Source: Camelus dromedarius
Taxonomy: Eukaryota
Length of the DNA: 64,000 nt
Assembly: GCF_036321535.1 (NCBI RefSeq)
Contig: NC_087436.1
Span: forward strand, 21,826,001 to 21,890,000
Reading direction: 5' to 3'
The notes under the pieces were generated by a model. The model made no database searches and had not been told where the DNA came from. It was given only the letters and a program-made list of their open reading frames with translations. Below are positions 1-64,000 of the stretch, piece after piece (the first letter of the stretch is position 1; the number at the start of each line of letters is the position of its first letter). The position numbers and the translations under genes were made by a program.

Positions 1-281
1 TGGCATAACATAAAATGAGTGTTCATTTCCATAATTAAACTGTAATATTTATCTCGGTTAATATAACTTTATCCTATTCAATAAAATAAGTTGCTGATTT
101 TGTCTTGTACATTATGACTAAGTTTGATTTTCATCTGTCACTGAATCCTGGTCAGGTAGATAAGGAAGTCATTCTGAGAGTGATGTACATGAAGGCATCA
201 GGGCAATAATTCAGTTATCCAGGTGCCCAAGGGCTTCCAGTGCGGCTTTCTCTGTAGATCATCTCAGTCATATGTTTGTAT

Positions 282-324
282 TAAAGTGACACTGTCAAAA
301 AAAAAAAAATAAAGTGACACTGTC
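282..324 (+). mobile_element. Poly(A)-only retro-insertion (A13) with 15-bp TSD
   Basis: TAAAGTGACACTGTC at 282-296 and 310-324 flanks A13 (297-309); the site begins TT|AAAG, an L1 endonuclease-like target. Confidence 0.75.
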
Positions 325-3187
325 TGTTTTAGTTAAAGATTATTATGGGTAAATCAATGATGCTATTTTAATGAAAAATAGGGTACTGTAATTATATTAT
401 CACTGACATAATTTAATGACTTTAAAGGATCATTATTGCATTTGCTACATAGTGTAGAACTATTACTCCTTTTCCAGTGTTTATTTTTTATTGACATTAA
501 TGACAAAGTCTTCAAAAAGAATATAACACTTCAGATTTTTTAAGATGTAATTTTTGTTTTACAATTCCCGTACAAGGTTAAATTGGGTAGGTATTGTTTT
601 ATAACTGAAAGGGAGAGAGAGGGAAAGAGAGAGACAGATTCTAGCCAAGTAATTACATTAAATATTCTCCCTGGGGGAAAAAAGTTTCCAAAAAAAGCCT
701 CGAGAATTCATGGAAATTGATAGAATAAATTAACTTCTTGTAAAATCATTTTCCACATCATTAGAATATTTGTTTCCAAATGTCAGAAGCAGATGAGATA
801 ATTTTGCTGCAGATACTGCTTCAAGGATGAGGCTGAAACTCACCGAGCACTAGAACAGTGAGGGATATTGAACTTCCCAAAGGTGTAGAGCTGCTCCCAA
901 AGACAGAACTATGACTGAACTTTTGAGTTGTTTCTGCCTGGATGTGGGATAATTATATGTGATGAAATATCGTGAAGCACAGACAGCGATGTCTGCCAGC
1001 CATATTTATTAAGATTGAATGCGCATGGAGAATTAAAATGCCAGACAATATTATTTGTTATGTTGAATTTTAAGAAATTTCAAGGCAGATTAAAAAGTGA
1101 CATTAGAACAAATCGGCTGTCTTTGCCTTCTGCTATAAATCTTCTCATAATTGTTTTTTTTCCTCTCTCATCATTAACAACTTTCCTTTCTTTGACATTT
1201 GCAGACATCTACCTCTTTGAAAAGCCTTTCATTTTTTTCTCTTCTTCTCTCTCTTTCTTTCTTTGTTGTCTATTATCCAGATATTTGCTTTAATGCCAAA
1301 ATTAATGACACTTTAAAATTACTCTTTATAATTTTAAGCTTTAGACACCTGACCTTTCCTGCCCATTTAATCTCTCTCTCTCTTTTTTTTCTTTAGCTTT
1401 ACCCAGTAATCAAGGGCAGCTAATTAATTAGCATCCACAGCAGAGGAGGAAAAAGAAATTGCACTTGCTTGAAATGCCTTTTATATCACTACTGAACTGC
1501 ACTTAGAATTTCATAAAGTCTAGTTTGGCTCAGTGGGCTCTTCCATGTTTGTTAAAGCAGGAGGTCCTGGCACCCTCAGGTTAAATGGAATCAGTTGCTC
1601 CGAACAGGATGTTTCTCTTTTTTACATGATAATAGGGGTATAGTGCCTGTGCTAGGAAAGAATATTGACTTCAGATCCATGGCTCATTAAAAGATCATAC
1701 AGAGTAGAAAAAATGATGCTAGCATAAATGTGTGTTTTAGACTGTTTAAAGAGCCGTGTAATTACAGTCTATATGAGTATATACAGAATAAGACTGCAGA
1801 GAAGTGGAGTTTTATGCATGCAACCTGATAGAACAATATATTAACATACTTTGTATATAAATTTGAATGAAAATGCAGTCAGCCCAGCAGTCTTTCCATA
1901 TAAATGTGTATAGCCTCGGGGATGGGCAGGATGATTCCCCTTGGCTCCTAAGAAGGAATATACTCAAGAGAATTACTAAGGATTAGTCATATGGGTAATT
2001 GGATTGTTGTGAATTGCTGTGAAGAGGGTCTGAGTTACCTTTGGGTTGGGGGTGTGTGTCAGAATCTTGCAGTATGACAGCGACTGAAGTAGATCATGAG
2101 GGAAGAGAGCCATTTCTGTCCACTCTAGCTTGCCCTGATACTTCAGAAACCTCTCCAAAGTCTTAAGCCTAAAACTCAAATGAGATGCCTGAGAAATGGA
2201 CGTAGGAAGATGGTGGAGAAGACATTTCTAGGATTCGCAGCCCAGTTCTAGGATTGTGTTTGGTGAACCTGCACATCACTAGTAAAAAATATTTAGTACA
2301 AAAAGTGCTTTTTACAACTGACTTCAACTCCCAAATAGCTTGCAAGTAACTTGATGTGAAAAAAAAAAAAGAGGCTTAAATTATGTACTTACAGGAAACC
2401 ATTTCATATCAAGCAAGAGTCTTTGGTTCTACAATTTTCTATCTTTTTATGTTTTATGATTATTTAGAGATGAATAGCCAGCTATAAATAAAGATTCGGG
2501 TTGTTTGGCAATAGCTACTTTACAGGGGGAACTAAATGCCTTTTTAATTTGGAAGCAAACCTAAAACAAATGATCATGTTAGTTGAAGTGCTTCCCTTGA
2601 GGGGGTGTGATAGGTAAGGATGGGCAATAGAATTTGGCATGAAGTAGGCAATTTTGGAATGCAGTGTAGCTAAGAAATATTTTGATTTGCTTTCCTGTTG
2701 ACTTCTTGGCTGGGATTCCTGGCACAAAGGGAGAAAATCAAATTAATAGGAATATGTGAAGTTTTAATATTTTATGTTAAAATGCCATTTTAAAATTAGT
2801 CTAAAAATAATCAAGCTTAGTTTGAATTCAGCAACTAAGATCTGTAATTAGCTTTATGCATTGTGATTTTATGGCTCCAAACCAAACTCAAAGTGGATGA
2901 AGGGTAAGACTAGCTGAAACAAGCCAGCCAGTACATTGCTGAAAAGAAAATGGAATAGTTAGAAGAGAAGCTATGTCTTCTCTAAGAGTTGCCGTCCATT
3001 TCTAAGATCGGGTGTTCAGGTCTCTATGTCTAGATTAGACCATAGTGTATCTATTTTTTAAAAAAGTATTGACACAAAGGATACTGTTGAAGGATGCACA
3101 GCTCTTACGTCCCACTTGTCTGACTTAAGGAGAATGTTCAACTGGTACCATAATTGTGATCATTAGTGTCTTCTGCATAAGGATTGG

Positions 3188-3226
3188 ATTCTATAAAGAG
3201 AACTTGAAGAGTTCTCTTTATAGAAT
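3188..3226. repeat. Perfect 17-bp inverted repeat with 5-nt loop
   Basis: ATTCTATAAAGAGAACT-TGAAG-AGTTCTCTTTATAGAAT. Confidence 0.95.
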
Positions 3227-3382
3227 AGTGTTTAATGCTAGATGAGGATTTGTCAAACCTTTATCTTTTAGAGCTCAAACCTCTGTATGGGTTTGAGGTA
3301 CTGATGGTGCCAGAGAATAGACTGCCCATGCTTAAATACCTTCCAACTACGCATGACCCTTCAAATGACATTTATTTTAATT

Positions 3383-3600
3383 AGTGTTTCTCAACCTTTC
3401 TATAACAACTATTTTGGAATACCTGCTTTACTATCCTGAAACAAAATTCAGAAACAATGCAATCTGCCTATATACATAATTTTAAAAACTCAATCTAATG
3501 CCATAAACGAAGAAATAAAAAGAAAAGTAAGCTATCATCAAATAATATGTTTTGCAACAGGTAAACACTTATGCAGGATCTTACCAGAGGACAAAAAATA
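3383..3600. mobile_element. hAT-Charlie-like DNA transposon fragment
   Basis: Starts AGTGTTTCTCAACCTT, a Charlie/MER5-type terminal inverted repeat (TIR); the body resembles Charlie-type elements by recall. Confidence 0.45.
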
Positions 3601-4278
3601 GCCCCACAGTTTCCAGTGCAATTTAGTTTCCAAGAAACTCAGAGGGGACCAGGGGGATCCCATTAGGATTCCTTGCTTTTTAAAGAAAGTATATTAAGTG
3701 TCTTATCAAACTTTGGATTCTCAATAAATGTTTTCCTGATTTGGCTAAAAGCAGCAGGACTTTGTCTTCCAAAGAAATCATATTCAGAGGTATAATATAT
3801 AAATAAATAGTATATAAAGCAAATAAAAGCTTTTCTCCACTTTCTGTCTGCCACAGTGGCTGTCTCTGAAACATTGCTGTTCTAGGGGTCTGGATATCTG
3901 GGATATCCAGGGATAGCTTGAGAGCTAAAACTAAGTTGAAGGAGATGAAAGGAAACCTGTTTTTACTAGTAAGTGATTTCTTTTTTTTTTTTTTTCTTAA
4001 AACAATAGAACCATTCTCCCAGACTTACTGTTAAATGGAATTTTTAAGGTTAGAGAAGATAAATTACTGTCTCTTGGGAAGATGTCTCAGGAACGTTTTA
4101 TACAATTCTTCATTGCAAGATAAAGGAAATAACAAATCTTTGAGTGGATGAGATACTCAACTTGCTGAATGCTGGTCTAACTTCAGGTCAGTTGCACATG
4201 TTTGCAGTAAAGCCATTTGAGGATAGGCTGTGTAACATTGCTTCCAGTTCAAAATGCAGATTAAAAATGTATCTCATG

Positions 4279-5013
4279 GAAAAACAAATCAAAACTACAA
4301 TGAGATATCACTTCACGGCAGTCAGAATGGCCATCATTAAAAAGTCCACAAACGGTAAGTGCCAGAGAGGGAGTGGAGAAAAGGGAACCCTCCTACACTG
4401 TTGATGGGAATGTAATTTGGTGTAGGCACAATGGAAAACAGTATGGAGGTTCCTTTAAAAAGTAAGAACAGACTTACCATATGATCCAACAATCCCACTC
4501 CTGGGCATATATCTGAAGAAAACTCCAATTCAAAAAGATACATGCACCTCAGTGTTTATAGCAGCACTATTTACAACAGCCAAGACATGGAAACTACTTA
4601 AATGTCCATCGACAGATGACTGGATAGAGAAGATGTGGTATATATAGACAATGGAATGTTATTCAACCATAAAATAGAATGAAATAATGCCATTTGCAAC
4701 AACATGGATGGACCTGGAAATTGTCATACTAAGTGAAGTAAGCCAGAAAGAAAGAAAAATACCATATGATAACACTTATATGTGGAGTCTAAAATATGAT
4801 ACAAACGAACTTATTTATGAAACAGAAACAGACTCAGACATAGAAAACAAACTTATGGTTACCAAAGGGAAAGGGCAGTGGGGAGGGCTAAATTAAGAGT
4901 TTGGGATTAGCAGATACAAACTACTGTATATAAGATAGATAAACAACAAGGTCCTACTGTATAGCACAGAGAACTATATTCAATATCTTGTAATAAATGT
5001 AATAGAAAAGAAA
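4279..5013 (+). mobile_element. 5'-truncated L1 (ORF2 C-terminus plus partial 3'UTR), artiodactyl-type, with 16-bp TSD
   Basis: ORF2 C-terminal peptides [21 protein letters not shown] and MPFATTWMDLEIVILSEVSQ; TSD AAAAATGTATCTCATG at 4263-4278 and 5014-5029, preceded by TT. Confidence 0.92.
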
Positions 5014-5129
5014 AAAAATGTATCTCATGTATGGATGTGTGGCAGGTAACTTTCCTTTCATTAACCTTTTCTGTATCTTATTACATTGTCAGATTTCCTT
5101 TATACTTGGTCTTCTTTTTTTTGGAGAAA

Positions 5130-5300
5130 CAGATCATAGGAGTCTGTCATGCAGAGTCAGAAGAAACCTAAGGAATACCTATCTCAACATCTACATTTTG
5201 AAAATAAGGCAGTGAAGCCTGGCAGTGTAAACTGATTTGCCCGAGCTCACAACCAAAGTCAGTTGTCTAATGAGAAATACGTGCTGGCCACAGAGTCTGT
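5130..5300. mobile_element. MIR SINE remnant
   Basis: MIR-core-like text ATTTTGAAAATAAGGCAGTGAAGCC...TGATTTGCCCGAGCTCAC. Confidence 0.55.
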
Positions 5301-5879
5301 ACCATCTAAAAAAATCACTTCTCAAGAGGAACTTAAATCATTGTTACTAGTTTGGACAGTATCAGACACTTAGAATTAAATATTTCTTCTAACCAGATTG
5401 GTTTTATTAACTAGCAGGAACCAGACATGTTGCAGGACTAGAGGACATCTCATGGGATTGACCGCTCTGGGTGACTCACTTCTTACAGTCCTAGTGCCCA
5501 GCCACCAGGTCTTGTAGGTTTAATTCAGCAGACCATCACCATGGTCTTCTAATAAATAATGTCATGATGATCTGCCTTCATATTTATATTTCTCCTGAAA
5601 AAGTAAATTCATGTTGTCACCATTCATGACCTCAACAGGGCAGGAGACTCTCCTTGTGTACTCTACACTTTTAATAGGCATATCTATTTTTTTCTTAAAA
5701 ATTGATTACCAGAATTGGCTCAAAACACTGTCCAAACTCAATCCATAATGCCACTGGTTCCCAGTAGGGCATCATAAACACCTGAGTAAGCTTTAAGACC
5801 AAATCGGGCCAGACTACCTCTCAGAGGTACTGAAAGAGGAACGTTAGAGGTGCAGGACCTACAGGACCTACAGGTAGGA

Positions 5880-6265
5880 CAGTTTACACAGGGACCAGAT
5901 TCTGAGTAGGTTTATATTCAGGGGGTTTACTGGAAAATGCTCTTGGAAACAACTCCTGTATGAAATTGTTGGGAGAAGCAGGGTGGGCAGAGGGAGAAGT
6001 TGAATAGTAATGTAGTTACGTTAGAGAGAAGCCTCAGACAGTCCTATTGGTAGCCTGGGATGTAGCCCAAAATTAGGGAAGGAGGTAGGGCCCAGTCATT
6101 GGAAGCAGACTCTCCCTGGGTGGAAGCGTAACCCAGGATGAGGGAGACAGCTTCCAGCTGCCATCTGGGCTGAGACTCAGCTATGAACCGTTAGCAGCCA
6201 CCACTCCTAGCAGCTGGAGAAACGAGTGCTTGGGCCTGACAGGTTATCTAGGGGCTGGCTTCACC
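5880..6265 (-). mobile_element. ERVL-class LTR (LTR16-like)
   Basis: Characteristic GGTTTACTGG...GAAGCAGGGTGGGCAGAGGGAGAAGTTGA...AAGCCTCAG, directly abutting ERVL internal sequence. Confidence 0.65.
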
Positions 6266-6785
6266 CAGATTCACTTGCTTTAAGTAGTAACTCACCCTAT
6301 ATAGGAACAGCTTTTCCTGGATTATGGTTGGTTTCTTTTTCTGAGGAAATATAATAGAAGAAAGTTAGTCTGACCGACTTCAGTCCTACCCCTGCAGCAG
6401 AACTTGAAGCTGCAACTGATACTCATGGTCTTCATCAATTTGTACTTATTCTAGGTTACATTCACCCCTAGCTGGAACCTCTGCTGGTCTGGATGGCTTA
6501 CCTAGTGGTCTGATCCAAATCCCTGAAGGGTCAGAGCCCCAGATTCCCATAGCCTTCTCCGGCTAGTATACACCATGGCATTTGTCAGTTGACCATCAAC
6601 ATTGGGTAGGAGAGTACAGAGAAGTGCCCATCAGGAGCAGGTTGCAAATGTATTATTCTCTTCCCACACTGAGTTACAACATCCCTGTCTCCTCATGACA
6701 GTCAGAGTCGTGTGTGTGACTCCTTTCCTGCCTACCTATGTTTTGACATGAAGTGACCGGCAGCATTCATAGGTTAATATTCAAC
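6266..6785 (-). mobile_element. ERVL-type internal sequence (ERV3-16A3-like), 3' part
   Basis: Contiguous with the LTR and continues on the far side of the L1 at about 8372. Confidence 0.55.
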
Positions 6786-6789
6786 AAGA

Positions 6790-8370
6790 CTCTTTCCAAA
6801 CTATATCAGTGCAATTTTTAAAACTTTAAGGAACAGAATAGGTTCAATGCAATCTCAGTCAATACCAAAATAATTTTTTATGGAAATTGGCAAGTTGATT
6901 TTAACATTTAGAAAGGCAAAAGAATAATAATTGCTGAAATAATTTCTTAAAAGATGGACAAAGATGAAAGACTCACACTCAAGACTTAGTATAAAACTAC
7001 CATAATCCAGAGTAGGTGGTATTAGAAAAAGGATAGATATATGGATGAATGAGAAAGATTTGGATTCAGAAATAGGCTTACACATACATAGTCAAGTGAT
7101 TCTGACAAAGGTACAAGATTAATTCACTGGAAAAAGGTAGTCATTTCAACAAAAGATACTGGAAAAATTGAATATCCATATCCAAAAAAAATGAACTTCA
7201 ATCCATACCACACACCATGTACAAAACTTAACTCTACATGAATCCTGGACCTAAATGCATAACCTAAACTATAAAACTTTTAGAAAAATAATGAGAGAAG
7301 GTATTTGTGACCTTTGGTTATATAAAAATTCCTTAGATATGGCACCAAAACCGATCCATAGAAAAATTATAAATTTTTAAACTATCAAAATTAGAATCTT
7401 CTGCTCTTCAAAATACATAGTTAAGAAAATGAAAACACAAGCCAGGCCATAGATGGGAGGAAAATATTTGCAGATGCATATTTGGTACAGGGCTTATATC
7501 CACAAGATATAAAAGATTCTCAGAGTTCAAGAAGAAAACAGTACAGTTCAATAAAAAGCAAAATAATTGAAGAGACACTTTGCCATGTACAGATGAAAAA
7601 TAAGTACATGAAAAGATGCTCAATAACATTAGTCATTAGGGAAAAACAAATTGAAACCACAATGAGACACTACTATACATCTATGAGAATGACTGAATTT
7701 TTTAAATAAAGGAATATAAAGGACTATATCTATACCAAGGGCTGGCGAGAGTCCAGAATATCTGGAAGTCTCAAACATTGCTGAGAGGCAAAACAGAACA
7801 GCCACTTCCGAAAAGAGTTTGGAAGTTTCCTGTAAAGGTAAACGTACACCTACCATATAACTCAGCAGTCCTTCTCTTAGGTATTTGCTCACGAGAAATG
7901 AAAGCTTATGTTCACATGTAAGTACATTAGAACCTGTATGTGAATATTTATATATAACAGTTCTGTTCATAATAGCCAAAAATGGAAACCATGCAAGTGT
8001 CCTTCATCTGGTTAATTAATAAATAAACTGTGGTGCATTCATACAATGAAGTATGTAGAAACTCAGTAGTAAAAAGGAATGAACTATTGATTCATGAAAG
8101 AACATACCAATTGAAAGAAGACAGACTCAAAATGTTACATACTGTATAATTCCATTCTGGAAAAGGCAAACCTATAAGGACAGAAAACATTGAGGCATGA
8201 AGCATTGAGGATTTGACTATAAAGGAGCATAAGTATTTATTTTGGAGTTATGGAATTATTCTATATCTTGATTTGATGGTGGTACCTCATTAGATGCACT
8301 TTACAAAACTCAGAATTGTACACTTAAAAGGGTAAATTATGTAAATTATACCTCGGTAAAATAAACATTT
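6790..8370 (+). mobile_element. Old L1 (L1MB/ME-type) ORF2 3' part plus 3'UTR, inserted into the ERVL
   Basis: Degenerate ORF2 peptide KYMKRCSITLVIREKQIETTMRHYYT; 3'UTR ending GTAAATTATACCTCGGTAAAATAAA. Confidence 0.85.
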
Positions 8371-8371
8371 A

Positions 8372-8580
8372 AAATAGTTCAATGGGACTTTTATTGTGTC
8401 CCCTACTAGAAGTGTTACTACCTGGGAACTATGACTTCTGTGCACTTAGAGCCTAGAGTTATGAGGATGATAAGCACACATTTCCCAGGTGTCACTGCCA
8501 GTGGTAGCAAGGACCGTGCCTTCCATCCCTTGGTTTCTGGATCCACATAGTCTACCCAACTCTAGTTGCAGCATCACACA
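8372..8580 (-). mobile_element. ERVL-type internal sequence (pol/integrase C-terminal remnant)
   Basis: Minus strand reads approximately EVIVPR..LLVGDTIKVPLN with frameshifts, similar to the recalled ERVL pol motif LEVLVPEGGMLPPGDTTMIPLN. Confidence 0.6.
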
Positions 8581-9339
8581 GTGAGACTGTATGGGACAGG
8601 TCTTGCAGGATGGGTAGAATTGCAACGAATTTACAAAGTGGGAGGGATTTCTGGGAAGAAGGAATTATAAGAGCAAAAACACGAAGGCAGGAAATGCCTT
8701 GTTTGTCTCAGTCTGTTTTGTTGGAGCGCTAAGTGTAGGTGGAAATGTATGGTATAAAGGGTGCAAAGGAAAGCTGGATCATATGATGATGTTGTGCGGA
8801 AGAGATCATATGTAATTCTGTAATCCATTCAGAGGCTCTGAGAGATGAATTGGCAGATGGTCATAGTGCACTTTAGCAAGACTGGTGAGTCAGCAGTTGT
8901 TAGGATAGATTCATATGGCTCAAGAGTAAAGGTGGGTGTAATGATCCTCTGACTTTCAATATAACATGCTTCCAAACCCCAAAGCCTTGGTGTTTTCACC
9001 TACATCTATGTTTTCATCCCTTTCTCATGCTCTAGAACTAATTATCTATCTTGTTGAATGAAATTTCAGGTTTATCTTAACCTTTCAGGTAAGTTTATAT
9101 TAAGATACTCTTGCTTTTTTTCCTGGCACTGATTTTATACCTAGATATCTAGGCTTCTAGCTTTTTATATGACAGAGATTAAACCTTGAATCATAATTTC
9201 AGAAGTTAGTTCCTAAACTGTACTCCTATTCCCTATTATCTCTGCCCAGTCATCTTCCTTGTCTTTCAACCTGAGCAGAAGGATCTGCGGGCTCGTCTGG
9301 CTCTTGAAGCCCTTATGTTTTTCACTATCCACAAGTAGC

Positions 9340-9560
9340 CTGCTCCTGGACTTACCAAGTGCTGGACATATGCTTGGCTTCTTATATAGACTCTCATTTA
9401 ATTCCCAAAATAACCCCTTGCAGATATTTTCTCAGAAGGAGATACAGGCTTAGGGAAGTTAAGTGGCTCATTCTTGTTCATGCAGTTAGTAAGCAACTGA
9501 CACAGGACTGGAGCCCAGTAATCTGACCCCAGAAGCTGCACTCCTGTCCTCTCTAATGTC
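9340..9560. mobile_element. MIR SINE
   Basis: CTTACCAAGTGCTGG...CTCATTTAATTCCCAAAATAACCC...GGCTTAGGGAAGTTAAGTG. Confidence 0.7.
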
Positions 9561-10619
9561 CAGGTAGAAGCCACATTCAAACAGGCTGGTACAGTGCATC
9601 ATCGTTACTGGGCTTGGTGGTCTGCACTTGTGGAGCTAGGTTCTGTGAGCATCATGATCAGTACCTGATGGTGGAAGTAGCTTCCAATGTATAGATAGCA
9701 AAGTCCTCGCCGAGTGGGTCAGGACTCTGGGGCAAGAAACTGGAGAAGAGATCAGGAACTAAGAAAAAAGGCAAAACATGAGTATCAGACAAGCATAGGA
9801 GGGGTGGAGAAAGTGGCTACAGTTAGGCACACAGATTCTAAGAGCTCTCCCTGGTTATGCCATTTAGGCAACGAATCTTACTGCTGATCCCATCTGGTGC
9901 TGGTTCTTGAGCCCATTATGATGTCAGTAAGGTCCGCATTGCCCCAGAATGTCAGCTTTAAGTGCCTGACCACAAAGAGTGACATGTCGTGTTCAGTGAT
10001 TTCCTTTATTTATAAAGCCCATGCTTAAATATACAGGTGGACATTTGGTATGTGTATTTATAGCAACTGAACTCCAGCAGCCATTAAAATTTGACAGAAC
10101 AGCATGAAAATAGCCTCAGGCAATGTTGACCTTCCATTCAAATAAAATGGCTTGTTTATCAAGCAAATGAATATTAAGGGTTATTAGTTCTCATTAAAGG
10201 ATTTCAGCAAATTAAAAGGTTGATAGATAGCCCTCGTCTGTACCCTTTTCTTCCCCGTGCCAGCTCTGGTAATGTCATTGGACTTTAGCACTTTGTAGGT
10301 GTTTGGCATCTAGGAAAGTAAGCACATGTGCACACACAGGATATCAATTGTGTGGTAAAAAATCCTATTTCCAGCCTTAGAACTACTTGAATCTTGGAAC
10401 TACCTCAAAAGTGTTAGAAAAAGGAAATTCATGTGATTGATTTTTGCTGTTATTAAAAAATCATCATTCTCTGTGTTTCTAGATTCTGAGCCATGACACT
10501 AATGAATTTGTTTTAAAAAACAGAAGAAAGGCTTAATTTTTTATTATTTTTTCATGTATTTTCCTCTTCTGATCTTATCTTTTATATTACATGAAATGAT
10601 TGACTTTAGTAGCTGATAC

Positions 10620-11900
10620 CTATTTCATATTTTAAATATTTTTTCTGTTTATAAAAATAGTATATTTGTATACAAATATGAAAATATGCTATGAATATTT
10701 AAAAAAATCATTTAATGAATCACCCAGGAAAGTCATTATGAATGTTTTACTTTATTTCTTATGGTCTTCTTTCATAATGTGTATGTCATAATAAGTGCTG
10801 TGCATAATATAGTCATTAAACTTTCTTATATGCATATTTAATATATTAAATGTAATATGCCATATCTATTGCATATTTTATTAATGGGTTTATAATGTGC
10901 ATACAGTTAGGTGTCTTTTTTGCTTAATATTGTATCATAAGGCATTCATTAATAAAATATTGAGTGAAAATCTGGTTTTAATAGCTGTATAATGTCATTA
11001 ATAAATTTTTCTTAATTCATTTAATATTTTTCAGTACAAGTGATGGTTTTATCTCTAATTACATTTTAACTTAACTTACCTATAAACTTTTCCTCATCTT
11101 TGTGTTTTGAAACTCTCCTATCATTTTCTTTAGGTGTATTACTTGTAAATAGGTTTTCACATTTTTCTTTAACCTAATCAGGGATTATATATAGTTTTAT
11201 TCTTCTATTGCAGAAGTGAAAGTGTGTTTCTTGCAGAATAATTGAGGATTATGGATCAGTTATATGTAAATCAGCAATCTTCTCCCCCTAACTGTTAATA
11301 TTTTGATGTGTACTTTTCAATTTTTTGTATATACACATATATATATACTTATGTAGTAAGCAGATTATTCTAAACATGAGATCCCATTGTTTTTAGTGTT
11401 CTTGACTACTTCGTAAAATATTCTGAAATTTTTATATCACTTCATTTAGTTAATGGAAATATTTTTAATGGCAGATTGCATCTCACTGTATCATAATGCT
11501 TAAAAAGGTCTTTTGGCTGTTTATAATATTTCCATTTTTTTCATTAGTAAACAAAGCTGCAGGGCATATGGTTGTAGCCTCTCTGACACATCAATCATTT
11601 CTTCAGAATAAAATCCTAGAAATGAAATTTCTGAGGAAAAAAAGGGATATGAAATATAAGAATTTGGGGTCAAAAAAATAAGATTTAATTTCTTACTCCA
11701 GTTATCTTGTTCATATTTTCTGCTTTCCCTGCTTTCTTGTAATTTTGTTTGCCCTTAAGTCTCTATTTTTTGTTTTCTCTTAATGAATTAAAATATTTAT
11801 ATCCCATTTCTATTAGTGTTTTCCTCTAAATTAAGGATTCAAAAAACTTAAATTTTTTGATTATAAATATTAAGTATATACAAATACGAAACTGATTGTT
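10620..11900 (-). mobile_element. Highly degenerate L1 (L1ME-like) fragments
   Basis: Very T-rich tract with antisense L1 3'-end-like phrases; boundaries uncertain. Confidence 0.4.
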
Positions 11901-11977
11901 ATTATTATTTTACTGTATTTGTTGTCTGTTTCATGGTTTTGAATAAAAGGGATTAACTGGATTTTGGCATTCCCAAG

Positions 11978-12549
11978 TGTTAGAAACTGTCTAATATCTC
12001 ACCTTGGACTCTCGCATCCCCCACGTCTGTATATGCTGCAGTACCAGGTTTTGGATGACAACCACCTACTCTGAGCCGAGGAAGAATGACCCCAGCATTA
12101 GGTGAGACCTTGGTGTGCTGTATTAGACAGAAAGCTGGAAAGGGACGTAACTGCCATGGCCACAGAGGGCAGCAGAGGTGGCAGAGAGATCCAGGGGCCA
12201 GCAAGCAGGCAAACAGCTTGGGGTGGAAGTCGGGAGACGTAGTTGGGTGCGGCGGCAGCAGTATGGGCCTCAGCACAGTGGAACTAAGTAGGTGAGTCGC
12301 CAGCCAGGCTCTGAGCCTTGATGAAATATCTTGATGGGGCAGGGCGTAGTCCGCCCCCATCAGAGTTCCGGCGTGGATGATGTGGGTCGTGGTGAACAGG
12401 GAAAATCAACAAGCTGCTGAGTTAACGTCTTCCGAGGCAGGGGCCTCGCGTGCCTTCTGTCCAGCCCAGAACTGAAACTGCAAAGTGAGCTTGGTGGACC
12501 CATCAGGTGGACGATTAGAATCCTCAGGCCTGAGAATTAGGTGTTGACA
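11978..12549. mobile_element. Unclassified GC-rich LTR-like insertion (TG...CA)
   Basis: Abrupt GC/CpG-rich block in AT-rich DNA; starts TGTTAG, ends TTGACA; flanked by TTCCCAAG at 11970-11977 and 12550-12557. Confidence 0.55.
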
Positions 12550-13869
12550 TTCCCAAGCAAAGTCATTACTTTAATTACTTCAAAGAACACACATATTGAG
12601 CTGTTTCTCTGATACATTTTAGTTCTTTGTCATCTTTTTGGAATATATGGAAATATTTTCCCAAGATAATTAGTTTGCATAAGCAGACATTAAAAAAATA
12701 ACGTCTTTTTCTTTTTTTTACTTTCTTCTCATATTCCACATTCTTTAATTTTATCAGAGTAAAAAAATTTCACTGACTGAAAGGTTCCTAATTTCTTAAG
12801 TAGCTTTATCTGAAAATCTAAAAACTATGGTGACAGTTGCTATAGAAATGCTCAGGAACAGATCAAAACAATTAAAATAGTCTTTCAATTTACAAATGAA
12901 TACAAATCTCAAATCTATTAACTTCTTTATGGTATAATAAATGGTCTATTTAAAAATATTAAATATAATTGTTTCAGCAAACTGGATAGATTTTTTAAAA
13001 TATGCAATTAAATGGCTGTGTCTTAAAACAACCTGTTTCCCATATTGAAGAAAAATCTAATTGTGCAAATATTCTTATTCTCTAAAAAGAAGATATAGTC
13101 TTTGCATTTTAAAATGCTAACTTAGTCCATTCTTAAATATATCACTCACTTCTCACTCTCATTTTACTTCTAGATTTCTATTTCCTGTATTAAAATGTAG
13201 AATTACAAATTGCCTTGAACTTCTAACTCTAGTCTGAAAGATAAATGAAATTAATATAATTTCATTATCCTTCTATGTACAGACCTGTTCTGATTAATTT
13301 ATTAGCAGTGATATTGCTTTACTTTTCTTAGTACTTGACAATTTTCAAGTGCTGTCACATCTTTTATCTGACTTGATATTTTAGTAAATAAATAAGATAG
13401 ATATTAACCCTATCAAGAAAGATAAATTTGAGATGGAATAACTTGTTGGAGTACTTCTGGACTAGAAAAACACTGACTGTCTTTTGTTTCTCTGTCACAT
13501 TCTTACCCTCAACCATGTTTTTAATCCCTTTCTGTTTCTCAGTTACCAAAATGAATGTTGCCTTCATCTTGATAATTTATTTCAACAAAGGATCCCAACC
13601 TGGTCCAATGATTTTTTAATCCTTACTAAAAAGATGACTGCCAACATTTATTAAGTATTTTGGATTTATGAAATGGCTTTCAATTGTTATAACAGTTCTA
13701 TGTTGATACCAACCCATCTATTTTAGGATTGTAACTATTTATCCTACATTTCTATAGCCAGGAATTAAAATAAAAGTCTATATATCTGTATTTTTCTTTT
13801 ACTCTATCCTAGGGTTTGGAGCTGTAGGGTTACTCTAGGTGGTCCAATTAATAAACTCTAAGTTTTCTT

Positions 13870-14190
13870 TACTTCTTACTTCTGTAAGAGACCAGTGGGG
13901 TATTCATAATTGGTGGAAAGTGTTCCTCCATGAAGGTGTTCAGAGAACTCAGGATCTTTCTACCTTTTGATTCTGCCATCCCCTGGGGCCTCTTGGTTCT
14001 CTATATCTCTACATCAGATCCATCTGCTTCTTAGAAGCTTCAGGATGGAGATGACACACTCCCATCTTCTCATCTTCCTTTGGTGGGAGCTAGTCATGTG
14101 GACAAGGCTGAACTGTCTCTCTGATTGAGAAGTACCTCCCAGAATCCACACCATGCTTTCGGTGGACAGTTAGCCATCAATGCCATAGAA
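13870..14190. mobile_element. Old MaLR LTR (MLT1-type)
   Basis: CTCCATGAAGG..TTCAGAGAACTCAGG..TTCTGCCATCCCCTGGGG..AGCTAGTCATGTGG. Confidence 0.55.
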
Positions 14191-17039
14191 GGTTAAAACT
14201 ATGAATACTCCAAAGATAACACGTGTGATGGTATTTAATGATGAGGCAATAACAGGAGAGATTCAGGATTTTGCAGGGAAGTTTTTAAGAGCATGGCCAC
14301 ATGTATGCAAAGGATCAAGCTGTGTTCAACATCTCTCACTCTTCTGGTTGGTTATGTTTTGGAATCCAGTCTACCTCAACCTTCATCCGATCATCTAGAA
14401 GACCTGAGCGCACTTCATGGGCCCCGTTTACTAATGTCTTATCCCCAACAATGCATCTGCTAATAGCTTCAATTGGACTGTCTCCTGACTTGAGGGAAAG
14501 ACTTCCAGCATCTGTTACTTCAGATGGAAGTAACAGCCTCACTGTTTCCTAGTCAGCAGCTGGTGCCCTCTAGGTGAATGGGGCTGGAAGATTTGTATTT
14601 TAAATAACCGTCCTTGAATATCTGACAGAACATGAAAGAAAGATCTAGTTGTGTTTTTAAAGGATTTTTCAACTCTGAGAGAATTGGTAAATTAAGAAGC
14701 TTCCGTGGTTTAACTATGAGAAAAGATATAATACTGCAATTGGAAAAAAAACTCTCAAACATTACCTCGTATTGAGATTGTAGCCTACTTTTCAAATTCT
14801 ACCACATCTTGTCGATATCTGTTTTAAGGACTGAATGGCAGGAATCTGATTGAAATTCTTCATGATATAATTAAGGTCTTCCTTCTTGTGTTATTCTTCC
14901 ACAGAATAGGAACAATTGCTGGTTATGACATTCAGCCCATTGAACTTTATCATTGCACATGTGATCTTGTTCTCTTACGGATGAGGTAATTTAAGGATCT
15001 TTCCCAAGATTATAATTTAATTTTGTCCTGAATCTTTAGTGTTGAAGTATTGATTTCACCTGGATCTTCCATTTCAGAATTAATCAAATAAATATTCTTA
15101 CATTATATCACTGTCAATATTTAAGGAATAATATTAGCTTTTTAACTGATATTAAGTCTCCCTTTTGAAAACCAACAAAAATGCAGGAAGCTAGTAAATG
15201 TACAAGTGAAAAGAGCAAATAGATTAGAGGAGCAGAAAGCTCCCCATGCCCTTCATGTAGATTTTCAATGGAATAATGCATGTAAATGATAAAAACGAAA
15301 TTAAGTTTATAACCTACAGTATGTTGCCACAGATTCCAATTTTTATACTTGTATAGTTAAATGTACTGTTCATTAACTTGACAGAATCCTTTTGATTCTT
15401 AAGTTACTTAACCATAGCCCCATGCTAGTTAATTATGGAAAATGTAAAGCGAAGGTGTATTTTTTTAGAAATATAATTCATTCAGGTGCCTTCAAACACT
15501 TAACATTCAGGGTGCACAAAATTAGCTACACTTGTCAGAAAATTTTCCAGCCAGATACTAAAAATGACCATGGGGAGGATCCTCTCGCCATGAGTTGGGC
15601 CAGTTTTGAAAGAATGTGGTTCACTGCAACCATGGTGTGCTCCATAACAAAATGATAATTCACCGAGGACACAAAATGTTAATCTACTGTTTGCTGCAAA
15701 TGAAAGTTTAAAAAATAAAATGACAAGAGCTGTTCAACTGTGGAGATAATGGAGCTCACCTACTGAGCTAAACCACCAGGCGAGATGATTTTCATAAGTA
15801 TCATTTTAACCAGGAAAATTGATACCATACAGCAATGATAAAAGGATTCACAGGAGGGTTTTTCTTTGTTGATGTTTTTGTTTTTGTTGTTATTGTTTTT
15901 TTAAGAGTTCTGAAACCATGCATGCTGAAATGCAATGGATTAGAAGACAGAAAACCCAAATTCTAGACCAAATTTGGTAATTTCTCATCCTGCATGTAGT
16001 TCCTCTGAGAATTGGAGGATGAGATGGATCTGAAAGTGCCTGATGCAGGTACTAGATTCAGGAATCCTTTCAGTTGCATGTTCTCTCTCTCTCTTTCTTT
16101 TTTGGAAGCTGTAAAGGATGGTATCTCGTGGCAGTGGCACTGAGATTGATCTGCTGTTGATTGTACTTACTTGGATATTTGTGTCACTTTGGGCTTTGGA
16201 ACATTATTTGAGAACCGAGTCTCCTTACTCACTATTTTATCCACCTCATTGCTGACCACTGTTCTCTCAAAATGTTCTCAAAAAATGTATTGACTTTAAC
16301 TGAGTAATTGGGTTTCACATGCGAATGAAATTGTAGCCCTGATTTTTTCTCCTTTGAATATTAGATAGGAGACACTATTCAGGGAAGGAGGGAAGTCTGG
16401 CTTTGAAAACAAGAACTTTAGAAAATCCAAAAATATGTGGAAAAGGAAACAAGAAAGATTTAATCAAGCAAGCCCTTCACCATTCCCTTGAAATGACACA
16501 ATTCTACCAGAGTTTTGAGCCTGTGAATCTCCTTAAGACTGACTCATTACCATTGTATTTTCAGGGAACTGTGTAGAACAGAGGTAAGAGAACATTGCCC
16601 TTTATGGTCTCAGTTTACTAACTCATTTTATGTATTTTGCTGCTAGTTTGAGCCAATTTAGTTTTTTTGAGCCAGTAAATTGACCCAAATTTATTGTTTC
16701 ATACTCTTGAGTAAAGGTGAATTACAGTTTTAGTACTGCATTAGGCAAATTAACCAAGAAAACACCTTTTTTTTGGTAGAGGAAATGGTACTGAGAATTA
16801 GTGAGTTCTTTTATAAGAAATTGAATTTACCTTGTGTCAAATTTTGAGGCATTTGGAAGTTCAGAGTAGAACCTAAGTGCGATAAAAGAGAGAGAAAGAG
16901 TGAGAGAGAGAATTTGCATGCACAGAATCAATAAGCAGATGTTTATTTAGAACTTACTAATCAATAAATCACTTGCTACAAATGTTGGAAAACAATAGAA
17001 CAATGAAGGACAAGAGGAAGGTGCCATTTATCCTCATCT

Positions 17040-17240
17040 GCTATGGGCAAGAAGCTTATTTGCTATCTTATTTAATTCTCACACCCATCTAGTGTGGAGG
17101 GTATTATCCCTGCCGCATCATTTATGAGGAAATTGGGGCTTGGTGAAGTAACTTGCTTAAGGTGACTATGGTGACAAGGGAGCAAGGATTAGAATTCACA
17201 TCTATTCTCTTTGTCATCCATGCTCCTTCAGCTACACTGT
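17040..17240. mobile_element. MIR SINE
   Basis: ATTTAATTCTCAC...ATGAGGAAATTGGGGCT...AAGTAACTTGCTTAAGGT. Confidence 0.7.
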
Positions 17241-18039
17241 GCTCCCTCCATAGCTACAGAAAAGTCTTTCAGGATTTACTGAAATCACGCAGGGCTGTCA
17301 GCAGCACTTCGTTTGAACTGCGCGCACCAGAAGCCATAAAAGAGATCGACCATCTCTAAGGACAGCTTCTGTTTCTCCACACACAACTGGCAGGATTAAG
17401 CAAAACTGTGATGCAGATGAACATTTTCTTTTTTCCCAAGTTATCTTCATTGACCTTTCTACTTCTTTTCTTGGCATCTCTTCCTTCAGGTCTGTCTGTC
17501 TTCTCTGTACCAAAAAAACAGGGAAGGGTTGGTGCCTGGCATTATATGTATAGGGTTTTAGTTCCTGTGCTTACTGCATTTTGCTTTTCAGATATTTTTA
17601 TTTTTTCAAATGATACATGTACATAAAGTGTGCTCTAAAATACAACAGAAACCCAGCATATCCCTGTTCCATCTCTCCTGGTTCCTAAATCCCACTTTCC
17701 TAAAACAGATACCTTCAACTGTTTAAACCATTTCTTTTGGTATTTCCTCCCCTCCCCACTAAATAGCAGGTCTAAACAGCTGTATCTTTATTTATGCATT
17801 TAATTTTACACAATATCTATAAATTTCTCTCTATGAAATTTGAGGATTTAGTTCTCAAATTTTCACCTGCTCATATCCTTCTTCCTTTCTACCAGTAAAG
17901 TGATGATTTCACTCTTTGGTGAAATCCTGTACTGTGTTTAGTTGTGCATGTTGCTCACCGTTGAGCCGCTTACTGTTATTACAATTTCATTCCTTTTCTT
18001 CTAACGCTTTTTATTTTCCTTGGCATTATTGTTTGCAGT

Positions 18040-18460
18040 GTTAATTAGGACAGGTTCCACCGCTGAAAAAAAAGAGCAGTGTGTCAGTGGCTTGAAAGAT
18101 GGAGTTTATTTCCGTTTTATGCCCCATTCTGAGCAAGGAGTCCAGAGGCAGAGACCCAGACTCCTCCTGTACACTTTCACCAGCCTCAACACCTGGCTTC
18201 CGTTTCTGCTTCGTGGTCTAAAAACGCTTCTCTAACTTGACCGTCGTGTCTACTTTCCTAAAAGTGAGAATTAGAGAAGAGGGTGTGTGGAGCACACAAA
18301 TTGAAACATCACATCGCATTGGCCAAAAGTTAGGCTCACGGCCACACGTAACTTCTGTGAGCAGGATGAGAAATATATGTCTTGGTACGAGGACAGCTAC
18401 ATATCTAGGTAAATCTGGGGGTTTTATACCGACGGAAGAAGGAAGAAAGCAACTGACTCG
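18040..18460. mobile_element. Old MaLR LTR (MLT1K/L-like)
   Basis: CAGTGGCTTGAAAGAT...CAGAGACCCAGACTCC...ATTGGCCAAAAGTTAG..CACGGCCAC. Confidence 0.55.
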
Positions 18461-18812
18461 TCCTCTTCCTTGATTCCCACTCTGTTTTGCTGACTTCTGC
18501 CTCTACTACTGCACAGAATTATCCATTCTAAGATCACCTCTACATCCTCATTGCCAAATCCTGTGACCTCTTTTCAGTCAATAGGGCATTTCCTTCACTG
18601 AAATTTTGTCCAATTCTATTGACTATAATTTTACTGAAACTCTCCATTTGAGTTTATAAATGTCCTTCCCTTTTTTTTGTATTGTTGTAATTGTGAGAAG
18701 CAAAATTTAGAATTAATGAATGGATTTAATGTCTACTGTCTCCTATATATTTTTATTTGTTGATGACTAACAACATAAAATGTCAGCAAAGTTTTAAATA
18801 CTACATCTTGAC

Positions 18813-18918
18813 TTTTTTTTTTTTTGATTGAAGTACCATCAATTACAATGTTTCAGTCCCTGGTTCACAGCACAGTGTCCCAGTCATGCACATACATACA
18901 CACATTCGTTTTCATATG
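18813..18918 (-). mobile_element. Very short L1 3'-end insertion
   Basis: T13 followed by GATTGAAGTA...TACAATGT...CTGGTTCACAGCA, homologous to 37285-37380 and 59840-59930; flanked by CATCTTG at 18804 and 18919. Confidence 0.75.
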
Positions 18919-19629
18919 CATCTTGGTTTTCAGTAATTGTATTATACAATCATCTATAACAGATCTTGCATATATATTTTTCCCACAGAATAAATTAATA
19001 TTATAAAGCTAAGGTTTTGTTTGGTCTTCAAATACAGCCATAAAATAAATAAAAAGTTTCCCTGGAGTTGAATTACCTGTCATTTTATGTTGTTGAAGTT
19101 AACTAAAGCTAGTTACAGTAATATTCTTTTAAGCACTGAAGTTGGGCAAAAAAACCCCCTCTGTCTTAAGTTTTAATAATCTAAACAGAAATCATAATCC
19201 TGTGATATGATTTCATATCTAATTGGCCCATAATTTTAAACACTTCGAAGAGAAAGAATATCACCTGCTGATTCTTTGAGACTCTAATTAGAAAATATTA
19301 TTGTAATATTCATGACAAGTAGAAGCAGATATTCTCATGTGGGGAATTGGTATAGATTCCTGCTGTTGTCTTGATTTTCTTGATCATGTTCTGTTCACAT
19401 GTGATTCAGAATGAAAAAAAAAAGTCACTCAGCAGCACGCATCCTGTTTAGTAATTTGTTGCTCTCTGTCTTAACTTGAAATTTTATGGAATCCTTACCT
19501 AAACCTCCACACAATTGAGTGTTAAGTATTTTCACGGTAAGCCTTGCAGGCGAATAAGGCTGAGCTTATTATATTCCAAACAACGAAGTGAGATGAGAAT
19601 TGAATGAGGATAGTTGTTACAATAGATTT

Positions 19630-21150
19630 TATCTTTTTTAAAAATTTGAGATATAGAAAAAATGTGGAAAATTGCACACACACACACACACAACACACTC
19701 CTTAATGATTTATCAAAGTGAACACCCCTGTAACCATTGTGAGGTCAAGGGTAAGATATCGCCACCCCTTCTGTGCCTCCATTGACTTGTCCACCCCTTA
19801 AATAGAATCATTAGGGTTACTTTGATTTACTCATTTTCTTGTTTTTCTTCATGGTTTTACCATCAAAGTATGTATCCTGACTAATCATGTTGTATACCCT
19901 CTCCTATTTTTGGACTTTATTTATTATATAAATATTGTAAAGCACACAGCATTCTTTCCTATCTTCTTTTGCTTGTTTCTGATATTCATCAGAGTATTGA
20001 GAAGCTGTAGCTTTAAAAACTTTGGGTATATTTTATTGTACAAATATACCACATTTTAGCTATTTAGTCTGTTGTTGATAGATATTTGATTTGTTTCTGG
20101 TTGGGAAAATTTTAGATAATATTGCTGGAAATATTCTTGCACATGTCTCTTAGGGCACGTGTGCATATATTTCTGATGGAAACATACCTAGGAATGCAAT
20201 TTTTGCATCTCAGGTTATGTCTATCCATAATATTAACAGATATCATCAAAGAGGTTTTCCAAGTGATACCAATTTATATTCCCATCAGCAATAAAAGAGA
20301 GCTCTCTCTGCTTCACGTCCTCACCAATATAGGTGGTTGGGATTCTTTTCAATTTTAGCCATTTGACTGGGTGTGTGGCGGTATCTCATTGTGGCTTTAA
20401 TTAGCATTTCCCTAATGAGCTTGAGCACTTTTTCATATCATTATTAACAATTTGGCTATCTTCTTTCTGCAAATGCTATTTAAAGGCTCTATTGTGTTGA
20501 ATGTTTTTTTTTTTCAATTGTAGGAGTTCTTGATAGTCTGCTTCAAAAAATCTCCTCCAGCTTTCTAGATTGCCTCTTTACTCTCTTAATGTGAATGTTG
20601 ATGAACAGAAGTTCTTAACTTTGATGTAGTCTAATTTATCCCTCATTTATTTTATGTTTAGTGCTGTTTAAATTCGTTTAAGAAATGTTTCCCTCTGCTG
20701 AGTTGTTGATGTTATATTACAATATACTATGTTTTTGAACCTTTGCTATTTTAGCTTCCATATTTAGACCATTTTTTAAATGTAGATATCTAATTGTCCT
20801 AGCACAAGTTATTGAAAAGTTATCTTTATCCCACAGCTCTGCAGTATCAACTTTCTAGTAATTCAACTATTCATGTATTAATAATTCTATGTCTAGGCTC
20901 TCTGTTTCATTCCATTTATCTATTATTTCACCCTTGTACCAATGCTGGCTAATCTTAATTACTGTAGCTTTATAATACATTTTGATTTGCAGTAGAGAAG
21001 ACCTTCCACCTTGTCATTCTTCTAAAAGAGTGTCTTGGTTCTTCCTTTGACATTTTCAAATTAACTTGTTAGGTACAGCTAGAAAAACTGTTAGTATTTT
21101 ATTAGAATTTCATTGAATTTGCATTTTTATTAAAACTGCATTGAATTCAT
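19630..21150 (-). mobile_element. Old L1 (L1ME-like) 3' portion
   Basis: Antisense L1 ORF2/3'UTR phrases such as GTATCTCATTGTGGCTTTAATTAGCATTTCCCTAATG and GATGAACAGAAGTTCTTAA. Confidence 0.8.
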
Positions 21151-21159
21151 AGAACTGCA

Positions 21160-21751
21160 ATGTATGTTCTTTCCTGGTTTGCCTATGACTGTCCTGGTTT
21201 ACACCTATGTTCCTAGTATCCTGTCTAATTTAGTATTTTTCTGAGGTTTTTTTAATCTTTCAATTTTTATTATTATCATTATTATTATTAAATTACAATA
21301 AGCAGGGCAAGTTTTGCTAGACCTCTACTTTATAATTTCAGTTCCTGCATGGTCTCAGCTAGAAGTGGATGAAACATGTGTACAGCGATAAGAATTCTCA
21401 CTTTTATTTGTGGTTACATCTGGAAATAGCCAGCAGTGATCCACCTCTCTTTTTTCAGCTAATTCCTACCACAGTGCTATTAACATCACCCATTCAAAGA
21501 CAGCAAGCATAACACTCACTGGTAGAATGAGGTGCACTCAAACATGAAGAGCTAGAGATAGCTAGCTCATTCTGATCCAGCATGGTGGTGGGAAAACTAT
21601 ACTATCTGATGTTTTTGTCTGTCTGTCACCGGCTGTGCCTATGGTATATTTGATAAATTATATCTTATAAAAATATTTGTCAAAAAACAGTGCTTTGAGA
21701 AGAGGCAGAGTTAATACCTGTGAAAATATTCCGGAGGAAGCATTTTAACAT
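21160..21751. mobile_element. hAT-Blackjack-like DNA transposon fragment
   Basis: TCCTGGTTTGCCTATGACTGTCCTGGTTT resembles a MER81/Blackjack terminus; similar motif at 41333-41380. Confidence 0.5.
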
Positions 21752-23793
21752 AGACAACTATATACACACAAATTTGACAACCTAGATTAAATGGACCAAT
21801 TCCTTGTAAGACACAATGTGACAAAACTCACTCAAGAAAAAGTAGAAAATCTAAATTGGCCTCTATATATTCAAGAAATTCAATTAATAATTAATACCCT
21901 TTAAAAACAGAAAGCACCAGGTCCAAATGGGTTCAGACATTTAAGGAAGAAATCACACGAATTCTCTGCAGTCTCTTCCAGAAGGTAGAAGGGGAGAGTC
22001 TATGTCCCACTTCATTCTATGAGATCAGAATTACTCGAATGCAAAACAGACAAAGACATTACAAAAAAGAGAAAACTACAGACCAATATTTCTCATGAAT
22101 GGGATGCAAAATCCTTAACAAAAGATTGGTAAATCAAATCTAATAATGTACACAAAGAAACTATACATCATGACCAAGCAAATTTACCCCAGATATGCAA
22201 GGCTGGTTCCACATTAAAAAATCAATTAATGTAATCCATCATATCAACAAGTTATGAAAAATTTTATGATCATATCAATAGATGTAGAACAATCATTTGA
22301 CAAAATGCAACTTCCAGCATGATGAAAACTCTTAGCAAATTTGAAATAGAGGGGAACTTCCTCAACTTGATAAAAAGCATCTATTAAACCCTATAGCTAA
22401 AATTATACTTGATGGTGAGAAACTAGAAGCTTTCTGATTGGGACCATAACAAAGATGTTTGTTCTCATCTATGCTTTTCAGCATCATACTGGACATCCTA
22501 GCTAACGCAATCAGATAAGAAGAGGAAATAAAAGGTAGACAGATTGGGAAGGAAGAAATAAAGCTGTCTTTCTACTGATGACATAATTATCTATGTGGAA
22601 GAACCTAAAGAATCAGAAAAAACACTCTAGAACTCTTAAGCAATTATGGCAAGGTGGCAGGATACATGGTTAATACACAATCACTTCCCTATAAATCAGC
22701 AATGAACATGAGTAATTTGAAATTAAAAACACATTAATATTATATTAACAATCAAAACAACTAAATACTAGATATAAATCTCACAAAATATATACAAGAT
22801 TTTTATGTGGATTAACTATAAAACTTCAATTAATTAGATAAACAAAAAACTAAATATTTGGAGAGATATTCCATGTTAGTGGATAGGAAGACTCAATATT
22901 GTCAAGTAGTCAGATTCTCTCAACTTGACCTATAGATTCAAGGCAATTCCAGCAAAACTCCCAGTGAGTTGCTTTGTGGAAAAACTGATTCTAAAATTTG
23001 TATGGAGATGCCAAAGATCCAGAATTACCAACTCAGTATTGAAGGAGAAGAACAAATAGAAAGCTGACATTACCTTACTTCAAGACTTAACAGAAAGCTA
23101 CAGTAATCAAGACATTGTAGTATTGGTCAAAAAAAAGACAAATAGATCAATGAAAGACAAGGGAGATCAGAAATAGATCCCCCATAAATACAGTGGACTG
23201 ATCTTTGACAAAAGAGCAAAGGCATACAATGGAGCAATGATGGTCTCTTCAACAAATGGTTTTGGAACAACTGGGCATTCACATGCAAAAAAAAAAGAAA
23301 AAAAGAATCTAGATACAGATCTTATAGCCTTCACAAAAATTAATTCAAAATGGATCATAGACTTAAATGTAAAACACAAAATTGTAAAATTCCTAGGATA
23401 TAACACAGGGGAAAACTTAGATGGTATGGTGATACAACACCAAAGACTTGATCCATGAAAGAAATAACTGATAAGCTGGACTTCATTAAAATTACAGTTG
23501 TCTTTTCTATGAAAGACACTTTTAGCAAAATGAGAAAGCAATCCACATACTGGGAGAAAATATTTGCAAAATACACATCTAGTAAAGGAATGATACTGAA
23601 AATATACAAGGAACTCTTAAAACTCAACAATGAGAAAACAAACAACATGTTTACAAAATAGGATCTGAACAGACACCTCACCAGAAAAGATATACACATG
23701 GCAAATAAACATATGAAAAGATGCTCCACACTATATGTCATCAGGGAAATGCAAACTAAAGCAATAATGAGATAATACTATACACCTATTAGA
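21752..23793 (+). mobile_element. L1 ORF2 internal fragment (reverse transcriptase region), no 3'UTR or poly(A)
   Basis: Decayed RT motifs MIISIDVEQSFDKMQ (about 22267) and ..DDIIIYVE (about 22576); ORF-track peptides FTKINSKWIIDLNVK and WEKIFAKYTSSKG. Confidence 0.9.
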
Positions 23794-23889
23794 CATTTCA
23801 ACATTTTTAACAACAAAATGAAATTGTAAGAATAATTGCAGGTAATTTTTTGAAAATTTTAAAATAATAAGGCCACATTAAAAAAACAT

Positions 23890-25200
23890 TTTTTTCTTTA
23901 ATGCCCCAATAATATTTTATAGATTTCTCTATAGAGATTTTGCACATTATTTGTTAGATTTTTTTCTAGGTATTTGATTTTTGTTCCATTTTTATGTGTA
24001 TATTATCTTTTAAAAATTTATTTTTGTTTATTTTTGACATACATATAAATGCAATTACTTTTGTAGATTTTGTAGTTTTGCAAAACTTACTATTAATTCA
24101 AATAATACATTATAGAATCTTATGAATGGTCTAAGAGCACAACTATGTCTTTAGTAAATAATGATATTTTAATTTTTTCTTTCCATTTCTTATACATTGC
24201 ACTGGGGAGAACTTTCCATACAACACTGAGTTAAAGTGGTGATAGTGAGCATTCTTTTTAACACTTTCATTCTCAAATAGAAAACTTTTCAACATTTCAC
24301 CATTAAGGATGATTTTTTACAGAATTTTTCAGAGATCTCCTTTAGGAGATTAAGGAAGGTTTCTAAGAAATTTTAATGGTGAATTAATGGTAAATGTTGT
24401 AAAATTGTTTTACATAGATTGAGATAGTCATATGATTTTTATCCTATATATTCTGTTAATGTGATGAATTACAAAGCTTTATTTTTACGTGTTAAACTGA
24501 CCTTGCATTCCTGGGTTAAACTTGGTTGTGTTGTATTATAATTTCCGTATGTTGCTAGATTTGATTTTTCCATATTTTATTTAGAATTTTTGCACCATGT
24601 TCATGAATGAGGTTAAACTATAATTTTTTTTTCTCAAAATGCCGTTATCTGGTTTTCATTTCAAGGATATATAGGATTTGAAAAATGAATTGGGAAGTTT
24701 TTCTTCTTTTTCTACTCTCTGAGACAGTTCGAAAGAGAGGGATATTATGTCTTTATTACGTGTTTCATAGAATAGGCAGTGAAACAATCTAAATTTGGAG
24801 TCTTTATTATGGATTTTATTTTTCTAATAGTGATAGTATTATACATATGCTAGTTTTGGTAACTTTTACTTTTTAAGTAATTTGTATTTTTCTTAGGTAG
24901 TTGAATTTATTTGTGTAAAAATGTTTCTAGTATTCCCTTTTTATCTTTTCATGTCCACAGGTTCTTTAGTTATGCTCCTTGTTCAGTTTATCTATTTTAT
25001 TGTATCTCATTTTACTATTCTCTCCAGATTTTTATCAATTTTGGATCATTTTATCTTTTTGATCCTTCTAATGTGTATTTGTTTTCTCTTTTATAATTTC
25101 AGCTCTTTATTATTTTCTTCCTTTTATTTTTTAGATTTTATTTTAGTCTCCTTTTCAAACTTCTTAACGGACAATTTTAGTTACCATATTTACTGTTTCT
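23890..25200 (-). mobile_element. Old L1 ORF2 (antisense), probable continuation of 19630-21150
   Basis: Antisense ORF2 phrases AGTGGTGATAGTGAGCATTC, CCTTGCATTCCTGGG, TGTTCATGAATGAG. Confidence 0.7.
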
Positions 25201-26799
25201 AGAATTTTAATGTTATTCTTTATAGCCTCCACTTCTCTGCCAAAATGTCCAAACTATCTTTCTTTTCTCTCTGAAGATTTGAGCTTAGTTTCTTTAAAGT
25301 CTATTCTGATATTGGGAGGCTGTATTATTCTGTTTCTGTTTTTATTGTATCTGGAGGATTCTATCCCTATTGATCTGTTACCTTGTACCCTTATTTTGGA
25401 TTATGTTATGAAATGGTATTTTTAAATTGGAGAAACAATTTGAGTTGTAGCATGACGGTATTTTCCTCCAGAGAGAAGTTATGTTAGCTACTCCCAGGCA
25501 CTTGGTGGCACTGGTGATGCAGGAGTGTCTCACTTCAACTCCAGTCCTTGTGATGACTGGAAGCCAAGCGGTAATTCCGGTGAGGGACTGTTCACTTCTG
25601 GTTCACTGTTACTTCTAACATTAAGCCTTTTCATGTCTCAACCCAAAGAGATGAGTTTACCTATCTCCCCAACTTAGTAGGGCTTGGACTCCAATCTCAT
25701 TCTTCCCGGTGCTGATGGGCTATATAAACTGATTCTTAACTGACCCTTCAGCTTCCTTGAAAAAGTGGCCCAAAGTCAGGCTTATCTTCCTGGGCCTCTG
25801 TCCTCTTCTGTATCTTTGCCTTGCAATTTTTTACTCTCTTGTTAGCTCAACAGAGTCTTCAAATATATCTTTTTTTTTATAGCACTTTATTCAGCTTTTC
25901 CAGTTGCCCTTAGTCACAGTATTAATTTATACTAAGAAGTCTGTGATGAACAGAAATAGAAGCCTTACTAGTGTTTATTTAGTTTACTTTTGTTAAAAAA
26001 CTGAACACTGCCCCACCTCCAAAAAGCATAAAATATCACTAATATTTTTAAAAATTAAAAATGGAAGATAATCTATAATTTTTAAAGCATTTAATTTGGT
26101 AAAAAAAAAAGTAAAAAATTCAAAATAAAACACCAAATTATTGATTTGGTCCTAACAGAAATACAATTTTAATTATCTTGGATATAAAAGTATTGGCTTA
26201 TTTAACCAAATTATTGAAAAAGTCTATGACAAGCTTGCCCTTGGTAGTGACTACGTGTAAAAAGCAAAACACTGTGAGGATGACACCTCCCTTGGTTCTT
26301 GTGCCTCTTCTGCTCTTTAGGTGTTCATCTGCCCTACTGGCAGACAGGCTTGGTCATTGTGGCAGGGAATACAACTCGTGATAATGTTGAGTTTACGTTT
26401 TTAAATCTGACTACCAATACAGGGAAGGAGGCTCTTCCTGTCCACTTCTCCTCTTTCCCATCAATTTCTGATAAGAAGAATTCTAGGAAATGCCTAGCTT
26501 TGGTCGTATGCCTGTCTTTGGATCATCACTGTGGTCCATTTCTACAGCTTGGCTTAGATGCTTCATCCATTCTGGACCCATCACTATGGTCAGTTTCCCT
26601 AGAAGATGTTACTCTTATTGGCTACAGTGGATGCCAGCCATGGATTGGGGTCTCTGTGAGGGAGGAAAAGAATGGGAAAGAAGAACAGTTTGATCCAGGA
26701 AAACAATTACCCCTTTGTTATGGAACATAAAACCTTTTATAAGTAAGTCCCATCCTGCTTCCAAAATTACATTTTACTCTTGCTTCTTCTATACCTTTA

Positions 26800-27195
26800 T
26801 CCTTGTCACAGTAAACTTTTCAGCCTTTTCTCTAGATGTGCTGTCTTTTCATGAATTCATGTTGTTTTCCTGCCTAGAAATACCTTCTATCACACAACCT
26901 ATCATTGCCTACACATTTTTAAAGACACAGCTTAAGGATCAGCTCTGTACACTCTCTCTCTTTCCCCCTTCACTCAAACTCACACACACACACTCTCATG
27001 CTTCAACTCCTCAAGAAAAATCTCTCCTTGCTGAAGCAGCGCCTCTGCATCCATCCTCTTGAACTCAATCTCATTACATGTACTGTTACACCAAACTCTG
27101 ATCATCTCCAGTTCAGCTCCCATTTCTTATACTTATCTACTCATATTCTGCCACATCAAAAACAGGCCGTAAACGTTTGTTGAATAAGTAAATGA
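26800..27195. mobile_element. L2 remnant
   Basis: TTTCCTGCCTAGAAATACCTT...GTAAACGTTTGTTGAATAAGTAAATGAA resembles an L2 3' end. Confidence 0.5.
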
Positions 27196-28334
27196 AAATC
27201 AACAACCTAAAAGATTTAGAGCTCAACCCAATAATCAGTCAGTGTTGAATGACTGTCTCTTCTCCCAGGAAGCAGTTCTAACATATGCTTGAGAACCTCC
27301 TTGCTCTCCCAGAAGTCCCGGGTTGAGAGAAGAACTGATGGACATGCTCTTTAGCCATTAATTACCTTTGTTTATTTCCTTAGCTCTAGAAGAGAACAGC
27401 AAACTCTCATCTGTGTAGTAGTATATTTTGTTTACTGAATTATTAATTGCAGGACAGCTAAATCTTGCTTCCATAAAAAATGGGTGAAAAAAGGGTAATA
27501 AATGAAGTGTGAGAGAAGCAGATTTTTTTATTGCCTCTTATGGACATATTGTGAACAGTAATGGATTATTTCTTTGGAAAGAAATGCTTTGTGTCATCCC
27601 TTTTATGTTTCGTTTGTTCTCTGCCCTCCATACACCTTCCCTGTCATGCCGCCTGGGCACTTACTGTGTTTATCATTTGTTTGGAGGACTCCGTGGGAAG
27701 AATCAATCTGTCATAGGGAATAAACACACTTTCATTGCAAAGAAATGAAACATTAGGGATTCCATAATATAGTGGGGTCATATGTTTATGAAATGTGCAT
27801 CAAAAAGATGAATCAGAGGAAAATATAAGCAACCAGAGCATTCATAGAATAATCAGAACAGGAAAATGGTGCTCTTGGATGACACTTTCAAAGAATATGT
27901 TTTGAGAGTGGGGAGTTGGCTGAAATGCACTGATATTCCATAGAGGTGGGAAAATGGAAGAGTGTCATTTAGGTTATGCTCTGGTGTCACAGAGAAGGGC
28001 TCTTGTACCAGGGAGCTGTGTATCCACAGCTTTAGTGACAACGTAGATAGCCACTTGCAAGCATCTCTCAAGCAAAGTCCTTTAATCATAGCTTAGTTGC
28101 GTGAAGCTTTCATTTAGATGAGTGATGCACTGAGGAAACAGCTTTGTTGATGTGTTTGGATGGAGATGTATACCACAGAATGGAAGAAATAGTCTTCCTA
28201 GAGCATTAAATAATATTTATTTATTTGAGGAAATGTCAAGTGTTAGGAACAATTAACTTTTTCTGCCATTTGAGGGAGATAGATTTTTCAAATGGAAAAA
28301 TGCAGGAGGGATATATAATTTTTAAAAAAAATAC

Positions 28335-28875
28335 TGTGTAAAAATTCCTGCAAACTCAGTGGCTTAAAACAATGTCCATGTATTGGTTCATGGTTCTTTG
28401 GGGCAGAAGCTTGGGATCTCTTGAGGCTGAAATCAAGGTGTAAATTGGGCTAAAATCCTACTTGGAACTCAGGGTCCTCTTCGAAGTCACATGGTTGTTG
28501 GCAGAATCCAGTTATTTGTGGCTGTAAAATCAAGGTCCCTGCCTTCTTGGTGACTGTTGGCTGGAGGTTGATCTCAGCTCATAGAGGTGGCTCTGAGGTC
28601 CTTGCCACATGGCTCTCTTAGTCCTTGTAGCCAGTGTCAGAGACTCTGCCTCAGGTCAAATCTCTAACTTTAGGAACAGCCATATCCCTTTAAAGGATTT
28701 ACCTGCTTAGGTTACTTCTTTTTGATGAATTCAAAGCCAGTTGATTATTAACTTAATCATGGAGATAATAGTCTGTCATACGCAAGTTTTACCCACATTC
28801 TAAAGGAGGGAATTATACAAGGCTTGTATACCAGGGATGAGACCACTGGAGGCCACCTTAGGATTCTGTCACCAC
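28335..28875 (-). mobile_element. MaLR LTR (MLT1D/E-like)
   Basis: AAACTCAGTGGCTTAAAACAA...GAGGCTGAAATCAAGGTG...GGCAGAATCCAGTT...TTAGGATTCTGTCACCACA. Confidence 0.8.
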
Positions 28876-28945
28876 AGTGGCTCTCTGTTTTAGGAGGGTG
28901 ACCCTGGCAAAGTATGAATGATAGATTAGAAAGGTAAGAAGATAC

Positions 28946-28990
28946 AGCCAATAGGCGCCATCTTGTGTGCCGCTTCCGGTCATGTGGTGG
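28946..28990. promoter_or_regulatory. Compact CCAAT / YY1 / ETS / E-box motif cluster
   Basis: CCAAT 28948-28952, CGCCATCTTG 28956-28965, CTTCCGGT 28973-28980, CATGTG 28981-28986. Confidence 0.4.
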
Positions 28991-30059
28991 GGCTTCCTAG
29001 CGCATCGTGCTTAGGATGCACCAAGGCAGAAGGAGCCTCATAATTAAGCAAAGGAGTGGGGAGCAGCAGCAAAGGCATGATTCATTTACCACCCTTGACT
29101 TTTAGAGGGCGTCCCACTAGTCCTGAAAAAAAGACAGTGTCAACCTGAATCAAAGCAGGTACAACATAATGGAGTGGTTGGAAGATAGGCACACACCTTG
29201 AGGCTGTGATAGACCTTGAACAAGGAAACCGGAGGGAGAAGTGAAGATGATTCTGTTTGGCGGCATCACATGAGGGCTATTCACACAGGTTGCCTCAGGC
29301 AGTCAGAAGTGCACTCATGTCTGAGATAAGAGGGCATTTGGGAGCCTCCAGAGGACTCTCACTGGCCAAAAGTCTTTATGCCTCTTGGAAAAATCCAATT
29401 CCCATGGCTTAACACAGCGTTTTTTAATTAAAAAAAATAAGGGTCCAAGATGTCCATATCCTGTGGTAGCTTCTGTTTTCTACCGAGGCTATGATCTGCT
29501 GTGCCCATCTTTTTGCTTCTCCTGGATCACTAGTGACCTTCACTGATGTTCCTCTTCTAAGCCCCCTTGCCTATCTTCTTCTCTTGGTCCAGGGAGTTTT
29601 CCTGATGAGTTCCTTCCTCCTTCTCCACTCATGGGCTCTCTTCTCAATGTAAGGCAATTCATTTACCAGGACTGAACTGCAACAACTTCCATTTTTTCCC
29701 TTCATTTTATGTTCCATCTCTTCATCTACCACAATTCCTTACTGAACAGGTATTGCCATGTACACGGAGGTGCTTGGGAGCAGTTTGGCATCTGAGTACA
29801 GAGCTTGGGAGAGAGATTAAAGGCTGAGAACTTTCTTAAAAAAAAAAAAAAGTAAACCTTCACTTTTGATTAACATCAGCATTAAAAAGAAATCTCTGAC
29901 TTTGCTGCACTGGTGAAGGGAAAATGGTGTGGAAAGTATCACAGTGTTAGCAAAATGGTTTCATTTATATCATTAGCATTTGTAGCCCTGTCCCGCTTTG
30001 AGTTTCTGGGAGCCCGGTGAGATTAATTTGCCATAAAAATAAAAATCTATAGTTATAGC

Positions 30060-30560
30060 AGCAACCATTCATTGAGCATCTACTCTGTGCCAAGTCATTT
30101 ATACACGAGGCAATAATGGTGAAGTTGTTCAAGCAAATGGACTCTGGAACCAGAATATTTGAGTCCAAATCTCAGTTTCCAATGTAACTATATTCTCGTC
30201 AGTAAGTTACTTAACCTTTTGTGTCTGTTTTACTATCTGTAAGATGAGGATAATAATAACATTTGCCTCTAGACTTTTTCTGCAGACAAATAAATTATAA
30301 TATTTAGAACACTTGGAAGAGTGTCTTATCCATGGCAAACACTAAATAAATGTGAACTGTTATTTGTATGCATCATAACATTTTGTCCACACAATTATCT
30401 ATGGAGGAAGGGAGGATTATTACATTTATCAGTGAGAAAACAGAGACTCAAAGATGTTTTTTAAGAAAATTGTCAAATATCTCCGAGTGAGAAAGGGCAT
30501 GAAGTTGCAATTTAAATCCTATTGTGTAATTGACAGTCATGTCCTTTCCGTGATCTTCTG
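30060..30560. mobile_element. Nested MIR SINEs
   Basis: TAAGTTACTTAACCTTTTGTGTCTGTTT..CTGTAAGATGAGGATAATAATA lying inside an opposite-strand MIR. Confidence 0.7.
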
Positions 30561-31563
30561 GATTTATTCTTCATGTTTGCGTTAAATACAGATGATTGAC
30601 GTTAAGAAATATTTCTTTTCCTCCTGAATAATTGTTCTGGACTGGATATAATTGACCCCCATCTAACACAGTGTCTAGCACGCAGGAACTCCATAAAGGC
30701 AGGCAGCTGTCATCAGTATCTATTTCAGCATAAACTGTTGAGAACTGACCTAAAAGGATATAATTTTTAAAATTTAGAGCCATATAGCTTACCTCTCTAC
30801 TGGTTAGTTTCTCACACACAGAAATTCTCTCTCTCTCTTTTTTTGAAGGGGAGAGTCAGATTCAGTCCATCATAGGAGGAAGGACTTACAGTTCATTCTT
30901 ATTTCCTTATTTTACATTTATATTTGATGATAAAGACATTGCAGCCAGTAAAGCAGCAGGCCGTCAAATACAATGGAATCAGTGAATAATGGACAGTGGG
31001 GTTAAAATGTCCTGATTTTATTCTTGGTTTTCTATTGAAAATAAATAAGAAATGATAGTATGAAGAATTCAGATACACTTGGTAAAAAGCCCAGCTTCTT
31101 CAGTAACACTGAAGGTTATTTTTTGGATGTTCTAAATTTACTTTTTGTGGTGTGCACTTCTATGAATTTTAACATATGTATAGACTTGTGCAAGTACCAG
31201 TACAATCAGGATACAGAGCAGTTCCATCATCCCAAAAAGCCCCCTCAAAGGTTATGCTTTAAGTGAGTCTTTGGGGAAAAAAATAAATAAGAAGGTTAAA
31301 CTCAGAGATACAAAAAAGAATGAGAAAATACTGAAAACAAGATTGCATATTTGAACAAACTCTGAAGACCTGAGTTCTTCTCCTGCTCATTGTCTGTGTA
31401 ATTTTTGTGAACATCCTTCACTTTTTTAAACCTAAGTTCTTTCATCTTTAAAATAAGGAAGTTAGTCTAAATGAGCCCTACTCCTCTTACTTGGTCTCAG
31501 ATTCTGGCATTATGATTCTGTGTTAAATTAGGTGAACCCAAACTTTTCAGAAAGAATCCTTGC

Positions 31564-31664
31564 TTTATTTATTATTTTAATTTTTGGGGGGAGGTAATTA
31601 GGTTTATTTATTTATTGTTTTAACGGAGGTACTGGGAATTGCACCCAGGACCTCCTGCATGCCT
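31564..31664 (-). mobile_element. 5'-truncated tRNA-derived SINE (camelid/Vicugna-type)
   Basis: Minus strand GCATGCAGGAGGTCCTGGGTGCAATTCCCAGTACCTCC (B-box-like), then (TAAA)n-CCTAATTACCTCCCCCC and an A-rich tail. Confidence 0.75.
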
Positions 31665-33431
31665 TAATTTAGTTTTTAAATAAATGAATTTCTTCCATTC
31701 CCTTTTTAAATCTACTCCTGAGATGTAGTATTTAACCCCATGTTTAGATTCATTTCTTGATCTGCCCTTTGGAAAAGTTACTATAGCACATAAAGTACAT
31801 AGCATCACATTTTCCTTCATTCCCTCTAGAGCATATGATTTAAATTATGGTTTCACCATTGTGATGACAGTTTGCCATATTGCTACTTCAATGTGATATT
31901 TTGATTAAGGAATTATTATAATTTTTGGTGGCCCATCTGCAACAAGAGAAGATGAAATTGGAGGAATGACAAGGGATGGAAGAAACTCAGACTTTCGCAC
32001 TGTCCTCTCTGTTGCAGTTCCTGGAAGCTGTGTTGACATGATCCACTTTGGCAAGGCAAGGTGAAGGAAGATGTGTGTGCCCTTCACCCAGGGTTTTCTA
32101 TCAGATTTCTGCTGTGGCTGACAAGTTTCACAGATGATGGACTCAGGGCCATTTCCCCCTTTCATCTGTGCTGTTTCCTCTGAACTCCAGGAGACACTGT
32201 GCTTGGGAAGTAAGACACTTGGCGCCTGGAATAGCACCAGATTTTTTAAGTTGTCTCACAAGCTAAATTTTATGAAATTAGTAACAGAGTATTCCCTCAT
32301 TATATCACTAAATCTCATTTCCTCTCATGGCCATTTTGCGCCCCCTCTGGGTGGCTAGACGGTGGCTACCTGCTGTGAACTTCTCACTGATGCTGGGCCA
32401 GTCTTGCTGCAGGGAGCAGGGAGGACAGTGGGCAATGAGCCGGGGTCCCTGTCTGCAGGAGTTCCCCCTCCCAGCTGCCGTCACTGAGAGTCTGTGACCC
32501 AGAAGGACGGTGATGCAGGGCAGCTATGATCGTGTGCGCACTGGAGTGAATGTACCTCAGCTGTGTGCATCAACAGTGGCTGTAGGCATGGAGCCTTCTG
32601 GTGGGCTAGAAACTCCTGGTGCTCAAGGAGAGACATTGAGTAGAATGAACGATTACAAATCAGGGGTGTAAAGACTCTAGCCTTGAACATGTTTGGGTGG
32701 TTGAGGGTTTATTTTGACCATTGTCACTGAATTTAAGCATGAATTTCTCTTAACCAAGAATTTTTCTATAGCCTGGAGGGATGCAGAGCACACTGGCTAT
32801 TTTATACAACAAACTCATGATATTTGTGGATTCAACCTTGGAGGACTTGGTTATTTACAAACAACCCTAAGGGTCATGATATAATTTTTTAAGTGTAATT
32901 TAAGGTATGGCTTTCAGTAATACGCACTGTGAGACTGATGTGTGGGACTAAGCCATTAACTGATGAGGGGATTTAGCCAACCACCAGCATCGATATCGAT
33001 ACTCTTCGCATTCCTCATTTTTTTACTGTATAGCTTTTTGTGTAGTGATTTAAACATTTTTCTTTGTAATGTGTGATGGACAGGTATTTTCAGAGACCGT
33101 GGGACTATGGACAGAAATTATATTTGTGAAAAATTAAGAGGTCTTTACAAAAATCTATGTGTTGTGAACTTTAGATTTCCCAAGGATCTCTAGCTATAGC
33201 TCCCCCAAATATTAAGAGTCTGCTGTAGTGTAATTAGTGTCTGTACTGTGGGATCCCATTAACCCCTATTAATTCAAAGTAGAGTTGACCTTGGTAGTAG
33301 CATGGAACAGTCCTTTATTCCTGTAATCTTGAAACCGTTTTATTGTACATCCTATCAGAGAAAAATCATGCATGTATTATGTGTATGTTAATTTGCATAT
33401 TGTAAAAAGGGAGTGCTAACAAATCTATGTA

Positions 33432-33842
33432 ACAATTAAGCTTAGGTTCAGCTGCATGCCATAGAAAATTATCTAAAATAGTGTCTTAAACTAGATGACG
33501 TTTTATTTTTCTTGCATGTGAAATCTGGAGGTTGACTGTTGAAAGCTGTTTGGTAGGTCCCTGAGGTCATCAAGTAAAAAGCTCTCTTCTTCCTGAGCTT
33601 CTGTCCTCACATAAGTCTTCTTCCTCATGGCATAAGGTAGCTGCTGAATCCCTAGCTATCATGTCCACATTCTAAGCAGCAGTACTGTGACTGCATCACA
33701 GTGGCCAAAACTTAGCTGCTAGGAAGGCCAGGAAATGGCAATCTTTATTCTAAGTGACAACATATTGAGCTAAAAATTGGGGTTTTCTTACTAAACAGGA
33801 AAGGATGGATTTTGCGATAGGCAATTAGCAGTCTGTATACAG
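33432..33842. mobile_element. Old MaLR LTR (MLT1K/L-like)
   Basis: TTAGGTTCAGCTGCA...TAGTGTCTTAAAC...GGAAGGCCAGGAAATG...GGCAATTAGCAGTCTG. Confidence 0.6.
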
Positions 33843-34880
33843 TGTATATTAAATGTTTGTGAAGCTTAATTTCTCTCTTAGCTTTTTATATACACAATAA
33901 ATATTAGTAGAAGTTTTCTTATTTTCTTTCTGTATACACATGGATCATCTTAAGCACCTACCAGGGTGTGGACCCCTCACACTGGAGGCAGAAGCAACAG
34001 AGTGCTTTCTCATGCACTGGCCATCTTCTTGAGAACCCCAACCAGAAGACACCATCCTTCCCCTGTCCCTTCTCCTGCTGAAGGTGGCTGGTGGGGCAGA
34101 CCTGCTGACAGCACACCTGTGTGCGCAGTGTGTACAATCACAGTGTGTGTGCTATCCTGCAGGCTGCAGAAACCTGTCCTTCCAGAGAGACCTCTCAGAG
34201 GAGAACTGAAGCACTTGAGAAACCAGTTTTGTTTTTGCACATGGATGAAAAAATAAAAAGAGATTTTGTAACTACTCAGGCCAGATAAAATGTTTAATTC
34301 CTACTTATTGTGTGTTATATGCTTGTCATTACTTGCTTTTCCTTGGAGCAAACAAAACAAGATCTGAACGATTCTAGATTCTTACTTACCCATACCAGCA
34401 TGTATTCTGGAGTGGTCCAGAAAAACTAATAAACTAGGGTTTCAGCAGCAAGATTTTAGTAAATTTGAGAATTGATGAGTTTGCATCATATTTTTCTTTA
34501 AGTATGTGTACATTGGTGTGCCATTTTCCAGTCTGCAAAGTATTCAGACATTTTTTTTCTCAGTTGATCCTCAAAAATATCCTTAAGGTACTTTGAAACT
34601 AATACAGAATCAAATCGTTTCAAAGTGGGTGATCACATGTTCTAAATGTTTAAGTCCCTGAGAAATAAAACAGTTTTCCCAACGCTGCACACCTAGCTTG
34701 GAATATAGCTGAAAACACACATCTTCTGACACCTAGGAAATATTCTTTCCAAATATTTGTTTTTATTTACCCAGAGATATGAACTCCAAGTATGAGAAGC
34801 ATATACTGTTAAAATACATGTTATTTTATCCTGAATGTTATTTACTTATCCTTTGTAATTTCAGTAAATGCATAACCGTA

Positions 34881-35066
34881 ACAGTGTTGAGTTACGAGCT
34901 CTATGTGGCTGTTTCAATTATCTAAAATGTAAACTCCAATTCCTCGACCACACTAGCCACACTTCAAGTGCTCAGTAGCCAGATACGGCTAGTGACTTCT
35001 GTCTCCAACAGGGCAAACTGAATAGCATTCCCATCATCATAGAAAGGTGGATTGGACAGTGCTCTG
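34881..35066. mobile_element. MER3/MER33-like hAT-Charlie MITE
   Basis: CACACTAGCCACACTTCAAGTGCTCAGTAGCC...CCATCATCATAGAAAG..ATTGGACAGTGCT. Confidence 0.75.
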
Positions 35067-36247
35067 TTAGAAGGCTAGCATATTTGTTACTTCTAGATGA
35101 ATTATGACTACATTCTTGTTTCAGCTGGTGCATGGGGCTGGCAGGAACAGTGAACAAACTAGCAGTATCAAAGGGTTTAGAGAATAGCTGACTCTTCAAG
35201 AAAGATTTTTCCTATTCAAGAGAAAATGAGTATGTGTGAAATTAGGATGGTAAATGCAACTAAGCAGATACATGGTTTTTAGGAAGTCAGCAGCACAATA
35301 GATATTTATAGATAGTACCCTAGATAAGCTTTTTTTGGGGAGGGGGAATTTTTAGATCATATTTTTTTTATCAGTGATAAAGCATTTTGGGGACAGTGTT
35401 CATATCAGTGAAGTTTTAAACACTTTGAGTTAATGTGCTACCCAACGATGTGAAGCTGAGCATGATAATCTTTCAGAAAAGGGGGAAAGAGAACCAAGTG
35501 CCCAGAGAGGAACAGGAGAGAAAGCTGAGTTCTGTCTTTTGGGATAAAAACACGCATTTACTTAATGTTCACACAACCACATCCTCATCGACCTGCATTT
35601 CTGGTTGAGCCGAAACCTTAAGATTCATTTCTGTGACTTTTACATGGCCATATTGTGCATCTGACAGGACTTGGGTAGTGAATTAAATCAGTCTCTCACC
35701 AGTGATTAGGCAGCCTCTGTGACCTGTGAGCCTCCACACAGTCTCACAGCCTTCCTGTGAATTACATTGAGACTACTGGGAAATCGCTGGGAGCATTAAG
35801 CGGGGAATGGAGAGGCAAACCACAGAAAAACAGGAAAGGAATAAAGCAGTAAGTAAGTGTAAGTTCAAACTAGGATAATCTCAGTGCAGAGTAAGAAAAG
35901 AAAAATATGTCACAAAGCAAGAGTTGAACTTCTTTTAAAGCATAAATGGAGTTTTGAGAGGGAGAAAGAAAGGTGGGCTCTTCTGAGTCAGTGATGGGTC
36001 CTGAGATGTTCGTGAATGTGCTTGCATTGTGGAAAGGGTGGAGGTGAAGAAGAGACCTTGGGAAGGCCTGGTGGGATCAGAAAGGGTGCCTTTGGTTCGT
36101 GATAAAAGCGTTGGCTAGAGAGGTGGGATACAGCAAAGAAAGAGAAGAGCTTGAAAGCAAGGGTGTTGGCTGTGGAAGGTGCTGTCAAAGGCAGCTTCTG
36201 TGGATTCTTGGTTGGAGAGGGGCGTGGCCAAACTGGTCCTCCAAGAC

Positions 36248-36271
36248 CTGATCCACCTTAAGGTGGATCAG
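36248..36271. repeat. Perfect 24-bp palindrome
   Basis: CTGATCCACCTT|AAGGTGGATCAG. Confidence 0.95.
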
Positions 36272-37775
36272 ACACAGAGCGACAGTGGAGCCCAGAGGGT
36301 CCTGCTATGACCTCGGAAGTCCACTAATATTTCTTGAGCGCCTGCTGTCTTTCAGGCATTGTCCTAGGCACTGGGTTTACAATAGAGACAAGCCAGAGAC
36401 TGATTTTGAGAGAAATGGGAGGAAAATTACAAGGTATTAAGAAAGGAAAGAGTAGTTCCAAGGTACAGGAGGTTTATAAATCCCTCATATATCAGAATGT
36501 TGGCATCACAAAAGGAGATGCTTTTCTTGTTTAGACCATTTATATAATCATGTTGGTTTGTAATCCCTGTTTTCTCCAAACTCATTGCAATGTTGAAGGT
36601 GTGATATTTCCGGGGAGGTAAGAGGAATGACTGCCCTTTGACTGGCTTTTGCCTTATCTAAGGAGGTCAATGAAGGGGAGAAGTGCGGATAATCCTGGCA
36701 GGAAACTCCGGAAGGAAATATCTGCCTTTATTTTAAGGAAATCTGATGGGCAGGGCAGCAGTCACTGCGCTGTTTATAATTAGAAGGCAACAGGCCCTCA
36801 GGGAGGTGATTCTTTCATTCATCCCAAAACAAAACAAAATGAAATTCACAAAACCTCTCAAATGCTTGCCTGTGCCCTGAAGATATAGCAGTAAATAGTC
36901 AGGTAATGGGAAGTGTCTGGTGGGGAGTGCCTGAGGTTCTGTGCTGATGCCTGGGGCATGCTCCATGCTGTCCTGGTCTGCAGAGGGGGCTGTGGCCATT
37001 CGTACCCTAGAGCAGAAACCATGTTTTCCATTCATGTTGAAAACAGATTTTCAAATAACTGAGGGCAGTAATGGAGGGTCCTTTTCTTCCCTTTGTCCCT
37101 AGCAGGGTATATGAATTGAAATCACCTGATCCTGAAAGCTAATATGTGTTCTTAAAAAAAAGATGTATATCTTCTCTATAAATTGTTGTCTTCTCTATGA
37201 TTATTCTGTAGAACAAAACTGATATCATGTGCAGAAAAAGAGTAAGTCTTTATACAGAGGCTTAACATATTATTAGCTCTTAACTTTTTTATTGAAGTAT
37301 AGTCAGTTTACAGTGTGTCAGTTTCTGGTGTACAGCATAGTGGTTCTTTTATATATACATCCCTTTTCATATTCTTTTTCATTATGGGCTATTACAAGGT
37401 ATTGAATATAGTTCTCTGTGCTATACAGTAGGACCTTGTTGCTTATATGTTTTATATATAGTAGTTAATATTTGCAAATCTTGAACTCCCAATTTATCTC
37501 TTTCGTCTCTCCCCCTCTCCATAACCATGTTTGTGTATTATGTCTGTGGATCTGTTTCTGTTCTGTAGATGAGTTCATGAGTGTCTTCTTTTTTCTTTTT
37601 TTAGATTCCACAGGTAAGTGATATCATATGATATTTTTCTTTCTCTTTCTGGCTTACTTCATTTAGAATGACAATCTCCAGGTCCATCCATGTTGCTCAA
37701 AATGGCATTATTTTATTCTTTTTTATGGCTGAGTAGTATCCCATTGTATAAATATACCACATCTTCTCTATCCAG

Positions 37776-38190
37776 TGTCGGTGTCGCGATACCATGTACA
37801 CATATACGCTATATGCGGAGAGAGCTGATGGCTGCTCTGAAGCTTTATTAAGTTGCACAGTCTTATATAACAAAGAAGAATGACAAGGGAAATGGTTAAC
37901 AGGCAGCATTTGGCTCAAGGTCAGAAGACCCTTTATGTTTTGGTAAATCATGTTCCTGTTGGCAACAGCGAGCCTTACAGCTTATCAGGGCAGAACGTAT
38001 GAGAAACGGCTGCTTTACAACATTCTTCCTGGACTCAGGCAGCTGTGCCTGTCTTAGGTTGCCCCCCTCTGGGGATTTTACCCGTCCTTGGCTAACCAGC
38101 ATTCTCACCTCTGAGTCTGCATCTTTTTAGAACTTGTTTACCATTCCGGCCCAAGACTCGTTCCTTGGTTCCCACAGTCGGGGGCCTACA
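37776..38190 (-). mobile_element. Solo LTR, class II (betaretrovirus/ERVK-like), 415 bp
   Basis: TG...CA termini; perfect 6-bp TSD ATCCAG (37770-37775, 38191-38196); minus-strand TATA (37863-37870) followed 13 nt later by AATAAA (37844-37849). Confidence 0.9.
38042..38092 (-). other. Half-CTE-like RNA export motif (NXF1/TAP-binding loop) within the LTR
   Basis: Minus strand GCCAAGGACGGGTAAAATCCCCAGAGGGGGGCAACCTAAGACAGGCACAGC versus recalled MPMV CTE core CCAATGACGGGTAA...CAACCTAAGACAGGCGCAGC. Confidence 0.7.
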
Positions 38191-40687
38191 ATCCAGTCAT
38201 CTGTCGATGGACACTGAGATTGTTTTCACGTCTTGGGTATTGTGTATAGTGCTGCTATGAACATTAGGGTGCATGTTTTGTATAGAGACATCGGAAAAAA
38301 AACAACTTCAGAGTTTGCTAGTTTTTATTTTGGATCAGATTGGCAGACCAGAATCTGATGTACATTCTCTAGAGATCAAGAGATTTCAATACCAGACCAA
38401 TGCTGGTGCCAGGCTTTATGTCAGCTAGGACTGAAACACTTTGAAAATGTGAAGCTACATCATAGACATATAAACACACACATGACAATTTATAAAAGCT
38501 TTGTATTAGTTTAACCAAATAGAGAGTGTTCAGAGTGCACAGTAATAAAAAAGCTACCACTGTAGCCTTTAGTATAGTTTATTTATTTACTTACATAGAC
38601 TCAATTTTATGGCTAGTTTTATTTTTAAATAAAGTGCTTATCTGCTTTTTATGTATTTCCAAAATATCCAACAAGGAAAGGGAATGATGAAATGAACTGT
38701 TGGAAATCTACAAGGTGGAATTTGTACAGTATTAAAGGTTGTGTTTTTCCCTTTTGTTTTTTTTATTTTTTATTCTTATTGAAGGGCATGGGGATATACT
38801 CATGCCAAAATGTCAAGTAAAAAAATCAGGATATAATACTATATTTTTATTATAATACCATATGTGTAAGAAGGAAAAGAATATTACAAAATATAACATT
38901 TGTTAGTAATCTTGTTACTATGTTATATAGATTTTATTTTTTTATTTTTTGTTTATATTTTTAGATTTCCCAATTCTTTTACACTGATAGTACAGTCTCT
39001 TATAATAAGAAGAAAAGATTAGAATTTAAAAACATTTTTAGTCATCTTTTTCTTTGTGTTTTAAAGCATTTGCCTCTGATTTTCACTTAAAAGACTTATA
39101 CTTGTACCACAGATAGTTGAAACTGTCTATTTCAGGGCTTCTCATTTTATAATTTGATCTGAGTTCAGAGTAAACTGATTTCAACATTCTTTCTCTAATG
39201 AAACAGAAATATTGCCAGCAGCTTCCTCATGGAATTTTAGCACTTTCAAGGCTAGAATGTTGCATGTGAAAAAGATTGAAAAATTCCTTTAGGCAAACAG
39301 TCTTAAGATCCAAAATATTTGAAAATATGTATTTGAACAGCTGTGTCTTAATCTGATGTTTTTAAATTGTATAGCTCTTCTTGATGCAGGAAGTTTGTCT
39401 CAGTCTTTTTTTTTTTTTTTTTTTTTTTAATAGAGTAATGGTTATTTCCAGAACAAATTTACTATGGAGTTAGGGCACTTGTTTTTCAACCTACAGACTC
39501 TGTGAAAGGGAGTCAGCACCTCGCTTGGTGGTACTTTAATTGCTCTTGCCTGTTACAGCTCCTGGTGTTCCAGAAAAGGGCTCAGGAGCCTTAGAGACAG
39601 ACAGTAGATATTTTACCACAGTGAATACAATTTGTTAATGACTAATTTTTAAATGACACTTATCATAATATTCACTGAGTTTCCCCAAAGGAAAGATGCT
39701 TGCAGATAAAAGGATTTGTGTATCAACAAGTCTGCTTTTGAAACCTGCTGGCAGTTACCTTCCAGAATTTAATTCTATCTTAGGGGGAATGATTTTGTTT
39801 AGGATAAAGGGGGCTTCTGAGTGGCTTGAGGAATCATTCAAGTGAAAAACTACCTAGGTTCTCTGTCATCTAAATGTGTACGTTCATCTCAATTATTCTT
39901 TCTTCTGACATTGTCTGAAAAGCCTATGAAAGTGCCTGTGAAATGTTTAAGAACCAACTGTAGCCTCCTCAAAGCCCTGACCCCACTACATGTCTGCATC
40001 ATTGACTGACAGAGTTTTCCCCGTGCAGAATCATAGAATCTGCAGGGCATATGGGAAGGTCTTTTCAAGAAATCAGATCTCTCTTAATTTGGACATTCAG
40101 GAAGATACAAATCATTAGGAGATTCCACAAGTTCTGGTATAAATAGTCCTTGAATTGGAGTGAGTCCCGATCTATTTGGGAAAACCAGGGCAATGAATTT
40201 ACTCTCTCTGGTGTCTGGTACATGGTGATATTATGAGGGCTGATGACATGATGTATTTCCTCTAACTCAACACTTGGTTTCCAATAATGGAAACTTTTAA
40301 TGAATGAACAGTGGCTTTGGAGCCCAGCAGGAAAAGGTGTTGCTTGTTTGAAGGTAACTGAGGTGACATTAATTTTGGAGGCCGGAACAAAAAGCAGAAA
40401 ATAATGCCCTTTAATCTGTGCGGTGTGAAGCCTGCAGGGATATGAGATACGGTACAAACTCAGTCCCTACTTTATTGGTTTCCGCTTTACATCGAAGAGC
40501 TGCAGGGGCAAGCTTGCTGCTTTAGCTGGTGGCAGAGAGGCCATGTGCTGAAGATCGTGGTGATTTTAAAACCTGCACAGTCTTTGAAACTTGGTGGCTT
40601 GGATAAATCCCAACTGGCTTTATTGTAGTTATTAAACTACGAGTGTCTGAAGAACTATGGAGGAAGAGAGAATTTATTTTCAGCACT

Positions 40688-41150
40688 TGTTGCGGTTTTC
40701 ATTTGTTGTGTAAGAGACCAACCCCAGATTTACTGGCTTAAAACAAAATGTGATTTGTTGTTTCTCACAGTTCTGTGGATTGCCTGGATGGTGTTTCTGC
40801 CCGTCTTTCCTGGGCCCGGTCATTCAGGGTGTAGGTCAAGGGAGGGGGGATGGTTAGCCTCTGCTGGGGGGATAGACCCCACTGTTGACACCTTCGTCCT
40901 GGGCTTCTTCACGTGAAGGTGGTCTCGGGGCATGATTCCTAAAGGGCAAAGGAGAAAGTGGCCAAGGCTTTGGTGGTCTGGGCCCTAGACAACACTTAAC
41001 ATCATTTCCTCCACGTGTTATTATTGGTCAAGGCAAATCACAAGATCAGTTCAAATTCAGGGTGAAGGAAAATAAATCCTGTCTCTTAGTGGAATACGTG
41101 GCAGAATCACATGGCCAATGATCATGGAAGCCATTCTTGTGGCCATTTTT
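40688..41150. mobile_element. MaLR LTR (MLT1-type)
   Basis: TTACTGGCTTAAACAAAA...TTTCTCACAGTTCTGTGG...ATTGGTCAAGGCAAATCACAAG. Confidence 0.7.
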
Positions 41151-41332
41151 GGAAAGATTTTTAAAAAGAGCCTATCTCAGCATTTCATAAGAAGGTGGAT
41201 TTACCACAAGGAAAGTGATGCTCTGTGACCCGTTGAGGGGATACTGCTCATGTTAAGAGTGAAAGCAAAGAGCACCCTCTGATGTGTGTCTAATCAACCT
41301 GTATATCAGCAGGCAAATTGTTTACCATGGAC

Positions 41333-41463
41333 AGGATGACTAAATGTCCTGGTTTGTTCAAGACAGTTTTGTTTATATCTGCTAACCAGAGTAAAAATAA
41401 AAAAGAGCTTCCCCTTTGCCTCTCAAAATGTCCAGCTTTGATTAATAAATTTTACATTAGCTT
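41333..41463. mobile_element. MER94-like hAT-Blackjack MITE
   Basis: GGATGACTAAATGTCCTGGTTTG...CCCCTTTGCCTCTCAAAATGTCCAG. Confidence 0.6.
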
Positions 41464-42069
41464 AAGTATAGTTTGACCATATACATTTTGTACCTTGAGA
41501 TTCCATCACGCTATAGTAAAAATCACTTGAGTGGACACTTTGCAGGAAGAGTGTTATCTGGAGGAGGAAAATTAGAAAACGTTCCCATCCTGGGGACTTC
41601 TGTCCTTCATATATTAGTTTGTAGCTGTAGAAACTGTTAGCAAGGAGATGTCTCTTGAGTGAGACTGTTGAATGGAGCTGCCAGAGGCTACTTCATCTGA
41701 GAGCAAGAATCGGAAAGGAACAGGCAGAGAGAGGAGATACCACCAAGAGAATAAAGACTCAATATCTACTTCCCTGTTACTAAAAATTAGGTACTGTGTC
41801 ACCTCACATACACCAACTTCAGATGTAATTTCAACTAATTATTGCAGACATCCTTAGACAGGCATTTTATGTAAAGAAAAATACAAATAAAGCAGAATAA
41901 TGACAACAGCAGTGGAAATATGGGAAAGGCATTATAGCTAAGTCAAAGAAATCAAAACATAGCAGTCTTAAAGTATTTTATGCTATTAATACATCCCTTT
42001 TTTTAGAATTCTTGCCAGAATTCTAGTATCTAAAAATTTGATATATGTAATTAGTCAATGTGAGGTGAC

Positions 42070-42315
42070 AATGAAATGTACTGTTCTGAAGTCAGACTGG
42101 ATTCAAATTCAGCTCTGCCTGTTAAACATCATGTAACTTTAAGCAAATCACTTTTTCTTTATTTCTCAGTTTTCTCATCTGATGAAATGGGGTTGATGAT
42201 AATAATAGTATCCAAACCTTTTAGGGTTTTTGTGAGACAAATGAGTTAATAGAGATAAGGTGCTTATAACAGTAACAGGTATAAAATAAACATTTGAAAA
42301 AAATTAGCTATTATT
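42070..42315. mobile_element. MIR SINE
   Basis: GTCAGACTGGATTCAAATTCAGCTCTGCC...CTCAGTTTTCTCATCTG..ATAATAATAGTA. Confidence 0.8.
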
Positions 42316-42754
42316 TTATTGTTGTTGGCATTGGATATTGATCCGAACTTTTTAAAAATGCAAAATGGCAGTGCATAGCAGGCACTGTAAAAATGTTCTT
42401 CACTTCGTCCCAGTGAACACACTTCTAAAAATTTACCTCATGACATAATCCAACAGAAGGAAAAAGATCTATTCTCCTGGGAAACATCGAGTGCAGTGTT
42501 ACTTCCTTGTCAGAGCAAACACTGGCATTTGCTTTATATTTCAACATTGTTCACAGTGCTTGAATTTCGTGGGGTTGTTCTATGTGTCTCCTTATGTTAT
42601 GGATTAGAACTGTGATGCAGATTCTGATTGGTGAAATCTTAAATGTACTCCCATCAGTGACTAGTTAAATTTATTATTATGGTATAGCCATAAAGCAGAA
42701 GCTGTGTAGGTATGAAAAAGAATGAAGCAAAACAAACCAAAAGATCTTGGTTTC

Positions 42755-43822
42755 TAATACAGTTCTTCAATGAAAGGAACCAAGGCTCTTTGGAGAAAAG
42801 GTTGGCCTAGGGCTGATACAGTGAATACATAAAATGGCCCTGGAATGTGTTTTACTGCCAGAAAGTAAGGAAGTGCTAATAGTAACTCACAACACCCTGC
42901 TCCTCCCTCCCAACACCCTGCTCCTCCCTCCCAACACACACAATTTTGGAGATACGGCAAAGGGACACAGGAGCCAACTAAAAGGACTCTCGGTGGCCGG
43001 AGCTGGAATCACTTGAACAACACATTAAAGTAGTATTGGATTGTAACTCACAGTATGAAGTAAGTACCCATGAGTCTATATAGACAAAAAGAAGTCATTG
43101 AATAAATAAATAGATGGGGAGAACAGATAGATCTCCTATGTGGAAGACTTGCAAATAATTTATGTAGATACTTGGCTTTCAAGGAGATGAAGTACAACCC
43201 TCACTCCTAGAATGTGGTCTACACGTAGTGACTTTCTTCCAAAAACTGCGGTATGGAAAGGGGGAAAGAAGGGTAACTTTGCAGTGGAGAAACCTGACCA
43301 AAAGGAGCCTTCTCCAGGTGATCAAGGTCGACGTCAGCAGTAACCAGTCATGCTGATCATGTGTACCCTTGATGTGATGTGATGAAAATGACACATCACC
43401 TCTGTGGGCTTTCTCCCAATCCCAGTCTAATCAGGCTGAAAACACCAGACAAATCCCAGCTGAGAGACGCCTTACAAAGCAGCTGACCAGTCTTACGCCA
43501 AACAAGTCACTCAAAACTGGAAAGGTCTGAGACAGTGTCTTAGGCTAGAGGAATCTAAGGAGATGTGATACCTAAATGTAACAGAGTATACTGGATGGGA
43601 TTCTGGAGTAGAAAAGAGACACTGGGTAAAGACTGAGGAAGTCTGAATAAAGCACACACTTCAGGTACTAATAATGGATTAATATTGGTTCATTAATGCT
43701 AACAAATGTTCCACACTAATGTAAGATGTTAATCAGAGTGGAAACTGGGGATGGGGTGTGTGGGAACTCTGTTATCTTAGCAATTTGTTTGTGTATCTAA
43801 CACTTCAAAATAAATAGTTTAT
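42755..43822 (+). mobile_element. L1MC/MD-type 3'UTR
   Basis: AATGAAAGGAACCAAGGCTC...GTAACTTTGCAGTGGAGAAACCTGAC...GGGTGTGTGGGAACTCTG...AAAATAAATAGTTT. Confidence 0.8.
42890..42937. repeat. 21-bp tandem duplication (about 2.3 copies)
   Basis: (CAACACCCTGCTCCTCCCTCC)x2 plus CAACAC. Confidence 0.95.
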
Positions 43823-46800
43823 CTCTGAAAAGCTTTCTGTAAACAAAATGAGGCTCTTGTTTTGTTTTCCTTCCTCCTCTCTCCCTGTCAGAAGAGGAGA
43901 GTACGGAGAGTCTAGAACAAGGAGGGCAAATGACCGAGCACATGGCAGGTTTCTAAGGCTGAGCCGACAGCTGGGGGATGCAGAGAGGCTTTAAGTCCAC
44001 CGAGAGATTAAGGTTTTGGTTTTGATTGGAATAGGAGTGTTTAATATCTGATAATGCAACTGTCAATACTTGAAAACAACCAGCGAAGACTCGGGGGCCT
44101 TTCTGAGATAGTATTCAGGGGAAGAAAGGTTATCCAAAAAAGTGAATTTGAAAGCTATTCTATGAAACAAATACTATCATTTCTTGATTTCTCCCTACAA
44201 ATCTAGCTGCTTTGGTAAACTTGTTCAATGAGATATGTGTTGGATATAAGAATGCATCCACACACAAACAGATACCTTGGCTGACTGAGCTGAGTCTCAC
44301 GTGCTGTTTGTGTATCCCACCCACTTTGCACTTATCACCAGTATTTGTTTGCATTCGTTTACTTGCTCAGGGCTTTGTGTCTGGAAACTGGAAAGCCTTT
44401 ACAGAGGTTTTGTTTGAGGTGAGGGATGGGAGGAGACAGACGGTTGGAAGGAGTGACAAGGGATCTCTTTTCTTGTTGAGTTCCATGGACTGGGTGATAC
44501 ATTATGGAAGGAGGGGGAAGGCGCAGGAGACTGAGATTCCAGAAGGAGGCAGCCCTGGTGGGGCTGTTCACCGCCCAGGTATAAAGACCATCACAGAGTT
44601 GGGAAGACGACCCTGTTTCCTGGCTCCACAAGGAATCAGGCACTGCTTTAGCAAACTGAAGATGAGCAGTTTCACAAGCGTCAGTTGGCAGCTGACTTGG
44701 CACAATACAAAAGTGTTCTCACAACTGCCTTGTTCTGCAAGGTGGCGGTAAGTTTCCCCTCTCCCAGCAGGATTTGGGCAGCAGGAGTGGTAGGTGGGAG
44801 CAGGAGAGGACAGGGAGAATGGCTGCAGTTGCTTAAGTCCATTTTCTAGACTCTCAAACATACCTGACAGAATCTTTGAGAGGGGCTGACTTCTTGCGCA
44901 GGCGGGTAGAGTCTCAGAATCATGGTAATTTTGGGCTAAAAATAAATATGACCCCATTCGGAGCAAAAAAAAAAAATGGCAAGGTTAGCTGGAGATACAG
45001 ATTAATTTAATTCGATCCTTGGAGGTAAGAGGCACAATATTATTCTTATATCTGGTTTTCAGATAAAGAAAATGAGACTTAGCGAAGTTCAGATTGAGGT
45101 CACACAGCTCATAAGCTAGTAAAAGTGAGGCTCGATCTCAGCAGTTCATTCTCCGTGTTCTAGGTATATAACCCCATAGAAATGGTAATTAATCTCTGGT
45201 TAGGAGAAATTGTACTTTAAACATCAGTAGCAAAATGGACAGTGAACTGCTGAGCGCTTCATGCGTTCTCACATGATCATGCGGACTGTTACTCATTTTG
45301 GTTTTATAGGGAACTTATTGGGGAAGTTGATTTTTTTCCCCTGATTTTTACTCAGCTGTTACAGTTTAACAAGTGTGGAAAAACGCCAGAGAGGGAGGTT
45401 GCACTGTGCCTCCCGCAGGTGGCTCTGCCCAGGCCCATTTTATGAAGATATTTATTTTATACTCACCACACTGTCTGTCAAAAAGGCTTTTACAAAAATT
45501 CCTTCTTTTTTGTTGGATCATATTCTTTATAGATAGATGATGCTACTATTAATAACTATCACTGTCCCCTTTATGAGTTATTCTTGTTCTTTCTGGAACA
45601 TCTCTAGTGCCAGGTGACATAAATGTTAATTTGCATCTTCTCTGCCCAGTTTCTCCTACCCACATGGCAAAATGTCGTGTGAACAAACTACAGGTTTCAC
45701 AGACCTCTGGTCACCTGGGTTTCTTGCCGCCCACTTGAACAGACCTAGGTCAGCGCATGAAAGTCCTGTGCCCTCTTCTCTTATATACTTTTTGTGGTCT
45801 CATTTGACGGCTTTAATAACTGCAGGATCCAGTCCAAATTCTAGGTCCAGTCTTGGGCCTTTAAAAACTAATTTATGATTTTGTAACATCTTCTTTTGCA
45901 CCACGTGTAGCCATCCATGAGTAGATGTATTTTCTTCCCCATGTGATGATTCTGTGTTTTAGCAGTTAGGGAAGTGACTGGCGAAGGCGTTCCAAGACCG
46001 CTAGGGCCTTTACAGCAAGGGCACACTGGCAGCAGCAGGCGTAACGTGTTTGGGAAGAGAGGCAGCGCGTACGGCACGTGCTCGCCAAATTGCTGCTAAT
46101 GCGGCGGCTGCTGGCTCCCACCATGCACAGTGGCAGCTTCTCTTTTTTATTTTTTAAAGTAGGCTTTTCCTTGATGTGATTACTGTTCTTTTATTTTAAC
46201 ACAATTGCAGAAGGTGGTGAGCTTCACTCTTGCCAGCCTTACCTCTAGTAATTTTTCCGTAGCACCTGCTGTCCCGTCCTCCATTCGTGTAGATTCAGGA
46301 TCAGCTGGTACAGAAGTCACATATCACTGCGGGATTCTGGGATAATCTCATACAAGGAACAGTGTGCTTGTGCTGACGCCCAGTTTAGAAAAATTGTAGC
46401 AGTCTCTTTTCCAGACCATCACAATCTGAAGGAAGATGAATTATTGGAAATAATTATTAGGGGAAGAATGGAATACCTGTCTATTTCTTGGTAACCCAGA
46501 GTTCATGGAGAATTGTCTGCTGACCTGAAGATGATTTGAAAGACAGCATGTCCATCAGTAGCCTGTTAATCTGACAGTACCTTGGGGAGTCTGTTTGCTT
46601 GCCCTTGATTGCCAGCAGAACTTGGGAAGCTGGATCTGAGAGATAACTGCTGTGTAGAAATGAGTGAGTGTTTTTCTTTGTGCAGTCTCAGGCTTGCGGC
46701 AAAAAGTCCCTGAAACTTTGAGGAGTATAAAATGTGTCCTTTTTGTCCTTCCAGATTTCATATCCTCTCTTCAAAGAGCAAACAAAAGTGTATTTTTCTA

Positions 46801-47619
46801 AACCTGATAGGTTTTTCTCTGCTCTCTTTTCTTTGGTCCTGTTCTTCACACCCAAGATAATGATGAGACATGCCACTGTCTGCCCCTTCCAGCCCGCATT
46901 CTGCACTTATTTCAGATGTATTTCTTCCAAAAATCTCACAGTGATGAAATGAGAGGAAGGAGTCCAGAATTACTTTTTGATCCAAGGGTGAATCTTACAC
47001 ATATTGTACAAGTAAGGGAAGTCCCAAGCCTGGGCTAGATGCCCTATAATAACATCAAATTCCACGTAACAGTGGGTCAATTCAGACCTGCTGAATTATG
47101 AAGCAGCACCTTCTAATCTGCCCCAGAAATTGAAATTACATGAGGGGTAGATTAATACTTTTGACCCAATTTATTTAATGTATCTCTCTCTCTCTCTGGT
47201 TTAACTTTATCCCATAAAATGAAACAGATTCTGCCTTCTCTGAGCCTGCCAAAATGTTTCAGGCACTCTTTTTGTTGTTGTTGGGAGAGGCGAACTAAAG
47301 AGAGAAAATTGAGTATTTCATACATGTTTTTGTCTTCTTTTAATATTTGAAGATAAAAATGAACTACATAAAAAAGTTCTTTGTCACCTGAGTCAGGATA
47401 TTTTTTTCTTGACAGAATTAACACCTGGATTTTAAGCGTGTCTATCATCCCATGAAGTCTTTAAGGCTGAGTCTTCCCCAAATTAACTAGATCTCTTAAT
47501 TAGAAACCCCTAATTAAGAAAAAAAACTTTCTGTTAGAGTTATCTTCAGATGCAGGTTTAATACAAGAAGGAACATAAAGAGAGAAATTTGTTTGTTGGG
47601 CTTATTTTATGTTAAGATG

Positions 47620-47850
47620 ACTAATATTTGCTGAACACAGACTATGTGCCAGATGCCGAGTGCTTTACATTATTTAACTCACGTAGTCTTTACAATGACT
47701 TGCAAATGCAGAAACCTCCTGTTGCTTGTGAAGTTGGAAAGTTGGATCTTGGTTAACTTACCAGCTAGTAAGTGGCAGACATGGGGTTGGAAACCAAGTA
47801 TGCACACACAGGCCCTTCGCCTGCGCCTGCTTTCTTGACCACACTGCTGT
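47620..47850. mobile_element. MIR SINE
   Basis: ATTTGCTGAACAC..CTATGTGCCAG..GTGCTTTACA...AGCTAGTAAGTGGCAGA. Confidence 0.65.
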
Positions 47851-48055
47851 AACTTTTCAGTTATTGAGGTCCATAGTGGTGAGTCCCTGGGAACTTACAG
47901 TTAAGAGGAATGTACTTTCCCTCTGAGGGTTAAAATTCCACATGAGAGTGGAATGGATCACAGTCAGGATGGGTAAATCACTTTAAAGAGTCTGCAAACA
48001 AGTGAGATACGACTATAAGTTGATTAATGTTGCAACATTTCTAAGGATGGACTCA

Positions 48056-48455
48056 GTTGCTGCCTGCATTGTGCTCCCCAGAATTCATACGTTAAAGCCT
48101 TAGCCCCAGTACCTCACAATGTGGCTGTGTTTGGAGATAGGGCTTTTAAAGAGGTGATGGTTAAAAATGAGGCCCTAATCCAATCTGACAGTAGCCCTTG
48201 TAAGAAGAGAAAATTTGGACACACGAAGAGACTCCAGGAATGCATGTACCCAGAGGAAAGACCACGTGGGAAGACAGGGAGGAGGTGGCTCCTCTTGGTG
48301 CAAACCAAGGAGAAAGGCCGTCGTAGGTTCTGAGAAACCAAACCTGCCGATGCCCTGCTGTTGGACTTCCCGCCCCCAGAGCTGTGAGAAAATAAAGTTC
48401 TCTTAAGTCTCCGAGTCTATGAGATTTTGTGAGGCAGCCTTGACAAACGAATACA
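48056..48455 (+). mobile_element. MaLR LTR (MLT1A-C-like)
   Basis: CCCCAGAATTCATACGTTAAAG...TTTGGAGATAGGG...CTGTGAGAAAATAAAGTTCTC...GAATACA. Confidence 0.85.
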
Positions 48456-48689
48456 GCATCTAAGAATTAGAGGAAAGTGGGACATCCCCAGTGGCAGAGA
48501 TAAGATGGTCACAAGGCAAACCTTGTCATCAGCTGTTTAAGTATTGCTCAGGGAAGAAGAGCATGTGGATTCTGTGTGTCCTATCTTGCTGGCAAGACTT
48601 TCTGGGCTGGAAACGAGGTAGATTCATTGGTCTGTCCTGGCCTGATATTGTCGCATGTTGGATTCTTGGGTCATTCATAAAACAAACAT

Positions 48690-49312
48690 TAGCAAACAGA
48701 CATTTAAGGCAGCCCTTTCAATCCCCACTCACTGGTGTTCACACCGTTGTGAAATCTCCTTGCCTAGAGTTTGAGCATGACCTGCTGTATTTTTCTAACC
48801 AATAGAATGTGACAGAGGTGACAGGCTGTACATGATTACATGTATATAACATGCTATGTAACATTATATGTTTTGGTTCCATGAGACTTTAGCATCCCTC
48901 TTGCTGGAGCCTCCTTTGCTGGCTTTGAGAAAGTACATGGCCATGTTGAGGAGCCCCAAGTGACCAGGACCTGCAGGTGACCTCTAAGAGCTGAGGGCAG
49001 CCTCTGGCCAACCCCAAACAAGACAGTGAAGCCCTCACTCCTCAGTGGAAGCACTCAATTTCACAAGAAACTGAATTCTGCCAACACCTAAGTGAGCTTG
49101 GGAGGAAATTCTCCCCAGTAAAGCCTTGGTTGAGACCGTGGCTCTGGCCAACACCTTGGTTGCAAACTTGTGAGACTCTGAACAGAGGACTCAGCTCTGA
49201 TGTGTTAGAATTCCTGGCCCTTTGAAACTATGAGGTAATAAATGCCCTTTTTTTTTTTTTTATAGTTGCTAAGTTTGTGGTAATATTGTTACACAGCAGT
49301 AGGTAATTAATG
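48690..49312 (+). mobile_element. MaLR LTR (MLT1E-G-like)
   Basis: TTCTAACCAATAGAAT...CTGAATTCTGCCAACA...CTATGAGGTAATAAATG...GCTAAGTTTGTGGTAAT. Confidence 0.85.
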
Positions 49313-51034
49313 TGCTTGATTTCCCAGATAGACCCCTCTACAGGGAAATAATTCACTGGTCAAACCAAAGTTATGGATTCTAGTTCATATGGCAGGGACT
49401 TCTCATTACAAATGAATGAGTAAACATTCTGAATATTATTTAGCTTACATGGATGTTTGTTTACTGGAAAAAATTGGGTTAATCCTATTTTCATTATTAC
49501 CCCAGCTCACGCCTTCGCTGTAGATCTCGTTGTACGTGAATAGGTTGTCACTTGGATTTTTGCCAGTCTCACGAGCTTAGTGGTTATGAGTCTGCTCCTC
49601 AGAGGTAGATTTATCCTTCATGACATGACAACACATGGCTTCACCCAGATAACAAATGCTGCTTTGAGACCATAACTGCCTTCTGAACTCACCTCCCGTC
49701 TGAGCCACCAAGTACTGAGAGAGCCTTTTTATATTACTATGTCTCTAATATGTACATGTTCAACATCTTTAAATCTAAATGTTTGCATATCCCTGGTATT
49801 CCAACCTGCAGGGAAAAAAAACAAGTCTTTATGAGAATATTAATGTCGACTATCTTTGACTATAATTTGGACAATTAAACTAAGATGACCAAAACTATTA
49901 GGTGAACCAAGCATTCCTATAAGAAGGTAGTTAAACGAGTTGTTGTTTAAATTCAGTGTGTTGGCTAGTTCGTAGACAAATAATTCAAATGATCACTTTT
50001 GTAAGGTTATATCTTAGACCCTCGAAATCTAGCAGGACTTTCTCGTTAATGAGAAACAGGGCTAAGCAACATGCAACATGCTTTTTCCTATGACTTTGCT
50101 TTCCTTTAAGTGAGAAATTAGAGTGTGAGAAAATATAAACACTAAGTGTTGAATGCAGTTCTTATTATTGGGTTTTACTATTACTTGACCAAGTGTTACT
50201 GAATATATGCTGTTTAATTCTTAGAGCATTTGTTGGCTGTCTATGATGGATGAGGCACTGGGTCACTGGGTCATGTACTCGGGCACATCAGATAAGTGAA
50301 GTGTGGCCCCAAGTCACAATGAAGAAAAATGAAAAGGACGCAATTCTTACTATGCTTCATGTTCGTGCTCCCCTAGAGGTATTCTGAATAACTTAGCTTT
50401 TCACAGCACCACACATGTCTTTTTGGTGTCTTTTCACATTTTTTTCCCCAGACATTCTCGTGGCTAGCTTCAGTCCATTCACCAAAGCGAGGTCAAGCGG
50501 CCTTCCTCCAGGATGTCTTCCCTGGCCATGCTTTTGTCTCAGGCTGGACTAAGTACCCCATTCCACGCCCTTAGGCACCGAGGGATGGTGACTCCTCACC
50601 ACGCCACTTAGTATGCTTTGTGGCAGTTCTCCCTTTGCTTTCCTCTCCCTCTTCCTGCACTAATGTCGTTTTCTTTCTTCTTAACAGTCGTGTTCTGGTA
50701 AAAGGGTAACTAATGGCTTTACCCTCCCCCTACCCATGTGTCTGTGTATATATAGTGTATATTGTGTACACACATATATGCATAGATATATACAAATGCA
50801 TCAGTCTATTATACATCTTACAAATATAAAGGTGGCACACAGTTTATTCAATTCCATGTAGTCATTGATTCCTAAATGACATTTGCATTGATTCTTGCTT
50901 AATTCTTGTACCCCTACCAATCTATGATTATGATTTATCTATGATACCACTATTTTTTTATGCTATAAAAGACTTTGAAGCTTAATCTGCATGATTAACA
51001 TATTGTCCATCACTTTCTTTAGATAACAAACAAA

Positions 51035-51395
51035 ACAGCTAGTTAAGCCTTGATTTGTAGAGTTTGCTGAAATCTGTGGTGAAAATATGTTTATCATGGT
51101 CAGTTTCAAGCTACCAGCATGAGACCCCTGAACACAAAGTTGGGAAAAGGCACTCAGTAGCTTGCTGTTATAATGGTTTTCCTACCATACAGATAATTGG
51201 GTCTATATGAGCAGAACTAATAGTAAAATGTTGTACAGTAATTAGGAGCAATGAGTTTTGGTTATTCTACCTTTGTCTCTAATATAATTTATTAAAGTTT
51301 ACATAATATACTTTTAACAAAAATAGTGGCTATGTTAAATAGCTGGCTCACAAAATTCCTGAAAATGTAACGATCAACTCCTATAAGCTGGCCAA
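51035..51395. mobile_element. MER63-like hAT DNA transposon
   Basis: TTTCAAGCTACCAGCATG...GGCTCACAAAATTCCTGAAAAT...AAGCTGG. Confidence 0.6.
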
Positions 51396-51539
51396 ATGAG
51401 ACAAATGTTATAGTAAATGTTCAGAAATAGTGCTGGTGGTGCCCAGCAAAAGTAGAAGTCAATTGTGAATAGAGATTCAAGGGAAAAATTAAAGTTATCA
51501 CTCCCTTATAAATAAGACTTCTTCTATATTTTAGCGTTT

Positions 51540-52030
51540 GGTTCACAAAACCCTTTCATGTGTATAATCAGATTATCTCATAAATACCCATGATAGGAAA
51601 AGAGCTAGGTTTGTAAACCCCTTTTTACACATGAGCAGAGCAAAATTTGAGGATTTAAAGTGATTTGTGGCTGATTGTTTTAATCTCCCTGGGCAATGTA
51701 CAATCACATGACAGAGTTCTGGTCTTATAAGAGTTTTTCTGTCTACTACAAGAAACAGAAATGGGAAGAGAGAGCAGAAAGCAGGTCATGAAGTCATGGG
51801 TTAAGATGGAGCTGACTGTCTTGAGAAGGATTTTTAGCACGTGAAAGTCGGCAGCAGACTATCAAAGCCCCAGCTCTGTCAGTTACCAGTCATGAAAACT
51901 TGGGCAAGTTTTGTTAGTGTTCAGTGCTAGCTTTCCTTATCTGTAAAATGGGCATAATATCCGTACACATTTGTAGAGCTGAGTTTGCTTTTGTGTCAAG
52001 TAGAATAGTGCCTTGAACTTGATAAACATT
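51540..52030. mobile_element. Two MIR SINE remnants
   Basis: TTTTACACATGAG...AAAGTGATTTG and TTGGGCAAGTT...TTTCCTTATCTGTAAAATGGG. Confidence 0.6.
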
Positions 52031-52769
52031 GGCTTTCTTCACGATTACTCTTATTGCAAATCACCAGTTTCTTTATTTCTTTTTAAATAAAATATTTGCA
52101 ACTAGCATGAGCCTTATAACAGGAAATACAGAACGCTCTGTTAATGCTCAGACGGTTCTTTTTGCTTTGTTTTTTTTTTTTTTTGAATTGTTCCTTGTAT
52201 TTAAAAATTCTGGATTTGGATTTGATATTTTTATTGTAGCAGGTGGGGAGGGAGGAGGTGATACACTGCAGTGCAAACTCTTGAGTGTGATCACTAACCC
52301 CAGGTGCTGCTTTTGGTTTAAAAAGTTTAAGATACCAGACTGAGGGAGGAAGAAGAGGGAGGCAGAGATAGGGTGAATGGGCCCTAGAAGTGACTTTTGT
52401 GCATTCCTCTCCCTTGGAGATATGATTTATGCATTCTTTTTAAAGCTTTGGTATTTCTGATTTAAGTTATCTATTAATTACCATCCCTGTTACCAATAGA
52501 TTTCCTCATGTTATATCTTTTGACATATTACTCTCATTTGGTATCCCTTGTGTAAATGAGGAAATTAAAGACATATCTGGAAAAACAATTGGTCATAAGG
52601 TACAAAGTCATACACCAAGTCTTGCCATTGTATAATGTCAAGGTAAAAGACAACTTTTCATTTAAAAAAACTTCATTTTGAGTATAAAGACAACTTATCT
52701 TTGAGCTTATTAGACGGCATTTTCAAAGACTAACCACTTTTATTTCTGCTGTATACTATTAAAATGTAG

Positions 52770-52882
52770 TTCCAACAGGTCAGGGGTTTTTATCTGCTTT
52801 GCTCACTGGTATATTCCCGGCACCAAGTAAGTGCCTGGTGCATATTAGAAGCTCAATAAATATTTGCTGAACAAACGAATTA
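52770..52882. mobile_element. L2 3' end
   Basis: TGCTCACTGGTATATTCCCGGCACC..GTGCCTGGTGCATA..GCTCAATAAATATTTGCTGAA. Confidence 0.75.
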
Positions 52883-53309
52883 GCCCCAGCTAGATATTGA
52901 GTGGAAATGTAGCTATGTTACATGTCAACTGTTGAGAGATCACAAATGATATCCAGGCAGAAGAAAAAAAAAATTAGAGCTCCCACACTACAACTTAGCG
53001 ACTTAGTGGATTTAAAACATCTGTGAAAGGGCACAAGCAGGGATTCAAACTCTTAAATGTAACCTGGGCACACACAATATGTAATTTTGCATACAGCATC
53101 TTGACTTACTTGAGTCACTAGGTGAGTGGCAGGTACAGTGGTAAACACAGGTTGGAGGTGTGAGGGTTGAGTGTAGTTACCATAAGCTTCATTTCTGTGA
53201 CATGGCATTGGATATGTCATGTTTGTATTTCTTCTGTTTTCATGCCAGCTTTACAGGAAGATCTTCATTGAAACAGGCATGTGTTTGAGTCAGACAATAG
53301 TTGGTAATA

Positions 53310-53690
53310 ATAGTAATATTTATTGAATGTTTCCAATATGCCATCTCTGTTCTAAGCACTCTATACTATTGCATTTAACACTGACAAAGCCTCTGTGAAT
53401 TAATTGTTCTGATCATTCCACCTTATTGATGAGGAAATAGGACTCAGAGTTGTTTATATTATTATATTATTACATGTTTATATTATTATTTTTATTGTAG
53501 GACTTTTAAACTTATAATATAGCAGCAATAGAAACATAGTAGAAAGGCAGTGAGGTATGGTGGAAAAAGTAAATGGTTGGTAGAAAACCTTGATTCAGTT
53601 AATTAATCTTAGTCACCTCACAACCCACAGAGGTCTTATCTGTTAAACTGGAGTAGGTTTTCAAAATCCTCTGCAGTTTTTTCAAGTTGC
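53310..53690. mobile_element. MIR SINE remnants
   Basis: ATTTATTGAATG...GATGAGGAAATAGGACTCAGAG; second copy at about 53550-53690. Confidence 0.6.
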
Positions 53691-54054
53691 TATAATTCTT
53701 GCTTTGATTTCTTTGAGTGAGTCCACCTGCTGTTTCTGTCCAGTGGAAGCTCTTCCTCGTCTCCCTTTTCTCCTTTTTTTTTTTTTTCTTCCTTTTGTTT
53801 GGCCTCTGATTGATTCTGCTGCACCAGGGGTCAGATGGGATTTGGAGCTGAACTGAGAGCCAAAATAACATGGCTAACACTTCCTAAGGGAAACCATATT
53901 CCACAGTAAGTTTCTCTTCTGATCCTTATCAGAGTTGAAAGTTATTTCAGCCAAATAAAGGATTAACAAGGCTTTAGTTGGATAGCCAGAGACTGTCAGT
54001 GCTAGCGTACTGTCATTTAGGGAAACTGTTGTGACTTGCACGGAATCAGCATCT

Positions 54055-54420
54055 CCATTCATTCATTCATTCATCCTTCCATCCATCCAGCTACATAACA
54101 TTGAGTGAAGTCTGCCTATCAGGAGCCAGTGCCATAGTGGGTCACAATGAGTGTCACTTTCCATGCATCTAGGGAGCTATGGAACTGAAGGCAGGAGACC
54201 ACTGTGTAAACAAACAAAATATTTAAAGTTGTAGTAAGTGCTATGTAAGAAGATGTGCTGGGTACTGTGAGGGTAGGAGAAAGCTTCCTAAATTCTGACA
54301 AAGAGTCAGGGAAGCCGTTACTGGGGAGAGGGTATCTGAATTGAATCCTGACAATTTTGAAAAGTACTTTGTTGATAAATTGGTGATTTTCTGTCTGCAG
54401 TGACAGCGCAGCAGAAAGTG
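54055..54420. mobile_element. L2 remnant with (TTCA)n/(TCCA)n tail
   Basis: CATTCATTCATTCATTCATCC followed by ATTGAG..CCTAT..CAGTGCC..GGAGCT. Confidence 0.6.
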
Positions 54421-55076
54421 ACAGGAGAACATGGTATCTCGGGGGAGACTCGTTCTCTAAGCTTCATGTAACTTTCTCCAGCCCAGGTAGGGCTGAGCGT
54501 TACTGTAGAAACAGCATTTAATGTCAGGAGGGTCTGCTCACAATGTCCACGTGACAGGTAGGAAATAACTGCACAGGGTTTTGAAGGAGGAGAGGCCATG
54601 CTAGGCTGTGGCAGTGTGGGAGGGCTGGAACAGAGTGGAATTTGAACCGATCCGGAAGCAGACACAAGGCTAGCACAGATTCTGGGTCAGGAAACACAGA
54701 GAGTAAGAAGACTGAAGAACATTCCGGGTTGGGGAATACACATAAGTAGGAAGAAACCAACTTCCCAGATGAAGTTGGGCAACCTTGCAAAGACTGGCTT
54801 TGCTAGAGTAGAAAGGTTAGCTATGAACAGCTGGCTGTAGTGTTGGAAATAGATGAGTTCAGATTGTGTAATATCTTAAATGTCATATTAAGGCATTTGG
54901 CATGAATGAAAGCCCTGGTCCAAGAGTTAAATGGTCTAGGTTAGAATTCTAGCTATGGTACTTTTTCAGGTGCATGATCTCAATCGTGTCTCCTAATCTC
55001 TCTGAACTTTTCACCTGTAAGATGAGGATGATACCAGTTTCCTTATCAGCATTTTTAAAGTAATCAACGAAAAGAG

Positions 55077-55102
55077 TGTGTGTGTGTATATATATATATA
55101 TA
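55077..55102. repeat. (TG)n(TA)n microsatellite
   Basis: Direct reading. Confidence 0.9.
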
Positions 55103-56334
55103 AAAAAAGTATTTTGCAAATTGTAGAATTCTATGCAAATAAATAGACATGCCTCACTAGGAAGTTATATGTGGAGAGACGCGAGATGGTTGGAGAATGC
55201 AAATTGTCAGTGGAATTCAAGATGGATTTGATGAGGAGATTAAAGTCAAGGCAACAGGTGGCAATGGCACTGGTCCAGTATGAGGGCCAATATTCAGAAA
55301 TCTTATGTGGTCATTCTTAAGCTAAACTTAGTCAACCTGTGATTTAGCACAAGGAGTCTATAATGGTGTGCTAAATCCTCCCGTCCACCCCCTGTACCAA
55401 CACACATCTTTTACACCAGACTATTATGGGTCAAGCCAAAGGTAATAGATGGAGGTTTTTGGAAAATGGATCTTGAAAGTGAGAAGGTGACAGATATTTT
55501 TTCCAACACAGTAAGGTTTAGCTGGTGGAGATAACCCTTCTCTATTCAGGTGTATGATTGATTTTTAGAATTTTCAGGCCAGAACTGTGATAGCTTGCCT
55601 CAGGAACAGAATTCTCCGCTTCCTACTCTATTATCTTAAGGAGTAAAGACTTGCTGCCTGCTTTTGCCAGAGGCAAGCCATAAATGGATGTGGGGCCTTG
55701 GGCATGGAAGGGAGGAAAGGGTTTGTGAAAAGAACAAAGGAACTGGGTAGCACAGGATTCAAGCTAGAAGGTGCCAGAGGAATGCTTTCTGTCAAGGAGA
55801 ATGGAGGCTGGCCAGGTGTGTGTCCCGAGGGCCCAGACCATGCTGCACTTCTCAGAAGGACTTGCCGGATAGACCGAAGAAGCCACTTCTGAATCCCCAT
55901 CCCCCGAGGGCTCTCAGTGGGTTGCACATAACACTTCACTCTGACAATGAATTATTCTTAAGGCGGACACATGTGCGCTTGGCCGGCAGGCCCATGGGGC
56001 CCTCGCCCCACTTCTAGTCACTAGCACATACATATGCAGTTCTCGCCTGTGGAAAGCGAGCGGATACAGAGAGCAGTAAAAGGGGGTGAATGAACCAGCT
56101 GACAGAAGAATGTTTTTGTTTTATTTTATTTTGTTTGGCTTTACCAACCCTTTTTTCTGTGATAAAGAGCTTGGCAGTGGGGTTGCTATTTCTATTTCCC
56201 TTCCTCCTGCAGGAACTGAGAGTTTCTGGGTAATGATTGCAGTAACTAGAGACAGCTGTGGGGGAAGGAGGGCTGCGTCTTGTGTGACCCGCCCAAACCG
56301 ACCAATCCGCCCTGTCTGCCATGGTAATTCTTTA

Positions 56335-56560
56335 AAATACATATAAGCATATATGTGTGTATACATATTACATATAATAGATGCATATATAATATAAATA
56401 TAGAACATATTATATAACTATATATTATGTGATCTAATATATAATAACTATATAATGTATAATATACAATATAATAATATATTATGCCATACATAATATT
56501 ATATACTAGATATATAATACATAATTATATTAAGTGAATGTGTATATATACACATATATT
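56335..56560. repeat. TA-rich low-complexity tract
   Basis: Degenerate (TA/TATAA)n. Confidence 0.85.
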
Positions 56561-59432
56561 TACATTTACTGAGTATCTGTTTAACGCTCGCCAGTCATTC
56601 ACTGAAAACTGACTAAGTGCCAACCGTGAGACTCGCAAACGTGGAAGGTGAGTGAATATTATCCCCTCCCGTTGTTTAATAGAGAAGAGAGGTTCGGGCA
56701 CAGGGAGTGTAAGCATCTGGTCGAAGGTCAGAAAGTTCACAAGAGGCGGAGTTGGAACATTCTCACCTGGATAAAAAATTCCATACTTAAAAAAATCCTC
56801 AAATTACTAAATCCTTGCTTATTTATCTGTCCTACAAGGAGCAGAGAGAGTCCTTCTCTGTAAATAATAATCACATACAGATTTCTCACTGACTCATGCT
56901 TTTGCCAGAATATAGTGTTGTGGTTGTGAGAAGCGATGTTGTATTTTGATAACTTTCCATCAGCTCCTGAATGTTGCTAAGAGGTTTAGCGCCATTGCTA
57001 CGCCAGCATCAGCATAACTTCTCACTTATTCCTGGAGGAACCCTCAGGAGGGGAGATGCCCCAGAGCTTGTCTGCACAGGTGTACTTTGCTCTCAGGCCT
57101 GCCCGGGAGCCACATATGCACCAGTGCCCAGCACCTCTCAGGAGACTTGACATTGCATCATTTCCCTACAACTCCACCTGCTGAGCAGCATTTCATAGTT
57201 TTATGTGCCAGTTGCATAGAGCTTTTTAGATCTAATTGAATTCAACAACAGGGCAGTATGACAGGCCATCTTCAAAGACAGGAAGGGCTTTGGAAAGAGA
57301 AGGTAAAATTAATGGGACCTACTACTGACCACCCAAGAAAATGAAATCTTCAGTGTTGATGGCTATGAAGCAGTAATATGTAGCTGAAGAATGTAGGAAA
57401 TAGCTAGATATTTCTCAGTTTATTTTAACAGTCCTGATATAAACCAGAAAAGCAACTTACACTCATTCAGTGTAATTCAATTCAATTGAATTATTCAATT
57501 CAGTTAAATACTGAATGCTTTCTCTATATCAGGCACTATTAAGCACATATTTATCAACATTAAAAGTACCACTTGGCTGAAATACAGGTTTATGTTTTCT
57601 TTAGCTAATTGGTATTCTCTTTACTTTTGGCATAATCTGGTTTGAAGTAACTTTTTGCCATTCCTTTGCCAAAACCCTCAAAGTACCCCTTTATTTAATT
57701 CCGTGACTATTATCTTACTTTTACAGTTGTTGAGCTAATACTTTGAATCCCTAGAAAGGTGTGAAACAACATTTCTTTGATTTTTTTTTATTACAAGGAG
57801 ATAATTATGCTAAATATGCAAGAATTTATAAAGACTGAGCACATTTGATGAGAATGGAGTGTTATTATTAAATAAAACTCACAACAAAGGTGTTTATGGC
57901 TATGTATAATCATTATTGGCCTACTGTTAATCGGTATATGTGAATAACGGTGAGCTATTTTATTTTACATAACCAAATCAAACAGTGCTCAGGTTAACCA
58001 GGTTGTAAAGGTGTAGGGTCAAAATAAAAATCAGAAACAGGAAGAGAGAAAAAATGAGGAAGATGGGAGCAGGGTGGATTGAAGCTTTTCTGAATGCAAA
58101 ATAGGTTTCCAACTGGCTGTGTCAAGGGCCCCGCCATCTCCTCCCCTTCCCCTTCTACCCAGCCTTTCAGTCTTCCATTTCTGGGAGACAGCAAAGGACT
58201 GAGTGAGGACTCCCAGAAATCTTTGGGTGGGTGGGAAAGGGCTGGTGAAAAGAAAAAAAAATTTAATGGGACCCATGTTAAAAATAGGAGGGTAATTACA
58301 AGGTGCGACTTTAGAATAAGAGAGATCTGATGAGGGATTTTTGGTTGTCATAGGTTGAAGAGAAATGTCTTCCTTCAAGGGTGGTTGTGCATGTGATGAG
58401 ATGTAGGAAAGAGAAATGAAGCCTGGAAGGAAAAGAGAATGAAGTACAGTTCATTAACAGTTAGGTTGCCTGTGCTGCGTGTACGCTACAGGTGGTGAAA
58501 TCTATGATTAAGGGTTCATTAGAGGTCTTTAAAAGCATTTATTTATATGCAGGAATGTTGAAACAACATATATATTGTTTGAAAATTGCTAATACCCTTC
58601 TTCTTCTTTTAAATGGAGTTTAAAATGGCTTATTCCTAGAGCATCTTCTGGGTTCCCTACCAAGTTTAAAATCAACTTAGATCCTGTCTGCCTTCATGTG
58701 ACTTACAGTCAGTTGCAGGGCACTGAGTCTTCCCCCAACTCAAATCAGCTCTAAATTACTTTCGCCAAACTTTCAATTTGTATTTTATCCCTCTTCCTTC
58801 CACTTAGAGTACTTTTAGAAATGTTACCTCTATTACTTCCTAATTAAAAACACGATTTGCAGTAAAATGTTATTTATTTAATTTTCATAATGCATTGAAG
58901 ATTTTCAGTGGAGAAAGGAACAAGTGTAATAAGGGCTCTGAGTTAATTTTCAGATGAGTATTCAGGGATTAAAAAAAGAGAGAGGGAGAGAAAAGTCCGG
59001 GGCTCCTGGGATGTGGCTGTTTAGTAAGACAACATATTATTAATGTCATTGAAAATTGGTTCATTATTTGGTACGAAATGAAATACATAAAGAAGACATT
59101 TGGTTTCTTTCTGTTCTTACACAGACACCAAAAAAAAAATGATGTGATTTCTTTAGTATACAGTATAGTTCTCCATAGGGAGTTACAAATTTATTTTTTC
59201 TTAGTTTTGTTCCCTACATTTTCCTACTTTTTTTTTTTTTTTTGGATAAGAGGATCTAATTGACTCTTATACCTAGCTACTCACTCAAAATAATAAATCG
59301 TATTTTGGAGGAGTGGGAAGAAAAATAACATTGATTTTATTTTCTTACCTAGATATTTTCTATATACAGAATGTTTTTGTATGAAAAGTGGTATTTTTAT
59401 ATATATATATATATGTATATATATGAAGTTCT

Positions 59433-59461
59433 CTGATGAAGAAAACAGTGATTAGATCCAC

Positions 59462-59497
<36 letters not shown>

Positions 59498-59613
59498 TAT
59501 GTATTTATTTATTTGATATTTTGAGCTGATTTTAGTTGGGGGAAGACTCAATATCCTGTAGTTGACTATATCTATTATACATATATAGTGGATCTAATCA
59601 CTGTATTCATCAG
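59433..59613. repeat. Long inverted repeat enclosing a (TA)n tract
   Basis: ACAGTGATTAGATCCACTATATAT (59445-59468) and ATATATAGTGGATCTAATCACTGT (59581-59604), plus outer CTGATGAA/TTCATCAG. Confidence 0.9.
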
Positions 59614-59794
59614 TGATGGAATGAAAGCGTCTTTCATCTTTTATGTCGACCTATGTTTTATATGAAAACTTTTCAGGAAAAAAAACATACTCCGTGAACT
59701 ACAGAATACCAGAATGTGAATGTAGGTGTTAGTGCTAACTTTGAAATTAATCTTAGAATATAGTCATCAGTTTTTAAGGGTTATCTGTATTTTA

Positions 59795-60238
59795 TTTTAT
59801 ATTTTATTTTATTTTATTTTATTTTATTTTATATTTTTATTGAAGTTTAGTCAGTTTACAATGCTGTGTCAATTTCTGGTGTACAGCATAATGTTTCAGT
59901 CATACACGAACATACATATATTCATTTTCGTATTCTTTTTCACCATAAGTTACCTCAGGATATCAGATATAGTTCTCTGCACTCTAGAGCATGAACTTGT
60001 TTATCTATTCTATATGTATCGGTTAGTATCTGTAAATCTCTAACTCTCAATTTATCCCCACCCACCTCCTTCCTCCGCTGGTAACCACAAGTTTGTTCTC
60101 TACGTCTGAGTCTGTTTCAGCTTTGCAAATAAGTTTGTCTTTTTTTGTTTTTTTTAGATTCCACACATAAGTGGTATCATATGGTATTTTTCTTTCTCTT
60201 TCTGGCTTATTTCACTGAGAATGACAACCTCCAGGTCC
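59795..60238 (-). mobile_element. Young L1 3'UTR with (TAAAA)n tail and near-perfect TSD
   Basis: Homologous to 37285-37690; ATCTGTATTTTA at 59783-59794 versus ATCTATATTTTA at 60239-60250. Confidence 0.88.
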
Positions 60239-60279
60239 ATCTATATTTTAGAGAAATTTTTTTGACTCTGTCCAGAACT

Positions 60280-60460
60280 GGGTAGTGGTAAGAGGCGAGA
60301 TCCTCTGCTAGCCTGAGTTTCAATCCCGGCTCTTTTGTTCAGTTTCTTCCACCTGTAAGATAGGTGTGATAACAGTGCTCACTTTGTAAGGCTGTTACGC
60401 AAATTGAGTGATTTCATATTTATAAAGTACTTAGAATACATTTGGCACTCAGCACTATAT
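60280..60460. mobile_element. MIR SINE
   Basis: CCTGAGTTTCAATCCCGGCTC..CAGTTTCTTCCACCTGTAAGAT...AAAGTACTTAGAA. Confidence 0.7.
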
Positions 60461-63400
60461 GGTTGGTAATAAACAAAAGCAAGTAAATCACTCTGATGGG
60501 TTGGAAATATATTAAAGCACACATAAGAATATGTATGAAGTAATAAAAACCCATTATTATTTGCAGTGGTATTTTTGCATGTTCATTTGCTGTTTATTTT
60601 TGTGTATCTTTCCTTAATTAGGTGATCTTTTGTGGTTCTTAAATGTTATTGTCCTAGAAACTTGTTTCTACTTTTTCCTTTTTGAGTTTGCTACATATTA
60701 TAAAACCTGAATATGGCAGATGGTTTACAGTGCCACATAAGAGGGACTTTTTTCCAATTATGTTTTCATCAGGCAAGCGGTCCTGCTGTGATGGGAATAA
60801 ATGGTTATGGCGTTGCTATGAAATTGATATTGTCTGCTCCACAAGGCTGTAGAATTGAACAAACACTGGCCAGAATTATTCTTCACCTTTTCCAAATGTA
60901 AGGTCAAAATGGAAATAAACAGAGGAAGACTATGTACTTTTTTCCCTTTCCTTCTGGCCATCCAGTGGCCACCTCGAATTTGTAAAACAGAGAGACAGAA
61001 TGTGTGTGTGTGCTCAGTCCCATGTAATGCAAAAATATTCTCTCTTATTCGTGCTCATATGCAGTCTAAAAAATATTGGTGGTATATTTAAATAATTTAT
61101 TAAGTTACTACCTCATTCATGTAAAGAATTTTAGGTAAATATTACAACCATATAGTTTATTTTTAAGTTCTAGTTTCAGCAGAATGGTTAGATTTGTAAA
61201 GGTCAAGACTACTGACCTATAAATATTAATAATCCTTTTGCAATTACCATAATAATTTGTTCCATATGCCTATAAACTGTTTCTCAGAGTTACTGGATTA
61301 TCACCTACTGAGAAGTTCAAAAATATCTATTTGATATTTTTTCCAACTGAGAAGCAATTCTGCTTCAATCCTGAGTAGCACTGAATTATATATTGAGATA
61401 TATCTTATCAAGTAATATCTCCAGTAGCTGTTAAGTGTATCTATGATAATCGAACAAGATTGTTAATGTATTCCTTCTGCTCTTAATATATCAGGGATGG
61501 GAAAAAGACTTGATTTCTGAGAATTGTCACTTTTGAGTATCTTTGGAAAAAATCCATTAAGTGCCCAATTTTCATGAAATTCTTTGGGATGCTTAGGAAT
61601 TTACATGATATTAAAGGAGAGAGAGAGAGGAAATAATGATAATAGCAGTGAAGTCCAATGTCCAAGTCCTTTATTTTTTCCTTTAGTTACTGCCTAAACA
61701 TTTCTAAAACCCATTTTTATATGAGGGAAAACAGAGTTCCCGTAAGCAAGCCAGTTTCTGGGTGATTCAGGCGTTCAGGTACTGCTCTTGCAGGCTTTGG
61801 ACCTGGGTGAGTCACTAGGAGTGATGAAGGTTCAGATGGTGCACCCAGAATAAGGCTGGGCTGGGAACCAACTCAAAAATGAAACATGCAACTTGAAAAA
61901 AACAACTTCCTTGGTAAGATCAGACTGCTCTTTCTCCCCGTAATTTATAATTCTGCTGAACAGCAGAAAGACAAAAAGAAAAGGAAAAGGGAAAAAAATA
62001 ATTAAAACCAATCTAAAGTCAGAGACAGTGAATGTAGAGTAGGAAGCTTCGGCCCTAAGCTTACAGTCTCTCTCATTTTAGCTCCGGAACTATAATCCTT
62101 TAATTGAAGCTTTGCTCTGTTCCTGAGCGTTCAGCTGTTACTAACAAATTTCATGGAGTGTCTATTTTGGAAACATGGCTGTTTTAGGCAAGCCGTGTCT
62201 TTAGTAAATTGGTGTTTTAATTGCAAGAAGGTAGACTATGATATGAGAGTACCCAGATTCAAAATGTTTTTTTATCCCTTTTCAAGTGCATAAATAAATA
62301 AACAGCAATAATGAAAAAGCATACGCTTTTTTAGCGTATGTAATGAACTGTGGTTAGAGAAGGATTGAAGAATGTGATTACTCTGGCTGTGGCAATTTAA
62401 GAGAAGAATTGTGTTTGTATAGAGAATATGCCTCTTTTATGTGTACTTTTCCCAATGTGTATGGATTTATTTCATTGTTATTACAGGTATCAGAAACACA
62501 AAGAAAATTTTAATGAGAAGAAACTTACTTATTTCAGCAATATAGTCATTCAAACTTTTACAATACTAGCTAAAATGAAAGACTTCTCTTGTTCATGCCA
62601 TCCTTTCTGCAGTGCAGTCTGCTTCTTTGTCTCATCATCTCCCTGTAACAGAAGGGTGACGGGGAGACTCTGGGCTCAATGACCACCCCCCTCACCAGGA
62701 GAGAACTGCTGGGACCGTTGTAGTTAGTGATCAGCAATTTCCACCTGGGTTCCCATTTCCCACCAAGGCTAAGTGATGCCCTAGAACCCAACGAGTTGAA
62801 CAGGGCGGGGGGGGGGGGGTCTTCTGTCCACACTCAGAGCTGTTCTCGGTTATGTTGCTATATATGGATTCAAATATACTCAGGAAATGAGACTCTTCTT
62901 CAATGTAGACATTCAGGATGCAACACTTCTGCCAACTAACATAGAGCATCGAGCCCTAAAACTCTAGGTCCTGTCTGCTCTTAAAACAAGTTGAGAGACC
63001 TGGTAATAATTAAGTTACTTATACCGGAATCTTTTCATCTTTTCCATCGAACCTATGTATAAATATTTGAATGTGCAGGACCAGATACCTGATCTGTAAA
63101 ATTATAGCACTTGAGTGGGTGATCTTTGAGGTTGACTAGAATCTGATAGTCAATCAAGTGACAGAAGAGGCTCTGAACATGGTCCTTACTTCAGTGTAAA
63201 GCCCAGTGGGGCTCACAGACAAAAAGGGAACTTACCTTATTCACTTACAGTTTTTAATGAGTTGCTTATAAGTTTGTGCATAGTCTGACTGTTTTTGCAC
63301 TTAGAGACCGACAGTTGCTGATGTCTGCAGTTTTTTTTGAATCCTGTAGAGAAATCTTGATATACACAGAACTTCACATAGGCCACAGAAACTTCTAAAC

Positions 63401-63539
63401 TTGTAGGAACGGGGTTTAAATACTGTTTCTGCCGTTCACTGGCATCATAGCACTGCACAAAGTACATGTACTCTTCAAACTCAGTTTCTTAATGGGAAAT
63501 ACACTCATGCCTACGTGCTGTATCTCTTTTCGACTGCAG

Positions 63540-64000
63540 ACTGACCTTCCCTGCTACCTGCTGGATATTCTTTTTAGGATATCATGATGGTGCCTCAAAT
63601 ATCTGTCCAAAACAGAACTCCCTTTCCTCTCCTTCCATGTACCCACCTTCTGCCTAGATACCCAGGGGCTCAATCTGGTAATAGGGATCTCCTCCTCCCT
63701 CCTTCTCCGGACCTTTCATATTCAGTGAATGGAAAATTAATTTTGATTTTCTTCACATTATGTCTTGGCTTACTCTCCTCTTCTCCATTTCTAATGCCAT
63801 TACCCTCTTTGAGATTATGATGACTATGTGCCTGAAATATCAGAACAGCTCCCTACAGGTTTTCATACCTTCCCCAGCTTTCATTTCCATCCCCTTTGTT
63901 TTGTATCTTACCATGTGCTGCCAGTTTAATCTCATTGAGACATAGCTGTCGTCCTGTCACTTTCTTCTTAAAAGCCTTCCAGTGGATCTCCGTGCACTGA
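63540..64000. mobile_element. L2 remnant
   Basis: CTCAAATATCTGTCCAAAACAGAACTC...CTTAAAAGCCTTCCAGTGG. Confidence 0.65.

What the first reader, a model, noticed from the sequence alone, without database searches (positions are those of the whole stretch)
38042..38092. Half-CTE (NXF1/TAP-binding RNA export loop) inside a solo LTR
Seen: the LTR sense (minus) strand reads GCC-AAGGAC-GGGT-AAAATCCCCAGAGGGGGGCA-ACCT-AAGACA-GGC. This can fold with GCC:GGC and GGGU:ACCU stems around an AAGGAC/AAGACA internal loop and a short CCCC-AGA-GGGG apical hairpin. Known (from recall): this is the architecture of one arm of the MPMV/SRV constitutive transport element (AAUGAC/AAGACA loop), which binds NXF1 to export unspliced RNA. 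In MPMV the CTE is duplicated and lies upstream of the 3' LTR. Here a single, shortened arm sits in U3. Inference: every solo LTR of this family would disperse an export signal through the genome and could promote export of intron-retaining host RNA transcribed in the LTR-sense direction. CTE-like motifs in other ERVs are known, so any novelty lies in the family and placement.
Basis: partly seen in the sequence, partly recalled or inferred. Interest (0 to 1): 0.75.

Follow-up and report, generated by a model that had tools for sequence, protein, structure and literature searches.

The report
Retrovirus-captured host RNA export element
An old retrovirus of camel-like animals carries in its end repeat a near-copy of the RNA export signal from the host's own NXF1 gene, single in most copies, doubled or arrayed in others, which looks like the predicted intermediate in how retroviruses gained this signal.

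Summary
Window 37776-38190 (minus) is a 415-bp solo LTR with a 6-bp target-site duplication, and its U3 holds a single-loop CTE. The closest relative is not the MPMV/SRV element but the CTE in a 1.8-kb intron of the host's own NXF1 gene: 60 of 66 bases in the best sister copies, 50 of 60 in this copy. Outside the invariant core, 17 LTR units match NXF1 at 0.73 on average, against 0.27-0.49 for other CTEs. The parent is a betaretrovirus-like element with the loop in U3 and none before the polypurine tract in the one 3' end seen. Divergent LTR groups keep the module with a compensated stem. A doubled form sits at two independent insertions, and 103-bp arrays of 8-24 units arose later. This fits the published hypothesis of capture from NXF1 followed by duplication. 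The direction follows from the literature; a separate capture is not proven (tree unresolved). The host-export idea is weak: no conservation after insertion, single loops are weak, LTR-started RNAs exclude U3, and this copy is predicted to misfold. No function was tested.

The parts
37776..38190 (-). Solo LTR, 415 bp, group A of a betaretrovirus-like (class II) ERV family
   Evidence: TG...CA ends and target-site duplication; 39 other copies among the 40 scored of 492 candidates, 91-93% identical; sister copies with primer site, dUTPase and protease
38191..38196 (-). Target-site duplication, 5' copy (CTGGAT)
37770..37775 (-). Target-site duplication, 3' copy (CTGGAT)
38043..38106 (-). Segment homologous to the host NXF1 intron CTE (whole single-loop module)
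   Evidence: 56 identities, 7 mismatches, 5 gap columns in local alignment; blastn 50 of 60 for 38043-38100; shuffle control
38084..38089 (-). 5' strand of the 6x6 internal loop (AAGGAC; this strand varies among natural CTEs)
38050..38055 (-). 3' strand of the internal loop, AAGACA, the NXF1-binding signature
   Evidence: motif role from PMC4330393 passages
38076..38079 (-). Four-base bulge above the loop; position 38077 is private to this copy
   Evidence: 0 of 28 sister copies share the base at 38077
38062..38075 (-). Apical 5-bp stem with a short loop; compensated between LTR groups A and B
38042..38045 (-). 3' strand of the basal stem (pairs with 38097-38100); a near-private base at 38041 lies in a predicted rival hairpin
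37863..37869 (-). TATA-like box of the LTR promoter, downstream of the CTE
37844..37849 (-). AATAAA polyadenylation signal, about 200 nt downstream of the CTE
37286..38276 (-). Older interspersed repeat (L1 3' end by recalled appearance) interrupted by the LTR
   Evidence: the two flanks together align across the junction to window 4540-5023 at 76%; repeats I1, I3, I4, D18

Best explanation
The element is a single-loop constitutive transport element that descends from the CTE in the retained intron of the host NXF1 gene. A betaretrovirus-like ancestor acquired about 66 nt of that intron, most simply by recombination with a co-packaged intron-retaining NXF1 RNA (inferred), and carried it in U3. 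In genomic and env RNA the module sits once, between the polypurine tract and the poly(A) signal. It folds as basal stem, 6x6 loop, bulge and apical stem, and would recruit NXF1:NXT1 directly to export unspliced RNA (inferred from homology). Selection acted while the virus replicated. One lineage doubled a 103-bp unit and spread in that form. After insertion the copies decayed neutrally, and a few expanded into minisatellite arrays. The window holds one decayed solo copy with no sign of a host role. Shown: homology, family structure, position, doubling, arrays, neutral decay. Inferred: capture route, binding, export.
For: Host locus is NXF1: PF09162 match, exon matches PDB 3rw6 at E 3e-19, intron of about 1.8 kb (human intron 10 is 1801 nt, PMC4338338 section 5). 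The NXF1 73-mer finds 296 genome matches, best non-self 91% over query 3-68, E 2.2e-15. Non-core identity of 17 LTR units is 0.73 (0.67-0.82) to NXF1, 0.27-0.39 to six SRV/MPMV units and 0.35-0.49 to eleven metagenome units. On outer flanks alone it is 0.78 against 0.50-0.62. NXF1 and three LTR units, cut to 68-71 nt, share one minimum-energy fold. Groups A and B align only over the module (about 65 nt, 84-90%) and the R/U5 end but share internal sequence (85% over 781 nt). Apical pair 4 is C-G in 19 of 22 parsed A copies and U-A in 6 of 6 B copies. Parent: dUTPase then protease, top structure hit 2d4l at E 6e-26, PF00517 envelope. The doubled unit occurs at two insertions with different flanks. 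Capture from the host and later duplication were hypothesised in PMC4338338 (passages).
Against: No binding or export assay, and no expression data. The 70-column tree is unresolved, and AU tests reject neither grouping (LTR+NXF1 p 0.38, LTR+SRV p 0.29, LTR+all viral p 0.28). In that tree NXF1 pairs with a metagenome unit (L084), not with the camelid units. Folding energies beat shuffles in only 1 of 4 monomers. The compensated pair is one event between two groups. Only 9 of 21 parsed A copies, 5 of 6 B and 9 of 15 C/D keep both stems above 0.5 in context. A single loop is a weak exporter in reporters, so the virus may have relied on other signals. Only one proviral 3' end was inspected. Internal sequence for groups C/D was not found.
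Confidence: 0.72

Rival explanations
1. Single ancient capture. All sequence-related viral CTEs descend from one old acquisition. This lineage kept the monomer, and strong constraint on a monomer's stems, not recent descent, explains its closeness to NXF1.
For: The 94-nt NXF1 region is conserved across most of 36 mammals (PMC4338338 section 5), so non-core positions can be constrained. Groups A and B kept the module while the rest of U3 became unalignable. The tree rejects no grouping. SRV outer flanks still match at 0.50-0.62.
Against: Group B shares apex letters with NXF1 in a shifted pairing register, which structure alone does not require. The other viral elements seen lie before the polypurine tract, whereas this one lies in U3.
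Confidence: 0.3
2. One reading: solo LTRs act as dispersed export signals for host intron-retaining RNAs read through in the LTR sense, possibly ending at the LTR poly(A) site.
For: Hundreds of copies keep the core. A poly(A) signal lies about 200 nt downstream. Arrays hold 8-24 loops, and multimers raise activity. Nxf1 alleles modify six of seven sense intronic IAP insertions in mice (PMC2674570 passages).
Against: No purifying selection after insertion (non-CpG mismatch 0.056 in the core against 0.036 elsewhere, 28 copies). This copy is predicted to misfold. No exon among 76 of 101 long frames scanned.
Confidence: 0.1
3. A deletion derivative of a two-loop type-D CTE that lost its inner half and moved into U3.
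For: It matches the outermost 5' arm (20 of 22) and outermost 3' arm (19 of 20) of SRV/MPMV.
Against: Apex and flanks match NXF1 far better than any SRV unit. Local scores are 69-92 against NXF1 and 33-43 against SRV for six LTRs. The envelope is of the PF00517 type, whereas type-D viruses carry a gamma-like env (PMC11379458 passages).
Confidence: 0.06
4. Chance or convergent resemblance of a short purine-rich motif.
For: The fold alone is not exceptional. Short AAGACA loops occur independently in gammaretroviral pol (PMC4174252 passages).
Against: 60 of 66 identity, E 1.7e-17; 69 against a maximum of 29 in shuffles.
Confidence: 0.01

Closest known systems
NXF1 intron-10 CTE (cellular, single loop, 94-96 nt)
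   Same: One 6x6 loop with AAGACA, same orientation, bulge, 5-bp apical stem and basal stem; 83-91% identical over 60-68 nt in the best-matching copies.
   Different: Sits in a retroviral U3 in hundreds of copies. Only NXF1 positions L127:895-963 are shared; the outer helix of the host element is not. Apical loop shorter.
MPMV/SRV type-D CTE (two loops)
   Same: Invariant core arms, bulge and role near the 3' end of genomic RNA.
   Different: Two units folded crosswise (crossed -52.4 against local -40.1 kcal/mol) upstream of the polypurine tract. Here one unit in U3. The doubled form is neutral between local and crossed folds (-79.8 against -79.4).
CTE-like element of a mouse IAP (Tabernero 1997; only the reference was seen) and Tap-binding motifs in bat betaretroviral ERVs (PMC3621094 passages)
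   Same: Sequence-related CTEs in endogenous class II elements. Twin monomers before a polypurine tract were seen here in mammalian-looking contigs from metagenomes.
   Different: Those seen here are paired and lie outside the LTR, with 0.35-0.53 non-core identity to NXF1. Their IAP-like label is recalled, and Pfam did not confirm env.
Export elements in or derived from LTRs: HERV-K RcRE in U3, SERV-K/MER11 CTE (PMC11379458 passages)
   Same: An export element in LTR sequence; acquired by recombination in the MER11 case.
   Different: RcRE needs the viral Rec protein; the MER11 element is about 1 kb with unknown pathway. Neither was aligned here.
TAP-binding minisatellite (Zolotukhin 2001; title and reference seen; content recalled)
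   Same: Tandem repeats carrying NXF1-binding loops.
   Different: Here the unit is 103 bp, holds a whole monomer, and derives from the LTR, not the reverse.

Membership tests
CTE (NXF1/type-D sequence family) | Internal loop with AAGACA closed by two short stems | tested here: met
   Present in the window and in 25 of 28 group-A sisters
CTE (NXF1/type-D sequence family) | Significant sequence homology to a known CTE | tested here: met
CTE (NXF1/type-D sequence family) | Fold forms in natural context | tested here: inconclusive
   Both stems above 0.5 in NXF1, 5 of 6 B, 9 of 15 C/D, 9 of 21 parsed A copies; not in the window copy. Prediction only.
CTE (NXF1/type-D sequence family) | Direct NXF1:NXT1 binding | not testable with these tools
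   Needs a binding assay
CTE (NXF1/type-D sequence family) | Export of intron-retaining RNA without a viral protein | not testable with these tools
   Needs a reporter assay
Type-D (MPMV/SRV) two-loop CTE | Two loops in 2-fold symmetry | tested here: not met
   One loop in the window LTR; doubled forms only in other copies
Type-D (MPMV/SRV) two-loop CTE | Located between env and the polypurine tract | tested here: not met
   In U3; none in the 460 nt before the one 3' LTR inspected (L067)
Betaretrovirus-like ERV (class II) | dUTPase upstream of protease | tested here: met
   L068 and L039
Betaretrovirus-like ERV (class II) | Beta-type envelope | tested here: met
   PF00517 at E 1.3e-16 in L067; weak surface-protein hits 9nnd, 9mla
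Betaretrovirus-like ERV (class II) | 6-bp target duplication and lysine-tRNA primer site (recalled as typical) | tested here: inconclusive
   Window and most C copies 6 bp, most A/B copies 5 bp. Primer site begins TGGTGACCCC; its tryptophan-tRNA reading is recalled and was not confirmed.
Betaretrovirus-like ERV (class II) | Reverse-transcriptase phylogeny | not tested
   No pol sequence was examined
Host-co-opted LTR regulatory element | Purifying selection after insertion | tested here: not met

The most novel reading that the evidence does not exclude
A camelid-infecting betaretrovirus-like lineage captured the host NXF1 intron CTE independently of the type-D viruses and placed it in U3. It then re-ran the doubling that made the MPMV element. 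One genome thus holds the donor, the captured monomer, a transposed dimer and host arrays of up to 24 NXF1-binding loops, some of which could act as strong export or NXF1-sponge RNAs if transcribed.
Probability: 0.45. Interest if true: 0.82.

Novelty: new variant of a known kind. Interest (0 to 1): 0.68.

Why it matters
PMC4338338 (passages) proposed that retroviruses took the CTE from the host NXF1 gene and later doubled it, and reported no sequence-homologous CTE in genes outside the NXF family. The viral elements compared here are far from NXF1 outside the core. This family supplies the predicted intermediate: a viral monomer up to 91% identical to the host element, next to natural dimers and longer arrays. 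That makes the capture-then-duplicate model testable with natural sequences, gives a natural dose series for NXF1 binding, and shows an LTR export module seeding minisatellites. For the single copy in this window it matters little: it looks like a decayed passenger.

Tried and rejected
Rfam: no CTE-family match. Fold z-scores do not separate the element from shuffles. Selection after insertion: none found. Loop-B-type orientation with a 14-40 nt spacer: 1 genome match against 20 for the control, so absent. Tree of 35 units: unresolved, not used as support. Viral-contig scan with a looser pattern: 3 of 41 loci were the same type-D contigs; the other 38 were treated as chance after a scripted look at the 5' loop. 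Metagenome scan: 24 of 51 loci were judged by eye to be real CTE units, 27 chance; 8 were read in full. Internal sequence of groups C/D: four candidate loci gave none (L173, L174 unrelated; L175 a C-type LTR without primer site; L176 a distant relative). Primer tRNA: pattern search found nothing and was ill-posed, since the CCA end is not encoded. Host exons: 76 of 101 frames of 75 aa or more scanned, one sub-threshold hit; short exons would be missed. Sequencing runs: 14 DNA-type or untyped runs of three organisms hold 0.46-0.54 of the LTR words, and six RNA runs hold 0.05-0.13; none was laid, so no evidence on expression or on sharing of this insertion. Earlier scan findings: none on this element.

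Full report
Observation. The motif is present as described, on the minus strand at 38092-38047. It lies in a 415-bp LTR at 37776-38190 flanked by a 6-bp duplication, upstream of the TATA box and AATAAA, hence in U3. The LTR interrupts an older repeat: the two flanks align across the junction to window 4540-5023 at 76%; the L1 label is recalled. The 51-nt piece folds as drawn, but 16 of 200 shuffles fold as well. Rfam gave nothing relevant. The genome has 2.31 Gb in 171 contigs. That the host is a camelid is inferred from chromosome-scale contigs up to C38 and from other notes of this scan; no call named it.

Relation to type-D CTEs. A pattern taken from the window found three viral contigs with a CTE before the 3' LTR; their SRV/MPMV labels are recalled. 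The window matches their outermost 5' arm at 20 of 22 and outermost 3' arm at 19 of 20 bases, with local scores of 34-35 against shuffle maxima of 28-32.

The closer relative is the host gene. A Pfam search placed an NXF gene on C12. Its exon matches human NXF1 at E 3e-19, and the next exon begins about 1.8 kb later; human intron 10 is 1801 nt (PMC4338338, section 5 read). This intron holds a single-loop CTE. It aligns to LTR copies over L127:895-963: 60 of 66 in the best group-B units (E 1.7e-17) and 50 of 60 in the window copy. The window scores 69 against a maximum of 29 in 200 shuffles. Genome-wide, the NXF1 73-mer gave 296 matches from 40 scored of 350 candidates, a lower bound. Outside the invariant core, 17 LTR units that I chose across groups average 0.73 identity to NXF1 (0.67-0.82), 0.27-0.39 to six type-D units and 0.35-0.49 to eleven metagenome units. 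On outer flanks alone the figures are 0.78 against 0.50-0.62 for type-D. NXF1 and three LTR units share one minimum-energy fold, though only one of the four beats its shuffles. The host element is conserved across mammals and present in fish (PMC4338338, section 5 and passages), so the direction is host to virus. A 35-unit, 70-column tree is unresolved and rejects no grouping (p 0.38, 0.29, 0.28). A capture separate from the type-D one is therefore plausible but not shown, and constraint could mimic recency.

The parent element. The core pattern has 416 exact matches against 0 for the control, many in arrays. Fetched copies fall into LTR groups A (about 415 bp), B (about 410-460 bp) and C/D (about 605-800 bp). 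A and B align only over the module and the R/U5 end, yet their internal sequences match at 85% over 781 nt. Copies with a primer site lead into dUTPase and protease frames, with 2d4l the best structure hit (MPMV origin recalled). The 3' end of one B provirus has a PF00517 envelope, then a purine tract and the LTR, with no CTE between them. LTR pairs lie only 4.0-4.5 kb apart in the two cases seen, so these proviruses are internally deleted. Apical pair 4 is C-G in 19 of 22 parsed A copies (32 examined) and U-A in 6 of 6 B; pair 1 is U-G, U-A or C-G by group. This is covariation between groups, but few independent events. C/D share the A-type U3 segment inside different LTR ends; their internal sequence was not found.

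Age and decay. Among 28 A copies picked by the 3' part of the LTR (30 loci, minus the window and one duplicate), AAGACA is kept in 25 and the bulge AAGA in 22. Mean pairwise identity is 0.924 in the core and 0.936 overall; without CpG columns the mismatch rates are 0.056 and 0.036. There is no sign of selection after insertion. Non-CpG divergence of 3.8% among copies and 2.9% between one LTR pair suggests roughly 6-13 million years at a recalled rate of 1.5-2.5 per billion per site per year; these copies are the window's nearest, so the family may be older. The window copy differs from nearly all sisters at 38101, 38077 and 38041. In context its outer stem has a predicted probability of 0.00-0.02, against 0.93-0.95 for NXF1.

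Doubling and arrays. There are 277 head-to-tail junctions against 0 for the control. Arrays of a 103-bp unit hold 8.4, 23.5, 24.3 and 11.3 copies. They start at a B-type LTR 5' end; one of the three longer ones continues into truncated LTR sequence by blastn, as does a second. Those three share one left flank, so they are one insertion copied with its surroundings. B monomers have a 28-35 bp direct repeat 103 bp apart around the module, a likely seed for unequal exchange. A second, unrelated 103-bp unit is doubled in D-type LTRs. L075 has its own target duplication; L169-L172 share other flanks, and L172 has 12 units. The dimer at two independent sites, 93% identical over 777 nt, indicates doubling before integration, while the long arrays arose afterwards. 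The natural dimer folds equally well as two hairpins or crosswise (-79.8 against -79.4 kcal/mol), whereas the type-D element prefers the crossed form (-52.4 against -40.1).

Mechanism. Each CTE lobe binds NXF1:NXT1 independently, and a dimeric platform suits the two-lobed element (PMC4330390, PMC4330393, passages). One NXF1 CTE gave 3-fold and two gave 33-fold activity (PMC6478720, passages). A U3 monomer appears once at the 3' end of genomic and env RNA, about 200 nt before the poly(A) signal. I infer modest export help for the virus, improved by doubling. A solo LTR starts transcription downstream of U3 (established LTR anatomy), so only sense read-through RNA would carry the loop. No host exon was recognised in the window, and expression could not be examined.

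What is known. Homologous CTEs in other endogenous elements are not new: Tap-binding motifs were reported in bat ERVs (PMC3621094, passages; its supplementary table, which may give positions, could not be seen), and twin monomers before the purine tract appear in mammalian-looking metagenome contigs. Nine answered literature searches listed no report of a CTE in camelid LTRs, of a viral monomer this close to NXF1, or of such arrays. The key older papers were not held (Zolotukhin 2001, Tabernero 1997, Ernst 1997, Teplova 2011) or not looked up (Li 2006); only their references were seen. Repeat databases could not be searched, and the LTR families may well be catalogued there. PMC8605555 (passages) counts 410-679 ERV2 elements in four camelid genomes. 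Also seen in passages: PMC11379458, PMC7551171, PMC1363727, PMC10746203, PMC4174252, PMC2674570.

Verdict. A real CTE, a new variant of a known kind. Its interest lies in the family, which appears to preserve the captured host monomer and a natural doubling. Interest 0.68. The host-export reading for this copy is unlikely.

Noticed in passing
L052-L054, L072-L074, L172; further arrays on C11, C26, C29, C30, C32 and unplaced contigs C73, C133, C135, C154, C166: CTE minisatellites of 103-bp period. Several lie near contig ends or in duplicated blocks, with different unit numbers in copies of one insertion.
   Followed up: partly
L075:381-660 and C/D-type LTRs: D-type LTRs contain an A-type U3 start and segment inside different LTR ends and mostly leave 6-bp duplications, against 5 bp for A/B. 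This suggests the U3 module moved between ERV lineages.
   Followed up: partly
L009, L030, L039, L068, just after the 5' LTR: Primer site beginning TGGTGACCCC, recalled as tryptophan-tRNA type, unusual for a betaretrovirus-like element; dUTPase follows within a few hundred bases, so gag is largely missing.
   Followed up: partly
L043, L075, L175, L176, 3' end of the LTR: C/D-type U5 ends contain a short duplication around a primer-site-like stretch; in L176 a longer primer-like stretch lies between two copies of the LTR end motif.
   Followed up: no
L081, L091, L092, L113, L125, L084 (metagenome contigs): Mammalian-looking retroelement 3' ends with one or two CTE monomers before the purine tract, in several distinct families. 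L084 shares loop and apex letters with NXF1 and is a chimeric contig.
   Followed up: partly
L097:490-545, L124:490-545: Single-loop CTEs in non-LTR, intron-like context; possibly NXF1 introns of other vertebrates.
   Followed up: no
G000:C37:37.50-37.86 Mb: Five NXF-family RNA-binding-domain loci clustered on C37, two of one kind and three of another with identical scores.
   Followed up: no
window 58704-58756 with 59518-59570, and 59437-59473 with 59576-59612: Two inverted repeat pairs (83% and 92%) around an AT-rich simple-repeat block.
   Followed up: no
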